From NCBI GenBank assembly GCA_028867435.1, contig JAGWGI010000001.1:19996-83995 (forward strand): a stretch of DNA of 64,000 nucleotides. Direction: 5' to 3'. Made by a program: the position numbers and the translations under genes. The notes below the pieces were generated by a model. It was given only the letters and a program-made list of their open reading frames with translations. It had not been told where the DNA came from and searched no databases. This DNA is from Candidatus Micrarchaeota archaeon (GTDB lineage Archaea; Micrarchaeota; Micrarchaeia; Micrarchaeales; CABMGC01). This document shows, one piece after another, positions 1 through 64,000 of this stretch; the stretch's first letter is position 1, and each line of letters starts with the position of its first letter.

Positions 1-1983
1 GAGCAGCCATGTGGCTATCGCCTCGTTGGTGGAGTTCACCTGGCCTATTGGCGAGGAGGTTGTAGTTGGGCCGTTAGAGGTCGAGAAACCCTGCCCGGCA
101 GGATATGTTGTAAGCGAGCTTGCAACCACGTTTCCAGAGACTATCGGGCAGGTCACGGTGCATGAGCCGGCGTTTTTGATTGTGCATTGCGAAACTACCC
201 CTGTGCAGTTTGATGGGGAGGCTTGCGAAGACGGCGAACTTGTGCCAACAAGTAAGTTTTGGGAGGCTGTGCCTGATCCACCCTCGCTGTCAAGAACTGT
301 TCCTGTCACTGTGTATGAGCCGGATTTTGAGTATGTGTGTGGGCCCGGGAATGTTGATGGCGGTACTGGCGCTATGGATGCTGCAAGGACGGCAAGATCC
401 GAAGCTCCGCTGCCTTTTGCGCTTGGTTGCGCTGCTGCTTGCTGGGAGGGAGTCCAGATTGCATTCACTGTGCCATCGCCCCAGGACCAGGTCTCAAGAG
501 TTACTGATGCCCCAGAACCAAGGTTAGGGTCGCTTATCTGCAGCTGCGGCGTCACTGTAAGGCTGTTGGTCGAAATAGTAGAGGCAGCTGCAATTGAAGA
601 TGGAGAGGAAAGCGTGTAGGAGCCAGAGTTGGCGAGCGATGCTCTCTGGCTTATTGAGCCTTTCGCATTTGCACTGTCTGTAGCTGTGAGGGTCAGGATG
701 TAGTTGCCTGCGACAGAGTATACATGCGTACCTGCGAATCCTGCAAGGGTACCAAGTCCATCTGATGCCGTCCAGACGGCACTTGTCGTGCCGTCGCCCC
801 AGGAGAGCGTGGCAAGGCTAAGTGAGGGCCCGGTGTTGGAGTCGTTAACAACTGCCGTCGGAGTAGCACTTAGACCAGAAGCAAGGGTTGAGAAGGAAAC
901 TTGTATAGAGGAGAGTGAATTGGTTAGCGTTTCTGCGGTGGGGGAGTTTGAACTTGGAAAGGGAAAGTATTCTTGATGTGAGGCAGTGCCAGTGGCATCG
1001 GCACTGTCGATTACCAGCTCGGTTATGGTGTAATAGCCAGGACCAGGATATGTATGGTTCCCTGGAAAGTTCTCCGGCACGCTATAGCCGTTTGCCAGCC
1101 AAGTTGTATCAGAAGAGCCGTCGCCCCAGCTCCAGTCTATGTACGTGAGAGTGGCCCCATTTTTGAGGTTTGAATCGTTGATTGTGTATGTTGGAGTTAC
1201 TTTGTATCCCGATGTGACCAGAGTGAAGTTGGTCTGCAGTGGATTTTGGGAGGCGGCTGTCTTGTTTGCAGAACTGGAGCCGCTTGAGCCGACCTGCACT
1301 TGCTCTGTAGCCAGGCCCGAAGCGTCTGCACTGTCAATTGCGTTTACCGAAATTGTGTATTGCCCTGAAGAAGAATAGGTATGGGTTCCAGGAAAGAGCG
1401 AGGAGGGAGGGTAGCCGTTATTGAGCCAGATGGTATCCTGGGATCCGTCGCCCCAGCTCCAGTCTATCTGGGTGAGCGACGCTCCGGTATTTGCATTTGG
1501 ATCGCTTAACGTGTATGTTGGAGTCGCATTCAGCCCGTGCACAGATACGGTAAATGAGATCCCTATTGCATAAGGTCCTGAGGAGACTGTATTTGATGCC
1601 GAGGAAGTGGATGGCACTGAGAGCTTGATTAGCTGCGAGCTAGCTCCGGTATTGTCAGACTTATCTATCACTTCCACGCTCAGATTGTACGTACCTTGCT
1701 GGGAATAGATGTGGTTGCCTGGAAAGCTCGAGAGGGCCTGCTGGCCGTCGGATGCAGTCCAGAAAGTCTGGGAGCCATCTCCCCATGACCATAAGACCGA
1801 TGTCAGTGAGGAAATTTGCTCCCCTATAGAGAGTTTTGGGGAAACGTTGAGATAATGGGAGGAAATAGTGAATGAGGTCTGGATTGTTGGGACAAAGGTG
1901 GTCTGGGCGGCTGAAACCAGGGAGCCTGCAACAACACCGAAGATAACAAGGCAGAAGACGGATATGACCAGTTCGTATCGCAT
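1..1983 (-). CDS. Secreted PKD-like repeat surface protein (C-terminal part lies beyond the window edge)
   Basis: Absent from the ORF track because it runs off the window edge. The minus-strand ATG at 1983-1981 gives MRYELVISVFCLVIFGVVAGSLVSAAQ, a signal peptide. Five W-x-WGDG motifs (reverse complement of ...cgccccag... near 474-494, 791-807, 1121-1135, 1447-1465, 1778-1795) all fall in the frame set by that ATG. Each is followed by H-x-Y-x3-G-x-Y...D, so these are PKD-like modules about 110 codons apart. The plus-strand ORFs listed here (11..619, 704..976 and others) are antisense artefacts. Confidence 0.7.
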   Translation of the reverse strand, partial: MRYELVISVFCLVIFGVVAGSLVSAAQTTFVPTIQTSFTISSHYLNVSPKLSIGEQISSLTSVLWSWGDGSQTFWTASDGQQALSSFPGNHIYSQQGTYNLSVEVIDKSDNTGASSQLIKLSVPSTSSASNTVSSGPYAIGISFTVSVHGLNATPTYTLSDPNANTGASLTQIDWSWGDGSQDTIWLNNGYPPSSLFPGTHTYSSSGQYTISVNAIDSADASGLATEQVQVGSSGSSSANKTAASQNPLQTNFTLVTSGYKVTPTYTINDSNLKNGATLTYIDWSWGDGSSDTTWLANGYSVPENFPGNHTYPGPGYYTITELVIDSADATGTASHQEYFPFPSSNSPTAETLTNSLSSIQVSFSTLASGLSATPTAVVNDSNTGPSLSLATLSWGDGTTSAVWTASDGLGTLAGFAGTHVYSVAGNYILTLTATDSANAKGSISQRASLANSGSYTLSSPSSIAAASTISTNSLTVTPQLQISDPNLGSGASVTLETWSWGDGTVNAIWTPSQQAAAQPSAKGSGASDLAVLAASIAPVPPSTFPGPHTYSKSGSYTVTGTVLDSEGGSGTASQNLLVGTSSPSSQASPSNCTGVVSQCTIKNAGSCTVTCPIVSGNVVASSLTTYPAGQGFSTSNGPTTTSSPIGQVNSTNEAIATWLL

Positions 1984-2066
1984 TGCATCCACTTACTTCT
2001 CCCCAGCTAACTATTTATTCCTTACATCTGCAGAACAGATATAGATTTTGGCGTGGCAATCAATGC

Positions 2067-2723
2067 ATGGAATATGACTTTTTGAAGTGGCTCGGGCACG
2101 CCAGCTTCGTTGTGGAGTCAGGAGGAAAGAGGATATTTGTAGACCCGTTCAGATTGCCAAAAAACGCAGGATATGCAGACATAATCTTCATAACCCACCC
2201 GCACTTCGACCATCTCAGCGAGGCTGATATAACAGGGATTGCAGACGGCCAAACGCACTTTGTTGCGCCTGAAGATGCCGCGAAGAAACTAGATTACAAG
2301 AACATCACTTTAGTGGGGCCAGGTGATAAGGGAGCTGTACTTGGGATAGATTTCGAGGCAGTGAGCGCATATAATGTAAAGCCAGAGAGGCAAAATTTCC
2401 ACCCAAAGAGTAGCGGCTGGGTCGGGTACATAATAACTGTGGAGGGAAAGAGGATATACCATCCTGGAGACACAGACCTGATTGAGGAGATGAAGGGAAT
2501 AGACGTGGATCTTGCACTCATCCCGTGCGGCGGCAAATACGTGATGGACATAGACGATGCGATACGTGCTACTGGGATTATAAAGGCAGGGCATTACGCA
2601 CCCATCCACTACAAGGCGATCGTCGGGAAGGACGGTGCGGCGGCAATAGAGAAGAAATTTAGGGAGAGCGTTAGGAACAGCATAATATTAAAGGAGGAGG
2701 GGGAGGCCTACTATTCCTTCTGA
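2067..2723 (+). CDS. Metallo-beta-lactamase-fold metal-dependent hydrolase
   Basis: MEYDFLKWLGHASFVVESGGKRIFVDP..., ITHPHFDH (HxHxDH metal motif), YHPGDTD, and a late His (APIHY). Start moved to the ATG at 2067, because the track start at 1983 overlaps the divergent gene. Confidence 0.75.
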   Translation: MEYDFLKWLGHASFVVESGGKRIFVDPFRLPKNAGYADIIFITHPHFDHLSEADITGIADGQTHFVAPEDAAKKLDYKNITLVGPGDKGAVLGIDFEAVSAYNVKPERQNFHPKSSGWVGYIITVEGKRIYHPGDTDLIEEMKGIDVDLALIPCGGKYVMDIDDAIRATGIIKAGHYAPIHYKAIVGKDGAAAIEKKFRESVRNSIILKEEGEAYYSF

Positions 2724-3511
2724 AGGGATTGGGCAATCCTGCAGGCAATTAATAATAGTTCGCTTGGGGAAAGATTATACGGCCTTGACTTAAGATCGCT
2801 CCCCAGCTCTTTCACCTTTGAGAGTATCTGGCTTTTTTCCATTCCGAGTGTTGCATGAGAATCAAGGAGTGCGTTCCTAAGGCGCTTGTTCTTGTGCTGC
2901 ATCAACATCGAGATCAGCTCCAACTCCCGCTTTCTTGGAGTGTCGCTTTTTGGTTTTAGGTATATCACCGCAGAGTCCACCTTTGGCACTGGGATGAAGT
3001 TGCCCTTTGGAACATCAATTATCTTGGTCATTGAAAAGCACAGCGAACTCATCACGCTCAGCCTGGAATACTTCTCTGTCCCTGGCTTTGCGAGCATGTG
3101 CTCCACGAACTCCTTCTGCAGGCAGAGCACTGCCTCGATCTTTTTGGAGAGCAGCCACTCTATCACCTTGCTGGACAGATTATACGGGACGTTGGAGATC
3201 ATTATCTGGGTGTCGGATACGCGAAGCTCCTCGTCGCTTGCCTTGAAGAAGTCCTTGTTGAGGAGCAGGAGCTTTCTGGATTTGAGCTCCACCTTTAGGA
3301 GCCTGTAGAGGTTCTGGTCCTTCTCTATTGCAACAACGCGAGAGGCATGTTTGCATAGTTCCCTTGTCAGCATGCCGTACCCTGGGCCAATCTCGATCAC
3401 GTTCTTCCCGTAGGCGTGCACAGCCTCGGCCTTTGCTATGAACTGGTTGTTTAGGAAGTTCTGCCCCAGAGCCTTTATCGGCTTTGAATATAGGTATGTC
3501 TTGGCAAGCAT
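2711..3511 (-). CDS. ksgA: 16S rRNA (adenine-N6,N6)-dimethyltransferase KsgA/Dim1
   Basis: LGQNFLNNQFIAKA, VIEIGPGYGMLTREL (SAM motif I), VVAIEKD, ISNVPYNLSS. The ATG at 3511 is preferred over the GTG at 3517. Confidence 0.9.
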   Translation of the reverse strand: MLAKTYLYSKPIKALGQNFLNNQFIAKAEAVHAYGKNVIEIGPGYGMLTRELCKHASRVVAIEKDQNLYRLLKVELKSRKLLLLNKDFFKASDEELRVSDTQIMISNVPYNLSSKVIEWLLSKKIEAVLCLQKEFVEHMLAKPGTEKYSRLSVMSSLCFSMTKIIDVPKGNFIPVPKVDSAVIYLKPKSDTPRKRELELISMLMQHKNKRLRNALLDSHATLGMEKSQILSKVKELGSDLKSRPYNLSPSELLLIACRIAQSLQKE

Positions 3512-3519
3512 TGTCACAC

Positions 3520-3609
3520 ATAACGGAATCCGCTGATAACCCTTTTAAGCGTTAATGTGCTATCATAACGGAATCCGCTGATAACCCTTTTAAGCGTTAA
3601 TGTGCTATC
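3520..3609. repeat. Perfect 45-bp tandem duplication (2 copies) in the divergent ksgA/pilin promoter region
   Basis: ataacggaatccgctgataacccttttaagcgttaatgtgctatc occurs at 3520-3564 and again, identical and directly abutting, at 3565-3609. Each copy carries a TATA-like cttttaag. Confidence 0.95.
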
Positions 3610-3624
3610 CTATTGTCTGGTTAA

Positions 3625-4665
3625 ATGAAGCTGCAGTCGTCTATAGAGTTCCTCCTGACATACAGCTTCCTCTTCCTGCTGGTCGGAGTGATAATGAGCT
3701 TTTTGTTCTTCTTCGCAACTGCGCCAAAGGCGATCATACCCTCTTCATGTCAGGCAAACGGCGGGATTCAGTGCAATACTGCAATAGACTACGTGAACCA
3801 AAGCGGGGGATATTCGCTCATCACCATCTCGCTTTCAAACATGCAATCCGTGCCGATAAATCTGAGCGGAGTGCAGGTCACGATAAACACGGCAAACAGC
3901 ATAGCGGGGGGCTGCGTGCCATTTGTATTGTATCCGGGGCAGAGCGCAACCTGCATAGCAGCTATGACCCAGACGCCCACGGCACAGAGCACTGTGAACG
4001 GCTTCTTCTCCGTAAACGCGCTTTACTGCAACAGCGGCCTGCTGAACCTGGCCAACGGCTGTATAGGGGGCACTAATGTGCAGTACGGGGGCTCATTCTC
4101 CATAACTGCGATTCAGCAAAAAACCCTGGTATTCTCAGTGCAGGTGGGGCAGAGCCCCACAACCCAGCAGTCGCCCATCTACCCGGCAAGCCCGCTTTCG
4201 ATGCCAGGCGGATACATAAACGTGCAGAATGGAGAGGTCACCGCGCTTGCCAACGGCTATGGATTTGGCACTGCCAACTACATAAACCAGCGCCATGTCA
4301 ACCTGATAGTTGGACCTTTTCCGAGCTCGGTCTCTGCCCTGAATGCAAAGACTGCTTGCAGCGGAATCTACAACACTACCTATTCCATAGCTAGCACTGC
4401 GATCTACGTGCCTGCGGCAAAGCCATCAAGCCCTGTGATAAACGCATATGCCGACAATGGCATGGAGGTCTTCTATCGCACCTCATCGAAGGTATGGAGC
4501 AACGTGCTTGACGGTTCTTTGTGGAGCCCGGCCACTGGAGTGGGAACTGCCGGGCCAGATACAATCACCCTGAGCACTGGCGCAGTCAATTATCTTGCGA
4601 TAGACTGGTATAACAGTTGCGGCGACGGGGTTCAGATGCTGAGCATACATGGGCTGACAGGCTAG
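3625..4665 (+). CDS. Archaeal type IV pilin-like secreted protein
   Basis: The N-terminus MKLQSSIEFLLTYSFLFLLVGVIMSFLFFF is a short leader, then Q-x-S-x-E-F-L, then a hydrophobic helix (class III prepilin-type signal). The rest is sequon-rich and secreted. The C-terminal ~120 aa (ADNGMEVFY...YLAIDWYNSCGDGVQML) is only vaguely PA14-like. Confidence 0.55.
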   Translation: MKLQSSIEFLLTYSFLFLLVGVIMSFLFFFATAPKAIIPSSCQANGGIQCNTAIDYVNQSGGYSLITISLSNMQSVPINLSGVQVTINTANSIAGGCVPFVLYPGQSATCIAAMTQTPTAQSTVNGFFSVNALYCNSGLLNLANGCIGGTNVQYGGSFSITAIQQKTLVFSVQVGQSPTTQQSPIYPASPLSMPGGYINVQNGEVTALANGYGFGTANYINQRHVNLIVGPFPSSVSALNAKTACSGIYNTTYSIASTAIYVPAAKPSSPVINAYADNGMEVFYRTSSKVWSNVLDGSLWSPATGVGTAGPDTITLSTGAVNYLAIDWYNSCGDGVQMLSIHGLTG

Positions 4666-5705
4666 TCCGAAAAGCGCTTTGATACGCTCGCTATTCCCTT
4701 GAAGTTGCCCAGCTGCATGCCCGCGTCGTCAGACGAGTTGAATATCTCTATCTTCACCTTCTGCCTGTCCGCAAGATCCAGCACCTCCTGCACGCTCCTC
4801 TCGTTGAGTGAGGAGTCGTTGACCATTACAACTGCTGCATCGTACTCTTCTAGCGAGGCCTTCACCTGCTCGGTTCCAAATGAGGATGATGCGAGCTTGA
4901 GGCCCGTTAGAAACTTGTTGAGCAACTCAAACTCCCTCTTCACCTGCTCCTGCGCAAGCAGCGAGACCACCGCATCACTTTGCATCGCCTCCCTGACCCC
5001 TCCCCTCTCCGCATCGCTGGCAAGAACGTAGAGCAGCCGCTTCCCCACTTCAAGGTGCTTGTCGCTTATGTATTTCTTGATGTCTTCCTTGGCGAATCCC
5101 GGGCCCGCTATCGCGACCACCTCGACTTTCATGTTCCTTGCCGTCTCGACTATCTGGCTGAAGTACTTATCGCGCTGCGCGTTGTAGTCCTTTTCCTTCA
5201 TGCGCTTGCTAAGGTGGCTGTAGAGCTCGGTTATGATCTCGATACCGTAGCCGCGGATGTACGCAGCGGTTGCCTTCTCCTCGTCAAGCGCTATAACCCC
5301 TATCCTGGGCTTCTTTGAATCCTCAACGGCCTGGCGTACGCGCCTTAGTATGTAGTCCTTCCACTCCCTCTTCTGTATGTCGATCGTGTCTCCAACGGCG
5401 GTGTTGATTGTGTGGTAGCTGTTTAGCCTGATGAACTCCTCTGGCCTGCCCCAGAGTATCTTGCCTGTGAACCTGAGCATGCTCGCACCCTTGTCTAGCT
5501 CGACCTTCTCTACGCCTAGCTTTATCAGAACCTCCTTCTGCTCGCCAACGTCGCCCTCGCTCGCCCTAAATCGCCTGTAGCTTTTTGCCTCCACGTTATC
5601 GCCTATTGCCACTATCCTCTCGATAAGATACAGATCGTCGAATGAGTCCGGACGCAGGCGTATGGTGTTTGTAGCCTGGAAGTTCTTTATTATGTGCATT
5701 TTCAT
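4662..5705 (-). CDS. pelA: Pelota (ribosome rescue / mRNA surveillance factor)
   Basis: 347 aa. N-terminus IRLRPDSFDDLYLIERIVAIGDNVEAKSYRR, a central eRF1-like domain (VIALDEEKATAA) and a C-terminal domain (LTGLKLASSSFGTEQVKASLEEYDAAVV). Confidence 0.9.
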   Translation of the reverse strand: MKMHIIKNFQATNTIRLRPDSFDDLYLIERIVAIGDNVEAKSYRRFRASEGDVGEQKEVLIKLGVEKVELDKGASMLRFTGKILWGRPEEFIRLNSYHTINTAVGDTIDIQKREWKDYILRRVRQAVEDSKKPRIGVIALDEEKATAAYIRGYGIEIITELYSHLSKRMKEKDYNAQRDKYFSQIVETARNMKVEVVAIAGPGFAKEDIKKYISDKHLEVGKRLLYVLASDAERGGVREAMQSDAVVSLLAQEQVKREFELLNKFLTGLKLASSSFGTEQVKASLEEYDAAVVMVNDSSLNERSVQEVLDLADRQKVKIEIFNSSDDAGMQLGNFKGIASVSKRFSD

Positions 5706-5720
5706 CGCTCTGCTTTAGAT

Positions 5721-5969
5721 TTACCTGTCTTCTTTACCATTTCCGCCAAGGTCACCAATTTGACTTTTCCTTTCTTTATCTGCACATCTATCCTCTTTCT
5801 TTTTCTCTGATATGAGTTTCCCCTCAAACTCGCTTTTGGGTATGTATTCCCTGCCCAGTTCCAATATTCCGGCTCTTATAGCCTCTGATTTTGTCTTGTA
5901 GAAGCTCTTTTTTACTAATTCCTCAAGTATGGCCTCCGCCGCACCATCCAATCTTACTATAGTCTCCAA
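5721..5969 (-). CDS. Ribbon-helix-helix (CopG/Arc-like) small DNA-binding protein
   Basis: ETIVRLDGAAEAILEELVKKSFYKTKSEAIRAGILEL shows the beta-strand, helix, helix pattern of RHH proteins. No adjacent toxin gene was recognised. Confidence 0.5.
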   Translation of the reverse strand: METIVRLDGAAEAILEELVKKSFYKTKSEAIRAGILELGREYIPKSEFEGKLISEKKKEDRCADKERKSQIGDLGGNGKEDR

Positions 5970-6071
5970 ATTGTCACTATATCAAATTGGTATCAATATG
6001 ATAATATATATCTTCACGGGGCTTGTGGGGATGGCGAAATAGGTTAAAAGCTTTAGATTCAAGGTTATATC

Positions 6072-6707
6072 ATGCTCGCTGAACTCTCGGTTGCATTCTC
6101 TTCCCTGATCGCGCCGCTCACAGGCACATATGCGAGCATAAACACATTTGTGGGAGCCTATGGATATCTTGCGATCTTCATACTGATGGCACTTGAGTAC
6201 GCATCGCTTCCGATACCAAGCGAGATTGTGCTGCCACTGATAGGTCTGTTTGCAGCGCGCGGTACGCTTGGGTTCCTCCCTGCGCTGCTTGTAGTAGCAC
6301 TTGCCGGGCTTGTAGGTATGGGAATAGACTATTTCATAGCCTATTACCTGGGGAAGGATGTAGTGTACAAACACGCATCAATGTTCCACATAAAGAAGCA
6401 ACAACTAGACGATTTTGACGCCTGGTTCTCGCGCAACGGCAGCTTTGCTGTGTTCATAGCAAGGCTAATACCTGTGGCAAGAGGGCTTGTCAGCTTCCCC
6501 GCTGGGTTTGCAATGATGAATAAGCGCGCATTTTTTCTCTACTCTTTTGCAGGCGCCCTGATCTGGGATGTTGCGCTCATGCTCTTTGGTTACTATGGGC
6601 TCTCTTCAAGCAGCGTGTCTGTTACAATAAGCGCCATTGCAATCTTTGCAGTGGCGATATACATTATTTACAGGCTTGCCCTATCTGGCATAAGAAAAAG
6701 GAAGTAG
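6072..6707 (+). CDS. DedA/SNARE-associated family membrane protein
   Basis: YGYLAIFILMALEYASLPIPSEIVLPLIG, ARLIPVARGLVSFPAG, multiple TM helices. Confidence 0.8.
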   Translation: MLAELSVAFSSLIAPLTGTYASINTFVGAYGYLAIFILMALEYASLPIPSEIVLPLIGLFAARGTLGFLPALLVVALAGLVGMGIDYFIAYYLGKDVVYKHASMFHIKKQQLDDFDAWFSRNGSFAVFIARLIPVARGLVSFPAGFAMMNKRAFFLYSFAGALIWDVALMLFGYYGLSSSSVSVTISAIAIFAVAIYIIYRLALSGIRKRK

Positions 6708-6860
6708 AATGGTTTGCACAGACGCATGGCATAAGCACAACTCATCAGTTGCAGGGGCCGAATTTAGGCAGTAAGGAATGGGGCGCATATGCAATATTGC
6801 ACATTAAATATGTCGTAATATGCAAAATCATTAAATATTAGATAGTATAGTATATTTAAT

Positions 6861-8153
6861 ATGGCAGATTCTATAGCCCAAATATTAAGAAGGCAAATGA
6901 GCGAGTTTCAGCTTATCTACTCCTCAGACGGGATAATAAAGAGGGACAACCAGGCAACTCTCTCTAAAAACATAGATAACGCATTAGTAAAAGTGATTGT
7001 AGGGGTCAGAAGGAGCGGCAAGTCTACACTAGCCACTCTGCTGCTAGAAGGCAGGACTTTTGCCTACGCAAATTTTGATGAAAAGGGATTGACGGGCATC
7101 AACCTAGATGAACTGCTTTCTTTCCTAAAGGAAGTGTACGGTAATGCAAAGATAATATTTCTCGACGAAATCCAGAATGTGGACAGGTGGGAGCTGTGGG
7201 TTAACAGCATAAAGCGTCTTGGATACGATCTCATCATAACAGGATCAAACGCAAACATGCTAAGCAAAGAACTGGCAACGCACCTTACCGGCAGGTATGT
7301 GCAGTTTGAAGTGTTTCCATTCAGTTTCGCAGAATATCTACGCCTCAACAGGCTCGATGCGGCAAAGCTCAGGGACGAAGGCAGAGAGGGCGAACTAAAG
7401 AACGCACTGGAGCGTTATATGAAAAGTGGCGGATTTCCAGAGTTGGTGGCAAAGAATCTCGACCAGAGCTATCTTAAGACGATTGCTGGCGACATAATCT
7501 ACAAGGACATAGTGCTCAGATGGAATGTGCGGCACATGTCAGAACTTGACAGCGTGGCGAGCTATCTCGCATCGATATGCTCCTCAGAGTTTACAGCAAC
7601 TAAACTAGCGCATTCCCTAAATATGAAGAGTGCGATAACCGCTCAAAAGTACTGCAACTACCTGCACGAAGCTTATCTCTTTTTCTATCTTAAAAGGTTC
7701 TCTTTCAAGGCAAAAATCAGGGAGAAAGCTCCAAGGAAGGTATACTCAATCGATACAGGAATTATATCTGCCATAGGAACAAAGTTCGCCCCTGATTCTG
7801 GCAGGCTCATTGAGAATTTAGTGTTCCTTCAATTACGAAGAATGAACATGGTCGAGAATCAGAATCTCTTTTATTATAAGGACGTGGCAGGAAAAGAGGT
7901 TGACTTTGTAATAAAAGAGGGGCTGGCAGTTACCCAGTTAATACAGACTACATACGCATCGAGCAGAGAGGAGGTACAAAAAAGGGAGATTGCAGCACTC
8001 CTAAAGGCTGCCAAAGAGCTGAAATGCGATAAGCTTACAATCATAACCTGGGATTATTCAGCCACCGAGAAAATCGAAGGGCACACAATACAATTTGTAG
8101 CGTTGTGGGGATGGCTTATTCAAAACGATTTTGCCCAGAAACGTTTGGCATGA
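6861..8153 (+). CDS. AAA-type ATPase with C-terminal DUF4143-like domain
   Basis: Walker A VGVRRSGKSTL, Walker B IIFLDEIQNV, C-terminal GKEVDFVI module. Confidence 0.75.
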   Translation: MADSIAQILRRQMSEFQLIYSSDGIIKRDNQATLSKNIDNALVKVIVGVRRSGKSTLATLLLEGRTFAYANFDEKGLTGINLDELLSFLKEVYGNAKIIFLDEIQNVDRWELWVNSIKRLGYDLIITGSNANMLSKELATHLTGRYVQFEVFPFSFAEYLRLNRLDAAKLRDEGREGELKNALERYMKSGGFPELVAKNLDQSYLKTIAGDIIYKDIVLRWNVRHMSELDSVASYLASICSSEFTATKLAHSLNMKSAITAQKYCNYLHEAYLFFYLKRFSFKAKIREKAPRKVYSIDTGIISAIGTKFAPDSGRLIENLVFLQLRRMNMVENQNLFYYKDVAGKEVDFVIKEGLAVTQLIQTTYASSREEVQKREIAALLKAAKELKCDKLTIITWDYSATEKIEGHTIQFVALWGWLIQNDFAQKRLA

Positions 8154-8205
8154 GTGCCGCTCCTACCCAATTGCCGTTGAACTTCGGAGCTAGCTATCTA
8201 CGCCT

Positions 8206-9084
8206 TTAAGATATACCATCTTTGGATAAGAGTTTGCTGAATTTCTGCGTGACACTTTTTCTGAGGTTATATGTGTTTGCAAATCTTGCGTATGCCAGCC
8301 AGCCGTCCAGGCTTTTCGAGGCATCTTCATTAGTCATTAGGCCGTCCTGACACCTCTTTGTGAATACCTCTAGGCGCTTCCATATCCTCCTTGCATTGCT
8401 TTTCTTGAGCAGCTTGTAGTCTCGGAAAACCCTGAATCCTAGGAAGGTTATCCCTGCGTGCAGGGGGAGTATCTTTGTCTTTTCCTTGTGCAGCTCTATA
8501 TCGAGGCTTGAGCTGAGAAAATTATCTATGTCCGCCCGCCATTTCTCAAGACGGCCCTTATCGTTATCAAAGATCACAAAATCGTCTACGTATCTAATGT
8601 AATGCTTTGCCTTCAGGGTGTGCTTGACGAACTGATCAAGTTCGCCGAGGTATACGTTTGCGAAAAACTGGGAGGTGAGATTGCCTATTGGCATTCCCTT
8701 CCCTTCTATTTCAGATTTGTGATTCGCCAATATTATCCGTATAAGCTGCATGACCTGTGGATCTGCTATCTTATGGCCGACAATTTTTAACAAAATGCCA
8801 TGGTCTACGGTATCGAAATAATGGCGTATGTCGGCTTTCAGCGCAAATCCCGCGATGCGGCTTGCTTGCATGCGGGCGGTTTTTCTCATAAAAAACGCCG
8901 CTCTCCTTAGCGCTTTGTGGGTTCCTTTCCCATTCTGATTTGCAAAGGAATCATAGATAAATCCCTTCTCAAGAATCGGCGAGATTATGTTGCACAGGGC
9001 ATGATGCACAACCCCGTTCCTGTACTGTCGTCGCGCTGTCTTCTTCTCTTGTTCCTTGTAAGTGTGTCTTCGAGCTAGACGCAT
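8206..9084 (-). CDS. Reverse transcriptase, diversity-generating retroelement (DGR) type, possibly N-terminally truncated
   Basis: YVDD catalytic box (IRYVDDFVIF). The DGR-diagnostic motif 4 is PIGNLTSQFFANVYL, where group II introns have QGxxxSP. Also HHALCNIISPILE, NGKGTHKAL, ADIRHYFDTVDH and FLGFRV. The frame is closed by a TAA about 20 codons upstream of the ATG. Confidence 0.8.
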   Translation of the reverse strand: MRLARRHTYKEQEKKTARRQYRNGVVHHALCNIISPILEKGFIYDSFANQNGKGTHKALRRAAFFMRKTARMQASRIAGFALKADIRHYFDTVDHGILLKIVGHKIADPQVMQLIRIILANHKSEIEGKGMPIGNLTSQFFANVYLGELDQFVKHTLKAKHYIRYVDDFVIFDNDKGRLEKWRADIDNFLSSSLDIELHKEKTKILPLHAGITFLGFRVFRDYKLLKKSNARRIWKRLEVFTKRCQDGLMTNEDASKSLDGWLAYARFANTYNLRKSVTQKFSKLLSKDGIS

Positions 9085-9100
9085 CAGAAAAAGAAAATGA

Positions 9101-9421
9101 TCACTTCTTTGCAGGCTTTTCCTCCTTGTAGGTTATGGTGTGGTTCTTGACTATCTTTATTATCTGGTCAATTGCCCTTCGTATGTCGGCCTCAGTCTTT
9201 GCCCCAGTGCAGATGATCTTTCCGTTCTTGAAGAGAAGAAGCGCTGCCTTTGGCTCCTTTATCTTGCAGATTGCGCCTGGGAACTGCTCAGGCTCGTAGT
9301 CGATGTCGCTCGAGGCCTTTGCTATTCCGTAGAGATCTAGGTCTATTCCAAGGTCTGCGCTCGCTACTATGTTCTCGACCCTGAATTCCGGGCGCAATAT
9401 GGACTTGCCGTTCTTGGGCAT
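9101..9421 (-). CDS. Single-repeat TATA-binding-protein-like protein (half TBP)
   Basis: 106 aa. RVENIVASADLGIDLDL...DYEPEQFPGAICKIKEPKAALLLFKNGKIICTGAKTEADIRRAIDQII matches one TBP repeat end to end. No second repeat follows; the protein ends in a basic tail, KEEKPAKK. Confidence 0.7.
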   Translation of the reverse strand: MPKNGKSILRPEFRVENIVASADLGIDLDLYGIAKASSDIDYEPEQFPGAICKIKEPKAALLLFKNGKIICTGAKTEADIRRAIDQIIKIVKNHTITYKEEKPAKK

Positions 9422-9507
9422 TTAATCACTTGTATAGATACCATGAAAGCTATTTATATATATTGATGGCTAATTAGAGTGTCTAAAGTTTTTGATAACG
9501 TGAGCAT

Positions 9508-9795
9508 ATGGCACCAAGGTCACACGGTCTATTTATCGGCAGGACAAGGCACCTTGCAAGGCACCATAAGCCCTCAAAGCTGGGCCTTACCACCCTGATA
9601 AAGAACTTCAGCGTAGGCGACAAGGTTGCGATAGTGCCAAAAGGAAGCTTTCGGGACATACCACACCCAAGGTACAGGGGAAGGATAGGCGAAATAATAG
9701 AGAAGAGGGGAGATGCCTACGTGGTTGAGGTGTCTGTCTCAAAATCCACTATAAGAAAGATCATAGTCCCGCAAAGGCATCTGGAAAAACCATAA
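9508..9795 (+). CDS. rpl21e: Ribosomal protein L21e
   Basis: SHGLFIGRTRH...FSVGDKVAIVPKGSFRDIPHPRYRGRIGEIIEKRGDAYVVEV. Confidence 0.9.
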   Translation: MAPRSHGLFIGRTRHLARHHKPSKLGLTTLIKNFSVGDKVAIVPKGSFRDIPHPRYRGRIGEIIEKRGDAYVVEVSVSKSTIRKIIVPQRHLEKP

Positions 9796-9821
9796 TTTGC
9801 TTTGCGTTCGGCAGCTTGTTC

Positions 9822-10445
9822 TTAGGATGGTTTAATCCTCGTTTCTGCAGCTTGGTCAAATTTTTGCCTTGTTATTTGTATTATAGATTCCGTAAGCTGA
9901 TACTCTTTCTTCTTTACGCCTTTGTATATTGCCTGCAGGTCGGCATCGCTTGCCCAGTTATATTTAATATAGGCAATCTGCTTATTGAGCTCATGAATCC
10001 TATCCTTTGCTTCATTAATCTCTGACATGCCAACCAGGCTACCTTTATAGCTGTCGAACATGCAGCCCGAAATTACCGAGCCGCCGCCTACCGCGAAAAC
10101 GCCAACTAGTGTGGCCTCCTCATATCTATGGGTTATTGCCGCCATGATGCCAACTGCAGTCAAGGGAACAAGCATCGGAGTTAGAAGGGCAGGATATAGA
10201 ATCACGTCCGCAGCTGCGCCTGAGATCGTGGAGATTTTTTCCTTCTTTAACACCTTTATGCTCCCCGAAAGGTCCTTTTCTATTCCCCGCCTAATCTGCT
10301 TTAGCATGAATTTTGACAGGCTATACTCTAGGTGCTTGCCCGTAAGGATGCCGGATATTTTTGCCGCGTTATTCGGGGCATGAATTATACGATCGATGTG
10401 GGACTCTAGTATGCTCTTCTGCCTCTCTGTTTGGAGTTGTGGCAT
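9822..10445 (-). CDS. Hypothetical membrane protein (helical N-terminal region, central TM hairpin, C-terminal coiled coil)
   Basis: ORF only. Hydrophobic core ILYPALLTPMLVPLTAVGIMAAI...VGVFAVGGGSVISG. Same architecture as the neighbouring ORF 10532..11134. Confidence 0.45.
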   Translation of the reverse strand: MPQLQTERQKSILESHIDRIIHAPNNAAKISGILTGKHLEYSLSKFMLKQIRRGIEKDLSGSIKVLKKEKISTISGAAADVILYPALLTPMLVPLTAVGIMAAITHRYEEATLVGVFAVGGGSVISGCMFDSYKGSLVGMSEINEAKDRIHELNKQIAYIKYNWASDADLQAIYKGVKKKEYQLTESIIQITRQKFDQAAETRIKPS

Positions 10446-10531
10446 ATAACCACAGATACTATGATTTTCCGCCTTTAAATACGTGATTCATGACTTCGTT
10501 TCAGCGGGAAATTTTACGAGAATTAGTGGCT

Positions 10532-11134
10532 TTATTCCCTTTCCAGCTTTCTCCTTGCGGCGTTGATTATCCGGTCGAGGATCTCCTTGTCCTTTTGAAT
10601 TATTCCGTTTATCACCGCTTGCGATTCGATGTCTTTTTGCCAGCGTTGCTCAACTTGGCTTATTTTTGCCTTTACTCCTTTGAGAGAAACGGTGAGCTCG
10701 GTTATTATTCCGTACTGGCTTACTGGGCGGGTTTTTGCCATTGTAATCAGAAATACGGTCCCGCTGGCGGCTATGCCAGCGACGTCATAGATCAGAAGCC
10801 CGTGAACCTGCAGGTTTGATAGGGCTTCAACCAGAAGCGCCAAGGGGCCTAATGATAGCAATCCGAAAGGCAGCGAGAGCTTTGCTATCGCGATTGACTT
10901 TGTCTCTGAGAGCTTCTTCTCTTCCCTCTTGATTTCTTTGAGCTCCCTGAGAAGGTCGTTTTTTATGTGCTTGACTATGTGGTTGCCCAGACGCTTTTGC
11001 ACAGCATTGTAGCTTTTTCTGCCGCCTTTTGATAACAGCGCCTCTATCTCGGAGGCGTGCTCAGGCATTGATAGTATTTCCTCTACTTTGATCCTTATTA
11101 TCCCTCCTATCTTCTCCTTGCTTGCATGCCTCAT
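10532..11134 (-). CDS. Hypothetical membrane protein, architectural paralog of 9822..10445
   Basis: ORF only. Hydrophobic core LSLPFGLLSLGPLALLVEAL...IYDVAGIAASGTVFLI, flanked by charged helical segments. Confidence 0.45.
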   Translation of the reverse strand: MRHASKEKIGGIIRIKVEEILSMPEHASEIEALLSKGGRKSYNAVQKRLGNHIVKHIKNDLLRELKEIKREEKKLSETKSIAIAKLSLPFGLLSLGPLALLVEALSNLQVHGLLIYDVAGIAASGTVFLITMAKTRPVSQYGIITELTVSLKGVKAKISQVEQRWQKDIESQAVINGIIQKDKEILDRIINAARRKLERE

Positions 11135-11247
11135 TCTAACGTTAACGACTTGGATTTCAGATTTTAAATAACTGATTCAGGATTTGTTTAGGATTAGATT
11201 TCGGGAATACTGCTTCGATAGAAGATTTAATAGTTTAACAGTTAAAC

Positions 11248-11493
11248 ATGGAAGAATTAGTAAAGATGTCAAGTAAGGGGCAGTTGGTCGTACCAAATAT
11301 TATTAGGAAGAGGGAGAGATTCAAGGCGAATGACAGGTTCGTTGCGTTTGAGATATACGGGGGCGTGGTATTCAAAAGGGTTGCAATACCAAAGTTCAAA
11401 ATGGATGTTAAGCTGCAGATTATCAAAAGCGATGAGGACATAAAGAATGGCAGAGTAAAGAAGGCAAGGGAGTTCCTTAAGGAACTAGGCTAA
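11248..11493 (+). CDS. AbrB/SpoVT/MazE-type small DNA-binding protein (antitoxin-like)
   Basis: MSSKGQLVVPNIIRKRERFKANDRF is a SpoVT-AbrB looped-hinge motif. The real start may be the ATG at 11266. Confidence 0.6.
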   Translation: MEELVKMSSKGQLVVPNIIRKRERFKANDRFVAFEIYGGVVFKRVAIPKFKMDVKLQIIKSDEDIKNGRVKKAREFLKELG

Positions 11494-11746
11494 TAGAGCC
11501 GAATGGCCTCATCTTTTGCAGTATGGCTTTTGGGATGACGCGCTTGCTGCGATCGTCTATTTCATACGATACTCTAAATGGCCCAACTCTTAACTGCCAG
11601 AGATTGGAGCCTGCCACCCAGCGGCTTTCCGATTTGTGGATTTTCCCAAATTCTTTTTTATCGACTTTAGCCACTGCTTTCTTTCCCTGTGCCTTTTTTT
11701 CAAAGGTCTTCTGGAAAGATTCTGTAACGTATACAGTATAGCCCAT
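11477..11746 (-). CDS. RelE/ParE-family toxin-like protein
   Basis: YTVYVTESFQKTFEK...LWQLRVGPFRVSYEIDDRSKRV. Its 3' end overlaps the convergent AbrB-type gene by 17 nt. Confidence 0.6.
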   Translation of the reverse strand: MGYTVYVTESFQKTFEKKAQGKKAVAKVDKKEFGKIHKSESRWVAGSNLWQLRVGPFRVSYEIDDRSKRVIPKAILQKMRPFGSISLVP

Positions 11747-11809
11747 GAGTCAACTTTGGATTGCAGGCATAAAAACGGTTCGAAATTTTTAGTAAAATTT
11801 CGGATGGTT

Positions 11810-12388
11810 TTAGAAGTGGGGCTTGCCATAAGGCCTTGTGAGCAGATAGAACCTGCTCTCCCCCTTTAGCTCAACTATTATCCTATCTGTTAGAAGCTTG
11901 ATCGGGTCCTGGAGCAGAGGCACCCTCTGCGAGATATCTGCAAAGCTCTCAAATGGCTTCTCTTCCCTTGCCTTGATTATTGCCTGCAAATGCTTCTTGC
12001 CTATGCCAGGAAGCAGCTCTAGCGCGTGCTCCCTTATGTTTATTGGGCCAGCCTTGTTGAATGCGTCCACGAACTTCTGCTCGTTCCTTCCTATGATCTC
12101 TGGAATCAGGTGCTGCAGCTCATTCCTCGAGCCTTCTGTAATCTCTGAGTAGTTGAGCCTTGAGCGTATGAGCGCTATCTTATCCCGATCGCCCTTGCCT
12201 ATGTAAACCCTATCGCCAACCTTGAGCTCTGCACCAGGCTTTGGCACTGCCTCAAGAAGCGTAAACTTGTTTTCCCCGAGGAGCACTGTTACAGGCTCGC
12301 TCTTTGCAGAGCCGGACTTGCCAGTAGGCAGATAGTCGAGGACTACTGCATATTCCTCGAGTTCTTCCTTTCTCTCAAATTCCGGCAT
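11810..12388 (-). CDS. DUF655/COG1491-type nucleic-acid-binding protein (OB-like N-terminus plus helix-hairpin-helix)
   Basis: EYAVVLDYLPTGKSG...VTVLLGENKFTLLEA and the HhH segment LELLPGIGKKHLQAIIKAREEKPFESFADI. Start set at the ATG at 12388, because the track start at 12490 overlaps rpoF. Confidence 0.75.
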   Translation of the reverse strand: MPEFERKEELEEYAVVLDYLPTGKSGSAKSEPVTVLLGENKFTLLEAVPKPGAELKVGDRVYIGKGDRDKIALIRSRLNYSEITEGSRNELQHLIPEIIGRNEQKFVDAFNKAGPINIREHALELLPGIGKKHLQAIIKAREEKPFESFADISQRVPLLQDPIKLLTDRIIVELKGESRFYLLTRPYGKPHF

Positions 12389-12416
12389 ATATACATCCCA
12401 TACCCTGGTCTTAGGC

Positions 12417-12755
12417 CTACTTCCCCCTGTACTTCCCAACAGCCTCGAAAGCCTTCTTGACAACCTCGTCTTCAATGGGATTCTTCTCAATAAGCAGTAC
12501 GTTCCTGAGCTGGACCTCTGTTACTGGGAGGATCTCGGAGATCTTTGTAGAGGTCTTCTTGCTTATCCCCAGCTCCTCTAGCTCCTCTGAGAGCTTGTTT
12601 GCCTTCTCCACACTGAGCACTGTGAACTTCTTTGCGTGGTCATAGGCTATCTGTTGTTCGTATCCCAGCTCGCCCGCCTTCTTGCGCTCTTCGAGAATCT
12701 CCAAGGTTTCGGAGAGTGAGATTGGCCTGCTTTGCGTTACTTCCTTTCCTATCAT
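12417..12755 (-). CDS. rpoF: DNA-directed RNA polymerase subunit Rpo4/F
   Basis: 112 aa. ISLSETLEILEERKKAGELGYEQQIAYDHAKKF...ISEILPVTEVQLRNVL. Sits upstream of the DUF655 gene, as in many archaea. Confidence 0.8.
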   Translation of the reverse strand: MIGKEVTQSRPISLSETLEILEERKKAGELGYEQQIAYDHAKKFTVLSVEKANKLSEELEELGISKKTSTKISEILPVTEVQLRNVLLIEKNPIEDEVVKKAFEAVGKYRGK

Positions 12756-12839
12756 TGCTACACCTTAGGATACTTTAGTAAAAGCAATTATTAAAGCTTT
12801 GCGTGACATTCTATAACTGACGCTATTGACGGTGGAAAC

Positions 12840-13745
12840 GTGGATGCAAAGGAGGCCTACGAGCATATTCTCTTAGAGATGAGAAAGCACATATCAGGCA
12901 AGAGCGAGACCATAGAGCTGCTCTTCATTGCTGTGCTTGCAAACGGCCATGCGCTGCTTGAGGGAGTGCCGGGAGTGGCCAAGACCACGATGACCAAGGC
13001 GCTTGCCTCGACCATAGAGGCTGACTTCAAGAGGATCCAGGGAACCCCTGACCTTGAGCCAAAGGACATAGTGGGCTACACATACATAGACGAGGCTAAC
13101 TCCCTGACTTTTAAGAAAGGGCCGATATTCACCAACATACTCTTAATAGACGAGCTCAACAGGGCGCCGCCAAAGACCATGAGTGCGCTTCTTGAGACCC
13201 TTGAGGAGAGGCAGGTCACCGCAGGCGGTGCTGACATGTCGCTACCAAAGCCCTTCACTGCTTTTGCAACCCAAAACCCACTGAGAATTGAGGGTACAGA
13301 GACTCTGCCCAAGGTGCTCGCCGACAGGTTCATAATGAAGATAGACGTTGATTATCCCAGCATGGAAGAGGAGGAGGCGATGCTAAGGATAAAGGAGAAA
13401 GAGGAGAAGAACCCTGTGAATAAGGTGATAGGGATAAATGAGATACTAGAGTTCCAGGGCCAGGCAAGACAGGTAGCCATGCCAGATGATGTGGCCAGGT
13501 ACATAACAAAAATCGTAGCGGCAACAAGAACCGACATCCACGTGGTAATGGGTGCAAGCCCAAGGGCTGACATAGCTCTGATGCAGTGCGCCAAGGCAAA
13601 GGCTCTTGTAGAGGGCAGAAATGCAACAAACATAGATGACATAAAGTTTCTGGCAAAGCCAGTTCTCAGCCACAGGATCTCAGTGAGATCTACCGGAGGG
13701 GTAGGGGTTAGAGGTATAATAGACGGGCTTGTGGCCACGCTCTAA
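12840..13745 (+). CDS. MoxR-family AAA+ ATPase
   Basis: LLEGVPGVAKTTMTKALA (Walker A), LLIDELNRAPPKTMSALLETLEERQVT (Walker B and sensor), FATQNPLRIEGTETLPKVLADRF. GTG start. Confidence 0.85.
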   Translation: MDAKEAYEHILLEMRKHISGKSETIELLFIAVLANGHALLEGVPGVAKTTMTKALASTIEADFKRIQGTPDLEPKDIVGYTYIDEANSLTFKKGPIFTNILLIDELNRAPPKTMSALLETLEERQVTAGGADMSLPKPFTAFATQNPLRIEGTETLPKVLADRFIMKIDVDYPSMEEEEAMLRIKEKEEKNPVNKVIGINEILEFQGQARQVAMPDDVARYITKIVAATRTDIHVVMGASPRADIALMQCAKAKALVEGRNATNIDDIKFLAKPVLSHRISVRSTGGVGVRGIIDGLVATL

Positions 13746-13755
13746 AGCTTTTGGG

Positions 13756-15396
13756 TTAGGAAACGCTGACATGCACGTAATCTACTGCGCTGTTCCCGAA
13801 GCCGTCAACCGCATCTATTGAGATCGTGTAGTTTCCTGGCTGCGAGTATGCGTGGGTGCAAGACAACTCGCACTGCTGCAGATTTGAAGTTGTAGGGGCG
13901 TTGGGATCGCCCCATGCGATTGTGGTTTGCTGCGCATTAATCTGCGCCTTCTGGCCGAATGTATTGACTGCATTTGCCCAGATGTTGCCGCTCAGGCTAA
14001 CTGTGGAGTTGCTCATGCTGGCAGTGACTGCTATAGAGGGCTTGGCAAAGTATCCGGTTAGATTGGAAGTGGATGATGAACCATTTACCAGAGTGGTGGG
14101 GTAGAGTGATTGCTGATTCGTGTTCCCGAAGCTGTCTACAGCATGCACGGTTATTGTGTAGGTTCCGGCTTTGGAATAGGCATGGCTGCACTGGGTCTCG
14201 CACTGCGCCATTGTCGAGTTTGTGAGGTTGTTTGGGTCGCCCCAGTAAATGGTGGTCTGCTGGGTGTCGATGCTGGCCAAGGCGCCGCTTGAATCCACTG
14301 CATTGGCCCAGATATTCCCGTTTATGGAGACTGTGTCGCCTGAAACGCTTGCGTTAACATCTATCGATGGCTTTGCACCGTTTTGTGAGAGGACGGAGTT
14401 GGAACCTACAGTAACCTGGATCTGCTTTAAGCTGCTATCGCCGAAACTGTCTAGTGCGGAGATGGTTATGGTGTAGTTTCCTGTCTGTGCGTAGGAATGG
14501 GAGCAGTACGAATCGCATTGGGCAAGGGTGGAATCTGTGGAATTTTGCGGATCTCCCCAGGAGATTGTGGTCGCCTGATTGTTCATTGTTGCCTTGACCC
14601 CCTGCGAATTTACCGCACTGGCATAGATGCTGCCGTTTAGGGCCACAAGATTTGCGGCAACCTGATAGCTGAGATGTATTGTAGGAGGGGCAGAACTGCT
14701 AGAGAAGTTGCTCACCAAGACATGCAGTGACTTTGCACTGCTATAGTTTAGGCTATCAATTGCAAATATCTCTATCTGGTAGTTGCCTGCTTGGGAGTAC
14801 ACGTGAGCGCAGTACGAATAGCATTGGGAGAGGGTGGTGTTGGTGCTGTTGCTTTGGTCTCCCCATGAGATATGACTCGCCTTCGCATTCATTGTGGCGG
14901 GCACGCCGTTGGGGCCAATAGATCTTGCGAAGATGTTTCCATCTATGCTTACAAAGGTTCCAGAAACATTTGTGCTCACCTGTATAGCTGGAGGCGTGGA
15001 ACTACCCGATGAGGTGTTCTGGGATAGAATGGAGATGTTTATGTACTCGTGATTGATGTTGCCGAGGCTATCTACCGCGTCTATGAATATTGTGTAGTTG
15101 CCCGGCTGGGGATAAGTGTGCCCGCAGTAGGCCTCGCACTGCTCAAGCGTGGTGACTGTTACATTGTTAGGGTCGCCCCAGGAGATGGTGGTGTCCTGCA
15201 AATTCATCGATGCTGCCGCACCTGTGGCATTTACTGCGGTTGCATAGATGTTCCCACTAAGGCTCACCGTGTCAGCTGAAAGGCTTGTGCTGACAGTTAT
15301 TGCTGGTGGGGAGTTGCTCGCTGCGAAAGCTGCTGGAACTAGAAGCAAGAACGAAAGTAAAAATGCCAGCCTTTTGATGTTCGATGCATTCATCAA
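13756..15396 (-). CDS. Secreted protein with 5 PKD-like repeats
   Basis: Signal peptide MMNASNIKRLAFLLSFLLLVPAAFA. Five modules of the form ...T(I/H)(S/Y/A)WGD(P/Q)xN...QC(E/D/Y)x(Y/Q/S)C(G/A/S/T)H(T/V/S/A)Y(P/S/A)(Q/K)(P/A/T)G(N/T)Y(T/Q)I...D(S/G)(L/F)(G/N). Confidence 0.75.
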   Translation of the reverse strand: MMNASNIKRLAFLLSFLLLVPAAFAASNSPPAITVSTSLSADTVSLSGNIYATAVNATGAAASMNLQDTTISWGDPNNVTVTTLEQCEAYCGHTYPQPGNYTIFIDAVDSLGNINHEYINISILSQNTSSGSSTPPAIQVSTNVSGTFVSIDGNIFARSIGPNGVPATMNAKASHISWGDQSNSTNTTLSQCYSYCAHVYSQAGNYQIEIFAIDSLNYSSAKSLHVLVSNFSSSSAPPTIHLSYQVAANLVALNGSIYASAVNSQGVKATMNNQATTISWGDPQNSTDSTLAQCDSYCSHSYAQTGNYTITISALDSFGDSSLKQIQVTVGSNSVLSQNGAKPSIDVNASVSGDTVSINGNIWANAVDSSGALASIDTQQTTIYWGDPNNLTNSTMAQCETQCSHAYSKAGTYTITVHAVDSFGNTNQQSLYPTTLVNGSSSTSNLTGYFAKPSIAVTASMSNSTVSLSGNIWANAVNTFGQKAQINAQQTTIAWGDPNAPTTSNLQQCELSCTHAYSQPGNYTISIDAVDGFGNSAVDYVHVSVS

Positions 15397-15429
15397 CCAA
15401 ACCTAAATCAACCAAACTTAAATCCAACT

Positions 15430-18400
15430 TTAACCGGGAACACTTACTTGCAGGTACTGCTGGTTCGTGTTTCCAAGGTTGTCCACTGCTTCCACGGTAA
15501 TAGTGTAGTTGCCAGCCTGAGAGTAGGTGTGGCTGCACGATCCTGATTCGCATACTGCAAGAGTCATGGCAGTTAGGTTATTTGGATCTCCCCAGTATAT
15601 CTTGGTTCCCTGGGTGTTCATGACCGCACTCGCCCCGCCCTGACTTACTGCAGTTGCATAAATGTTCCCGCCCAGAGAAACAGTATATCCTGACGTGGCT
15701 GCACTAACCTGTACCACAGGAGCCGCGTTAGGGTTTCCGGAAACTGTAGTCGTAGAAGTGGTGTTTGCTTGGGAGGAAGAAGAGGCGGTAATGTATACGT
15801 TAATGTACTTCTGTGCCGTGTTTCCAAAGTTGTCAACCGCCTCCACTGTTATAGTATACGACCCAGGCTGGGAGTAGTAGTGTCCGCAGTATGAGTAGCA
15901 CTGGGTCAAGGTGGTGGCGGTTAGGTTGTTCTCATCGCCCCAGTAGACCTTTGTGTTCTGGCTGTTGATTGAAGCAGACGTTCCGTTGTATCCGACTGCA
16001 TTTGCCCAGATGTTGCCGCCCAATTGCGCCATCTGACCAGAGGTGCTGGTCACACTCACCTGTATCGAGGGCTGGGCGTTAGGATTTGCATTGGCAAAGG
16101 TGGTGTTTGAGGAGGATCCAGAGGAGGTGGATACGTTTGGCACTCGCACAGATAGGAACTGCTGTTGCGTGTTGTTGAAGCTGTCTATTGCTTCTATGGT
16201 TATGGTGTAGGCACCTGATTGCGAATAATAGTGGCTGCAGTATGTGGCGCACTGGGCCATTGTTGTGGTTGATAGGTTGTTTGGGTCGCCCCAGTAGATC
16301 TTGGTGCCCTGTGTGTTCATCACTGCGTCAGTTCCGGATTGCGTTGAAGCCGAGGCATAGATGTTGCCGCTAAGGCTCACGAGATATCCTATCGTGCTTG
16401 TAGAAATGACTATTATCGGCTTGGAAGTCGCATTGTAGTAAGTGCTATTGGCAGATGCGCATGGAAGAAACGGGTTGCCGCATCCCGGCACGGATCCAGA
16501 GTTGCCAGAAGTGCTAGATGAGGCTGAAGAGGATACAGTAACAGTAAGCTCATTCTGAGCGGTGTTGCGAAGGCTGTCTATCGCCTCTATTGTTATGATG
16601 TAGGTGCCTGATTGCAAGTAGGTGTGTCCGCAGTATGTAGCGCACTGGGCCATTGTTGTTGTGCTCAGGTTGTTTGGGTCATCCCAGTATATCCTCGTGC
16701 CTTGGGTGTTCATCACTGCATTCTGGCCGTTGGTACCTACGGCATTGGAGTAGATGCTGCCATTTAGAGTCACGGTGGCTCCAGATACATTTGCGGCAAC
16801 GGAAATTGTCGGTGGAAGCGTTGGGTTTGGAATCGAGCCCTGGCTTCCTGAGGTGGTGCTGCCAGAACTATTAGAGGGGATCGTAATTGGTATTGGCTTT
16901 TGGGCGGTGTTGCCTAGATTGTCTAATGCCACAATGGTTATGATATAGTTGCCTGGCTGCGAGTACTGGTGTCCGCAGTATGTGGCGCACTGGGCCATTG
17001 TTGTTGTGCTCAGGTTGCTTGGATCGCCCCATGAAACCTTGGTCTCCTGTGTGTTCATAACCGCTGGTGTTCCGCTGCTGCTTACCGCCTTTGCATAGAT
17101 ACTGCCGTTGAGCTGCACCACGTTTCCAGTGAATGCCGCGGTTACCTCTATTACAGGAGGAGCAGTAGGGCTGGTCTGGGATGAAGAAGATGCGGTGCTT
17201 CCGCTAGAAGAGCTTGATGGTACCGTTGCCTGAAGCGATGCGTAGTTCTTGTTGCCGAAGCTGTCTACTGCAACTATCCCTATAGTATATGTTCCCTTTG
17301 AGGAATATGTGTGGTTGCAGGAACCTGCTTCACACTCTTGTAGTGTGGTAGTTGTGAGGTTGTTGTGGTCTCCCCAGGAGATTATGGTGTTCTGTGTGTC
17401 CATTGTGGCCTTGCCGCTTATTTTCTGTGCGTTGGCGTAGATGTTGCCATTTAGGGATACGGTATAGCCTGTTGTGCTTGTAGTAACCGAGATTGTGGGA
17501 ACTGAAGAGGGGCCGGTGGTAGCACTGGTGCCTGAACTTGAGTTTGTGCTTGAGGAGCCACCAGAAGTGCTGCCAGAGTTTGATGGAACCATGACATGGT
17601 AGATGTACTGGTTAGAGTCGCCCGCATTGTCAGTTGCAGTGACAGTGAGGTTATATATGCCAGCAGACTGCGGGTAGGTGTGAGTGAAGTGCGCAGGACA
17701 GCTATAGCTAGATGTGCTGGGCAGCGTGGCATTCACCCCATATCCTGATTGGACCTGCATGGTATAGGTATCGTATCCTGCAATTTTCTGATCTCCCCAT
17801 GACCACTGTATCAGTTGGAGCTGCGCGCCGACTGCGTTTGTGTAGATGCTGCAGGTAAATGCTGCTGTGTATCCGCTTATGCTTGCCCCCACATTCATTG
17901 TGACTCTTGAGCTGTTTGGATTCGTTGGGCCATTTGGTACTGTAGTTGAATAAGAGCCGACCTGCGCTGTCATCGATGCCACGTTTGTGTTTCCTGCGGT
18001 ATCTATGGCGGCTATGGAGATTGTGAAGTTGCCGGGAAGTGGATAGGTGTGGCTGCATGCACTGCGCTCGCACTGGTAGAAGGTCTCAGGAGTGCTGTTG
18101 GACGTGTCGCCCCAGTAGATGAACGTGTGGTTAGCTGCTATTGCGGCCTTCTGCCCCTTCTGAGGTCCGTACTGCAGCAGTGCATTGGTGTAGATCTCAC
18201 CATTGAGCGTGACTGTCTGGCCGCTTATGGCAGGAGTAACCTGAATGATCGGGTTTGTTGAGGATGGCGCTGTTGTCGATCCTGTCGATGTACAAGAACC
18301 TGAAGCGCCCTGAGGCACTGTTATTGGCAGAGTAACGCTGTTCCTGTTGCCTTTGTTGTCCACCCCAATTACCCTGACATTAAATGTACCCTGGCTGCTG

Positions 18401-19326
18401 TAGACAAATGTGCAGTTGGAGCTCAGGCAGGATGTTGCAGTGTTATTCTGGTCCCCCCAGTAAACCAAAATCGAGGAGATGGCAGTCGCGCCTGATCCTG
18501 AAGCAGGGTATATGTTGCCGTTTAGGGTCACTGATTCTCCTCCATTGTAGCATGGAGTTATCGACATGACGGGCAGGTACTGGCCCGAAGGCCCAAGACC
18601 TGGAGGCGGCTCGATATCGACGTTGAACTTGGTTGTGTTGGTGTTGGCGTTGCTGTCCTTGACATTTATTGTAATCGGATAGTTCTGGTACTGCGTATAT
18701 GCATGGCTTATCGTGCTTGGCGCAGCGCTGGAATTTGAGGTGCTTGAGCCATCGCCCCATGAAACTATGTATGAAGTTATCTGGGCCCTCTGGTTCCTGT
18801 AGTTGTACCCTCCAGATGCATAACCTGTGAGCGAGATATTGAGGTTGCTAAGGCTAGCTACAGAGTAGGAGATGATAGGGATTTGCGATGGCGAGGTGGT
18901 TGCCTGGTTGTTTATGTTTACAGACTCAAGCGTGGATGCCGAGTTCCCAATGTTGTCGTAGGCGGTTATCCGGACTATGAAATCTCCGTTTGAGGTATAA
19001 GTATGACTCTGGGGGAAGAACCCTGATGTTGTCTGGCCATCACCCCAGTTCCAGTTGATGTATGCAATATTTGTGGCCTGTGAAGCTGTAGGCGATGCGC
19101 TTCCGCTTATGCTCACGGAGCTGATAGATATCTGCGGGGAGCCTGCGGAAATTGTCGGAGAGCCAGAGAACGAGGCTGCAGATGCCGTGCCAACCAGAAG
19201 CATAATTAATGCAATTGGGATAATTGGCGCAGCCTTGATGCCGTAGATGTTGCGCGCAAACAGATCTTCCCCAAGATTCCCATTTTTATCCATAGTAGTA
19301 TTGTGGTTATTCTGGTTTATAAACAT
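15430..19326 (-). CDS. Giant secreted protein with about 11 PKD-like repeats
   Basis: N-terminal hydrophobic signal (IIPIALIMLLVGTASAAS). I count 11 W(G/D)D-centred modules, separated by Ser/Thr-rich linkers. The C-terminal ~6 modules closely resemble those of 13756..15396. Confidence 0.75.
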   Translation of the reverse strand: MFINQNNHNTTMDKNGNLGEDLFARNIYGIKAAPIIPIALIMLLVGTASAASFSGSPTISAGSPQISISSVSISGSASPTASQATNIAYINWNWGDGQTTSGFFPQSHTYTSNGDFIVRITAYDNIGNSASTLESVNINNQATTSPSQIPIISYSVASLSNLNISLTGYASGGYNYRNQRAQITSYIVSWGDGSSTSNSSAAPSTISHAYTQYQNYPITINVKDSNANTNTTKFNVDIEPPPGLGPSGQYLPVMSITPCYNGGESVTLNGNIYPASGSGATAISSILVYWGDQNNTATSCLSSNCTFVYSSQGTFNVRVIGVDNKGNRNSVTLPITVPQGASGSCTSTGSTTAPSSTNPIIQVTPAISGQTVTLNGEIYTNALLQYGPQKGQKAAIAANHTFIYWGDTSNSTPETFYQCERSACSHTYPLPGNFTISIAAIDTAGNTNVASMTAQVGSYSTTVPNGPTNPNSSRVTMNVGASISGYTAAFTCSIYTNAVGAQLQLIQWSWGDQKIAGYDTYTMQVQSGYGVNATLPSTSSYSCPAHFTHTYPQSAGIYNLTVTATDNAGDSNQYIYHVMVPSNSGSTSGGSSSTNSSSGTSATTGPSSVPTISVTTSTTGYTVSLNGNIYANAQKISGKATMDTQNTIISWGDHNNLTTTTLQECEAGSCNHTYSSKGTYTIGIVAVDSFGNKNYASLQATVPSSSSSGSTASSSSQTSPTAPPVIEVTAAFTGNVVQLNGSIYAKAVSSSGTPAVMNTQETKVSWGDPSNLSTTTMAQCATYCGHQYSQPGNYIITIVALDNLGNTAQKPIPITIPSNSSGSTTSGSQGSIPNPTLPPTISVAANVSGATVTLNGSIYSNAVGTNGQNAVMNTQGTRIYWDDPNNLSTTTMAQCATYCGHTYLQSGTYIITIEAIDSLRNTAQNELTVTVSSSASSSTSGNSGSVPGCGNPFLPCASANSTYYNATSKPIIVISTSTIGYLVSLSGNIYASASTQSGTDAVMNTQGTKIYWGDPNNLSTTTMAQCATYCSHYYSQSGAYTITIEAIDSFNNTQQQFLSVRVPNVSTSSGSSSNTTFANANPNAQPSIQVSVTSTSGQMAQLGGNIWANAVGYNGTSASINSQNTKVYWGDENNLTATTLTQCYSYCGHYYSQPGSYTITVEAVDNFGNTAQKYINVYITASSSSQANTTSTTTVSGNPNAAPVVQVSAATSGYTVSLGGNIYATAVSQGGASAVMNTQGTKIYWGDPNNLTAMTLAVCESGSCSHTYSQAGNYTITVEAVDNLGNTNQQYLQVSVPG

Positions 19327-19477
19327 TCAGTCAAGATTTGTACTGGGAACGATGCCAGTTAGTGGTGGAAATTAATCATGTCCTGCATCCGGGTGGGGCA
19401 GAGAATAGCAAGGTATTTAAATTAATGCGAGTATATAAAGTCATAAATTGGGCCGTTGCATGTATGTATTTGAGAAA

Positions 19478-19867
19478 ATGAGGCTGCTTGTTATGCTCGT
19501 CTTCCTTGTGGGAATGACGACTACGGTACTTGCAGCCATAGGCTCAGGTAGCAACGGCGGCGGCGGAAACCCATCTACAGCTACAGGAGCTCAGGTAGGC
19601 ACTCTGACCTCACAGCTATGCGGGATAGTCAATGGCGTCAGGACCATTATAGGAGTTCTCGCTCTGGTCATGTTCCTTGTTGGGGGAGTCCTCTACTCTG
19701 CCGCGCACTTCATGCCTGCTGCCGGTCAGATAAAGGCAAACATGCAGGGATGGTCCATGGGAATGATACTCGGAGCTGTTGTCGGAGTGATACTGGTAAT
19801 ACTTGCACCGATAATCGTGAACCACCTGATTTCATTCGACTCTAGCATCACTACTGTGGCCTGCTAG
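19478..19867 (+). CDS. VirB2/TrbC/CedA1-like two-helix pilin candidate (copy A)
   Basis: Signal peptide MRLLVMLVFLVGMTTTVLAA. Helix 1 is LCGIVNGVRTIIGVLALVMFLVGGVLY, the loop is SAAHFMPAAGQIKANMQG, and helix 2 is WSMGMILGAVVGVILVILAPIIV. The last residue is Cys. The track start at 19448 is a TTG; ATGs lie at 19460 and 19478. Confidence 0.55.
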   Translation: MRLLVMLVFLVGMTTTVLAAIGSGSNGGGGNPSTATGAQVGTLTSQLCGIVNGVRTIIGVLALVMFLVGGVLYSAAHFMPAAGQIKANMQGWSMGMILGAVVGVILVILAPIIVNHLISFDSSITTVAC

Positions 19868-19929
19868 ATTTTTGCCACTTTGGCAAGGTTTTATCTATCT
19901 TCTAATCCCAAGATATTTGGGTATTTTTG

Positions 19930-20343
19930 ATGACTGCCCTGAACTTCAGGCTATTTTGCACCATTGCAATAATCGTGCTTGCGGTAGGTGTTTTCGCCGC
20001 TGCTCCGGCGCCTGTAATAGGGCCTGGACTTAATACGACAAGCAGCACTGGAGGGGCTACTACAAATGGGATCTCAACGCTCACCTCCCAGCTATGCGGC
20101 ATAGTTGCAGGAGTGAGGACCGTCATAGGGGTTGTGGCCCTTGTAATGTTCCTTATAGGTGGAATACTTTATTCCATAGCGCACTTCATGCCTGCTGCCG
20201 GTCAGATAAGATCGAATATGCAGGGATGGTCCATGGGAATGATCTTCGGGGCGGTTGTCGGAGTGGTTCTGGTTCTGCTCGCTCCGATAATAATAAACCA
20301 CCTGCTCGCATTCGGAAACGGGATCTCGATTCCACAGTGCTAG
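19930..20343 (+). CDS. VirB2/TrbC/CedA1-like two-helix pilin candidate (copy B)
   Basis: Paralog of copy A: LTSQLCGIVAGVRTVIGVVALVMFLIGGILYSIAHFMPAAGQIRSNMQGWSMGMIFGAVVGVVLVLLAPIIINHL. Also ends in Cys. Confidence 0.55.
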   Translation: MTALNFRLFCTIAIIVLAVGVFAAAPAPVIGPGLNTTSSTGGATTNGISTLTSQLCGIVAGVRTVIGVVALVMFLIGGILYSIAHFMPAAGQIRSNMQGWSMGMIFGAVVGVVLVLLAPIIINHLLAFGNGISIPQC

Positions 20344-20380
20344 ACTCTGCTTTTTATCCCTTGGGCTATTAAAACAGGAT

Positions 20381-22297
20381 ATGCAAATGGCGTTTCTAAG
20401 GGACCCATACCTTCTGGGTTTTTTCCTCTCGGTTCTGATCTTCCTCTCGTTCCAGGCTGCAGTCGGGATATCATCCGACCTATCGCAGACCATACAGATA
20501 TCTGGAATTCTGGAGGCTGTTTTGTTCATCTGCTATGCAATGGTGTATCTTTCTAATAGGGCGCCGGGAAGTGGCGTGAGGATGGCATTGAAGATCTTCC
20601 TAGCTCTTGGCATCGCAAATCTGGTCGTGGTGATTGCAGGAGCTGGAGCGCTTAGAGTCTCTGTAATCGAGCACCTGCTCTCCTTCTACAGGATAACTGG
20701 GATCTACTTTGTGCTGCTCATACCGCTGGTCTTCTTGATTTTCTTCGGCACTTATCTTCGAAGAAAAAAATACATTGCCATCGGATACCTTCTTTTTGCC
20801 GTAGCTATCGCCCTGCTCTGCGTGCTCTTTCTTAGCGGACTGATACTAAACCACTATAAGATAGACGACGAGCTCTACATCTCCTTCATAGGGATGAACG
20901 GGATGCTGCATGGAGTTGACCCATATGCGGCTTCGCTCTCATCTGCCATATTTTCCAATGCAACTGATGGGACCATCTCCTCGATAACGATAACAACTAG
21001 CAACAGGATAATAGGCACCCTAAACTACCCTTCGCTTTATTTGCTCTCCCTTGCGCCATTCTACTTTGCATCACCTCCGACGCTGCAAAACCTCTCAGGC
21101 ATTGACCTCAAGCTGCAGACTGCCGCGTTCCTTCTATTGCTCCTGCTCGCTATCGCCTTTTCGCTTGGAAACAAGGTGCTTGCAAAGCCCCAGTTCGCAC
21201 TGATGTTCTTTATTGCCGCGGCGGTTGGCCACGTGGCATCGATAACCACACTGCTGATGCTTGCGCTGCTCGTTGTGGCCTACTCTAGGCTCGAGTCCAA
21301 ATGGTCATGGCTGCTACTCGGGCTGTGCATCTCGATACAAGAGGAGCTCTGGCTCCCTGTGCTGCTGCTCATCGCATACTCTTTCAACAACTACGGGCTT
21401 GGCAAGGGGCTTAGGGATGTTTTTGGAGCTGGGGCAGTCTTCCTTGTGCTCAACGCTTACTTCATCCTGATTAGTCCCAGTGCCTTTTTCAGCAGCGTCT
21501 TGGGGCCAATACAGCAGATGCTGATCCCAAATGCGATCTCCCCGTTCGGCTATGCGCTGGTGACCTTCTATCAGATGCCACTGGGCTCTTTCGGCGCGAT
21601 TTTCGCGCTTGCGGTGCTTGGCAGCCTGCTCGCCTTTCTTTACTTAAACCGCAAGGCGCTAATAGGGCTTTTTGCTATGGTGCCGCTGCTCTTCCTTTCG
21701 CATTCAAATCCAATATACTACACGTTCTTCGCTGCATTCCTTGTAGCGACGGTATTTATTGAGGACAAAAAGATTGATGGAACTGCGAGGCGATATTTGA
21801 GAGGGAATGGATGGCTGCTTGGCACTATGGTGGTTGTGCTGATGGCAACTACTGTAGGATTTGTGTACCTCTCACACCTAAGTTATCTAGAGAACTTCAA
21901 CATGACTGCATCAAATTCCTCGCTGCAGCTGCTTTCTGGCCACAATGAAAGCATCTACACCGCTACGCTCCACTACAAGAACTTGTCAAACGGCACGGTT
22001 TACATGATGCTATTTGGCGCATATGATACAAACATGAGCGCATTTGGTTTGCTGGGGCAGCGGATAGCAGAAAACGCCTCTGATTGCACAGATTATCCGT
22101 GTGCCGTGAATCCAAATGTTTTCACGCTTCAGGCAAATCGCACGCTCTATAGGATAAGAGCGAGGATCCCATGGCCTTCAGGGCAGAGGATCTACGCAGT
22201 AAGGCCGGTGGTGTACAACTCCGCCTACTACTATACCCCCGGAGTTCTGATTGCTGAAAACTCCAGCAGCCAATCGCAAGGCCCTCAGGCAAACTAA
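20381..22297 (+). CDS. Large polytopic membrane protein with a sequon-rich C-terminal extracytoplasmic domain
   Basis: 638 aa, 10 or more hydrophobic helices, C-terminal ~130 aa soluble with many N-x-S/T sequons. A YPSLYLLSLAPFY loop is weakly reminiscent of GT-C glycosyltransferases; I do not claim homology. Confidence 0.5.
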   Translation: MQMAFLRDPYLLGFFLSVLIFLSFQAAVGISSDLSQTIQISGILEAVLFICYAMVYLSNRAPGSGVRMALKIFLALGIANLVVVIAGAGALRVSVIEHLLSFYRITGIYFVLLIPLVFLIFFGTYLRRKKYIAIGYLLFAVAIALLCVLFLSGLILNHYKIDDELYISFIGMNGMLHGVDPYAASLSSAIFSNATDGTISSITITTSNRIIGTLNYPSLYLLSLAPFYFASPPTLQNLSGIDLKLQTAAFLLLLLLAIAFSLGNKVLAKPQFALMFFIAAAVGHVASITTLLMLALLVVAYSRLESKWSWLLLGLCISIQEELWLPVLLLIAYSFNNYGLGKGLRDVFGAGAVFLVLNAYFILISPSAFFSSVLGPIQQMLIPNAISPFGYALVTFYQMPLGSFGAIFALAVLGSLLAFLYLNRKALIGLFAMVPLLFLSHSNPIYYTFFAAFLVATVFIEDKKIDGTARRYLRGNGWLLGTMVVVLMATTVGFVYLSHLSYLENFNMTASNSSLQLLSGHNESIYTATLHYKNLSNGTVYMMLFGAYDTNMSAFGLLGQRIAENASDCTDYPCAVNPNVFTLQANRTLYRIRARIPWPSGQRIYAVRPVVYNSAYYYTPGVLIAENSSSQSQGPQAN

Positions 22298-22336
22298 CCC
22301 TTTTTATTTATATCATTGCAATAACTTCCTGATACT

Positions 22337-23071
22337 ATGGGAGGGGTTCTGAACGATTCTCTTGAGACCTATAGTGCAAACCTCAAGCTCATTTTGCTCT
22401 TCTCAATACCTTTTATAATCGCATTTTTGATACCGCTCTTTGCGCCGCTGCCCACATTCATCAGCGCAGGAGGGATCTTCCTTAGGACTGCGAGCATTTT
22501 CATAAACCTAAATGTGATAAGCCTGATTGCGATCGTGATACCAATCTTTGTCTCGCTGCTCTTCTTGAGCTTTGCGTTCGTTGCGATAAGCCTGATAGTC
22601 AAGGCAAGCAGGACGCATGTGAGGACTGCCAAGTCAGTGCTAAAGGGCATAGAAAGATACACTGCAAAGGTGTTCTTGGTCTGGCTGGTCTTTGAGTTCA
22701 TACTCATAATCGTGAACATAATAGGCTACTTCCTAAACATCCAGGCCGCACTCACTGCAATTGTGGGCTTTGTTATCTTCATGCTGATCTTCTACGCGCC
22801 AAGCGCGATAGTGGTAGACAACAAGCGCATAATTAGGGCAATCAAGGACAGCGCAAGACTTGTGCTCCGCGAGCCGCAGTACTTTTTGATGTGGATCTTC
22901 CTCCTTCTCATTGTGCTTGCGGTGATAGACGCATTCGCGATCGGAATAACCGGTACTCTTGCAAGCAGGTACATAGTGCTGATCATAAGCTCGATCTTTG
23001 TTTTGCCGTATTTTGTGATCTTCCAGGCAGAGGCCTACATGAAGAGGTTCTCGATAATAAGGAACGCATAG
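22337..23071 (+). CDS. Polytopic membrane protein, unknown function
   Basis: 244 aa, about 6 hydrophobic helices, within the operon. Confidence 0.5.
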   Translation: MGGVLNDSLETYSANLKLILLFSIPFIIAFLIPLFAPLPTFISAGGIFLRTASIFINLNVISLIAIVIPIFVSLLFLSFAFVAISLIVKASRTHVRTAKSVLKGIERYTAKVFLVWLVFEFILIIVNIIGYFLNIQAALTAIVGFVIFMLIFYAPSAIVVDNKRIIRAIKDSARLVLREPQYFLMWIFLLLIVLAVIDAFAIGITGTLASRYIVLIISSIFVLPYFVIFQAEAYMKRFSIIRNA

Positions 23072-23115
23072 CGAAAAGGAATTTAAATAAGCTATGCGAT
23101 AGCATATTGAGTTAG

Positions 23116-24369
23116 ATGGGTGGGCTATTTCAGAAAGTGGCAGTGCTTGCGCTTTCGCTGCTCATTCTCTTAGGAACTGCAAACGCAGCTGGAGTAAATT
23201 CTGCTGCGCCTGTTACCGGGACTTCGGGCAGCAGCTATATCTGCACAAATCCCACGCCTGTGGCGATAAATTTCAATAGCATACCACTAATAGGCATAGC
23301 TGCCATAGCGCTCTTCATCTCCTTTGATGTGATAGCAATAGGCTATGTGGTTGGCAAGCTCGTGCCTGGCACCCAGCTGTCGCAGTGGGTGAAGAGGGAG
23401 TACTGGGAGGTGACAAAGTCGGCGATACTTATAGGAATGATATATTCTGCGCTGATATTTGCAGGAAACATCGCGATACACCTTGTGCCGGTTGGTATAC
23501 CCGCCTCAGGCGGAAGCCCCTTCACTGTGCTTACCAATGCCGCGCAGTCATATCTTGGGCAAACCTTCTGCGGCACTCTCACTTCTACTGCCACAGGCAT
23601 TGTAGGAGTATCCAACTATGCAGACTACTTCTACTATCTTGGCATTGGCAGCGGGCTGCTGCAAAAACTAGAAGTTGGGTGGTATATACCTGTTCCGATA
23701 CCTGTTCCCGGAGCCCCTTCATTTACCTTGGGAACAGAATTCGGGTACGAAAATGAGATGGTAATAGATCTTGACATCAATGCCGGAACCTACAAGTCAC
23801 TTGTCAACGATGCGCTCACCTTTGTCGTTGTGCCGCCGTATGTGATAATCGCAATGGAATACTACCTTCTGCCGGCGCTGGTCTTCATAGGGCTTGCATT
23901 CCTGATACCTTTTGGCTTGATACTCAGGGCGCTTCCGTTCCTTCGGGGCATAGGTGGAACGCTTATAGCCCTAGGCGTTGGTGCATCAATAGTCTTTCCT
24001 CTCGTGCTGGTGCTTGTGAACTACCCAATTACAAACATACTTGCACAGCAGCTTCAGAACCCGATCAACGCAGCATACAGCCAGAATGTGTGGTGGCTCA
24101 ATCTAATACCTTCGCAATTCTTCCCCATTGCTTCATCTTCGCTCCAGAGCGCTACTGCAGGGGCCGAAGGATTTGTGGACGGCTTCTTTGGGGGGGTGGC
24201 CAGCGAGTATCCTGCACTCAACGGAACTGTTGATTATAGCTATCCTGCGCTGCTCCAGTTCATACTAATAGTAGTTGACCTTGCGATAACATTCCCTATA
24301 ATAGAGGCAATTGCCAGATCCCTAGGAGGCACGGTGAACATACAGTTCGGAAAGCTGAGGATAAAGTGA
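23116..24369 (+). CDS. Polytopic membrane protein, paralog 1 of 6 (VirB6/TrbL/CedA-like by architecture)
   Basis: Signal peptide ...LLGTANA, an extracytoplasmic region, then multiple TM helices. Family motif: LILRALPFLRGIGGTLIALGVGASIVFP. Confidence 0.55.
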   Translation: MGGLFQKVAVLALSLLILLGTANAAGVNSAAPVTGTSGSSYICTNPTPVAINFNSIPLIGIAAIALFISFDVIAIGYVVGKLVPGTQLSQWVKREYWEVTKSAILIGMIYSALIFAGNIAIHLVPVGIPASGGSPFTVLTNAAQSYLGQTFCGTLTSTATGIVGVSNYADYFYYLGIGSGLLQKLEVGWYIPVPIPVPGAPSFTLGTEFGYENEMVIDLDINAGTYKSLVNDALTFVVVPPYVIIAMEYYLLPALVFIGLAFLIPFGLILRALPFLRGIGGTLIALGVGASIVFPLVLVLVNYPITNILAQQLQNPINAAYSQNVWWLNLIPSQFFPIASSSLQSATAGAEGFVDGFFGGVASEYPALNGTVDYSYPALLQFILIVVDLAITFPIIEAIARSLGGTVNIQFGKLRIK

Positions 24370-25640
24370 TCGTTATGCAGATGATGTTATTACAAACAGC
24401 TGCCTCTGCCTGCACATTCGGAGGGCTAAACAGCAACGACTGGGTCGGCATTTGCGTGCTAGTCATTGTTATGAGTTTCATGATATCGGCAGTGATATAC
24501 GTACTTGCAAACCTTCTCCCTAAGAGGGACTCTGAGAAGATAAGAGGCTACATAAAATTTGAGTATGCACAGCTTGTCTTAGGAATAGGAATAGTAGTTG
24601 TGCTGCTTGGGGTCTCTGCCGCAGCGTGCAACTTTACCGGGGCCCTGACAGGAAGTGGGCAGTCGCCATTTGGATATGCACAGGGCTATGTGGGGGGACT
24701 TCTTTTCCAGCAGGGACAGACCCTTATGTCCTCGATGTTCGGCGACACAATACAGCTCACGCTGGAATCGACAATAAGTGAAGGGGTGATCAGCGCAACA
24801 CTTGGGAGAATTGGGCAGATCAGCCAGCTCCAGAACATAAATGGCCCATTTGGAAGCAAGACATCTGTAGGTGGCAAGGGACTGGGCTCAATAAACTTCC
24901 CTCTTGGAAAGGGAGGAGGGATAACTGTAAACCTCCTTACTCCGGACTTCAAGGAACTCTTTGAGGCATACGCCTCGGTCATAGTGGACTTTTACATGCC
25001 AATACTTATAGGCTGCATGATAATGCTTTTTGTTGTCTATATCTCCCTGCCGATAATATCCGCTGGCGCGCTCACAGTGGTGGTGCCGATTGCAATACTT
25101 CTAAGAAGCGTCTCGTTCACAGGGCCGAAGCTAAGGGAGGCGGCCAATGGATTTCTTGCAATAGCAATAGCACTCTATTTTGTGTATCCGGCTACATTTG
25201 TGATGGACAGCCAGATAACAGGGTGGCTCTACTGCACTCCGCCAGGTCATCAGCCATGCAACCCATACCCGCAGTTCCTTCCGGTTTACAAGCTTAACCA
25301 GACCACGCCAATAGGGCTCCTTAGCTCAAACTCCACGCCAATCAACGTTTCGGGAGGCACCTTGAGCCTACCGCTGCAGTATTGGGGAAGCTCTGCATAC
25401 CAGTTCTTTTCTAGCACAAGCTCGCCTAATCTCGGACTCAATCCCCTAAACCCATTCAATGTGCTATTCTATGGCCCAAACGTGATAACAAGGGACGGTG
25501 TTGAGATGGCAGAGTATCTGCTCAGGGGAGTTGTGCTCATGGCCCTAAACCTTGTACTGACAATGGGGCTTGCATACGGGTTGTGGAAAGCCTTCACAGG
25601 AGGGCTTAACTTCATGGGAGGAGGACATATCTGGAGCTGA
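24366..25640 (+). CDS. Polytopic membrane protein, paralog 2 of 6 (most divergent motif)
   Basis: Overlaps the upstream stop by 4 nt (GTGA). The motif region is AILLRSVSFTGPKLREAANGFLAIAIALYFVYP, in which the GG is replaced. Confidence 0.5.
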   Translation: MIVMQMMLLQTAASACTFGGLNSNDWVGICVLVIVMSFMISAVIYVLANLLPKRDSEKIRGYIKFEYAQLVLGIGIVVVLLGVSAAACNFTGALTGSGQSPFGYAQGYVGGLLFQQGQTLMSSMFGDTIQLTLESTISEGVISATLGRIGQISQLQNINGPFGSKTSVGGKGLGSINFPLGKGGGITVNLLTPDFKELFEAYASVIVDFYMPILIGCMIMLFVVYISLPIISAGALTVVVPIAILLRSVSFTGPKLREAANGFLAIAIALYFVYPATFVMDSQITGWLYCTPPGHQPCNPYPQFLPVYKLNQTTPIGLLSSNSTPINVSGGTLSLPLQYWGSSAYQFFSSTSSPNLGLNPLNPFNVLFYGPNVITRDGVEMAEYLLRGVVLMALNLVLTMGLAYGLWKAFTGGLNFMGGGHIWS

Positions 25641-25644
25641 GTTT

Positions 25645-27099
25645 ATGAGTGGAAAAATAATAGCATTGGCTGCATTGCTCATTGTGGCAGTGCTGCCGAT
25701 AGCCGCATATGCAAGCTCCCAACTCCCTGCAGTACTGACAAATCCGCTTGCGCCGTTCCAGAACTGGGCTCCTGTAATCGCAGCAGGCATACTGCTCTCA
25801 TTCTCGGTAGCAGGCTTTCTATACATGCTTGGCAAGATAATACACGACAACAACATCAGCACAAGGGGGATAAATGAGGCAGGCCAGTCGGTTGGCACTG
25901 CAATCTTTGCAGTTGCCATAATATCCTTCATGATTTTCTTCGGAAACTTCATATACCACTCCAACCTGGTAACAGGAGCCATAGGCAGGGATGTGCAGGC
26001 AATGTGCGCTGGATTTGCATACTCTCAGCTAGACTCAATCTCCGGAAATCCTACCAGCAACATCTGCGCCCTTGCTACATCTGCGCAGACTGGTAGTGCC
26101 ACTTCTGCAATAGACTACCCGCTTGAGGCCAGCTATATAATAACAGCAAACCTTACCAACCAGGCGGCAAACAACATGAATGGCTTCTATCAGCTTGAGG
26201 GCCTAACGCAGTTCCTAAGAAGTCTTAAGGCCATAGACACCATGTGCGAGATAGGGCCGGGATGCACAAATCCCATCACTAGGCCCGTCTTCCAGCTGAC
26301 TGTGAGATCCAACCCGTTTGCCGGGTACAAGGCCATACACTATATAGCGACACCGCTGCAAAGGCAGGCACTAATAATACTATATTCCTTCCTGATACAG
26401 CTGCTGCTAATGCTCCTGCTGCTCAACGTTTGGCCATATATGCTAGCAGCTGGCATACTGCTGCGTGCGATACCACTTACAAGGGGGGCCGGTGGGTTGC
26501 TCATGGGCATCTCGCTTGCTGCTGTGATAGTGCTGCCGATGATCATCTTAATAGAGTACAGCATGCTAAACGGCGCAGTGCCCGCAGACGCGCTGGTTGG
26601 GGCAAGCCCCTCAGATATCACAGGGTTGACCATGAATGGTCTTCCTGTAGGGCAGTTAAACGTGCCTGGAACCCAGTACTACAACCAGCCAATCTCAAAA
26701 GGGGGTACTGTGGTAACCTACAATGCGCTCACGCAGAACTTCTACGTCTTCCCAAACTCAACTAACGTGGCAAATTACAATAACTGCTACCCGATAGACG
26801 GCAGCATGCCGGCAGAGATAGCAAAGGACAGCGCTGCAATGGCAGCACTTGGAATTGGATATACTTTAGGGCTGGGTGGATTCATCCCTAGCACCCCAAA
26901 TGTGCCAATCGGCATACTGTGCAGCCCAAATAACATGATATCTGCTATAGTTGCTGAGACGCAGGTGTATGGCATGATGTCTGTTGCAGGATTCATATTA
27001 CCCCTGCTAAACGTGCTGCTTACCATATCTGCCGTAAAGAACATCTCATTTTTGTTCGGAGGGGATACGGACATTGCAGGGATAGGAAAGCTGGTGTAG
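25645..27099 (+). CDS. Polytopic membrane protein, paralog 3 of 6
   Basis: Start set at the ATG at 25645 (MSGKIIALAALLIVAVLPIAAYA), 4 nt after the upstream stop. Motif: ILLRAIPLTRGAGGLLMGISLAAVIVLP. Confidence 0.55.
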   Translation: MSGKIIALAALLIVAVLPIAAYASSQLPAVLTNPLAPFQNWAPVIAAGILLSFSVAGFLYMLGKIIHDNNISTRGINEAGQSVGTAIFAVAIISFMIFFGNFIYHSNLVTGAIGRDVQAMCAGFAYSQLDSISGNPTSNICALATSAQTGSATSAIDYPLEASYIITANLTNQAANNMNGFYQLEGLTQFLRSLKAIDTMCEIGPGCTNPITRPVFQLTVRSNPFAGYKAIHYIATPLQRQALIILYSFLIQLLLMLLLLNVWPYMLAAGILLRAIPLTRGAGGLLMGISLAAVIVLPMIILIEYSMLNGAVPADALVGASPSDITGLTMNGLPVGQLNVPGTQYYNQPISKGGTVVTYNALTQNFYVFPNSTNVANYNNCYPIDGSMPAEIAKDSAAMAALGIGYTLGLGGFIPSTPNVPIGILCSPNNMISAIVAETQVYGMMSVAGFILPLLNVLLTISAVKNISFLFGGDTDIAGIGKLV

Positions 27100-27101
27100 A
27101 A

Positions 27102-28331
27102 ATGGATCTAGCAAAAATAGCAATGGTGTCTATTGTGCTTCTGGCTATTTGTACCGGGATCCTAGGAGCAGCTGGACAGAACGCTGCAGGTCAGACGGAT
27201 TCGCCTGGAATAGCAGGCAGCGCTCCAGATGTTACAAGCCAGCCGCTGTGCAACGACCTGTTCGGTGCGACTCCAGTCTTAGGCCAGAGCTCATCGTCGA
27301 AAATTCAGGGCTTGTTTGGAACGCTGGCAAACTACTCGACATACAACAGCATGCTCGAGGACTCGCTGCTTGTAGTAGTAGTTGCGATGATGGTGCTTGC
27401 GATGATCTATGCGTTCGGCTACGCGTTCGGTGCGAACAACATAATTGCAATGGCAAAGACAGGTTACCTTGAAGCAGTGCTCAACATAATCATAATAGTA
27501 GTGCTCTTCGGCGGTGTGGCGCTCATATCAAATGCGGTGCTTTTTCTAAGCAGCCTGGGAGGCGCGGTGATCTCAAGCACCGGGGTCTCTCTTGCCAGCT
27601 CGCCGCTCACTACCAGTTCTGGGATAACAGGACTGCACGAGATGTACTATTCCATCTGCTCCACATATTACAGCAACGCGGAAACGCAGATAACAAACCT
27701 GCTGGCCATGGGCGCGCTGACATATCTGGACAGCATAATCAGCACATTCACTGTGAGCATAATGCCAAATGGATTTGGCATAACAATCGTGCCTGCGGGG
27801 GGCTATTCAATACCTGCGATATCTCCAATAAGCTTCTTTGACCCTATAGTTACTGGAATTGTCTCTATGGAAGTTGGGATAATATTTTTGCTTTCGATAA
27901 TATATTATCTATTCCCGCTATTCTTGTTCCTGGGGATATTCCTCAGGTGCATACCTATCACAGTTGCCGCAGGAGGCGCCCTGATTGCGATGTTCATAGG
28001 ATTCTATATATTCTTCCCCGCTCTGGTATATCCATTCACCGCGGTCTCATTCACATGCACGCAGCAGTGCAGTTCGGCCAATCCAATCCAACACGACGTG
28101 AACCTTGGCAGCCAGAGCATACTTAACGCCTTTCCATTCACATCTGCGCTATCCCTTGACCCGATAGTGCCAACAATCGATTACTTCAGCCGCCTGGTGG
28201 CTGAGAGCTTCTTCCAGATACTTGGTATAATAATAGCGTTCCTGATAGCATATACGCTGATGGAGACCTTTGCCGATTTGCTCGGAGCCCCGTCTCTTGA
28301 GGGAAAAACAATGCTGAGGAATATAGTATGA
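27102..28331 (+). CDS. Polytopic membrane protein, paralog 4 of 6
   Basis: Signal/TM MDLAKIAMVSIVLLAICTGILGAAG. Motif: IFLRCIPITVAAGGALIAMFIGFYIFFP. Confidence 0.55.
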   Translation: MDLAKIAMVSIVLLAICTGILGAAGQNAAGQTDSPGIAGSAPDVTSQPLCNDLFGATPVLGQSSSSKIQGLFGTLANYSTYNSMLEDSLLVVVVAMMVLAMIYAFGYAFGANNIIAMAKTGYLEAVLNIIIIVVLFGGVALISNAVLFLSSLGGAVISSTGVSLASSPLTTSSGITGLHEMYYSICSTYYSNAETQITNLLAMGALTYLDSIISTFTVSIMPNGFGITIVPAGGYSIPAISPISFFDPIVTGIVSMEVGIIFLLSIIYYLFPLFLFLGIFLRCIPITVAAGGALIAMFIGFYIFFPALVYPFTAVSFTCTQQCSSANPIQHDVNLGSQSILNAFPFTSALSLDPIVPTIDYFSRLVAESFFQILGIIIAFLIAYTLMETFADLLGAPSLEGKTMLRNIV

Positions 28332-29383
28332 CTACACCGGTTGCATCAGCCTGCCTTGGCAGCGCTGGGAGTTTTTTTAATTCCCCTTTCACAGACTGGA
28401 TACCGATAGCTATTGCTGGGGTCTCGATAGTTGCCGCAGTGCTTGCAATAATCTATATCGTCAGTCCGCTGCTCGGCAGGCAGGAGGTCAAGACCTGGGC
28501 CAGGGCAAAGATGTACGAAGTGTTTTTCGGCCTGGTTGTCATATTAGTATTCGCAGGCATGTCCACCTCGATCTGCGTATTCCAGCCCATACAGCCATAC
28601 TCGGTAATCAACCTTGTGCCAAGCCAGTGCAACTCCACGGCAGTCAACAGCCTCTACGGTCTATCGGAGTGCGACCTATATACGTACAACGAAGTAACCA
28701 TCAACGCGCTCAACACTTATGCCGCAGTCTTCACCGCTGCGCTCTCAGATTTCCCGAAATTCAGTGTGACTTTCCAGAATAATTATTTGCCGTATGGGGT
28801 CTCAACCGGGATTGCAGATGTAGACCTTGAACCCCATGCAGTAGTCCAATTTGTGGCCCTTGCAAATACTGCGATGGGCGGACTCATCATGCTCTCCCAG
28901 CTGCAGCTTCTGCTGCTGGACATATCACTCTTGATATTTGCGATATTCATGCCGCTTGGCCTTATACTTAGGATGTTTGGCATCACAAGGAGCTATGGAG
29001 GGACACTGATAGCATTTGGGATGGGGATAGGGATCGTCTTCCCGCTTATAACCAGCATATCATACGGGTTCATAGACCAGGTGGGCAATAGCCTCAATAT
29101 TGGCGCTGCAGCCAGCAGCTTCTTCTCGGTTGGAACGCTTACTGCTTTCCTCGCAGAGGATGTACAGTTCATGACAGGGATTGGTACTGGCAATGCCAGC
29201 TTGATACTTTCCGCCCTGATAGCACCATTCAATCCCTTCCTTGAGTTTACCGGACTTGTGGTGCTAGGCAGCTTGATGCTGCCGTTATTAAGCCTTACAA
29301 TAGTTAATACTTTCGTGCTCGACTTCTCGCAGGCTGTAGGCGAGAGGATGAGCTTCATGGATTTGCTCGCAAGGGTAGTGTAG
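28328..29383 (+). CDS. Polytopic membrane protein, paralog 5 of 6
   Basis: 4-nt overlap with the upstream gene. Motif: LILRMFGITRSYGGTLIAFGMGIGIVFP. Confidence 0.55.
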   Translation: MTTPVASACLGSAGSFFNSPFTDWIPIAIAGVSIVAAVLAIIYIVSPLLGRQEVKTWARAKMYEVFFGLVVILVFAGMSTSICVFQPIQPYSVINLVPSQCNSTAVNSLYGLSECDLYTYNEVTINALNTYAAVFTAALSDFPKFSVTFQNNYLPYGVSTGIADVDLEPHAVVQFVALANTAMGGLIMLSQLQLLLLDISLLIFAIFMPLGLILRMFGITRSYGGTLIAFGMGIGIVFPLITSISYGFIDQVGNSLNIGAAASSFFSVGTLTAFLAEDVQFMTGIGTGNASLILSALIAPFNPFLEFTGLVVLGSLMLPLLSLTIVNTFVLDFSQAVGERMSFMDLLARVV

Positions 29384-29393
29384 GGTTGTTTGT

Positions 29394-30596
29394 ATGAATT
29401 TGAGGATTGCATTGCTGCTTGTTCTTGCGCTTGCCGGAATGCTGGGCGCACAATCTGTTTACTCTCCAGTGTCTTTAGTTGCAGGCATAAACCCTTGTGC
29501 TAATAACAACTATGCAATAAACCAGGTAGCTCCATGGTACTGCACAGACATAAACCAGGCAATTGTCAGGGAGTGGACATCGTGGCTGCCCGTCGGGATG
29601 GCTGTGATAATAGTCTCTTTCTCAATAGCAGCGATGATTTTCATAGTTGGGCTTGCCCTGAGAAATGAAAGGGTGAGAAATTTTGGGATTGGGGAATTTT
29701 ATGAGGCCGCTGCCACTGGGATCATAATCGTCTTCTTCCTCTTTATCGCTGCAGTAATGCTTGGGCTTGTGCCTGCGCTCTTTATCGGCACGACAAACCC
29801 ATATGTAACTGCGCTAAATTATGTATCGAGCGTTTCCCAGGGAACCCAGCAGGTGATTTACAGCCTGTTCGGCGTTGTGAACCTCGTTGATTTTTATTCA
29901 AGTATAAACGTAAGTGTCAAGGTTGCCAACAGCGGCAGCGCTTCTGACCTTGCAAATTTTATAGCAGGCTGCTTAAATAGCAAGGGCAGCAATACCGGCA
30001 CAAGAGGCGCAGTAGCGGCTTTGTGCAAAGGGGGAGGGCTTTTCGTGGGCTCTGTTCAGGAGCCTCTTGCCTTGTCGCTCGAGATACTTTTTGCAGCTCC
30101 TGCAAACGTTCTACTTCTCACTTTGATGGACGGGCTTGTGGTGCTCAACATAGAGTTTTACCTAATCATATTTGCCATGTACTCTGCAATACCCGTCTTT
30201 TTGCTCCCTGGCGCAATACTTAGGGCGTTCATGCCAACTCGCAGCCTTGGAGGCATGATGATGTCAATAGGCATAGCGTTCTTCTTTGTAATGCCCATAC
30301 TATTCTCTGTTGCCTTCTACTTCACTCACCAGAGCGCAGTTACGGCGCTAAATACTGCAGCCTCAAGGCTTGCGCAGTACGGCTCAGGCAGCGGGGCAGA
30401 GACAAACGCGCTCACGCCCACAAGCCCGCTTGTCACCACCCTTAGCAATCTGCAAAACGGCATGGGTGGCTACTGGCTGTCTATTCTCTTCTACCCGGCA
30501 CTGATAATGGGCATGACGTACTTCTCGGTTATAACAATGGCTGACTTCATAGGCGGATTCGCGCACAGCACAGGGAAGATTATCGGGCAGATGTAG
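29394..30596 (+). CDS. Polytopic membrane protein, paralog 6 of 6
   Basis: Signal peptide MNLRIALLLVLALAGMLGAQS. Motif: AILRAFMPTRSLGGMMMSIGIAFFFVMP. Confidence 0.55.
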   Translation: MNLRIALLLVLALAGMLGAQSVYSPVSLVAGINPCANNNYAINQVAPWYCTDINQAIVREWTSWLPVGMAVIIVSFSIAAMIFIVGLALRNERVRNFGIGEFYEAAATGIIIVFFLFIAAVMLGLVPALFIGTTNPYVTALNYVSSVSQGTQQVIYSLFGVVNLVDFYSSINVSVKVANSGSASDLANFIAGCLNSKGSNTGTRGAVAALCKGGGLFVGSVQEPLALSLEILFAAPANVLLLTLMDGLVVLNIEFYLIIFAMYSAIPVFLLPGAILRAFMPTRSLGGMMMSIGIAFFFVMPILFSVAFYFTHQSAVTALNTAASRLAQYGSGSGAETNALTPTSPLVTTLSNLQNGMGGYWLSILFYPALIMGMTYFSVITMADFIGGFAHSTGKIIGQM

Positions 30597-30646
30597 GCCC
30601 ACTCGATGATATTTATACTTTCGCAGCATGATATACACGGGATTGT

Positions 30647-31477
30647 TTGCCTAGCCTAAAGATGCTCCTATTCGTCTCTTTCGTGGGTGCTGCGCTCGTT
30701 ATGATACTGGTCAGCGCAAACCTGCCGATCCCCGGCTTTGCAAAGTTCATAATACTAATCGTGGGACTAGTCCTTGACATACTAGCTGCCGCCACCAGGT
30801 TCTACAGCAACCTCTTCATACCATTCTACAAGATGAAGAACGGCACAGTGGTTCTAAGCGAGGAGGATCCTTTTCTCCTATCGCCTTCTGGGGAGGCGAT
30901 AATATCAAGGAGGGGGGAGAGCGTGTATGCGACGGCGTTCCTCAAGATCCCGGTGTACAGGTCGGCAACAGAGATGAGCGCAGAGGAGAAAGTGGATTTT
31001 GCAAGGCTCTTTAGCAGGATAATAACACTCAGCAAGACTCCCTTCAAGCTCAGCACCCAGCTCTATACGATAAACAAGGATGATTACATCGGCAGGATAA
31101 GCGACAAGCTAAGCGAGGTGGAGGAACTATACCAGAAGGACTCCGCAGGCAAGTCTGCCCCGCAGGCAACAATAGACAGGGAGAGGGGGCAAATAACTAT
31201 GTGGCACAATTTGCTTGAGAGCATAAGCAAGGCGCAGTCCCATGCCCTGCTCAACTATGCATCAGTAACTGCTGTGGGCGGCAGCGAGGACGAGGCAATT
31301 TCGCTTGCTTCGCAGCAGGCAGACGAGCTTAGCGCAGGCATAGGTTCGATACTCGGGGCGACACCGACACTCATATCAGGACAGGAGATACTGCTCATAG
31401 TGCAGCCTGAATACACAATACCATTCTCTACTGTAAGCGAACAGATACGGCAGAAGACTATGGAAGAGGGGTTATGA
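30647..31477 (+). CDS. Membrane-anchored protein (2 N-terminal TM helices plus soluble domain), paralog A; possible VirB3/VirB4-N-domain analogue
   Basis: TM helices LLFVSFVGAALVMILV and FIILIVGLVLDILAAA, then GTVVLSEEDPFLLSPSGEAIISRRGESVYATAFLKIPVY. The track start is a TTG; the first ATG is at 30662. Confidence 0.5.
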   Translation: MPSLKMLLFVSFVGAALVMILVSANLPIPGFAKFIILIVGLVLDILAAATRFYSNLFIPFYKMKNGTVVLSEEDPFLLSPSGEAIISRRGESVYATAFLKIPVYRSATEMSAEEKVDFARLFSRIITLSKTPFKLSTQLYTINKDDYIGRISDKLSEVEELYQKDSAGKSAPQATIDRERGQITMWHNLLESISKAQSHALLNYASVTAVGGSEDEAISLASQQADELSAGIGSILGATPTLISGQEILLIVQPEYTIPFSTVSEQIRQKTMEEGL

Positions 31478-32304
31478 TGGACGAGCAAGCGGTGATTTAC
31501 CTTGTCTTCACCGGTGTGGTGGCGTTGCTTGGCATACTGATGCTAAACAGCTACGGCGCCTTCGGGATCGCGGCTGCGATACTCTCGGTACTGACAATAC
31601 TGTTCATACTCGTGCTAAACTACATGGACTTCTTAGTCTTCCCTGCTTTCACTTCGTTCTTAAACGTTAGGATCCTGCCTGCAAAGAACTATGTTATACC
31701 AAAGAGCCAGAACTGCGTAATAAAGGAGGTAAACGGGCTCTATTACGCAACTGGATACCTCACGGCCAACATCTACAACTACATCTTCTCTGTCGAGCAG
31801 GTTGATGAATCAGAGGAAACAAAGCTGGCCGAGGGGCCAGAGAAGTGGGAGAAGCTTGTGATGAACGTTGGCTTCCCGTTCAAGTTCCACATGCTTACCT
31901 ATGCAGAGGATCTGCAGAACTTCAGGGAGGAGCTCGAGGGCAAGAGGGGCTTCCTTGAATTCCAGCTCTCGAAGGAGACGCAAAGCGACAGTCCCAACCA
32001 GATGACCATAGACGACTTCAACAAGAAGATCAACATTGTGCAGGCCAGGATAGACAGGCTCTCCTCAGGCGAGAGGCCGGTAGGGAGCCTGATGTACATA
32101 GAGACAATAGCCGTTGGGGTGAGCGAGAAGGCCGCAATGGACGCGCTCACAGGCCAGGTTAACCAGCTGCAGACTGTGTTCAACACATTTGATCTGAGTA
32201 TAACAAGGGTTGTAGGCAGGGAGCTCGCAACGCTCTTTGGCTTCGGGCACTTTGTGCCGAGCACTCAGGCAGATCTTGAGGCGCTGTTCCAGAGGCAGAC
32301 CTAA
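31474..32304 (+). CDS. Membrane-anchored protein (2 N-terminal TM helices plus soluble domain), paralog B
   Basis: Same length (276 aa) and layout as 30647..31477, including the corresponding segment VIKEVNGLYYATGYLTANIY. 4-nt overlap with the upstream gene. Confidence 0.5.
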   Translation: MMDEQAVIYLVFTGVVALLGILMLNSYGAFGIAAAILSVLTILFILVLNYMDFLVFPAFTSFLNVRILPAKNYVIPKSQNCVIKEVNGLYYATGYLTANIYNYIFSVEQVDESEETKLAEGPEKWEKLVMNVGFPFKFHMLTYAEDLQNFREELEGKRGFLEFQLSKETQSDSPNQMTIDDFNKKINIVQARIDRLSSGERPVGSLMYIETIAVGVSEKAAMDALTGQVNQLQTVFNTFDLSITRVVGRELATLFGFGHFVPSTQADLEALFQRQT

Positions 32305-32336
32305 AGTGTTTATAACATGTACTGAGATGTGATATC

Positions 32337-33842
32337 ATGACGCTTGTAAGGATTCAGAACCTGATGAGCAACGAGCTCGCAAAGCGGGTCTTTTTGACAA
32401 GGCCTCCAGAACCGCCTCACGAATACCTGCTAAACGACCCCACCAACTCGATTTTCATAGGGATAACCAAGATATTCAGCTCCCCATTTACCTGGAGCTT
32501 TGCAAATCTCACCAACCCCCACCTTGCAGTTGTAGGGATAACTGGCGCTGGAAAGAGCTTCTTTGTGAAGACATTTCTAATAAGGGCAAGCTACATCTGG
32601 AACGCGAATGCGATAATAATTGACTGGGCTGGGGAGTACAAGGCATGGGTGAAGCAGAGCGGAGGGACTGTCATCTCACTTGCCAAAGGGGACTTCCTCA
32701 ACATAATGGACCTAACCGGCATGAAGCCTCTTGACAGGGCAAAGCAGATAATCACCTCATTTGAAATACTAACTGACATCGGAGAGTACCCTGAGCAGAG
32801 AAGGCTCACTATGGAGGCTATAGAGCAGTCTTATGTGAACCTTGGTTTCCCGCTTGCCTCGGTGCCTGATCCTATCAAGGAGCCCCCTACACTAAAGAAC
32901 GTGATTTCGCTGCTTGAGGAAAAGCTGCAGGACGGAACCTACGAGTACCCTGCAGAACTCGAGAACGCGATATACAGGCTCAGGCAGTTCGCACGGGAGG
33001 GTGAGGACTACTTCGCAAAGAAGAGCACTCTAGACCTTGGGAAGATAGCCTCTTCGGGGCTTGTTGCGCTCGACCTCTCTAGCCTTCCTGACGAGAAGTT
33101 CAGGGCGCTTGCGGCGCTGTTTGTCTTGCAGTCGCTAAAGGAGAAGATGAGGATGGAAGGATGGAGCGCTTCAAAGGGCCTTCGCGCGATAGTGGTGCTT
33201 GACGAGGCGTGGAAGGTGGCAAGCGATGAGAGGAGCGACGCGGTGATGATCGTGCGGGAGGGAAGGAAGTACCAGTTCGGGCTCATTGTCGCATCGCAAA
33301 ACCCTACAGACATAAACGAGGCGATCTTCTCAAACGTCGGCACAACGGTAATGCTTAGGATAAAGTTCGAGAAGTTCATGAACTACTTGCAGGGATCCCT
33401 CAACTTCTCAGATTTCATACGCAAGGAGATAAGCAAGTTCGGGGTCGGGCAGGCTGCAATCGACATGTCTTTTCAGACATCGGTTCAGTTCCCAGAGGTC
33501 TTTGTAATAGACAGGGTGGTAGGCGAGATGCCAATAGATGTTTTCACGCTCTCGGTCGCAGACATTCTCAACCAGGCCGAACTTGAGAACACAGAGCTGC
33601 AAAAAGAGTACTATTTCGAGCGCGTGGACCTCAGGAACAGGCTTATTGAGAGCAACGTAGGCCTCGAGGTTATAGAAGGGGTGCTCAGCAAGCTCGAAAC
33701 ACAGAACAGGTTCGTTGACGTGAGGGGTTTCATAGGGGTGCTAACGCAGTTCAGGATAGAGCGCGACAACATAATACTCTTCATGCGGGGCCTTGGTATG
33801 CAGGATGCGCTGATAACAAGGGCGTTCACTTATGGGGGTTAG
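32337..33842 (+). CDS. VirB4/TrbE/CedB-like P-loop ATPase (FtsK-HerA superfamily)
   Basis: Walker A VVGITGAGKSFF, IIIDWAGEY, LNIMDL, Walker B VVLDEAWKV, REGRKYQFGLIVASQNPTDI. The DEAW...RK...(T/S)Q motif set is the VirB4/TraC pattern rather than HerA DEAH. Confidence 0.75.
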   Translation: MTLVRIQNLMSNELAKRVFLTRPPEPPHEYLLNDPTNSIFIGITKIFSSPFTWSFANLTNPHLAVVGITGAGKSFFVKTFLIRASYIWNANAIIIDWAGEYKAWVKQSGGTVISLAKGDFLNIMDLTGMKPLDRAKQIITSFEILTDIGEYPEQRRLTMEAIEQSYVNLGFPLASVPDPIKEPPTLKNVISLLEEKLQDGTYEYPAELENAIYRLRQFAREGEDYFAKKSTLDLGKIASSGLVALDLSSLPDEKFRALAALFVLQSLKEKMRMEGWSASKGLRAIVVLDEAWKVASDERSDAVMIVREGRKYQFGLIVASQNPTDINEAIFSNVGTTVMLRIKFEKFMNYLQGSLNFSDFIRKEISKFGVGQAAIDMSFQTSVQFPEVFVIDRVVGEMPIDVFTLSVADILNQAELENTELQKEYYFERVDLRNRLIESNVGLEVIEGVLSKLETQNRFVDVRGFIGVLTQFRIERDNIILFMRGLGMQDALITRAFTYGG

Positions 33843-33845
33843 CTT

Positions 33846-34142
33846 ATGCCTGGAACATTTGCACTAAACAGGATAGATCTCAAGAAGATGCTCACAATGC
33901 TAAAGGTTAGCGAGAAAGGGATAGACCAGCTTGAGGCAAGCCTCAACAGGATGCACAGGCACGTAAACGCCGTGGCCTTCGCAGGCATGCTAGAGAAGCT
34001 CGGGCTTCGTCAGGAGGACATAACCAATATCTTCAGGAGGATGGGAATTGACGACGTGAGCATAACAGAGGTATTCAACGCTCTTGACGAGGAGAGGATA
34101 AACGAGACCTTCGGCAAGGTTGTTGTGTTGAAGGTGGAATGA
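33846..34142 (+). CDS. Small soluble helical protein, stand-alone copy of the ATPase C-terminal domain
   Basis: KGIDQLEASLNRMHRHVNAVAFAGMLEKLGLRQEDITNIFRRMGIDDVSITEVF aligns by eye with the ATPase C-terminus GLEVIEGVLSKLETQNRFVDVRGFIGVLTQFRIERDNIILFMRGLGMQDALITRAF. Confidence 0.5.
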   Translation: MPGTFALNRIDLKKMLTMLKVSEKGIDQLEASLNRMHRHVNAVAFAGMLEKLGLRQEDITNIFRRMGIDDVSITEVFNALDEERINETFGKVVVLKVE

Positions 34143-34146
34143 TTTT

Positions 34147-34506
34147 ATGGCAAGGAGCTACTGTATAATCTGCGGCGATGAGAAAAACGGCCTGCCTGTA
34201 CAAAACGACATGGTCCTTGATGCAATAAGGTGGTTCAAGCAGAACGTGACCAAAAACGAGAAGGGCAACAGGCTAATTGTCTGCAAGGAGTGCTTCCCGA
34301 GATACGCGGACCGCAGAAAGAAGTTCGAAAACAGGCAGGCTACCTATTTGGCAATAGGCATAATATTCGCCGCCCTAGGGCTCATTTTCTCATTTAGCCT
34401 GACAACTCTTGCTGTTGCCATACTGCTCATAGTGTTTCTCTACCTGCTTTCGCTGCTAAACTACGTGCCAAAAGTGGCTCTGCCCTCTCATAAAACCTCG
34501 AAGTAA
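34147..34506 (+). CDS. Zinc-ribbon protein with C-terminal TM helices
   Basis: CIICGDE...x(34)...CKEC gives four Cys in CxxC pairs. This is followed by LAIGIIFAALGLIFSFSLTTLAVAILLIVFLYLL. Confidence 0.5.
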   Translation: MARSYCIICGDEKNGLPVQNDMVLDAIRWFKQNVTKNEKGNRLIVCKECFPRYADRRKKFENRQATYLAIGIIFAALGLIFSFSLTTLAVAILLIVFLYLLSLLNYVPKVALPSHKTSK

Positions 34507-34556
34507 TCTATAAATACGTTTAATAGGCAGTATACGCTAGGATTGAGGCGGATCGA

Positions 34557-35279
34557 TTGGCTGATGAAGATATAGTTCCAAGGGTTGAAGAGATAGCCTT
34601 CTCAGGCAAGCTCACTGGAACCCTTGAGCAGGCCAAGGAAAAACTCTCTCCCATCCCATTCTTCTCTATGAAGCTTGAGAACGGGGTACTGAGTATCTCA
34701 CGGGTTGAAAGCAGGAACATCAAGAAGAAGCCCTTCCTTTTCTATCTGATTAACCTGAAGAGCGACGGGGTAGAGATAGTGTATTCCATAGCACCAGACA
34801 CAAGCGAGAAGCTCAGGAGACTCTCGGTCATAAAGGGCCTTGCGTCAATACTATCAATAATAAACGACATCTACCAGATAGACTACCCAAAATTCATGCA
34901 GTACGTGGATTCTTCCATAGACGATGCGCTAAACAGCCTCTCGCAGAGCTACAGCACGCTTTTCAACAAGTACGACGCCCTTCTGCTTGAGTACAGGGAG
35001 GTTAGGAGGCTGAATGTCGAGCTCTCTGCTGCGAACAGGAACATGACGATACAGACTGCCCAGTTCGATGAGGAGAACAAGCAGCTTGGCGCCCAGCTAA
35101 AGACGCTGCAGACGTATAGCGACGAATCGCTTATGGCAATGGTCCAGGACTGGATAGAGACTCACAACAGCTCGATAGACATAACCGAGTTCGCAAAGAA
35201 CTACAAGATCCCTGCCCCCAGAATAGAGCAGATACTAGACAAGATGGTATCTACAGGGTATCTTGAACTCAAGAGCTGA
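34557..35279 (+). CDS. Coiled-coil protein with a C-terminal winged-helix-like domain
   Basis: TTG start. Central heptad-like region (LFNKYDALLLEYREVRRLNVELSAANRNMTIQTAQFDEENKQLGAQLKTLQ). C-terminus IDITEFAKNYKIPAPRIEQILDKMVSTGYLEL. Confidence 0.45.
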   Translation: MADEDIVPRVEEIAFSGKLTGTLEQAKEKLSPIPFFSMKLENGVLSISRVESRNIKKKPFLFYLINLKSDGVEIVYSIAPDTSEKLRRLSVIKGLASILSIINDIYQIDYPKFMQYVDSSIDDALNSLSQSYSTLFNKYDALLLEYREVRRLNVELSAANRNMTIQTAQFDEENKQLGAQLKTLQTYSDESLMAMVQDWIETHNSSIDITEFAKNYKIPAPRIEQILDKMVSTGYLELKS

Positions 35280-35284
35280 TTTAA

Positions 35285-35437
35285 ATGGGATACAAAGCAA
35301 CAATCAACAAGCGCGTCAGATACGTAAAGGTGTACAGAATAGTCAAGAGGGTGAACCAGAACACCAATGTTGCTACTGAGTTCATGCAGAAATTCGTGGA
35401 CAGATTCTTCCTTGGCAGGAAGAAGGTAGAAGCCTGA
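35285..35437 (+). CDS. Candidate 50-aa highly basic small protein (below the ORF-track cutoff)
   Basis: My translation is MGYKATINKRVRYVKVYRIVKRVNQNTNVATEFMQKFVDRFFLGRKKVEA*. It starts 5 nt after the upstream stop and ends 5 nt before the next ATG, so it fills the only large gap in the operon. The minus-strand ORF 35281..35568 is rejected. Confidence 0.35.
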   Translation: MGYKATINKRVRYVKVYRIVKRVNQNTNVATEFMQKFVDRFFLGRKKVEA

Positions 35438-35442
35438 TTCGC

Positions 35443-37815
35443 ATGGCGCCCCTCTCCAAGTCGCTCAAGATTGTGGTAATTGCGGTACCCATAGTCGCAA
35501 TCGCAGCCATAGTCCTTGGAATAACCTTGTATACGGAGAGCGTGCTTGCAGGGATAGGCACAGCGCATTACCAGCCTCCTGGCGGACAGATGGCGTTCAC
35601 ATTAAATGTGACCTCGACCGGCACAACCACGTTCGATAACGCGAAACTGATAGTCCCGTATGCTCAGGCAAAGTACTCTGTGGCGAACGTGATAAACCTG
35701 ACGCTAGATCTCAACTTTTACGCCAGAAACCCGCTTCCGCAAGTCTACCTGCTTAACGTGACCGGCTACTGCTATGAATGCTACAACCAGCAGGCGATGT
35801 ACCAGAACATAAGCGCTACGCTCACTAATTACGGGGTGATACAATCGCCTGCAGACCTCAATCTTGTGGGGGAGCAGGGAATCGCGGACATACCGCGGGG
35901 ATCAATAGTAATAATAGATTCAGGGCTGATGCCGGTCTACCTGCTGCCTGACACAGGCTATGATGCTATCGGTTCAACTGTACTTAGCATGCTGGGCAGG
36001 AACGATACGATACTATACATCGGAGACAACTTCTCCAGGCTGGTAGGGGAAGGGGGGGTAATACTCTCAGAGCCGCAGCAAACTGAAGTAGACCTCTCTG
36101 CAGCGGGGCTGGCAACAACCCTTTTCTTTAACAAGAATTCAAGCTCCATACACCTGCACTTCGCGAGCCCCACCTTCGGATTCGCATATGGACAGTACAG
36201 TGGGAAGATAACATATGTCTCATCTGGGAACGGGACGATGATAGCCCTTGCGAACACGCAGAAGTCAGCATGGGGCAACAGCAGCTCTGAGGCAAACGAC
36301 ATCGGAACGCTGCTTAGCAGCAGGTTCTGGATGAGCGACAAGGCGAGCGGCACTGTGGTACCCTCGCGCGCAAATGGCAGCGTAGGGATAGCGGCGTTCA
36401 ACACCACCTTCCTCAACGCCCAGGGAGTTGGGGAATCGATAAACTCTTCGTATCCACTGCTCACTGCCATAATAACAAACCAGAGCGACACGCAAAAGCT
36501 CAGCATCCCGCTACACCTAAAGTTCAGCTCGAACGGAACGATAAGCATACAGCCTGCCATAGGCCAGACACAGATAGTGCCAATAGCAGTCTCGGTCGGG
36601 GCGAACTCGACAACGCAGCAGATAATCACCACGCACGTGGACATCTACGACAAAAACCTCACCTACAGGACCAGCATAAACATCCCGTTCTTCAACACGA
36701 CAAGGAACATAAGGACGCAGATAACATATTCCTCATTTGACATACCAAGCGGATCCTACATTGCCATCCTCAGGGACTCCCTCAACAGATACTACTCCAG
36801 TGCAATATTCAACATAACAAACGTCTCGATAGTGCCAACCTCGCTGGACTTCAAGAACGGAAGGTTCCTCTTCGCAGCCACCAGCGACAATTTCGCCCTG
36901 ACCAACACCACATACGCCATAAGCTTGAATGGGCAGTATTCGCAGAGCGGCAACCTCACTGGGGGCTTGATAAATTACACCCTGCCGCGTGGCACTGTGA
37001 TAGGCTATGGGAACGAGACTTTTAACATTGAGCTCTTTGGCACCCGATACACATACTCCACTCAGAACGTGCAGCAAGTGCTACACATACCGGCAATATA
37101 CATAGAGTTCCTCATAGTGGGCGCAGTAGTGCTCATCTTAAACCTGATAGTCAAGGCCCCAAACAGGGACGAATACTATGTAGATGTACCGGAATTCCAG
37201 CAGGTAAAGAAGGTCGCTGTCAAGGTGAACAAGAGCGAGGTGCTCAGCGTATTTGACAAGGTAAACTTCTATTACCATTGGAGGTACATGCCACTGACCA
37301 TTGAGGAGATAAAGAGCGGGGTAGGCACCAACATAAGGTACAACAACATTCCGGTCTCAATCACCCTACAGAATGCACTTGCGATAGTGAGCAGGCTTGT
37401 GGTAGATGGCGATGTAGTAGGATCAGGCAATTACTACGCCCCGAAGAGGTGGGTAGAGGAATCTGGATATGACATAGAATACCTCTCAATCTTCAGGAGG
37501 GTTAGGGATTACTGCGTTGGGCACTCGATACTCTTCACTGACATAGGCACAAGCGAGAAGGCTGACATCACCCTTAGCAAGTCTGGAGTGCAGGTGCACG
37601 CGCTGCTCTACTCGGGCATCTCCGGAATCCGCGACATAGGGATATCGCAGGAGTCGAGGACCTACATAATCTTTGCAGACCAGGAGAAAAAGCTCCAGTT
37701 TACAGAGCGGCTCTACGGATCGTATGGAAACCAGTCCGAGATGCTCAAGATGGGGCTCTCCTATGAATACATAAGACTGATTGACGCCTCGGAGCTAGAC
37801 CAGCTAATCTTCTAA
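35443..37815 (+). CDS. Bitopic surface protein (N-terminal anchor, ~540-aa sequon-rich ectodomain, second TM helix, ~230-aa cytoplasmic domain)
   Basis: TM1 IVVIAVPIVAIAAIVLGITLY, TM2 IYIEFLIVGAVVLILNLIV, many N-x-S/T sequons in between. No family recognised. Confidence 0.55.
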   Translation: MAPLSKSLKIVVIAVPIVAIAAIVLGITLYTESVLAGIGTAHYQPPGGQMAFTLNVTSTGTTTFDNAKLIVPYAQAKYSVANVINLTLDLNFYARNPLPQVYLLNVTGYCYECYNQQAMYQNISATLTNYGVIQSPADLNLVGEQGIADIPRGSIVIIDSGLMPVYLLPDTGYDAIGSTVLSMLGRNDTILYIGDNFSRLVGEGGVILSEPQQTEVDLSAAGLATTLFFNKNSSSIHLHFASPTFGFAYGQYSGKITYVSSGNGTMIALANTQKSAWGNSSSEANDIGTLLSSRFWMSDKASGTVVPSRANGSVGIAAFNTTFLNAQGVGESINSSYPLLTAIITNQSDTQKLSIPLHLKFSSNGTISIQPAIGQTQIVPIAVSVGANSTTQQIITTHVDIYDKNLTYRTSINIPFFNTTRNIRTQITYSSFDIPSGSYIAILRDSLNRYYSSAIFNITNVSIVPTSLDFKNGRFLFAATSDNFALTNTTYAISLNGQYSQSGNLTGGLINYTLPRGTVIGYGNETFNIELFGTRYTYSTQNVQQVLHIPAIYIEFLIVGAVVLILNLIVKAPNRDEYYVDVPEFQQVKKVAVKVNKSEVLSVFDKVNFYYHWRYMPLTIEEIKSGVGTNIRYNNIPVSITLQNALAIVSRLVVDGDVVGSGNYYAPKRWVEESGYDIEYLSIFRRVRDYCVGHSILFTDIGTSEKADITLSKSGVQVHALLYSGISGIRDIGISQESRTYIIFADQEKKLQFTERLYGSYGNQSEMLKMGLSYEYIRLIDASELDQLIF

Positions 37816-39423
37816 AGCCTCTGCAACTGCACTCCCCTCCTGAGCAGTCTCTGCCTTCTCGTCTGCTAGCAGCGCGCTGTACCTCTTGTCCACAAATGAC
37901 TTGAGCTCCTTCTCGATTATCTCGCTCTTTATCTCTGTGAGCTCTGAGAGGTCTGCGGAAAGCTGGCTGACGTACCTCATGATCGTGTTGTACTTGGACT
38001 CCTGGGTATTCTTGTTCTTTATGCCGCTTAGATACCTCTGCAGCGAGCGCAGCCCGTCCATAACCGCGAGCCTTATCTCCTCCACTATTTCCTCCTCTTG
38101 CGCTACGCTCTGTTTGCCCACCCCGGAGTAGGGTATGTAAACAGAGCACACGCTGACAAGGATGCTTATCGGCGAAGCCTCGAAATCGTCTATGTTGTAG
38201 CGCTTCCACTGTATTCCCTTGACAGCCTCGCTTATCCCGCATGTCCCCCCGTCGAATAGCAAAGGCACCTTGTTGGCAAACCTGAGGATGTTGCCGCTCA
38301 CTGCGCCATCGGTGACCCTGCCTGCGCTTCCGCCGTATGCGACTCCTATCTCTACAACAAAAGGTATCCCGCCACGAAACACCTTTGGCTTTCTCTCAAC
38401 CACGGAGACGAACTCTGGGCCGAGGATGTTCCTTATCGCCGCCTCGACCTGCTTCTCGCCGATTAGTGACAGCGAATCCATCTCTGGCCCTATCCATTTT
38501 ATCTTCCTAAAGGCTAAGACGAGCTTCTCTGCATCGTCCCATGTCATCTCCCTTGGGCTTTTGGAGAGGTCTATGCCTGGAAGGAGCCTCTTTAGCTCTG
38601 TGATCTTGTTCTGGGTTACGCGGGCAAAGGAGTCCACAAGAAATGAGGAGATCTTGGTAGATTCTGTGACGTGCGCAAAGTCGAGAAGGTCGCTAGACTC
38701 AAGGCCCAGCGGATGGGGCTGTATCTGCTTTGGCCTCTGGGGCATCTCGCTTACAGATCTTGGAAACGCCATCTCCTTGCCCTCAGGGTCCACCAGCCTG
38801 ACGCTGATGTGGGGATTTACAAGGGCTGTTCTCTTCAAATACTCCGCAACGCCGTGGTCGCTGTTCTCGTATTTTACTCCCCCGAATTCTGCTTCCACGA
38901 TAAGGCCCTTAAACGAGCCCTTTTCCAGATCTGCAATGTTTTCCACAACCGGCTTGTTGTCCTTTATGCTTATCCCTATGTCGCACTCATAGGCCTCCTT
39001 GTCTGTCCCAGACTTCACGTGTATCTTCTTGCCAGTTGTTATCTGGGAGAAGAGGGTGCATCCCGCAGCGCCGATCCCTTGCTGGCCACGCTGCTGCATG
39101 TATCTTTGGAACTTTGTCCCAGAGAGCACATTGGCAAGAGCCTTGCCCACGAACTTCTTTGGTATGCCTGGCCCGTTGTCTGTGACCTTGAGCAGATACC
39201 TTTCTTCGCCTGTGGACTTTATCTTAACAATTATCTCCGGAAGAACACCAGCCTCCTCGCACGCATCAAGCGTGTTGGTGACGTATTCGTGCACCACGGT
39301 GGTGAGCGATCTCACCTTGCCTGCGTAGCCAAGCATCTGCCTGTTTTTGCGGAAGAACTCGGAAATGGAGTGCTCCTTGAACTCCTTGAATATCTCTTCG
39401 GCGCTTACCCTTTTCTCTGCCAT
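37804..39423 (-). CDS. top6B: DNA topoisomerase VI subunit B
   Basis: GHKL ATPase motifs HEYVTNTLDACEEAG and VTDNGPGIP, GQQGIGAAG, and a transducer domain. 539 aa. Confidence 0.9.
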   Translation of the reverse strand: MAEKRVSAEEIFKEFKEHSISEFFRKNRQMLGYAGKVRSLTTVVHEYVTNTLDACEEAGVLPEIIVKIKSTGEERYLLKVTDNGPGIPKKFVGKALANVLSGTKFQRYMQQRGQQGIGAAGCTLFSQITTGKKIHVKSGTDKEAYECDIGISIKDNKPVVENIADLEKGSFKGLIVEAEFGGVKYENSDHGVAEYLKRTALVNPHISVRLVDPEGKEMAFPRSVSEMPQRPKQIQPHPLGLESSDLLDFAHVTESTKISSFLVDSFARVTQNKITELKRLLPGIDLSKSPREMTWDDAEKLVLAFRKIKWIGPEMDSLSLIGEKQVEAAIRNILGPEFVSVVERKPKVFRGGIPFVVEIGVAYGGSAGRVTDGAVSGNILRFANKVPLLFDGGTCGISEAVKGIQWKRYNIDDFEASPISILVSVCSVYIPYSGVGKQSVAQEEEIVEEIRLAVMDGLRSLQRYLSGIKNKNTQESKYNTIMRYVSQLSADLSELTEIKSEIIEKELKSFVDKRYSALLADEKAETAQEGSAVAEALED

Positions 39424-39440
39424 GCCCTCACCTTATAGAA

Positions 39441-39938
39441 TCAGCGAATCGACCGCCTCGCTTTCTCCATTACTCTGTACGCCTTTTTATGCGTTCCGCC
39501 CTCGAGCAGTATCTTAATAGCGACACTGGCTATCTTGTTCTGCTCTATAGTCCCCATCGTACTGACGGTATTTTCATAGATGCAAAGCTTTGCGCCTGAG
39601 ACCGCCTCTATGTACTCCTTGGTTTTGCCGTTCTGGCCTATAACTCGCGCCTTGACTCTGGTCATCTGGTCCTTTGTCTTGAATAGTTCCTTGAGGTTTA
39701 TCGGATTGAAAAAATAGTCGTCAGAGAGCAGGGCATACGCTTGATTGATCTCAAATCCCCTTCCGAAAGCGGCGAGGACGTTCTTGGCGTTGTACTCGTC
39801 ATAGGGCTCGCCTTCTATCACCATCCTGTTTTCCTCTTCTATACGTACGGTGCACTTGAGCCTCTTCTCTATCGAATCGAGGAGTTTCTTGTCGGATAGG
39901 AGTTTTGCCCGTTTTGCAGGGATTAGCAGATGCTGCAT
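39441..39938 (-). CDS. KH-domain RNA-binding protein (Dim2/Pno1-like, two KH modules)
   Basis: IPAKRAKLLSDKKLLDSIEKRLKCTVRIEEE... and VIGQNGKTKEYIEAVSGAKLCIYENTV (GxxG-type KH loop). Confidence 0.7.
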   Translation of the reverse strand: MQHLLIPAKRAKLLSDKKLLDSIEKRLKCTVRIEEENRMVIEGEPYDEYNAKNVLAAFGRGFEINQAYALLSDDYFFNPINLKELFKTKDQMTRVKARVIGQNGKTKEYIEAVSGAKLCIYENTVSTMGTIEQNKIASVAIKILLEGGTHKKAYRVMEKARRSIR

Positions 39939-40271
39939 TTTTACACTCGGAGTTACTTTGGATAACTAACTTATTTAAGCGTAACAGGAAAATCATGCAG
40001 CAATCTTATCGGAACTCTTTGGTGGTGCGAAACTTCCACTATATTCCATCATGAGGCAGTTTGTCGTCGTAAATTTTCCCCTTTTGGAAATGGCTAGGGT
40101 TTATGCACAGTTTTTGGCACATCTATATGGGCAGAGATTAGCGCAAGCTTTAAATATCTTAATGATTACATACTCAGCATTGTGTGATTCAATCGTGATT
40201 CTTTCACGAAGAAAAACTGTTGGATTCACGAATGCAGAGGGTTTACAGAGAGAGTATAAGGTTGTGATAAA

Positions 40272-40781
40272 ATGGCCAAAAATGCTGAACTAATGGAGAA
40301 GGAAATCCAGGAGCTAAAGAAGGTCGTTGAAAGGCTCTCCAGGGTTAACTCTGTTGAGGAAGTTGAGGAGAGCGGCACAGGAGTTGCGGCGCTGATGAAG
40401 TACATGCTTGAGGAAAGGGAGAGGACTAATAGGATGCTCAGGGGAATCGGCGAGAGGCTAAAGAAACTTGAGCAGGAACTTAACGAGATGGATAGCGAGG
40501 AGGAGAAGCAGTTGGACTTCCAGGCAGGAGGAAGCAGGGAAGTACCCCTTTCATCTCTGGACGCGAAAATACTCGAGCTTGCTCAGTCAAAAGGCTTGAT
40601 CTGCGCTGACGATGTGAAGGCGCAGATGAGCTACAAGGGCAGGAATGCTGCCTGCGCAAGACTGAACAGGCTTTACAGGGCAGGACTCTTGGACAGGTTC
40701 CAACTTGGCCACAAAGTCTACTTCAAATATGACGCTGGCAAGACGACCAATACGGCACTCATTATTTCACCTCCACAGTGA
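40272..40781 (+). CDS. Coiled-coil plus winged-helix DNA-binding protein (putative transcriptional regulator)
   Basis: N-terminal coiled coil, then LSSLDAKILELAQSKGLICADDVKAQMSYKGRNAACARLNRLYRAGLLDRFQLGHKVYFKY. Confidence 0.55.
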   Translation: MAKNAELMEKEIQELKKVVERLSRVNSVEEVEESGTGVAALMKYMLEERERTNRMLRGIGERLKKLEQELNEMDSEEEKQLDFQAGGSREVPLSSLDAKILELAQSKGLICADDVKAQMSYKGRNAACARLNRLYRAGLLDRFQLGHKVYFKYDAGKTTNTALIISPPQ

Positions 40782-40790
40782 GAAACTGAG

Positions 40791-40817
40791 GGTCCGCCTT
40801 TCCCCCAAAGGCGGACC
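40791..40817 (+). terminator. Perfect 8-bp stem hairpin followed by a T-rich tract, 10 nt after the stop codon
   Basis: ggtccgcc-tttcccccaaa-ggcggacc, then atcctatttctt. May be a terminator-like element or part of a structured RNA (see findings). Confidence 0.3.
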
Positions 40818-40931
40818 ATCCTATTTCTTGTGATGGGTGCCATTGCCTGAACCCGCAAGCGGGTTCAAAATAAGCCCCAGCGAGCACCCAAACGATTATT
40901 GAATAACGGCTAAATAGGGAGTCGTAAAACC

Positions 40932-41696
40932 GTGATTATGCTCAGGCAGAGAGCGCAATTTTTACGGCTTTGCAGAGGTGAGATGTTGAGGGAGAGAGGA
41001 AGGATGACCAAGAAGCAGGTAATTGCCGCTGCCATTAAGCTTAAGGACGAGCCGAAATATTTTGAGATATACAGGAAGGTGATGGCTGTTGAAGAGCTGC
41101 CAAGGCAAGAAGAATGCGCAAGGCTTATGGAGAGGGTGGACAAGAGGTTTGGAGAACAGACGTATGCATACATGCTAGCAAGGAATGGCTATTTCCAAGT
41201 GGTTCACGACAAACTTATAGCCGATCTTAAGAAGCTGACAAGGAAACTTGGCACACAAAAAAATCTTGAGATTTGCTCTGGCTGGGGCAAGATATCGTAT
41301 CATCTAAACAAATCAGGGGTAGAGATAAAGGCTACAGACAAAAAGGGAAGCAAACACGTAGAAGGATTGAATCATCGCAGGGCGCTTGAGAAGTACAACC
41401 CTGATTTTGTGATTGCATCCTCGCCACCACTTGACTCAATTGTTTTTGATACGCTCAGGCACAAATCAGTAAAGCATCTTTTGGTGATTGCAAAGGGCAG
41501 CAAGATATCTATATTGCACGGCAGTACAATAGCGAGGCTTGCAAAGTCTAGCCCTGTTGATTTGAGCACCTTCCCTTCATGCCTTGATGGGATGTACGGC
41601 TCAGGCTGGCAGGGCAATTATTTTGGGAAGAGGGTATTTGATTTCTCCATGAGCCTGCTGGAAAACGCGCTCTTCACAACATACAGGCAGGATTAG
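40932..41696 (+). CDS. Hypothetical protein with a SAM-methyltransferase-like motif I
   Basis: NLEICSGWGKISYHLNKSGVEIKATD resembles Rossmann motif I and post-I. The start is uncertain; ATG 41004 (MTKKQVIAAAIK) is more plausible than 40932. Confidence 0.4.
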   Translation: MIMLRQRAQFLRLCRGEMLRERGRMTKKQVIAAAIKLKDEPKYFEIYRKVMAVEELPRQEECARLMERVDKRFGEQTYAYMLARNGYFQVVHDKLIADLKKLTRKLGTQKNLEICSGWGKISYHLNKSGVEIKATDKKGSKHVEGLNHRRALEKYNPDFVIASSPPLDSIVFDTLRHKSVKHLLVIAKGSKISILHGSTIARLAKSSPVDLSTFPSCLDGMYGSGWQGNYFGKRVFDFSMSLLENALFTTYRQD

Positions 41697-41733
41697 AGTT
41701 TTTATTTCTATAGTGCAATTAACATTTGATTAA

Positions 41734-42693
41734 ATGGAGAATATAGCCGTGCTATCGCACAACGCCGACATGGATGGAGTCGGGGCTGCTGCGATGGTAA
41801 AGATGAAGTACGGCCTAGATTCCGGAAGGCTTTTCTTCTCCAGCTACGGAAAGGAGAGCGTGCTTTATGCCGAGAAACTTCTCAGGAAATTCTACTCGAA
41901 CGGATTCACGCTCTTCATAACAGATCTGAGCATGAACGAGCAGATGATTGCCACATGGATTCAGATAATAAAGAAAATCAAGGCAAGGGGGGGGAGGGTC
42001 ATCTGGTTTGACCACCATCCTTGGGGCAAGAATGGAATAGCAAAAGTCGCAAGGCTGTGCGACATAGCAATAGTTGGAGAGAATGAGAGATACTGCGCAA
42101 CAGAGATAGCGAGAAGGGAGCTCTCCCTAGACACTCCTTTCATAGACGAGTTCTGCAGGATAGTTCACCATTCCGACTTCAACTTGAGGCCAAGGGACAG
42201 GAGGTCAAGGCAGATAATAAAGGAGTACGCGCTTAGCATAACCTCTTTCACAAAGACCGGTACCGATGCAAGTATACAAAAAAAACTCAGGCATATGGCA
42301 GTGGTGATAGGCAATAGGAGGTTCACAGATCAGATGATTGAAAAGGCCTCTGCGGCATTTGAGAGAAAGAACAACATGCGCATAGAAAAGATGTTAAAGG
42401 GCCTGCATCTTGTGGGAAAGAGCATGGCGATAGGATTTGCCAGCGGGGTGCAGTCCACTCACGCGTGCAGCGAGATAATAAGAAAAAGCGGAAGGGACAT
42501 AGGCGTGATATTCGACTTAAAGACTGGCAAGGGCAGCATAAGGAGCGTTAAGAGCGACATATCAGCTCTTGCAGTCATGCTGCACGGTGGCGGGCATCCG
42601 CACGCTGCCGGATTTGAGATTAGGCGCGTGTCAGCGCAGAGGAAAATCGTTGAGAGAATAGCTAGCAGTGCGGCAAAACTCCAAATCGCTTGA
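41734..42693 (+). CDS. DHH/DHHA1-family phosphoesterase (NrnA/RecJ-like)
   Basis: VLSHNADMDGVGAA, FITDLS, WFDHH, and the DHHA1 motif GGGHPHAAG. Confidence 0.8.
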   Translation: MENIAVLSHNADMDGVGAAAMVKMKYGLDSGRLFFSSYGKESVLYAEKLLRKFYSNGFTLFITDLSMNEQMIATWIQIIKKIKARGGRVIWFDHHPWGKNGIAKVARLCDIAIVGENERYCATEIARRELSLDTPFIDEFCRIVHHSDFNLRPRDRRSRQIIKEYALSITSFTKTGTDASIQKKLRHMAVVIGNRRFTDQMIEKASAAFERKNNMRIEKMLKGLHLVGKSMAIGFASGVQSTHACSEIIRKSGRDIGVIFDLKTGKGSIRSVKSDISALAVMLHGGGHPHAAGFEIRRVSAQRKIVERIASSAAKLQIA

Positions 42694-42696
42694 ATG

Positions 42697-45690
42697 TTAC
42701 ACGCATCTATCTGCAAATGTATACCTTCCGGGACCCATGCTACTGTCAAAGGTTAGATTGTACCCATAAGCTTGGCCCAGATTGCAGGCATATGGAAGGA
42801 TATAGCCCAGGGTTGTGCTGCCCTGGAAAACTGACTCGTTGCTTGCCAAGGGATGCATGATAAATGGCCCAGCAGAGCTTCCTATTGACTGATTGAATTG
42901 GAGTGCGCCAGGAAGTGGGTTGAACGTGAGCGTAAGGTTTGATACGGTAAAGGACGCTTGAGAATTCGAGAAGATGCTCAAATTAAGCTCGTTTCCTCTT
43001 ATCTGCGGAAATGCCCCCATTGGCGGGGAAATGTAAAGGGTGCTGTTTAGGGAGAGACTATGGACGTAGCTGAGATTGAAAATTGGAACTCCGTAGTTGA
43101 AGTGGGAGAAGATGCTCTGCGGTATATTTATGCCGCTTATGTTGACAGCTACCCGATGCCTGCCTAAAGAGATTTGTCCGCGGCTAACTAGGAAATTGTA
43201 GTATCTTTTGAACCCTACGCTCTTGTTGTCTATGTAGAGTGTAATGTTGCCGGGATCGGTAAGGTTAAGGGACTGCAGATCCAAAACGGTGTAGTTGTCC
43301 TGATAACTGATATAGCTTATCTGGGGCTTGATATATGCGACCTGAGTCGAATTTATACCGTAATAGGAATAATCCGTAGATGCCCCAAGGTTCTGGTTAA
43401 GTGAGAGTGAATAAAACAGGTTGGATGCATTGCTTTGGCCTGTGTATGTTGTTAGGTTGGTAAGCGCGTTTGTGGATGCGCACTGATGGTTACCGTTAGA
43501 AAGTTCGCTTTCCAACCCGCCTGTTTGGAAGGCTAGTATTAGCCAACCTGCACTTGCCGATGATGAGGGAAGCGTAGAATATGTTCCGTATGGCTCAAGT
43601 GTGGTGACTACCATTTCTTGAAGGAATGTTGGGGAGTATCCAGAGAGCGTGGATCCGACTCCGCCGGAGAGGACATGGCCATTAGAGGACTTGAAAATGC
43701 CGCAGCCAAAGAGCCGCCCGAGTTGCAGTGCGGTAAGCAGTATGTAGCTTCCGGTCTGCAAAAGAGAATATGTATTGTAGAGCGAAGACCTAGGTTTCAG
43801 GATACTGACGCCTTCGAGAGGGCTTATTAAAGCGGCACCTTGTTGTGGCAGGACTCCAATGGAATAGAGTGCCGCCTTGGAGGTTATGTCCACTATGGGG
43901 TTTTTGACGTTCCAGTCGAAGCTGTTAAGGATGCCGTTAAATGATCCTGGAAGGGCTTGAATCTGGAACTGCTTTGGCACTGAAAACACGCTCGGCAGGG
44001 TTTGATTGGGAGATGCGGATTTCACAAGCTCTGCATACAAGATGGGTTGGTTTGGCAGGGAGGAATTGAATGCGGAATAGTTATCAAGAAGGTAGAGGAC
44101 GTTGTGGTTCCAGCCGCCTATGTAGCTGTTCAGTGATTGCACTGCTATATTGTTATCATTTGACACTAAGACTTGAGAGATAAGTGAGGCGGAGCATATT
44201 ACCGCCGCAGCCAATATCATAACGCTTACCAGATACTTCCGGCCACTTTTTGAGTACTTAAGCGCCCCGGAAATTGAGAGTGCCGCTGCGATGATGAACA
44301 ATATTGCAAAGGCGTATCCAAGAAGCATTTCAAGCAAACCTGGAGAACTGGCTAGTGTAATCGAATAGGGCAGTGATACGAATCCGGAAATGGAGGTTAG
44401 TGAGAAAGGTACTGTAGAATTTTCGATTAGTATGCGTGGAATCAGGAATGCAGCGAAAACGGCTAGGAGCGAGATAGGAAGCGGGGCAAATGGCCATGGC
44501 GAGCCTTTGCCTTGCTTTTTGGAAAACCAGAGAGAGATTATAAGGATCACCTGAATTATTGCAACAGCGATTGTGGAGAGTATCAGTAGGTTGATGAAAT
44601 TTGGGAAGCTGAATTTGGACAGAAGGAATGCCCCTGGAGATTGGACCCCCAAGACGGACGTGGCTGTTGCGTTTACCAGATACAATGCCAGATACGCATT
44701 CGCCACAGCAAGTGCGATGAGCATTACTGGTCCCAAAATTGCCAGTCTAAAGTGGCTTTTCTTGCCTTTATTTCCGCCAGATGTATCGTATCTGGAGCGT
44801 AGCCCGAGTATTGCCCCTGTAAGCGACAGGGCGCTCCACACCCATCCTATGAAGGTTGATGCTGCGCCAGAGGCAATTACTGCGCCGAAAACCCAGAACG
44901 CCGAATTTGAGAATGCGGCATATGATTCGTACTGGTATTGGTTTATATTCTGTGTGCTGAGATAGATCAACACGGCTACGGCAAAGAACTGGAAAGGTAC
45001 GCTTATCTTGAGCCATCTGTATATGCTGGCGCGCCTGCCCTTTATTTTGATTACGGCTACAAGCGGCACTGCGCCTGCGAGAAGGAAGATTATTCCGGCT
45101 ATCAGGGGAAGGTAGGCTTGGTAACTGTAGATGCCAGTAGAAAATAAGTTAGATAGGAAAGCTAAAATTATGACAAACCCAACGATGATGTTTGCTGCGC
45201 CGCCTATTGCTAGAAACCAAAAGGCTATGTGTCCATGTCCTGGGTCCATGGGCTTTTCCGGCTTTGTATTTTTTAATGGCAGGTCCTTGCTTTTGAGCAC
45301 GCGGTCAGTGCCAAGTATTATGGTCCCTCCGATTATTATCAGAATACTCCCGGAGCAGAGTATGAGCAGCCCGAGTAACAGATCCAGCAGGGCTGCAAAA
45401 AAATTCTGAGGAATGGAGGAAGTTACAAATCCAAGTACTGCCACAAGTATTGCAAGTGCGCCAAATACCATGCTCGCTTTGATCCATATGGCCAAGACCT
45501 TTCCTTTCTTCCTGATTATCCCCACTCCAGTCACGGATATGATTCCTGAAACTAGGAGCAGGGCAATGAAAAAAATGAATAAAGGGGGTTGGGGAGCTGC
45601 GAGGACTATTATAATGGATGCTAGTACGAGACTTGCGACCCCTCCTATTCCAAGCAGGAGCACCCCCAAATTTGGCTTATCTAGTCGCAT
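42697..45690 (-). CDS. Giant polytopic membrane protein with a ~480-aa sequon-rich C-terminal ectodomain
   Basis: 997 aa. The N-terminal ~500 aa is almost entirely hydrophobic helices. The C-terminal half is soluble with many N-x-S/T sequons. No family recognised. Confidence 0.5.
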   Translation of the reverse strand: MRLDKPNLGVLLLGIGGVASLVLASIIIVLAAPQPPLFIFFIALLLVSGIISVTGVGIIRKKGKVLAIWIKASMVFGALAILVAVLGFVTSSIPQNFFAALLDLLLGLLILCSGSILIIIGGTIILGTDRVLKSKDLPLKNTKPEKPMDPGHGHIAFWFLAIGGAANIIVGFVIILAFLSNLFSTGIYSYQAYLPLIAGIIFLLAGAVPLVAVIKIKGRRASIYRWLKISVPFQFFAVAVLIYLSTQNINQYQYESYAAFSNSAFWVFGAVIASGAASTFIGWVWSALSLTGAILGLRSRYDTSGGNKGKKSHFRLAILGPVMLIALAVANAYLALYLVNATATSVLGVQSPGAFLLSKFSFPNFINLLILSTIAVAIIQVILIISLWFSKKQGKGSPWPFAPLPISLLAVFAAFLIPRILIENSTVPFSLTSISGFVSLPYSITLASSPGLLEMLLGYAFAILFIIAAALSISGALKYSKSGRKYLVSVMILAAAVICSASLISQVLVSNDNNIAVQSLNSYIGGWNHNVLYLLDNYSAFNSSLPNQPILYAELVKSASPNQTLPSVFSVPKQFQIQALPGSFNGILNSFDWNVKNPIVDITSKAALYSIGVLPQQGAALISPLEGVSILKPRSSLYNTYSLLQTGSYILLTALQLGRLFGCGIFKSSNGHVLSGGVGSTLSGYSPTFLQEMVVTTLEPYGTYSTLPSSSASAGWLILAFQTGGLESELSNGNHQCASTNALTNLTTYTGQSNASNLFYSLSLNQNLGASTDYSYYGINSTQVAYIKPQISYISYQDNYTVLDLQSLNLTDPGNITLYIDNKSVGFKRYYNFLVSRGQISLGRHRVAVNISGINIPQSIFSHFNYGVPIFNLSYVHSLSLNSTLYISPPMGAFPQIRGNELNLSIFSNSQASFTVSNLTLTFNPLPGALQFNQSIGSSAGPFIMHPLASNESVFQGSTTLGYILPYACNLGQAYGYNLTFDSSMGPGRYTFADRCV

Positions 45691-45913
45691 GCATATATAT
45701 CGGGGCCGGATTTAAAAATATGGTAGTAGATCTGGTGATGGTGTGAAATCCCTGCAGTATGCAGGATCTTGCGTATGCTGGTCGTCTAAGGTGCTATATG
45801 CTGTATCGTATTTCATATTGCCTAAAAATCTACAAATTCGTGCATTATGATAAAAATACTGCGCAGTATGATGCAATCTTTTTCTGGGCTATCAGGCTGG
45901 GACATTATTGCCA

Positions 45914-47137
45914 TCATGCGATGGTGCAAAATCCTGAGAGCCTCCACCTCTGCGCGAAGTTTCTCAGTATTGAGATCTTTGCCTTTGGGTCAGCGCACAC
46001 CGGTCTCTTTAGTTCTACCTCGATGGTGCTCTTCTTTGCAAGCTTTATGTATCCCACTGTCGTCGCTGTACCGATTCCAAGTATTATTGGCTCATTCTCC
46101 CGAAATGCCTGCTTTGGTATGTCATCCCTGCTGAGCAAATGATACTTGAGTGTTAGAGAGCTCGCGGTTTCAGGTAGCTTGCCGACATGACCTGCAAGAT
46201 TACCTACCAATCCGTCGGTCTTTGTGAAAGTAGGATCCATTGTGGTGCCAACAGCAATAAGGCCTCCTGCTACAGCCTCTTTGAGCGAGTCTGCCCCAGA
46301 TGAGAGGCTCTCTAAGGTGGTTATCACAGGTTCGTAGGACTCCTTCTTTGTCTTGTCCCTATTTACGTTTATCCCCGGCCTTATCTCTATCTCCTCGCCA
46401 ACCTTGAACTTGCCCTTTACTATCGAGCCTCCAAAAACCCCTCCCACAAGGTCCTTTATTGGGCTTCCGGGCCTGTTAACGTCGAAAGACCTTGCGATGT
46501 ACATCATCGGATCCGAGGTGATGTCGTGCTTTGGCAGATCTATCTTTGCAATCTGCTCTAGCACAGCGTCAACATTTATGTTCTTGTTCGCCATGACCGG
46601 AACTATCGGCGCCTTCTCTGCTATGCTTCCACGCAAAAACTTTGTTATCTGATCGTAGTGCTGCTTTGCCCTCTCCTTGCCGACTATGTCTATTTTTGTC
46701 TGGACAACTATTATCTTTGGGATATTTAGGGTGGAGATTAGCATCAGGTGCTCCTTTGTCTGCGGCATAGGGCAGGGCTCTGTTGCAGAGATAACAAACA
46801 TGACTGCGTCAATTATGTTAGAACCTGCTATTGCGGTTGCCATCAGCGTCTCGTGCCCAGGGGAATCAAGCATCGACACCCTCCTAAATGGCTCTGGCTT
46901 CTTGCTTGAATCCTCACATATCTCGCCCACAGTGTAGCAGCCAGGTCCCTGTTCGCAGCCCTGGCACTTCTTTATTATCGCATCCGCGTAGCCTAGCTTT
47001 ATGGTCATGCTTCGCTTTAGGGACTCGCTATGCCTATCGGTCCACACGCCTGTGATCGCCTTGGTAAGGGTGGTCTTGCCATGGTCTACGTGCCCGAGCG
47101 TGCCTATGTTAAACTCGCTCTGCTTGAAATCTTGCAT
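45914..47137 (-). CDS. eif2g: Translation initiation factor aIF2 gamma subunit
   Basis: NIGTLGHVDHGKTTL (G1), DSPGHE (G3), Zn knuckle CQGCEQGPGC, QTKID (G4). Start set at ATG 47137 (MQDFKQSEFNIG), because the track start overlaps rps6e. Confidence 0.9.
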   Translation of the reverse strand: MQDFKQSEFNIGTLGHVDHGKTTLTKAITGVWTDRHSESLKRSMTIKLGYADAIIKKCQGCEQGPGCYTVGEICEDSSKKPEPFRRVSMLDSPGHETLMATAIAGSNIIDAVMFVISATEPCPMPQTKEHLMLISTLNIPKIIVVQTKIDIVGKERAKQHYDQITKFLRGSIAEKAPIVPVMANKNINVDAVLEQIAKIDLPKHDITSDPMMYIARSFDVNRPGSPIKDLVGGVFGGSIVKGKFKVGEEIEIRPGINVNRDKTKKESYEPVITTLESLSSGADSLKEAVAGGLIAVGTTMDPTFTKTDGLVGNLAGHVGKLPETASSLTLKYHLLSRDDIPKQAFRENEPIILGIGTATTVGYIKLAKKSTIEVELKRPVCADPKAKISILRNFAQRWRLSGFCTIA

Positions 47138-47144
47138 CTCTTTT

Positions 47145-47534
47145 TCACTCCGCCTTCTTCTCCTTAGGCTTGAATATCTCCTCGAGCGGCCTTGTGCCGT
47201 ACTCGACAATCACTGTGTTAACCTGCTCGGTGTCCGTGCTTATCTGGTTGCCGCGCACAAGCCTTCTCCTCCTGTTGCCGTGCCTGTTATCCTTTAGCCC
47301 AGGACCGCCCTTGAGGAGTATTCTTGTCTTCCTCGTTCCTTCGACCTCAGCCCTCGAAGGTGTTCCAGACTTGTCGCTAAGACCTGTTATCTGGAGCTTG
47401 AAGCCCTCGAGTCCTATCGGGAAACCCTCGAGCACATCTCCCATCTTCTTGCCGACAAACATTGCCTCCTTCTCCTTTGCTACTTCTGCCTGCGCCGTCT
47501 TTCCACTCTTCTTATCAGAATAGACTATTTTCAT
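47145..47534 (-). CDS. rps6e: Ribosomal protein S6e
   Basis: MKIVYSDKKSGKTAQAEV...GFKLQITGLSDKSGTPSRAEVEGTRKTRILL...RRRRLVRGNQIS. Confidence 0.9.
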   Translation of the reverse strand: MKIVYSDKKSGKTAQAEVAKEKEAMFVGKKMGDVLEGFPIGLEGFKLQITGLSDKSGTPSRAEVEGTRKTRILLKGGPGLKDNRHGNRRRRLVRGNQISTDTEQVNTVIVEYGTRPLEEIFKPKEKKAE

Positions 47535-47550
47535 GAAATCACAATCATAA

Positions 47551-49710
47551 TTACCTGTACATGCTAGTTGGTTCGTCCTTGAACCTCTTTATTCTCTCTG
47601 ATACCTCCTTTGGTATCGCAGGCCTCACTTCAGTTAGCGCCTTCTTGAAGTCCTCCATCTTCACCACTTCCCTTGTGCTCCTTATAGCGTTCATCCCAGC
47701 TTCCCTACAGATGTTCTCGATTTCGGCGCCGGTGTAGTTTTCGGTTATGTTCGCAAGGTCTATCATATCCACATTCTTGTCAAGAGGCATCCTCTTTGTG
47801 TGGACCTTGAATATGTGCAACCTGGTCTCCGCGTCAGGCATTGGTATCTCGATTATCTTGTCAAATCTTCCGGGCCTTAGCAGCGCTGGATCTATTGCCT
47901 CAGGCCTGTTTGTAGCAGCCAGGACCACGACGTTCTTTAGTTCGGTTAGGCCGTCCATCTCGATTAGCAGGGTGTCTACAACTCTCTCGCTCACCCTTGA
48001 GTCAAGGCTCTCGCCGCTCCTTGCGTGCGCAACTGCGTCTATTTCATCGATAAATATTATGCAAGGAGAGGCAAGCCTCGCTTTTCTGAAAAGTTCCCGC
48101 ACTGTCCTCTCGCTCTCGCCAACGAACTTGCTTAGGACCTCTGGCCCTTTTATCGAGATGAAGTTTGACTCTCGCTCGGTTGCTACAGCCTTTGCAAGCA
48201 GCGTCTTTCCTGTTCCAGGAGGGCCGACCAGCAACACGCCCTTCACCGGTCTTATGCCCATCTTCGCAAATGCCTCAGGCATCTTTAGCGGCGATTCGAC
48301 AACCTCCTTTAGCTCTTCCTTGACCGATTCCAGACCCCCGATGTCATTCCAGTGTATGTTTGGCCTCTCCACAAAGACCTCCCTGAGAGCGCTTGGCTGC
48401 ACGTTCTTGAGCGCCTCCATGAAATTGTCTCTTGTAACTGTGAGTGTTGAGAGAAGCTCGGGAGGTATGCTCTGCTTGTCCATTATTTTTGGAAGTATCT
48501 CTCTAAGGGTGGCCATGGCAGCCTCCCTTGCAAATGCGCTTATGTCGGCACCAGTATAGCCGTGGGTCTTGTCAGCCAGCTCATCGATGTTTACATCCTT
48601 TGCAAGCGGCATGTTCCTCGCGTGGATCTGAAGTATCTCCTTTCTTGCATTCCTTCCTGGGACCCCGATTTCTATTTCCCTGTCGAATCTCCCAGGTCTT
48701 CTTAGCGCAGGGTCTATCGCATCTGGCCTGTTGGTTGCCGCAAGGACAATCACCTGCCCTCTTGAAGCCATCCCATCCATAAGTGTTAGTAGTTGCGAGA
48801 CCATCCTCCTCTCTACCTCGTTTGTGGCCTCTTCTCTCTTAGGGGCTATCGCGTCTATCTCGTCCATGAAGATTACGGTCGGAGCCTTCTCGTTTGCCTC
48901 CTTGAATATCTCGCGCAGTTTTTCCTCGCTCTCTCCCACAAACTTGCTAACAAGCTCTGGACCAGAGATGGAGATGAAATTTGCATCACTCTCGTTTGCT
49001 ACCGCCTTTGCAAGGAGCGTCTTTCCTGTTCCTGGGGCGCCGTAGAGAAGCACGCCCTTTGGCGGCTCGATTCCAAGGCTCTCAAAGAGCTGTGGATATC
49101 TTATCGGCAGCTCGACCATCTCCCTTATCTTGTTTATCTCGGTCTTGAGCCCTCCGATGTCCTCGTAGTGAACTTCTCCTATCCTGACTATCGATTCCGA
49201 AACCGGCTCCTCTTTGACCACGAAGTTGGTGTTCTTTGCAATCTTGACTATCCCGTGAGGCACAACTGTGACCACAAGAAAGTTGAACACAAGCCCGAAC
49301 ATCGGAATTGGTATAACGTCTCCCTTTGCAAGAGGCTTGTTTTCCCACTTCCTTTTTGCGTACTCGGCAAAATCCGGAGAGAGAGGCGGGCGCTGGCCAG
49401 GAGGCGGGGCAATCACTACGCGCTCTGCGTCCTTCACTTCCACCTTGGCAACATGCACCTTATCTCCAATCCCCACGCCTACGTTCTGCCTCAAATAACC
49501 GTCAATTCTTATGAATCCCAAGCCTTCGTCGCTTGGGTGCGCCTGCCAGACTATGGCTGCGGTAGTCTTTATCCTGCCCTTGATCTCGATCACATCTCCA
49601 GAAACGACGTCTAGGAGCTTGCGCGATTTGGAATCAATCCTGGCGATTCCTCTGCCAGAGTCCGTTACAAGCGCGTCCGCAACAGTAAGTTCAACACCAG
49701 TATTAGGCAT
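47551..49710 (-). CDS. cdc48: CDC48/VCP-type AAA+ ATPase (two AAA domains)
   Basis: N-domain [26 protein letters not shown]1 [15 protein letters not shown] / IIFMDEID. D2 [15 protein letters not shown] / IIFIDEID. Confidence 0.9.
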
Positions 49711-49800
49711 GATTTAGCCCCCAATAAGTATGATTTGCTTAAATATAAAGAGCTATATCCCTTAACGATAGCGCACTTATGCTGCGGTTTGGAGAAGATT

Positions 49801-50553
49801 CTAGAAAAGCCTGATCCCGCGGTATAGTAGCGAGAACATCAGGGCCAAAAAGAGCATGAACACCAGGCTGATTAGCAAAGATACCAGTGGTATCACGAAC
49901 AGGAACAGGGCGAATATGATAGCAACGGTAATTACATATATTCCTTTGTTCCACCTGAGCACCTTGCTGCCGTCGAGTGGGTATATGGGCAGCATGTTGT
50001 AGAATGCGAGAAGTATGCTGATGAAGAGCACGACATCCACCAAGTTCTGAATGTAGGGGTTGTGCTGGAATGTTGCCATGTCAAGACTTGAGAGTATGTT
50101 TCCAGGGAATCCGTGGAAGGAGAGCAAACCTGCTGTGAAGAACACGCCGAACACCACGAAATTGGTGAGTGGCCCTGCCAGTGAGACCTTTCCTTCGTGC
50201 TCTGCAGTGAAGGTGCTCGCATAAATCACTGTGGCGCCAGGTATTCCTATGAGGAAGCCAAAGAAGCTGCTTGCTATGGTTATGAGCAGCCCGACCATTG
50301 AGGTCCTGAAGGCTGCGACTGCGCCGTAGTGCTGCGCCACGAACTTGTGCATCAGCTCGTGGAGCACGAATGTGAGCGAGACTGCGATGAAGGAGATGGG
50401 GAGAAAGTAGAGGAACACTCCAGGGGCGGCGGAGATGGTGGCCGTGCCCCCGACAATCACAAGTGTGAATGCAAGCGTCAGTATAACATCTGCTAGCAAC
50501 AGGTCCTGTATCTCCTTAGAGTATAACTTGTGCTCGCTGAAGAAGTTGGCCAT
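49801..50553 (-). CDS. M50 (site-2 protease-like) membrane zinc metalloprotease
   Basis: HELMHKFVAQHYG (HExxH) inside a TM helix, NMLPIYPLDGSKV (the second metal-ligand motif, LDG), 6 or more TM helices. Confidence 0.8.
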   Translation of the reverse strand: MANFFSEHKLYSKEIQDLLLADVILTLAFTLVIVGGTATISAAPGVFLYFLPISFIAVSLTFVLHELMHKFVAQHYGAVAAFRTSMVGLLITIASSFFGFLIGIPGATVIYASTFTAEHEGKVSLAGPLTNFVVFGVFFTAGLLSFHGFPGNILSSLDMATFQHNPYIQNLVDVVLFISILLAFYNMLPIYPLDGSKVLRWNKGIYVITVAIIFALFLFVIPLVSLLISLVFMLFLALMFSLLYRGIRLF

Positions 50554-50651
50554 ACAAAGGTTCTTTGCCGCGAATGATTATAAGCGTTTGTGAATATTTT
50601 ACTTTTGAAGCCTTGCAAATATTTATATATGTATATATTTATATTAATAAT

Positions 50652-50876
50652 ATGTCAAAATTAATCGCAATTTCAGATCAAACTTATGCAGATCTGCTCA
50701 AGCTCAAGGGAAAGAAAAAATCTTTCACTGAAGTGATAAACGAGCTCCTTGGAAGGAAGATAGGTAACATAGAGCAGTTTTTCGGGGCGTGGAAAGATAG
50801 GGATGTTAGCATCATGAAGAAGAGGATTCAAGAGCGCAGAAAGGCAAACATGCAGCGCAGCATAAAGGGGAGATAA
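50652..50876 (+). CDS. vapB: VapB-like antitoxin (archaeal DUF217-type)
   Basis: MSKLIAISDQTYADLLKLKGKKKSFTEVINELL. Its stop overlaps the vapC ATG by 1 nt (taATG). The track start at 50565 is rejected. Confidence 0.65.
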   Translation: MSKLIAISDQTYADLLKLKGKKKSFTEVINELLGRKIGNIEQFFGAWKDRDVSIMKKRIQERRKANMQRSIKGR

Positions 50877-51256
50877 TGGCGTGCCTGGATACAAACATAA
50901 TAATTGATTATATTCATGGTGTAGAAAACGCGAGAAAGCTGATTGAGGATTACAGGAAAAGCGAACAGATAACGACAACGACGGCAACAATGTATGAACT
51001 GCTTTCCAGTAGAGACCAGCAGGAGAGACAACTTGCCACAGAATTCCTAAGCAGAATAAAAGTATACGTTTTTGATGAAAGGGCCTCCGAGGTTGCGGCA
51101 AACATCCGCAGGAAACTGGAGCTTTTTGGGAAGTTGATAAATGATACCGACATAATGATAGCGGGAATTGCATTTGCAAACGATGAAACTTTGGTGACGC
51201 AGGACAGGGATTTTGAGAGGATAAATAGCGGCAGGATTGACTTAGTGAAGGAATAA
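50876..51256 (+). CDS. vapC: PIN-domain ribonuclease toxin VapC
   Basis: CLDTNIIIDY (Asp1), YELL (Glu), DTDIMIAGIA (Asp), TQDRDF (Asp). Confidence 0.8.
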   Translation: MACLDTNIIIDYIHGVENARKLIEDYRKSEQITTTTATMYELLSSRDQQERQLATEFLSRIKVYVFDERASEVAANIRRKLELFGKLINDTDIMIAGIAFANDETLVTQDRDFERINSGRIDLVKE

Positions 51257-51301
51257 GCAGCAAAGCCTTAATAAAATCATTGATATAACTAGTTCTGCAA
51301 T

Positions 51302-51374
51302 AGCTCCATCGTCTAGTGGTCAAGGATATCGCCCTCTGGAGGCGGTGACGCCAGTTCGAATCTGGCTGGAGCTA
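51302..51374 (+). tRNA. tRNA-Gln (anticodon CTG)
   Basis: Hand-folded. Acceptor stem agctcca/tggagct. D stem gtct/ggat with an agtggtcaa loop. Anticodon stem tcgcc/ggcgg with loop ctCTGga. T arm gccag-ttcgaat-ctggc. Discriminator A, no encoded CCA. Confidence 0.9.
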
Positions 51375-51430
51375 AAAACATGGCTTAGTTCGAATGGAAA
51401 TTTAAATAAAATCTTGCCCATTATATTATT

Positions 51431-51910
51431 ATGCAACTAGACAAAGAAATTTCAATCGGGCGATTAGGAAAGGCTGATTTCAGCGCCGCGGCAAAATTTT
51501 TTAGAAAAACCCTCAAGATTCCATCTTACCATTCGGGGGAAATTAAGGACGATATAAAATCTTATTCTGCCAGAAACTTGTCAAAGAGCGTAAAAAATCG
51601 CAATTTAATTTTCCTGGCAGCAAAAAATGATGGAGAGATTATCGGGCTCATATTCTCGTCCACTTACAAGGGAACAGGATGGATAGACTGGGTGGTTGTG
51701 GAACCCGGGTATAGGCGCAGGGGCATTGCCAAGAGGTTGATCAAAGAGGCCGAGCGGATAATGAGAAATAACACGACTAGGATATGGGCTGATACGGCCA
51801 CTGGCAACTATGGCGCAGTGAAAATGCTAGACGGACTGGGGTATAGGAAAATTGCCGTTTTGGGGCATTATTACAATAATGACAAAATAATATGGGAGAA
51901 AATTCTATAG
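51431..51910 (+). CDS. GNAT-family N-acetyltransferase
   Basis: Acetyl-CoA motif A: WVVVEPGYRRRGIAKRLIKEAE. Confidence 0.8.
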   Translation: MQLDKEISIGRLGKADFSAAAKFFRKTLKIPSYHSGEIKDDIKSYSARNLSKSVKNRNLIFLAAKNDGEIIGLIFSSTYKGTGWIDWVVVEPGYRRRGIAKRLIKEAERIMRNNTTRIWADTATGNYGAVKMLDGLGYRKIAVLGHYYNNDKIIWEKIL

Positions 51911-51931
51911 GTTATGCAAGATGGTGAACTC

Positions 51932-52202
51932 ATGACGTTCAAGGTTTATATGGAAAATATCCAGGCAAAGACTGGGAAGAGCATGGATGAATTCTAGAGG
52001 CTTGCAAACAAAAAAGGCTTTGTGAGGCGCGGAAGAGTTGTTGCAAAGCATTCAGATATGCTCGCGTGGCTCAAATCCAAGAAGATTGGGCGGGCACGTG
52101 CACGCAAATTTTGTCATATTGTACCTGCGTCTGCGTGCCAACGACCCAAGTGTTAGCGCAAGAATGAAAAAGTGGTCATACGACACCAGATATCGGAATT
52201 GA
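51932..52202 (+). pseudogene. Disrupted small gene, DUF4287-like (in-frame TAG plus frameshift)
   Basis: MTFKVYMENIQAKTGKSMDEF-TAG(51995-51997)-RLANKKGFVRRGRVVAKHSDMLAWLKSKK, after which the family-like continuation LGGHVHANFVILYL... appears only in the +1 frame. The family assignment is from memory of the DUF4287 consensus (...AKTGK...DF...WLK...LGHGHAN...). Confidence 0.4.
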
Positions 52203-52216
52203 GCAGAGAAACTTAG

Positions 52217-52498
52217 TTAGTTTCTAAGTGCAAGGCCCACGAACACTGGTTCCTTCCGCTCTAACGTGTTTGCCCAGATCTTGCTCCCGTCTATGCGCAG
52301 CGCACCCTTGAACAGCTGCTTTACGCGTATTTTTTGGGCCTGCTCAATCAAGGAAATTTGGTCCAGGTTCTTGTGGTTTAGGACTTCAAGCTTGCTTTTT
52401 AGCTCTTGCCTCTGCTTGTATGACTCGTATTCTGGCTTTCCACTTGAATCTTTGCCTGCATCGAACCATCCATCGGTGCGGAATACTATCCTTGCCAT
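52217..52498 (-). CDS. Hypothetical 93-aa protein
   Basis: ORF only; no recognisable motif. Confidence 0.3.
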   Translation of the reverse strand: MARIVFRTDGWFDAGKDSSGKPEYESYKQRQELKSKLEVLNHKNLDQISLIEQAQKIRVKQLFKGALRIDGSKIWANTLERKEPVFVGLALRN

Positions 52499-52668
52499 CT
52501 CATCACAAAAGGCATTGTTTAAAGTGATATATATCGCTTATGATTCGGCGCTGCTACGCAGGATTTCCAGATAACTTCTAACTCGAATCTGAATTGTCTC
52601 AAATCTGCCTTTGACTTTGGCTCGAGCCAATGTTTCTTATTTATGTCGGGCCAATTAGAAGTGAGTGA

Positions 52669-53325
52669 ATGAAGTTGCTCTTAACTTCTAATGGGATAAC
52701 CAACAAATCGCTAGCTGCCGCACTTAGAAAATTGGTGAAAGGAAGAGTGAGGACTGCTTTTATCCCTACGGCTGCCAATCTCTCAAAAAGCAAGGACAGG
52801 AACTGGCTGGTGGAGCATTACAATCAGTTCAGACGGCTAGGCCCGATTGACATTGTCGACATATCGGCTGTGGATAGGAGAATCTGGCTGCCCAGAATCA
52901 GGTATGCAAACGTGATTGTTTTTGGAGGGGGAGGGGGAGAGGGAATATCCCATTTAATGCACTGGATAATAAAATCCGGTTTGAAAAAAGAGCTTCCCAA
53001 ACTTTTAAATAGGCGAATTTATGTAGGGATAAGCGCCGGCAGCATAATAGCATCAAAAAGCCTGGTTACCTCTTCCGAATTCCTTTATTCCAAAAGTAAG
53101 ATGACGGCGCCCGCTGGCCTTGGTTATGTCGATTTCTGGGTCAGGCCGCATTTCAATTCCGCACGTTTCCCTAAGTTGAAAGGTAGATACTTGAATCTGG
53201 TCGCAGGGAAAATCGGGGATATTTACGCAATTGATGACAGGACAGGCATAGTTTGTGAAGATGGCATTGTTAGAGTTGTTTCTGAAGGGGAATGGAGAAG
53301 ATATCCTGAGATAAAAACGTTATGA
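52669..53325 (+). CDS. Peptidase S51 (dipeptidase E-like) / class I glutamine amidotransferase-like protein
   Basis: MKLLLTSNG, FIPTAAN, GISAGSIIA (nucleophile-elbow Ser), and a His in FWVRPHFN. Confidence 0.7.
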   Translation: MKLLLTSNGITNKSLAAALRKLVKGRVRTAFIPTAANLSKSKDRNWLVEHYNQFRRLGPIDIVDISAVDRRIWLPRIRYANVIVFGGGGGEGISHLMHWIIKSGLKKELPKLLNRRIYVGISAGSIIASKSLVTSSEFLYSKSKMTAPAGLGYVDFWVRPHFNSARFPKLKGRYLNLVAGKIGDIYAIDDRTGIVCEDGIVRVVSEGEWRRYPEIKTL

Positions 53326-53444
53326 CTTTAGTACGCCAAAATGGGTGGTTCGATTCCAAGACAACCTAAATCGGGTTTTTTCTGGACTGAGTTGCGGTGA
53401 GGGTATAATTTATAGTATTTCAGTTGCCATCTGATTTTGAGTTA

Positions 53445-53873
53445 ATGGCGGAAAAGCTACAGTTCAAGGACCATGTGGTCATATGCGGCTATGGGATAGT
53501 GGGAGAGCGCATAGGGGAGATACTGCTTCAGAGCAAGATGAAGTTTGTGGTCATAGAGCAGGACGCGACCAAGGTCGAACTTCTTGAGGAGAGGGGGGTG
53601 GGTGTGATTGTGGGAGATGCGACCTCATCCAAAACTTTGAAGGAGGCAAACATCGCTTCGGCTAGGGCGATTGCGGTTGTGATGGATGACGACGCGAAGA
53701 ACCTCTTCACTGTTATCACCGCGAAGAGCCTGAACCCGAAAATAATAATAGCCACAAGGGCAAACAACGAATTCATAAAGAACAAGCTTGAGGGGGCTGG
53801 GGCTAGCTTCATAGCTACGCCAAACATCTCAACCAGCGAGGAGCTCTTCAAGGAGATAATAAAGGAGTTGTAA
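53445..53873 (+). CDS. Soluble RCK/TrkA-N (NAD-binding-like) domain protein
   Basis: HVVICGYGIVGERIGEIL (GxGxxG), VVIEQD, VGDAT. The ATG at 53445 is preferred over the TTG at 53424. Confidence 0.75.
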   Translation: MAEKLQFKDHVVICGYGIVGERIGEILLQSKMKFVVIEQDATKVELLEERGVGVIVGDATSSKTLKEANIASARAIAVVMDDDAKNLFTVITAKSLNPKIIIATRANNEFIKNKLEGAGASFIATPNISTSEELFKEIIKEL

Positions 53874-53875
53874 CC

Positions 53876-54652
53876 ATGCCCACGCGCCCAGAAGAGGAGA
53901 CTAGGAACGTCTTGGTCGCTGCGGTGATAGTGGGAGCGGTGATAATGCTCTTTTCGGTTGCCGTGCTCTGGCTTTTAACCAACAACATCTACCTTGATGC
54001 CTACTACACCATAGAGACTTTTTTTGACACACCAAACACCTCCGCTTCCTTTAACCTTGCAACCATAGCCTTCCAGTCCGTAGGCTGGAGGTTCGCCTCG
54101 CTTGTGGGGATAGTGGTCATAGACAACCTGAGCAACCTGATAGTGGTCAGCTTCGTGATAGCTGCAGTGCTCGACATAATAAGGTACGCCGACATCGAGG
54201 ACTCGATAAACAAGTTCCGCGCCGGATGGAAAAAGGGGCACGTGATTGTCTGCGGCTACAATGAGGTGAGCGCGGCACTGATAGACAAGCTGCTCAACAG
54301 GAAGATGGATGTGGTCGTTGTCGATGGCGAGAGGACGACTGCACTCTCGCTCAACAAGCGCGGGGTGATCACCATCACAGGAAGGTTCATGGAGAGCGGG
54401 ATTTTGGGAATGGCAGGGATAGGGAACGCTGGAGTGATAGTCTTCGCCTCGGAAAACGACCTTGACAACCTGATAGGGGCGATAACCGCAAAGAAGCTCA
54501 ACGAGAACGTGAGGATAATGTCAAGAGTCAGCGGCGACGAAGTAAGGAACAAGATGTACAGGCTGGGGGTCGACATGTGCGTGCTTCCCGAATACCTTGC
54601 GGGGGTAGAGCTTGGCGAGAGCTTGGTGAAAGTAATGAAGAGCGTGAAATGA
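53876..54652 (+). CDS. 2-TM channel-like protein fused to an RCK/TrkA-N domain, no canonical K+ filter
   Basis: TM1 VLVAAVIVGAVIMLFSVAVLWLL, pore-helix-like AYYTIETFFDTPNTS, TM2, then HVIVCGYNEVSAALIDKL. Confidence 0.6.
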   Translation: MPTRPEEETRNVLVAAVIVGAVIMLFSVAVLWLLTNNIYLDAYYTIETFFDTPNTSASFNLATIAFQSVGWRFASLVGIVVIDNLSNLIVVSFVIAAVLDIIRYADIEDSINKFRAGWKKGHVIVCGYNEVSAALIDKLLNRKMDVVVVDGERTTALSLNKRGVITITGRFMESGILGMAGIGNAGVIVFASENDLDNLIGAITAKKLNENVRIMSRVSGDEVRNKMYRLGVDMCVLPEYLAGVELGESLVKVMKSVK

Positions 54653-55386
54653 TGGAGTTTCGGGCCATACAAAAAATACTATTGGTGGTGCTTGTTGTGA
54701 TATTTTGCATCTCCACAGGCTTTGCGCTAATAGCCGGGTACGGTATCTTCACCTCGGTTTTTTGGAGCTTCATGAACATCATAGGCGCGGACTTTCCGCC
54801 AGCAAGCTCGCTTGTGGACCCTCACAACCTCCTCCTCTTCGTGGCAGACGGGCTTGACATACAGGGCAAGCTGATAATAACTATAATTTTGACCACTATC
54901 TTCTACCAGTTGCTCGGGCGCTTCGACCTAAAGGGCCGCGTCATGCAAAAAAAGCTAAGGAGCATGTCAGGGCACGTGATACTAACGCCTGCTGATGGGA
55001 TCGCGGTGGAGATGGCAAGGAAACTGCAGAAATTCGGCAAGGGATACGTGATTGTCGAGCAGAATCCGCACATGGTCAAGAAGCTGCTAAACGAAGGGTT
55101 CCTTGTAATCAACGCCGACCCCGCACAGCAAGATTCCCTTGAAACCGCAGGGGTTAGGAGGGCTTCGTACCTGCTACTGCTTGACGAGGACGATGTGAGG
55201 AACACGCTGATAGCCATAGAGGCAAAGCGGATAAACGAGAACCTAGAGATAGTTGCAAGGATAAAGAGGCAGGAGGACATAGCCAGGATGAAGCGCGCAG
55301 GGATAAGCAGGCTGGTGCTCCCAGAGATTTCCATAGGGGACAAAATAGGGGAATTCGTAACCGAGACCTCAAGTAAGAGTATTTAA
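54649..55386 (+). CDS. 2-TM channel-like protein fused to an RCK/TrkA-N domain, degenerate filter
   Basis: Start ATGATG overlaps the upstream stop. SVFWSFMNIIGADFPP sits where K+ channels have ...TTVGYGD..P, followed by an RCK domain (HVILTPADGIAVEMARKL, VIVEQN). Confidence 0.6.
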   Translation: MMEFRAIQKILLVVLVVIFCISTGFALIAGYGIFTSVFWSFMNIIGADFPPASSLVDPHNLLLFVADGLDIQGKLIITIILTTIFYQLLGRFDLKGRVMQKKLRSMSGHVILTPADGIAVEMARKLQKFGKGYVIVEQNPHMVKKLLNEGFLVINADPAQQDSLETAGVRRASYLLLLDEDDVRNTLIAIEAKRINENLEIVARIKRQEDIARMKRAGISRLVLPEISIGDKIGEFVTETSSKSI

Positions 55387-55414
55387 AACTTTAAATGATA
55401 GTGTATTTGGTGTT

Positions 55415-56632
55415 ATGGCAGGACCAGACCTTACTACTACTGGAATAGACGCGCTTGTTGATTACCTTAAGGCACATGGGGAGACTGAGGAATCAAAACT
55501 TGCCACCGAGCTAAAGGTGAGCGAGAAGGTGATCGAGGAGTGGTCAGAGGTGCTCGAGAAGGCGAAGATGGTAAAGATATCCTACAGGGTTGGGAGGATG
55601 TTCGTTGCTCTGCTGGTGGGCGCTGCGGCGGGAGACGGGCAGACGCTAAAGAGCGAGATTGGGGTGAGGAAGGAGAGCCTTCAGAGCGAAGTTTCCTCGC
55701 AGCTCAACTTGATGCAGGAGTTCGACAAGAGGATAGTGGACCTTAGCAAGGTGGTCGGAAATGCGGAGAGCCTCTTCAAAAAGAACGCAGGCCCAATAAA
55801 AAAGGATCTTGATGATCTGGACAGGATAAAGAAGGAGACCGAAAAGCACTACAGCAGCATAAAGGAGGAGAAGGACAAGATAGACAAGATGTCTAGCACT
55901 CTTGACACAGAGATGCGGGCGCTTGAGGAGATAGCGGCCAAAATCCAGGGATTCAACGTGGGCAATTCCGAAGTCGATAAGGTGATGGTTGACGTCAAGG
56001 CGAAGGTAGCGCAGTACAGGGAGGCGGTGAAGGACAGCGAGATGGGATTCGAGAAGATGATAAGGGAGCAAAGAGAGAGCTTTAAGCACCTGCACGAGGC
56101 GATCTTCGAGGAGATGAAGATACTAAACGAATCGCTGGAGATGCAGAAAAAGCAGCTGGGAGAGAACCAGAAGCTGGAGAAGTACGCCAAAACAGAGGCG
56201 ATCAAGATGAAGGGGGAGGCAGAGAGGAGCAAGGGCAACATACTAAACAACCTTGGCAAGACAAAGCAGAGCCTTGACAACACGTACCCACTGATGGAGA
56301 AGAAGATAATGGAGATAAACGCAAAGGCGGAGGAGGTGAAGAAGGGCTTCGGGGGCCTTGCCCAGATTAACAGTCAGATAGGCGCGATAAAGCAGGAAAT
56401 CGAGGAGTCCAAAAGAGAGCATGATGAACTTGTGAAGGAGCTAAACTCCCTGAATGCGCAGGCAAAGGGCATGGAAGCGCTCAAGAAGAGCAACGAGGAG
56501 AAGAAGGCGATAGTAGAGGATTACGTAAAGAAGGCCGCGAAGACCAATGAGAGGGTGCAGAGCCTTGACAAGAAGATAGCGGGCGCCAAGAGCAAGGCCG
56601 AGGGTCTCGGAGCTGGAGCCAGTGACAAGTGA
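55415..56632 (+). CDS. Winged-helix-like N-terminal domain plus long coiled-coil protein (pilus-locus accessory)
   Basis: GIDALVDYLKAHGETEESKLATELKVSEKVIEEWSEVLEK, then ~300 aa of charged heptad-like sequence. Confidence 0.45.
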   Translation: MAGPDLTTTGIDALVDYLKAHGETEESKLATELKVSEKVIEEWSEVLEKAKMVKISYRVGRMFVALLVGAAAGDGQTLKSEIGVRKESLQSEVSSQLNLMQEFDKRIVDLSKVVGNAESLFKKNAGPIKKDLDDLDRIKKETEKHYSSIKEEKDKIDKMSSTLDTEMRALEEIAAKIQGFNVGNSEVDKVMVDVKAKVAQYREAVKDSEMGFEKMIREQRESFKHLHEAIFEEMKILNESLEMQKKQLGENQKLEKYAKTEAIKMKGEAERSKGNILNNLGKTKQSLDNTYPLMEKKIMEINAKAEEVKKGFGGLAQINSQIGAIKQEIEESKREHDELVKELNSLNAQAKGMEALKKSNEEKKAIVEDYVKKAAKTNERVQSLDKKIAGAKSKAEGLGAGASDK

Positions 56633-56636
56633 GGAT

Positions 56637-58148
56637 ATGGTTGATGCGCAGGACCTCAACAAATACGAGGAGTATGAGCTCGATGCCCACGGACTCAGGG
56701 TAAACATAAAGGTGCACGAGTCAAAGGACGAGTTCGTCCCAGTCTACGAGGTGACAGTGCCGGGACTTGGGGAGGCCACCAAGATACTTCTGCTCTCGCT
56801 TAGAAACGAGCTTCTATCTCTTGTACCAATAGATCCGACAAGAATAGAAGACAAGGAGTATTTAGACGAGCTCGCAAGAAAGTATACCGATGCGTCTGGG
56901 CTGATAGTTGAGAAATATCTTCCCGGCACCGCCCCAGAGGTGAAGAAGATACTGGTGGCTTATATCATAAGCATCATGCTCGGTCTCGGGGATCTGGAGG
57001 TTCCGCTTTCCGACGATAATCTGGAAGAAATCGTTGTTAACAACTCAAGGGAGCCGCTCTGGGTGTTCCACAAGAAGTTCGGATGGTGCAAAAGCAACAT
57101 CAAGCTTCCCGATGAGAATTTGATATATGACGATGCAGAGCAGATAGGCAGGAGGGTGGGGAGGCAGATATCAAACCTCTCGCCGCTCATGGATGCGGAG
57201 ATGCCTGACGGATCAAGGGTCAACGCAACGCTATACCCCATATCGCAAAAAGGGAACACGATCACGATAAGAAAGTTCGCAAAGAACCCGTGGACCATGC
57301 CTGCACTCATAGCAAACAACACGATTTCTAGCGAGATAGCCGCGATAATCTGGCTGTGCGTGCAGAACGAGATCAGCGTTCTCATATCCGGTGGAACAGC
57401 CAGCGGAAAGACAAGTTTTCTAAACGCCATGTCGGTCTTCATGCCTGAGAACCACAGGATAATCTCCGTAGAATCCGACAGGGAGCTCACGCTCCCATCG
57501 TATCTGCACTGGGTGCCGATGGTAACAAGGCAGCCAAATCCTGAAGGCAAGGGGGAAGTTACGCTCTACAACCTTATGATAAACGCCCTCAGGCAGCGTC
57601 CTGACATAATGCTCATAGGGGAGATCAGGACAGAGAAGGACGCAGAGACCCTCTTTGAGGCGATCCACACCGGTCACGCAGTATACGGGACTGTGCACGC
57701 GGATAGCGCGCAGGACACAATAATAAGGATGACAAACCCGCCAATCAACATACCAAAGCTTCTGATAAACGCGATAGGCGGGGTGATCACTCTTTTCAGG
57801 CACAGGCGTCTTGGGATAAGGAGGACACTGGAGTTCGGGGAGATACTAAGGACTGGGGATGTCAATGTGCTCTACAGGTGGAACATCAGGACGGATACGT
57901 TCATGCAGATCGCTGATCTCTCAAGGCTCGCAGAATTGATAATGCTCTATGGAGGGTATACCAGAAACGAGATAAACGTTGACATAAAGGAGAAGTCTGT
58001 GCTTTTGGAGTGGCTGGTCAAGAACAAGGTGGTCTCAGTGGACGAGGTAGGTCTTGTGATAGCAAACTACTACAAGAACAGGGCAAGGGTGCTTGAGATA
58101 GTGGCGTCGAATTCAGCGTACGACCCTTCGCTCTTCAAGAGGGGTTGA
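56637..58148 (+). CDS. Type II/IV secretion-family ATPase (FlaI/PilB/VirB11/TadA-like)
   Basis: Walker A ISGGTASGKTSFLNA, Asp box ISVESDRELTL, Walker B PDIMLIGEIR, His box GHAVYGTVHADSAQD. The ATG at 56637 is preferred over the GTG at 56622. Confidence 0.85.
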   Translation: MVDAQDLNKYEEYELDAHGLRVNIKVHESKDEFVPVYEVTVPGLGEATKILLLSLRNELLSLVPIDPTRIEDKEYLDELARKYTDASGLIVEKYLPGTAPEVKKILVAYIISIMLGLGDLEVPLSDDNLEEIVVNNSREPLWVFHKKFGWCKSNIKLPDENLIYDDAEQIGRRVGRQISNLSPLMDAEMPDGSRVNATLYPISQKGNTITIRKFAKNPWTMPALIANNTISSEIAAIIWLCVQNEISVLISGGTASGKTSFLNAMSVFMPENHRIISVESDRELTLPSYLHWVPMVTRQPNPEGKGEVTLYNLMINALRQRPDIMLIGEIRTEKDAETLFEAIHTGHAVYGTVHADSAQDTIIRMTNPPINIPKLLINAIGGVITLFRHRRLGIRRTLEFGEILRTGDVNVLYRWNIRTDTFMQIADLSRLAELIMLYGGYTRNEINVDIKEKSVLLEWLVKNKVVSVDEVGLVIANYYKNRARVLEIVASNSAYDPSLFKRG

Positions 58149-58149
58149 T

Positions 58150-58854
58150 TTGGAATTCGCGACTTACGATTACAACAGGGCTGTTGACGAGGTATCTAGG
58201 ATTGACGAGGGTTTTGCCGGGCCTGGGGAGATAACGATAAGCCCAAAGGAGGCATTCGCCCAAAGCCAGAGCGAGGGAAGCTACGACTACGAGGATGCGT
58301 GCACGATAATAGTGGCTGCTGAGGCACAGATGCTATCAGAGCAGCAGGTTGCGCAGCAACAGCAGCGCTCTGGCTCTTTTGGAGCAGTGCCTATAGTTCC
58401 GGCAAGGGAAGTGATAGATACTGCGGCTAGGATCAAGAGCAGGATAGGGAAGGTGGAGATTAGCAAGAGGCTGCTCGAACTTGACAAGAAGGCCCTTGGA
58501 GCGGCTGCTAGCATACGCGGCATAGTTGAAGGCGCAGGCAGGGAGCTTGGGGGCGCGGGAAAGAGCCTTGAGGGCAAGATGGAAGAGGGAATTGCAAGGG
58601 CGAGGAGCAGGAAGCTGGTCCTCCCGACCCTCTCGATACAGGATCAGATACACGACCTCGAGGGAATAGTTAAGGGGCTCCAGAGCAATGCGTTTGATGG
58701 CGAGCAGCTTGGCGTTGTCAGGGAGGAGGTACTTGGCACAATAGAGCTTGAGAAGGTCTCGCAGGGCAAGAAGAACGAAGATCAGGAGCTTGCTGGACTG
58801 CGGGACAGGCTTTTAGATCAGGCGAAGAATAGCCTTTTAAGCACGAATAATTAA
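58150..58854 (+). CDS. Hypothetical acidic/Gln-rich protein in the pilus locus
   Basis: ORF only, TTG start, low-complexity QQVAQQQQRSG, no TM helices. Confidence 0.35.
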   Translation: MEFATYDYNRAVDEVSRIDEGFAGPGEITISPKEAFAQSQSEGSYDYEDACTIIVAAEAQMLSEQQVAQQQQRSGSFGAVPIVPAREVIDTAARIKSRIGKVEISKRLLELDKKALGAAASIRGIVEGAGRELGGAGKSLEGKMEEGIARARSRKLVLPTLSIQDQIHDLEGIVKGLQSNAFDGEQLGVVREEVLGTIELEKVSQGKKNEDQELAGLRDRLLDQAKNSLLSTNN

Positions 58855-58861
58855 TTGTAAG

Positions 58862-59962
58862 ATGTGTTGGCGTATGCTCTTTAAGAAGAAGGATGGCGAC
58901 AGGGGCAAAAATGCTGATACGCCCAACCAACAGGGAGAGCAGCAGGCCGGGCAGCCGCTTGCCTTCACGAAGCAGAAGCGCTTTTTTGGCTTTAAGATAA
59001 AGTCAAAGCCGATCTACGGGCCGCAGATGCTGCAGGAGAAGATGAACGAGCTGCAGGCAAAACAGCAGGCTGAGGCTGCAAAGCAGCAGGGTTCTTCAAT
59101 GGCGCCTGCCCACGAAGCCAAAAAATACACGCCGTTTCAGATATTTTTGGCCCAGACTGCAGCTAAGCATCCGGAGCTTGAGCTTGCGCTGGTTGAGCAG
59201 GGGATCAAGGTGAGCCCATACGACTTTGTGAAAAAGATGTTCACTTATGCCGCAGTACTCGCCGTGGTGCTTGCCGTAGTGCTCAGCGCAGTGCTCTCCA
59301 CTCTTCTCTACAGTGTCTCAAGCGGGATAGTGTTTGGGATGACTCTGGGCCTTGCGGTGTTCTACGCGTTCTTTAACAAGTTCATGAGCTATCCTGTTGA
59401 CAGGAGCAGGAACATAGGAAAGGACGTGGAGAGAGACATACTCTTTGCAATGAGGGATATAGTAATAGGCATGCGCTCTGGCATGCCGCTATACAATGCG
59501 ATGACTGCTGTGAGCAGCGGATACGGCTCAGCTAGCAAGGAGTTCAGGAAGATAGTTGAGCTTGTGCAGCTCGGGCAGCCAATAGACAAGGCGATAGAGG
59601 ACGTGAGCAGGAGGAGCCTCTCGAAAACTTTCAAGAGGATGACACTGCAGGCAAGCGTGAGCATAAGATCTGGCGCAGACATAGTTTCTGCGCTACAGGG
59701 GGTGCTAGACGAAGTGAGCCAGGAGAGGGTGATTGAATTGAGAAGGTACGGGCAGAGGCTAAATGCGCTTGCTATGTTCTACATGCTCTTTGGGGTCATC
59801 TTCCCAAGCATGGGAATAGCTGTTGCCGTGATACTCACCACCTTCATAAGCATCTTCACGATAAACGCAACGACGCTAATAGCAGCGCTGGTGGGAATAT
59901 TCTTTTTGCAGATGGTCTTCCTCAACATAATGAGGACCTCAAGACCTACCTTTGCAATGTGA
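58862..59962 (+). CDS. T2SS-F-domain platform protein (TadB/TadC/FlaJ-half-like), copy 1
   Basis: One T2SSF-like module: ILFAMRDIVIGMRSGMPLYNAMTAV...LVQLGQPIDKAIEDV...SIRSGADIVSALQGVLDEV, flanked by TM helices. Confidence 0.7.
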   Translation: MCWRMLFKKKDGDRGKNADTPNQQGEQQAGQPLAFTKQKRFFGFKIKSKPIYGPQMLQEKMNELQAKQQAEAAKQQGSSMAPAHEAKKYTPFQIFLAQTAAKHPELELALVEQGIKVSPYDFVKKMFTYAAVLAVVLAVVLSAVLSTLLYSVSSGIVFGMTLGLAVFYAFFNKFMSYPVDRSRNIGKDVERDILFAMRDIVIGMRSGMPLYNAMTAVSSGYGSASKEFRKIVELVQLGQPIDKAIEDVSRRSLSKTFKRMTLQASVSIRSGADIVSALQGVLDEVSQERVIELRRYGQRLNALAMFYMLFGVIFPSMGIAVAVILTTFISIFTINATTLIAALVGIFFLQMVFLNIMRTSRPTFAM

Positions 59963-59966
59963 TGCC

Positions 59967-60986
59967 ATGGTTTCATTTGAGAAATTACTTTCAAGGAACA
60001 TCTCCCTCTTCATATCAGAGGAGCTGGATCTCGCCGGAATAAAGACCACTGTGGATGCCTTTTTCCAGATGGCGGCACTGCTGGGGCTGGCGATGCTGAT
60101 ACTTGTAACTCTGCTCTTCGTGCTGGCATTCAAGACAGACGTATTCGTGTCGGTAATTTTCGGGATTGGGGCTGCGCTCTTTCTTGAGATATTCATCTAC
60201 CTATACCTGGAGTTCAAGATAGAGCAGAGGAAGAACTTCATGGAGGGCATACTGCCAGACTACCTGCAGATAACCGCAGCCAACATAAGGAGCGGCATCT
60301 CGCTAGACAAGGCGATGGTGTTTGCGGCAAGGCCTGAGTTCAACTACTTCAGCGAGGATGTAAAGCTTGTGGCAAAGAACCTATATGCCGGGGATACTCT
60401 GCAGAACTCGCTTGGCCTGCTGGCAAAGAGGTACAGATCCTTGCAGCTAAAGCACACTGTGCGAATGGTCATAGAGGCGCTGCAGTACGGAGGAGGGATG
60501 ACAGATTTGCTCAACCAGGTGGCAAAGGATCTGAGGAACCAGGAGATAGTGCAAAAGGAGATTTCAGGGCAGCTTTTCATGTACACAATATTCATAGCCT
60601 TCGCAGCGCTAATCGGGGCGCCTGTGCTCTACGCGCTTACAAACCAGATGATCTGCATAACCTATCAGGTCTGGAATAACATTGGGGCGCAAAGCCCAGG
60701 AGGCGCGCTTCCGACAGCTGGAATCTCGTTTCTAAGGCCTACAAAGCCACAGGTGACGCCCACTGACTACCACGACTTCGCGCTCGGCGCCATATTTTTG
60801 ATAACTGGCTTTGGTGCATTCATATCTTCGGCGATATCCACAGGCTCTATTATAAAGGGGATCAGGTACTTCCCAATTTTCATACTCGTTGGATTTGCAA
60901 TATTCATTATAGTCTCAATAGTGATAGGGGGAATCTTCACTAACATAAGCGGAATCAGTAGCGGGGGCACCCATGTATCATGCTGA
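59967..60986 (+). CDS. T2SS-F-domain platform protein (TadB/TadC/FlaJ-half-like), copy 2
   Basis: LPDYLQITAANIRSGISLDKAMVFAA...NLYAGDTLQNSLGLL...ALQYGGGMTDLLNQVAKDL plus TM helices. The ATG at 59967 lies 4 nt after the upstream stop. Confidence 0.7.
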   Translation: MVSFEKLLSRNISLFISEELDLAGIKTTVDAFFQMAALLGLAMLILVTLLFVLAFKTDVFVSVIFGIGAALFLEIFIYLYLEFKIEQRKNFMEGILPDYLQITAANIRSGISLDKAMVFAARPEFNYFSEDVKLVAKNLYAGDTLQNSLGLLAKRYRSLQLKHTVRMVIEALQYGGGMTDLLNQVAKDLRNQEIVQKEISGQLFMYTIFIAFAALIGAPVLYALTNQMICITYQVWNNIGAQSPGGALPTAGISFLRPTKPQVTPTDYHDFALGAIFLITGFGAFISSAISTGSIIKGIRYFPIFILVGFAIFIIVSIVIGGIFTNISGISSGGTHVSC

Positions 60987-61084
60987 GTCGGAATGCCGGC
61001 TTGAACGAAAGCCATTTTTCTGCGCTAGATAGGAAATGGCCATTTTCTGCCAAAGAGCCTGCACTAATCTATGTCGGAGACAGT

Positions 61085-63772
61085 CTATGTCGGGGATCTG
61101 CTCAGCCCAAATGACTGCCACTCATTCTGCGCTGTCTGGGGAGAGGAGATCGCAGGACCGTTGTATGTTCCATAAAATGCTGTGAAGATCGCATTTGAGG
61201 TGACCCCGGTATTCTGATAGCCGCTATAGTCGTTTATGTTGCCATTGAGCGGCCACCATCCTGATGCGCCAATGGGCAGCGGGATCCCGTTTATTCCCTC
61301 GCGGTATAGCTGCATGATCTGGTTTGAGGTCAGGCTCTGATTGTAGAATTGCACATTGGCTATCTGACCGGTAAGGTATGCATTGACACCTGTGGGTTTT
61401 GCACCAACTAGAGATGTGGTCCAGTAGTCTAAGGTCGTTGAAGGGGAGTACTGGCCTGTGCCGCTTGCAACCATGTTTCCATTGACATAGAAATTCTCTA
61501 TCCCGCTGCCCGACGGGTTGTAGGTTATTGCAAGGTGGTACCAGCCTGCGCTTGGCACAGTATAGCTAAGGGGATTGTTCCCATTAACTGTCCAAATCCA
61601 TCCGAAAACTGTAAGTCCGCCTTCGCTCAGAAAAGGCATATCCCAGCCACCGTTTGGCGGAACGTTTGTTATTCCAAGTGACGGACCGTTATTGGTTGAG
61701 GATACATAAGTCCACTCGGAAGCGGTTAACTGGTTGTTGTTGCCGAAGTACTTGCCTACTGGCGCATACATGTACTGATTCGTGAGACCAGTGAGAGTGG
61801 CTACCTGCTGGTATCCTGTTGTCAGCTCCAGGGGCATGTAGCCAAGGTAGAGGTGCGGCAGGGACTGACTTGCGCACTGGGAGGAGGTGCTGCACGAGAG
61901 AAGCCCGGGTATGGAGGATAGTTGCGTGGTACTTGTTCCAGGCAGTATGGAATCGTGCACGTAGTTTGCCGGCAGGGAGTATGCAACATTTGTCGGCACG
62001 CCATTATTTGAGTTGCCGCTGTAGTCGTTGGCGTTGCCGCTTAGCGGCCACCAAGCTAAGAGGTTACTTGTTGGTATCGGAAGCCCGCTTATCCCTTCTT
62101 GATATAGTTGTGAAACTTGGCTTGCTTTTAGTACTTGGCCGTATATCTGTACCCCACCCATTTGGCCATTGAAATTATTACCAACTCCTTGGGTATCCCC
62201 TATGTTGAAATTCTGATTTGTAACAATAGATGCGGATAGGGTATCGGATACTGTGGTTGTGGTTGCGATTTGCCCATCTATATACAGTTTTATTCCGCTG
62301 GCTTTACTTGAGCCATCATATGTTGCAACAAGGTGATGCCATTTGCCATCGTTTGTAACTTGGTTAGCACGGACCATCACGTAATTACTTGGATAGGTAT
62401 TGAGTAGAGTAAGGTCAACTACACCTGAAGATTCTATCTCTAATTGCCATCCTTGATCTGTTCCGCCCCAAGTATCTTTTCCGAGTATCGCTGCGTTGAT
62501 ACCACTTGTAGAAAACCATACAGATATGCTGAAAGGATTTGTTCTTTCAAAATTTAGAAGGCTTGGATTTGTAACTGTTAGGAAGGAACCAGATCCTGTG
62601 AAGCTCGCTGCTTGGGCATTGTAATTAGACAGTGTGAATATCCCGTTAGGGCTCTGGTTGAGTAGCGAGCTCTTGGCGCGGTCAAGATACGAGGGCGCAA
62701 ATGGAGACCCAATATAGTAGCTGTTCGACGCTGTGTTTATCAGGTTCTGTATGTTCATTGCCGAGAGCTGCGGACCGTATAGCAGCACCTGCTCACCGTT
62801 CTGCAGGTTGTTTAGGAAACTTGTGCTGGTTGGATACTGCAGCCACGGCACTGTTGGAGGGGATGTCAGGCTGTTGACTGCATATGTTATTACGCCGCCG
62901 TACTGATTTGCGCAGTTGTATCCTGAGCCGCCTGTGATGAACTGCGCGTTCGCGGTGACAAGTATCAGGGTATTGCTATATGGCGCAGAGGTGAATCCTG
63001 ATGGTAGGTCTGCAGATAGGGCAGAGCAGAGCACGTTTGCTGGCAGGTTGTACACTGGGCCGTATACAGAGCCTATGGTATTTCCATTTGTAGCGTTTAT
63101 TGCGCCTATCTGGTAGGTTATGTTGCTTAGTGAACCGAACACTACCTTCCTTGCAATGCCTTGCTGGTAGTAGAAGAGGTCTGGGGTGTTGTTTAGGGAG
63201 ATTGTGGCGTTTACAGGGATGCTATACACGCTAATTCCACTTGTGGAGTTTATCCTTATGTTCTGTGTGTATGAAACTGAGAGGGTGTATGGGCTGGACT
63301 GGAAAACTTGCGGCACTGTCTGGTTCAATTTTACTGAGATTATTCCGCTCAGCAGGGAGTTTGTGGTAGAGGCGTTGTATCTTGTAAGGGTGAGGTTGCC
63401 CATGCTTCTTAGAAGGTAGTTTGCGGGGATCGAGTTTGCCGCAACGTTTGGCAGGGTGCCATTTGCAATCAGATATGAGAGGTACTGGGAGGTGTTGTTC
63501 ACAAGGTTGCCCTTTCTCATCGATGCATTAAGCTCATAGTTTGCAAGGGTTGAAAGCGCGCTCTGCAGGCTGGCATTTGCAAATGAGTAGGCGCCAGTTG
63601 TCAGGGTCTGCCCATAGTTTGCAGAGGCGCTGCTAACAGCCACCTGTTGGTCAAAAGAGTTGAAGCCGATGTTTAGAATGGCAAATGAGAAGAGCTCTGC
63701 TAGCATGAGCATGAACAGCACCATTATCAGCACCGTCATGAGCAATCCTTTTTTCCCGCCAATTAGTGCCAT
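61085..63772 (-). CDS. Pilin-like (class III signal) surface protein with LamG/concanavalin-like domains
   Basis: N-terminus MALIGGKKGLLMTVLIMVLFMLMLAELFSF (KKG plus hydrophobic helix). LamG-type core FSISVWF...GWQLEI...KWHHLVATYDG...IKLYIDG. The Laminin_G_3-type start motifs LLAWWPLSGNANDYSGNSNNG and SGWWPLNGNINDYSGYQNTG. Confidence 0.7.
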   Translation of the reverse strand: MALIGGKKGLLMTVLIMVLFMLMLAELFSFAILNIGFNSFDQQVAVSSASANYGQTLTTGAYSFANASLQSALSTLANYELNASMRKGNLVNNTSQYLSYLIANGTLPNVAANSIPANYLLRSMGNLTLTRYNASTTNSLLSGIISVKLNQTVPQVFQSSPYTLSVSYTQNIRINSTSGISVYSIPVNATISLNNTPDLFYYQQGIARKVVFGSLSNITYQIGAINATNGNTIGSVYGPVYNLPANVLCSALSADLPSGFTSAPYSNTLILVTANAQFITGGSGYNCANQYGGVITYAVNSLTSPPTVPWLQYPTSTSFLNNLQNGEQVLLYGPQLSAMNIQNLINTASNSYYIGSPFAPSYLDRAKSSLLNQSPNGIFTLSNYNAQAASFTGSGSFLTVTNPSLLNFERTNPFSISVWFSTSGINAAILGKDTWGGTDQGWQLEIESSGVVDLTLLNTYPSNYVMVRANQVTNDGKWHHLVATYDGSSKASGIKLYIDGQIATTTTVSDTLSASIVTNQNFNIGDTQGVGNNFNGQMGGVQIYGQVLKASQVSQLYQEGISGLPIPTSNLLAWWPLSGNANDYSGNSNNGVPTNVAYSLPANYVHDSILPGTSTTQLSSIPGLLSCSTSSQCASQSLPHLYLGYMPLELTTGYQQVATLTGLTNQYMYAPVGKYFGNNNQLTASEWTYVSSTNNGPSLGITNVPPNGGWDMPFLSEGGLTVFGWIWTVNGNNPLSYTVPSAGWYHLAITYNPSGSGIENFYVNGNMVASGTGQYSPSTTLDYWTTSLVGAKPTGVNAYLTGQIANVQFYNQSLTSNQIMQLYREGINGIPLPIGASGWWPLNGNINDYSGYQNTGVTSNAIFTAFYGTYNGPAISSPQTAQNEWQSFGLSRSPT

Positions 63773-64000
63773 GATATCACCCCTACGTTGTAGAGCCTGC
63801 TAAGCCCTGTGATTGAGTTTGTCACAGGTATTAGCTGCGTGGCCTTGCTGAGCTGGTACGAATTTGAGTATCCGATAGGCAGGTAGTTGCCTGCAGAGAA
63901 GAGCACATTCACAGGATACATGGTGTGTCCTGCGAGCCCGCTGTAGTCGTTGGTATCGCCTGCAAGAGGATACCATGCCTGCAGACCTGTGCCCTGCAGC
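63763..64000 (-). CDS. 3' end of a second LamG-motif surface protein (5' part beyond the window edge)
   Basis: My minus-strand translation is ...LQAWYPLAGDTNDYSGLAGHTMYPVNVLFSAGNYLPIGYSNSYQLSKATQLIPVTNSITGLSRLYNVGVISWH*. The stop (63765-63763) overlaps the start of 61085..63772 by 10 nt. Absent from the ORF track because it is truncated. Confidence 0.55.
   Translation of the reverse strand, partial: LQGTGLQAWYPLAGDTNDYSGLAGHTMYPVNVLFSAGNYLPIGYSNSYQLSKATQLIPVTNSITGLSRLYNVGVISWH

Follow-up and report, generated by a model that had tools for sequence, protein, structure and literature searches.

A probable 5'-truncated remnant of a DGR reverse transcriptase in a Candidatus Micrarchaeota genome

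A 292-aa reverse transcriptase (RT) ORF was analysed in a 64-kb stretch of DNA (64,000 nt, hereafter the window) from a Candidatus Micrarchaeota genome, and it is very probably the 5'-truncated, non-functional remnant of a DGR RT. This reading is supported by the placement of the ORF in the DGR clade, the loss of its N-terminal extension (NTE) and of motif 1, the missing partners of a DGR, and the position of the fragment in a strain-specific insertion. The fragment is an ordinary dead retroelement remnant and not a new system. Such remnants are to be expected, since a GenBank survey discarded more than half of its candidate DGRs for stops, truncations or poor matches between template repeat (TR) and variable repeat (VR) (Wu et al. 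2018, PMC5758913).

The truncated RT and its clade

The motifs listed in the first-pass annotation, which was made from the sequence alone, were all found in the 292-aa ORF: YVDD, PIGNLTSQFFANVYL, HHALCN (residues 27-32), GKGTH and DIRHYFDTVDH. The flanks were likewise as given there, namely 52 nt (8154..8205) and 16 nt (9085..9100), and the frame was indeed closed upstream of the ATG, at a distance of 17 codons instead of about 20. The proposed DGR type was borne out by the PIGNLTSQ form of motif 4, by the best solved match (8ub7_A) and by relatives that carry TR/VR pairs. The window ORF matched 8ub7_A, a 328-aa 'Reverse transcriptase', with an E-value of 1.9e-39 over residues 70-317 of the latter, including IGSLTSQLFANVY and YMDD, and matched group II intron/retron-type RTs with E-values of 1e-15 or weaker. 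We take 8ub7_A to be the bRT of the Bordetella phage, recognised by its sequence (…PIGSLTSQLFANVY…YMDD…). The closest relative of the window RT, P0002 (371 aa, full-length, 82% aa identity, encoded on the 1,974-bp contig L002), gave the same picture (E 1.2e-50 for 8ub7_A vs 6e-21 for group II RTs). Judged by sequence, the window RT is a member of the DGR clade.

Other RT classes were matched far less well. The best NCBIfam model was TIGR04416 (group II intron RT), with 126 bits against a cutoff of 300 and a match from model position 77 onwards; no group II Rfam families were found, and the ORF did not qualify as part of a group II intron. Models of defence RTs also stayed below their cutoffs (Drt3a, 72 bits, cutoff 200; retron St85, 58 bits, cutoff 235), the top PADLOC match was a generic RT model, no msr/msd or other ncRNA was found by the Rfam search, and the ORF did not qualify as a defence RT (DRT/UG, Abi or retron).

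By comparison with L002 and the neighbouring genes, the ORF and its surroundings were divided into the following parts:

8206..9084, minus strand: RT ORF of 292 aa, a composite of an accidental N-terminus, a scrambled motif 1 and a genuine DGR RT
RT ORF residues 1-7 (MRLARRH): antisense of the remnant of a VTT gene tail
RT ORF residues ~9-19: scrambled motif 1
RT ORF residues 20-292: genuine DGR RT, comprising the rest of the fingers, the palm with YVDD, and the thumb
8199..9027, minus strand: ungapped RT homology block, 88% DNA identity to L002:876-1704
9028..9058, minus strand: degraded leftover of the motif-1 codons (RDPKTRKIS to KEQEKKTA), three indels relative to L002:842-875
8170..8197, minus strand: 28-nt fragment of RT-16 (RF03019), 25/28 identical to L002:399-426, downstream of the RT

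The N-terminus had been described as apparently short, and this was confirmed: xHALCN begins at residue 27, against a median of residue 86 in 120 homologues, which are mostly 340-370 aa long, and the single RVT_1 domain found in the ORF by Pfam starts at profile position 23. Relative to L002, ~67 codons (the NTE) have been deleted and the next ~11 codons scrambled by indels. The suspicion that motif 1 was degenerate also proved correct, with the three indels listed above and with FRDR, which is present in 100% of 114 relatives, replaced by YRNG. Among the 107 alignment columns conserved in at least 90% of these 114 relatives, the ORF deviates at 25, and 24 of the 25 lie within residues 1-24. 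The ORF is therefore not a complete RT comprising the NTE and motifs 1-7. By comparison with bRT, the deleted portion is recognisable as the NTE subdomain, a defined part of bRT in contact with further portions of the bRT-Avd-RNA complex (bioRxiv 10.1101/2023.10.23.563531), and the scrambled motif 1 takes in the equivalent of bRT R74, whose predicted contact is the incoming dNTP (PMC7826257).

At the DNA level, the homology block runs 7 nt beyond the RT stop codon (8208..8206), which is TAA in the window and CAA in L002. At its other end, the 30-40 nt upstream of 9027 are collinear with the motif-1 codons of L002 and beat shuffled sequences (4/2000), with three indels, a homology that has statistical support only if the alignment is anchored to the adjacent block. 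Beyond ~9058 there was no match to L002 DNA, and in no relative did DNA homology start upstream of 9037.

Five of the RT homologues (P0052, P0058, P0074, P0084 and P0096) start just before motif 1 (…RDPKTRKIS…), without the NTE. One of them, P0084, is 491 aa long, occurs on 6 contigs and carries a C-terminal PF14493 domain. These short homologues may represent mis-called starts or a real short-NTE subgroup.

Intact relatives and the partners missing from the window

Relatives of the same lineage were collected as 80 loci among the matches listed, all from DPANN genomes. Their RTs share 45-64% aa identity with the window RT and come from Micrarchaeota, Woesearchaeota, Nanoarchaeota and Aenigmatarchaeota. 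Self-comparison by blastn revealed TR/VR pairs in 50/80 of these loci, with 80-100% of the mismatches at TR adenines; the locus of Nanoarchaeota SCGC AAA011-G17 (L075) was among them. The unit is arranged on one strand in the order small target gene with VR, RT-16 RNA, TR and RT. In most of the TR/VR-bearing relatives the TR immediately precedes the RT start, with the VR 300-600 nt further upstream in a small ORF, and wherever a pair was detected the distance between TR and RT gene stays within ~1.5 kb.

The Rfam family RT-16 (RF03019, gathering score 50) was found upstream of the RT in 10/10 relatives scanned, with 52-83 bits, and where the TR was detected (L005, L012, L014, L021, L075) it ends at the first TR bases. 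The positions of the RNA and its neighbours in the relatives are as follows:

L021:9466-9675, L014:9494-9664 and L075:1460-1648, plus six further loci: RT-16, located by Rfam
L012:9450-9648: RT-16, followed by the TR at 9651-9751
L002:311-502: RT-16, 64.5 bits
L002:~504-605: TR, ~80% alignment to the verified TRs of L012 and L021
L002, from position 642: RT gene

In this archaeal lineage RT-16 probably forms the structured 5' portion of the DGR RNA. In the Bordetella DGR a structured RNA lies 3' of the TR, whereas RT-16 in the archaeal lineage sits 5' of it. Weinberg et al. described the motifs RT-1 to RT-19 near RT genes, assigned only RT-10 to DGRs and speculated on the others (PMC5737381). 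An Avd-like gene was absent from the relatives' loci with listed gene calls, the contexts of L166 and L169 among them, and Avd may not be a defining feature of the archaeal DGR lineage. The closest full-length RTs on long contigs sit among mobile or defence-type genes (L166:3491-4489 and 9376-10662; L169:3350-3945), including an IS110 transposase, an AAA_14/DUF4143 ATPase and PIN toxin pairs, contexts that fit DGR cassettes residing in variable islands.

In the window, the partners found in these relatives were missing. No recognisable TR/VR pair had been seen by eye in the first pass, and neither a blastn self-scan nor an exhaustive diagonal scan of the 64 kb revealed one. In the former, run at word size 7, no more than 62% of the mismatches of any repeat pair fell on a single base, and the same blastn method served as its own positive control by finding the pairs in the 50/80 relatives' loci. 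The latter covered all diagonals on both strands, direct and inverted, with mismatches at A or T ignored, and yielded a single local match (19748 vs 20224), which was rejected as TR/VR because it lies in a 238-nt paralogue pair with mismatches over all four bases. Long diverged internal repeats of 57-79% identity occur at 13759..17499, within giant PKD-domain surface proteins, and at 19601..20314, the paralogue pair behind this only local adenine-biased spot.

Searches directed at the individual components agreed with these scans. The whole L002 contig was compared with the window by blastn and tblastx, and neither its TR nor the beginning of its RT gene had a match there. When 12 target proteins of the relatives were searched against the window by tblastn, the best E-value was 0.13. 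RT-16 was found nowhere in the window at the gathering threshold, nor around the 28-nt fragment at E-values up to 10. In agreement with the first-pass annotation, in which no Avd-like gene had been seen, the RT has none next to it and is flanked by genes for a TBP-domain protein and an AAA_14/DUF4143 ATPase. Within the 64-kb window, then, the RT clade of a functional DGR was found, and its complete RT, TR/VR pair, target and structured RNA were not. In metagenomes, an exact-pattern scan for closer relatives was empty, and a protein-guided scan found none above 59% identity.

The window RT might be thought to work in trans on a set of TR, VR and target elsewhere in the genome, a location that the first-pass annotation had also considered: remote targets are known for some DGRs (PMC5758913), the search covered 64 kb of the genome, and the RT has kept its palm and thumb. 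This is nevertheless very unlikely, as all relatives in which a pair was detected have the TR close to the RT. Moreover, the window copy lacks the subdomain that in bRT contacts other parts of the complex of protein and RNA, and its motif 1 is scrambled at the equivalent of R74. It could hardly use a TR/VR pair located elsewhere.

The insertion and the state of the surviving part

The surroundings of the RT fragment were compared with six related Micrarchaeota contigs (L083-L085, L171-L173), in which the gene order is rpl21e, a single-repeat TBP gene, a convergent VTT-domain gene and pelota, and in which the TBP stop abuts the VTT stop. In the window, homology to this backbone stops at ~9107 and restarts at ~6672, and a strain-specific insertion of ~2.36 kb (~6708..9064) lies between the TBP and VTT genes. 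The region consists of:

6072..6707, plus strand: gene of a membrane protein with a VTT domain, belonging to the syntenic backbone
6672..6707, plus strand: present VTT 3' end (RLALSGIRKRK and stop), second copy of the duplicated tail
6708..6860, no strand: AT-rich spacer of 153 nt that precedes the ATPase gene and forms the left end of the insertion
6861..8153, plus strand: AAA_14/DUF4143 ATPase gene, a match to PDC-S01, a candidate defence family of PADLOC; convergent with the RT and in the same insertion
9065..9100, plus strand: remnant of the old VTT 3' end (CLRARRIRKRK and stop), abutting the TBP stop as in the relatives
9101..9421, minus strand: intact single-repeat TBP gene, part of the syntenic backbone, outside the element

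The old VTT-tail remnant occupies the 36 nt directly after the TBP stop, where L171 has HLARRELRKRR and stop. Its 16-nt core is shared with the present tail at 14/16 positions (6688..6703 vs 9081..9096). Since copies of the tail flank the gap in backbone homology, the target of the insertion is the last ~12 codons of VTT. The ATG of the RT ORF (9084..9082) lies within the old tail remnant on the opposite strand, so the first seven residues of the ORF are accidental. A direct repeat flanking the RT fragment was also considered, but the 12-nt match (CTAGCTCGAAG) shared by the two RT junctions was not significant (66/500 shuffles) and lies within the VTT remnant.

The DNA comes from a genome assembled out of a metagenome, and the homology breaks off abruptly, as would be expected if the contig were chimeric at the 5' end of the RT and the real gene full-length. 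Such an assembly or gene-calling artefact is extremely unlikely, because the identical RT protein occurs with the same neighbours on three contigs of 49-138 kb, and because the same syntenic backbone is found on both sides, so that a chimera would need two joins returning to one locus. The duplicated VTT tail is, in addition, the signature of a biological insertion. The identical protein has been deposited as 'RNA-directed DNA polymerase [Candidatus Micrarchaeota archaeon]'.

A truncation of the TBP gene in the course of the insertion was considered and rejected, since a conserved Micrarchaeota family consists of single-repeat TBPs of 93-130 aa with the same tail. A duplication of the TBP tail (HTITYKEEK vs HTYKEQEK at the N-terminus of the RT ORF) was likewise rejected as not significant (57/500 shuffles). 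The protein itself is monopartite (106 aa); ~70 of its best 120 matches are 93-130 aa long with 72-97% identity and are mostly labelled Micrarchaeota. It shares 58% identity with one repeat and 51% with the other of a 182-aa Micrarchaeia TBP. Its gene adjoins rpl21e in L083-L085 and L171, and no second TBP was found in the 64-kb window. Monopartite TBPs have been described for Halobacteria and Thermococcales in a paper that does not mention Micrarchaeum/ARMAN (PMC3597702). Further along, at 9822..11134 on the minus strand, two adjacent ORFs of 207 and 200 aa have no significant family match (a weak DUF6118 match was below cutoff). At the counterpart position there are no genes of such size in L083 and L085 and a single 199-aa gene in L171, and the site looks like a second variable spot beside rpl21e.

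The part of the RT that survives shows no decay. Residues 20-292 (273 codons) contain no stop and no frameshift, and their dN/dS relative to L002 is 0.24 at a dS of 0.34. Within residues 25-292 there is one deviation from a conserved position, shared with P0002, and the derived changes at conserved sites number 0 in the window lineage and 2 in L002. More damage would be expected in a pseudogene that had been dead for long, which leaves a recent break or continued selection on the fragment. On this sequence evidence the truncation is probably recent in evolution, and recency is favoured over selection because nothing else supports a retained function. The first-pass description of a decaying DGR remnant thus holds for the remnant; the RT is truncated instead of decaying, and residues 25-292 give no sign of relaxed constraint.

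A truncated RT of palm and thumb might instead be kept by selection for a non-polymerase role, such as nucleic-acid binding or defence, either alone or with the PDC-S01-type ATPase; recruitment to another role was the third reading offered in the first-pass annotation. The intact ORF, its low dN/dS, the absence of lost conserved residues in residues 25-292 and the restriction of indels to the 31 nt beside the break all fit this idea, as do the ATPase neighbour, which matches the candidate defence family with an E-value of 2e-106, and the database homologues that likewise start just before motif 1. The same pattern is, however, predicted by a recent truncation. The RT and ATPase genes are convergent and their pairing is not conserved among the relatives; as a conserved DGR partner the ATPase was rejected, since AAA_14 proteins lie within 10 kb of the RT in few of the relatives' loci, at 22-36% identity and in varying positions. 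The sole close relative, L002, is full-length with RT-16 and TR, the N-terminus of the window ORF is built of antisense VTT remnant and scrambled codons, and no conserved protein family with a similar truncation came to light. A retained role is therefore quite unlikely, and a recently truncated, non-functional remnant remains the preferred reading.

Some observations do count against that reading. The indels are distributed as 3 in the 31 nt beside the break and 0 in the next 829 nt, a heterogeneity without explanation. The position of the 28-nt RT-16 scrap is a further difficulty. This scrap starts right after the end of the RT homology (8199), its score was reached by 0/500 shuffles, and its counterpart L002:399-426 is the central, conserved junction of RT-16. 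It is not a dispersed repeat, being single-copy in the window and found, among the other loci, only in L002. It sits downstream of the RT on the same strand, while the RT-16 of intact relatives lies upstream of TR and RT. A simple deletion does not explain this order of RT followed by RT-16, which requires at least one more rearrangement, for example a tandem copy or a circular intermediate. An unlikely alternative that addresses these points is that the fragment is not junk, but either a 'half RT' of palm plus thumb under selection or the trace of an integrated circular or retro-copied DGR intermediate. Selection on a half RT would explain why 273 perfect codons lie beside 31 indel-riddled nucleotides. 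If the second were true, the permuted order of RT 3' end and RT-16, together with the duplicated tail, would bear witness to the mobility of DGR cassettes in DPANN archaea.

Origin, significance and comparison with known systems

The history of the remnant may be pictured as follows. In the intact ancestor, by analogy with Bordetella, the RT would have copied the RT-16/TR RNA to cDNA, misreading adenines, and the cDNA would then have overwritten the VR. At the present locus the NTE, an intact motif 1, RT-16, TR, VR and target have been lost, leaving the last ~273 RT codons. The fragment would have arrived with the ~2.36-kb insertion into the last ~12 codons of VTT, or have been rearranged within that insertion, which would also have brought the PDC-S01-type ATPase gene and the 28-nt scrap. 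A chance ATG in the antisense VTT leftover restores an open frame, and the locus very probably has no capacity to diversify anything.

In itself the RT fragment matters little, as inactivated DGRs are common, and it adds a well-resolved example from Micrarchaeota. It illustrates that an RT annotation with DGR motifs is not equivalent to a working DGR, since even the start codon is here an accident of insertion, and that small, strain-specific insertions carry DGR pieces along with candidate defence genes. Two by-products of the analysis may be more useful than the fragment: the position of RT-16 within archaeal DGRs, and the conservation of the neighbouring TBP with its single repeat. In particular, the location of RT-16 immediately 5' of the TR places this orphan RNA family in a concrete context and offers a handle in searches for archaeal DGRs.

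Among the known systems, the DGR of Bordetella phage BPP-1 (bRT, Avd, TR and the VR of mtd) contains the best solved relative of the window RT. The window ORF differs from it in having no counterpart of bRT residues 1-69 (the NTE), and the locus differs in having no adjacent Avd and no TR or VR in the 64-kb window. Group II intron RT/maturases are the next-best family by profile, but the similarity is far weaker than to bRT, and motif 4, which is of the SQ type in the window ORF, sets the two apart. Defence RTs (DRT/UG, Abi, retrons) give weak RT-domain matches to the ORF, with scores far below those of the generic RT model and of the DGR relatives. The fragment does adjoin a candidate defence ATPase.

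The DGRs of DPANN archaea (Paul et al. 2015, PMC4372165; Paul et al. 2017, cited in PMC5758913) belong to the same RT lineage as the window RT and share its IGNLTSQ and YVDD motifs. They consist of a target with VR, RT-16, TR and a full-length RT, whereas what remains in the window is an RT without its 5' quarter and a 28-nt piece of RT-16. The closest parallel is offered by the inactivated or partial DGRs of the GenBank survey (Wu et al. 2018, PMC5758913), which likewise have a truncated RT without matching TR/VR. Compared with these, the window copy has a defined breakpoint, an insertion context and a surviving part free of decay, and it does not differ from them in kind.

Follow-up and report, generated by a model that had tools for sequence, protein, structure and literature searches.

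Does a lone TATA-binding protein (TBP) repeat, encoded immediately beside a reverse transcriptase (RT) gene in a Candidatus Micrarchaeota genome, serve its host as a genuine TBP, or is it a fragment or an accessory of the neighboring retroelement? TBP is otherwise understood as a two-repeat, pseudo-symmetric monomer that arose from a duplicated single-repeat ancestor; the homodimeric precursor is hypothetical (PMC3597702, PMC12917281, PMC5501381). Archaeal TBP is generally monomeric (PMC5501381), and a monopartite TBP prototype is likewise treated as hypothetical (PMC12917281). The gene considered here lies in a 64,000-nucleotide stretch of DNA, called the window below. For this gene, a first-pass annotation had offered three readings: a homodimerizing mini-TBP representing the ancestral state of the fold, a paralog truncated by the same rearrangement that clipped the RT, or a nucleic acid-binding accessory co-opted by the retroelement.

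9101..9421, (-) strand: class A single-repeat TBP gene, 106 amino acids, one full TBP repeat between short Lys-rich N- and C-terminal tails

From the analyses presented below, we consider it likely that this open reading frame (ORF) is the tbp gene of its lineage in single-repeat form, termed class A, and predict that its product acts as a dimer of single-repeat subunits. The protein is identical in sequence to NCBI entry KGH61_00965 (P0241), and this exact protein occurs in three near-identical Candidatus Micrarchaeota MAGs (e.g. GCA_028867195.1, contig JAGWGV010000003.1), where the order TBP-RT-ATPase is the same. That the ORF encodes one complete TBP repeat, as first proposed, is evident from the single match of the Pfam TBP model PF00352 (E 1.8e-29), which spans residues 12-93 and covers profile positions 1-84 of 85. 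A phmmer search of the PDB matches the archaeal TBPs 2z8u and 1pcz (E 4e-44 to 1e-43). The absence of a second repeat downstream in any frame, also claimed at first reading, extends to the whole 64-kb window, because a phmmer search of all six-frame fragments (E<=10) recovers only the ORF at 9101..9421 itself. Two tandem repeats per polypeptide are absent from this ORF, and all class A loci examined likewise encode one repeat.

The predicted fold is that of a TBP repeat. An AF2 monomer model built from a 48-sequence alignment has a mean pLDDT of 84.5 and the topology S1-H1-S2-S3-S4-S5-H2, and in a Foldseek search against the PDB the top 44 matches are all TBPs, most with an rmsd of about 0.8-1.7 Å over 77-88 aligned columns. 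Residues N17, F47, F64 and T72, together with the segment D41-Y-E-P-E-Q-F-P-G49, do not vary among the 48 aligned sequences of classes A and B (class B, a second single-repeat family, is described below). Judged at the level of sequence, the protein therefore retains the DNA-kinking Phe pair (F47 in FPG, F64 in LLLF) and the minor-groove Asn and Thr (N17, T72). The segment DYEPEQFPG has the form of an acidic stirrup of the E-x-E-Q/L-F-P-G type and is predicted to bind TFB/TFIIB.

These properties place the protein close to canonical archaeal TBPs such as those of M. jannaschii (2Z8U) and P. woesei (1PCZ/1AIS), with which it shares 45-55% identity per repeat, superposition of the AF2 model at about 1 Å, the stirrup (EYEPEQFPG in the canonical proteins), two Phe per repeat, the minor-groove Asn and Thr, and a gene at the same locus as the tbp of other Micrarchaeota. 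Unlike them, it has one repeat per chain and must oligomerize to form a saddle, and the class A lineage has two distinct single-repeat paralogues per genome. Its tails are also basic rather than acidic. The basic tail noted in the first-pass annotation is real, as evident by a pI of 9.08 (19 K+R versus 15 D+E) and by Lys-rich tails at both termini. Finally, the protein falls far below the cut-offs of the NCBIfam TBP models, scoring 67-99 bits against thresholds of 181-347 (e.g. 98.8 versus 278). Because class A proteins score below these full-length TBP cut-offs, their genes are annotated by NCBI as ‘hypothetical protein’.

The proposed closeness to the C-terminal repeat of canonical TBPs finds no support on comparison, since N and C repeats match the window protein about equally by bit score, identity and HMMs. 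The two repeats of 2z8u score 78.0/74.8 bits against it, and those of 1pcz 72.9/77.0 bits (phmmer), and mean identity to the 50 nearest two-repeat TBPs is 54% for N repeats and 51% for C repeats, reaching at most 62%. With N and C HMMs built from two-repeat TBPs less similar to the query (mostly from Woesearchaeota and euryarchaeal MAGs), the difference for class A is -0.2 bits. No N-like or C-like character is detected in class A by HMMs or identity, nor in class B by HMMs.

The most conspicuous feature of the locus is the RT gene, which was reported to start 16 nt downstream of the TBP gene; the spacing is confirmed, with positions 9085-9100 separating the TBP stop from the RT start. The elements on this side of the TBP gene are as follows.

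6072..6707, (+) strand: VTT/DedA-domain membrane protein gene, the direct convergent neighbor of class A tbp in relatives

6708..9100, no strand: lineage-specific insertion of ~2.4 kb, flanked by the 3′ ends of tbp and the VTT-domain gene

6861..8153, (+) strand: PDC-S01/AAA_14-DUF4143 ATPase gene inside the insertion, matching the PADLOC candidate defense family PDC-S01 (E 2e-106)

8206..9084, (-) strand: 5′-truncated RT gene of apparent DGR type, inside the insertion and co-oriented with tbp

Homology of the window to four related loci (L001, L011, L013, L007) is lost between about 6680 and 9091-9146, and in relatives the VTT gene directly follows tbp. The best PDB match of the RT is 8ub7_A, a 328-aa ‘Reverse transcriptase’ (E 1.9e-39) that we take to be the DGR RT of a Bordetella phage. 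The protein carries a YVDD motif and the sequence IGNLTSQ, which conforms to the IGxxxSQ motif typical of DGR RTs. Its homologues are mostly 340-375 aa in length, and alignment with an 82%-identical relative (P0266) pairs window residue 14 with residue 73, such that about 60 N-terminal residues are missing; in addition, a DRVV motif is changed to NGVV. A search for DGR template/variable-repeat-like repeats of the insertion finds none within the window. [quoted passage not shown] The window RT is probably the dead remnant of a DGR.

Could the TBP repeat be a nucleic acid-binding accessory of this element? Its gene has the expected position, since DGR cassettes carry the gene for the accessory protein Avd ahead of the RT gene, and a small, basic, co-oriented product encoded 16 nt upstream of the RT mimics this arrangement. 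An Avd-like protein, unlike class A, would show conserved linkage to a DGR RT and a template repeat. The RT is present at only one of 19 class A/A2 loci, that of the window’s own lineage (L010), and is absent from the other 18. It resides within the lineage-specific insertion and has lost its N-terminal region and DRVV motif, no template/variable-repeat-like repeat accompanies it in the window, and the fold of its small neighbor is that of TBP and not a four-helix bundle. A role as retroelement accessory thus has next to no probability, and the Avd-like position of the TBP gene is a coincidence.

The same facts bear on the idea that the TBP gene is a paralog truncated by the rearrangement that clipped the RT. 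This candidate was rejected because orthologues of 93-130 aa occupy the same locus in relatives that lack the RT, and these are under strong purifying selection. With the RT found at one of 19 loci, inside a lineage-specific insertion and truncated, both the co-truncation and the retroelement-accessory readings are refuted. The RT is a damaged passenger within a recent insertion, functionally unconnected to the TBP gene. The first-pass annotation had suggested a survey of related genomes for single-repeat TBP ORFs and their linkage to RT genes; such ORFs do recur widely, but the linkage does not.

The elements on the other side of the TBP gene are as follows.

9508..9795, (+) strand: ribosomal protein L21e gene (Pfam PF01157, E 3.4e-15), the conserved divergent neighbor of tbp

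11810..12490, (-) strand: DUF655 gene, completing with Rpo4 the conserved block DUF655-Rpo4-L21e<>tbp

12417..12755, (-) strand: Rpo4/RpoF gene of the same block

Most of the Micrarchaeota loci examined have L21e beside the TBP gene, for single-repeat and two-repeat TBPs alike. The arrangement DUF655-Rpo4-L21e<> accompanies a single-repeat gene at class A/A2 loci L001, L002, L006-L011, L013, L015, L018, L019 and L023, and L21e is kept as a neighbor at L003, L014, L016 and L017. Across L001, L006-L009, L011 and L013-L017 the order reads MoxR-Rpo4-DUF655-L21e<>mini-TBP-VTT-Pelota. The same DUF655-Rpo4-L21e<> arrangement accompanies a two-repeat TBP in other Micrarchaeota (L004/P0015, L020, L024-L029, L035, L037-L039, L050, L054, L060 and L081, the last with no detectable Rpo4). 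Because the class A locus is the two-repeat tbp locus of other Micrarchaeota, class A is the positional orthologue of tbp, and the shared position implies that the single-repeat gene took over the site of the two-repeat gene.

The surroundings of tbp contain another lineage-specific insertion, at 9822-11134 (-), which holds two paralogous ORFs of 207 and 200 aa between L21e and an 81-aa gene; they have no Pfam match above the curated cut-off, no PADLOC match and no DNA-level match in L001. Elsewhere, the window contains a perfect 45-nt tandem duplication (3519-3608) between the divergent ORFs 2711..3517 (-) and 3625..4665 (+), and a 238-nt direct repeat (19601-20314, 79% identical) that corresponds to the adjacent paralogous ORFs 19448..19867 and 19927..20343. 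The region 13756-19326 (-) encodes two very large proteins (546 and 1298 aa) of repeated PKD-like modules of about 105-130 aa each, which share the conserved motif WGDP...C..C.H.Y...G.Y and have orthologues in L001 and L010.

Class A is a broad and well-conserved family. Among the best 120 homologues of the window protein, 69 are single-repeat proteins of 93-130 aa that are 72-97% identical to it; they derive from Candidatus Micrarchaeota MAGs and metagenomes, on contigs of up to 337 kb, and no relatives of the window protein were found in viral contigs. Mean identity within the 82-residue core is 84-86%, versus 57-59% when N repeats or C repeats from the nearest two-repeat TBPs are compared with one another, whereas the Lys-rich N- and C-terminal tails vary in length. 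When ten relatives were compared, the core dN/dS was 0.035-0.13 in the eight computable pairs, with dS from 0.8 to saturation. Class A is under strong purifying selection.

The 86-nt divergent intergenic region common to tbp and rpl21e holds a TATA-like element:

9451..9463, (-) strand: TATA-like element ATATATATAAATA followed by GCTTTCA, as read from the sequence, ending 29 nt upstream of the TBP ATG

The pattern ATATATAAATA(C/G)CTTTCA recurs in the window and at the class A genes of L001, L007, L012, L015 and L017, each time about 30-45 nt ahead of the ATG, and the element at 9451..9463 is likely the putative tbp promoter.

This conservation bears directly on whether the ORF is a pseudogene remnant or an assembly artefact in which a tandem repeat has been collapsed. 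Sporadic single-repeat forms such as that at L048 (described below) could indeed stem from assembly collapse across an identical 28-aa segment, and at L050 (5944-6646) a two-repeat TBP has a frameshifted second repeat. Class A, by contrast, is present in hundreds of independent assemblies, including the 659-kb contig CAWBCT010000005.1, which presumably belongs to a long-read MAG series. No two-repeat version of the class A sequence appears among the matches listed, dN/dS is 0.04-0.13, and the start, the stop and the upstream TATA element are conserved. An artefact or remnant is accordingly so improbable that we give it almost no weight.

A more serious alternative is that class A is an accessory or regulatory single-domain TBP paralogue that acts as a modulator, as a competitor for TATA or TFB, or as a specialized factor, while a canonical two-repeat TBP is encoded elsewhere in the genome. 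Precedent favors this explanation: the monopartite TBP-domain proteins described by Brindefalk et al. (2013), namely halobacterial TbpA and diverged Thermococcales proteins, all occur beside full-length TBPs (PMC3597702). The presence of two different mini-TBPs per genome would also fit paralogue diversification. For Micrarchaeota or DPANN, we found no literature description of a single-repeat TBP, the only report being that of Brindefalk et al. (2013) on other lineages.

Comparison with these precedents reveals how class A differs. TbpA, like class A, has a single TBP domain that clusters with genuine TBP repeats, but it closely resembles the full-length TBPs that occur beside it in its own species and is dispensable (PMC3597702), whereas class A is a positional tbp orthologue across a whole clade and has no full-length partner among the matches listed. 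The Thermococcales proteins (e.g. P. furiosus NP_578195) resemble class A in being stand-alone proteins of about 90-100 aa with a TBP-domain fold, but they are highly diverged from the TBPs of their own genomes, form their own cluster and always occur beside a normal TBP (PMC3597702). Classes A and B, in contrast, keep all TBP functional motifs.

Several further observations weigh against an accessory role. Class A occupies the ancestral tbp locus, which encodes a two-repeat protein in other Micrarchaeota, and is more conserved than two-repeat TBPs are. It is 52-60% identical to genuine TBP repeats, with all DNA- and TFB-contact motifs invariant, and stands much closer to TBP than the Thermococcales proteins do. 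A weak additional argument is that, among the 120 homologues listed, no two-repeat TBP with a named source bears the organism name of the MAGs that carry both A and B. We therefore regard an accessory paralogue as unlikely. A two-repeat TBP alongside class A was sought and none was found among the matches listed, which derive from incomplete MAGs and from which one known class A locus (JAWDMB010000003.1) is missing. There may be a Micrarchaeota clade, probably the Micrarchaeaceae, that has no two-repeat TBP at all and builds its saddle from single-repeat subunits, using class A with or without class B, and we would place the chances of this at about even.

The second paralogue, class B, is a conserved single-repeat TBP family that is 46-54% (about 52%) identical to the window protein. 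A search with a class B member returned 269 matches; the best 120 of these 269 all carry the TBP Pfam domain only, and 119 of them are no longer than 145 aa. In neighbor-joining trees (84 columns, bootstrapped), class B groups with 100% support. Its genomic neighborhood is conserved and includes genes for a thermosome, a GT4 glycosyltransferase and STT3/AglB; L033, L091 and L092 are class B loci. On contig JAKBSM010000001.1 (940 kb), class B lies instead between a FAD-dependent oxidoreductase gene and GT4-SecY. Fixed differences between A and B fall in S1, S3 (CK versus FR), S4 (ALLL versus VIIL) and H2.

Locus tags place A and B in the same MAG in four cases: RXR32 (P0050/P0121), ACP5RT (P0062/P0135), ACP5K9 (P0078/P0148) and KGH61. 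The RXR32 pair is also seen as L009 and L033 of JAWDMB01, and KGH61 is the window’s own genome, whose A and B genes are KGH61_00965 and KGH61_00585, respectively; three accession blocks match. Locus tags are shown by a minority of clusters, 11 in class A and 17 in class B, and general co-occurrence would be expected to yield four matches among them.

How might such proteins function as TBPs? Since a single repeat is half a saddle, TBP function would require a dimer. In the mechanism that we propose, two single-repeat subunits would associate along their central S1 strands to re-form the ten-stranded saddle, with each subunit contributing one TATA-kinking Phe pair and one acidic stirrup (DYEPEQFPG) competent for TFB binding. 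We infer that single-repeat TBP would bind both DNA and TFB in this manner. The partners could be two copies of class A (an A2 homodimer) or class A and the class B paralogue from the same genome (an A/B heterodimer). In Archaea it is the TFB-BRE contact, rather than TBP, that fixes the orientation of the TBP-TFB-DNA complex (PMC7289017, citing Bell et al. 1999). On this basis, a symmetric dimer whose two stirrups are identical and TFB-competent should suffice, and a fully or nearly symmetric TBP dimer would obtain its polarity from TFB and BRE.

The presence of class B in the same genome underlies the heterodimer reading. Because neither A nor B is N-like or C-like, this comparison gives no positive indication of a fixed heterodimer, and the independent recurrence of single-repeat forms at the tbp locus suggests that homodimers are viable. 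Roughly speaking, we give the A/B heterodimer somewhat less than an even chance, the A2 homodimer a slightly smaller one, and other arrangements a low probability. The conserved A and B pair may form an obligate heterodimer or may represent two alternative homodimeric TBPs.

With regard to origin, the first of the three initial readings fares best but only in part: a dimerizing mini-TBP is the best-supported function, whereas its description as the ancestral state is at odds with the two-repeat tbp at the same locus in other Micrarchaeota. All TBPs recovered from outside Micrarchaeota and their DPANN relatives are two-repeat proteins, among the matches listed. Because class A sits at the two-repeat tbp locus and all non-DPANN TBPs among the matches listed have two repeats, the single-repeat state looks secondarily derived and not ancestral.

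A surviving relic of the homodimeric ancestor that preceded duplication would be compatible with the neutrality of class A between N- and C-repeat profiles and with its high sequence conservation. DPANN archaea are also sometimes placed deep in the archaeal tree. Against a relic stand the locus that class A has in common with the two-repeat tbp of sister Micrarchaeota and the neighbor-joining tree, which groups class A with the repeats of DPANN two-repeat TBPs and not outside the N/C split of distant TBPs. Moreover, several independent single-repeat forms, including the L048 chimera, are nested in two-repeat clades, indicating that collapse happens. We therefore judge it very unlikely that class A is such a relic.

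Collapse of a two-repeat gene is the origin that we favor. Further, less conserved single-repeat forms at the tbp locus (L021, L031, L045, L048, L058 and L062) are nested in two-repeat clades in the neighbor-joining analysis. One of these, L048 (CAZLIX010000034.1, 1034-1318), is a clean chimera in which the N and C halves of a two-repeat TBP of the L004 type are combined: identity is 95% between its first half and the N repeat and likewise 95% between its second half and the C repeat, with the join inside a 28-aa segment that does not differ between the repeats. L048 may illustrate the route of two-to-one repeat collapse, or it may reflect assembly collapse, as it derives from a co-assembly MAG.

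The nearest two-repeat TBPs have N and C repeats that are 73-90% identical (P0002-P0013), a similarity that would favor recombination collapsing two repeats to one. In several DPANN two-repeat TBPs (P0002-P0013; L020, L024-L029) the repeats are either 73-90% identical or both C-like by HMM, a pattern that points to gene conversion within the gene or to a single repeat having recently been duplicated again. Such near-identical-repeat proteins (e.g. P0003, P0007, P0008) have the same sequence type as class A (FPGAI.K..PK..LLLFKNGK), C-type stirrups on both repeats and, where flanks are sequenced, the same locus; unlike class A, they are single chains with N and C repeats 73-90% identical. We propose that a two-repeat tbp with very similar repeats collapsed to one repeat at the ancestral locus, and that a later duplication would have given class B. 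Grouping of A, A2 and B as one clade is weak (58.5% support, neighbor-joining, 84 columns), and fits duplication after collapse better than fission of an N/C pair, by a test of little power.

If these interpretations are correct, DPANN archaea have changed the number of TBP repeats more than once, with two-to-one collapses by recombination of near-identical repeats and possibly one-to-two re-duplications, the latter yielding the TBPs whose repeats are 73-90% identical. Surveys of DPANN transcription machinery may also miscount essential-looking genes that are labeled ‘hypothetical protein’. An A/B pair would provide a model for how asymmetry re-evolves after duplication. Class A would furthermore be the first dimeric single-repeat TBP known from nature, a form that has long been postulated. 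A natural lineage with a one-repeat tbp orthologue would make the dimeric-precursor hypothesis testable with real proteins, including whether a symmetric dimer bends TATA, whether TFB binds on either stirrup, and whether BRE alone determines polarity.
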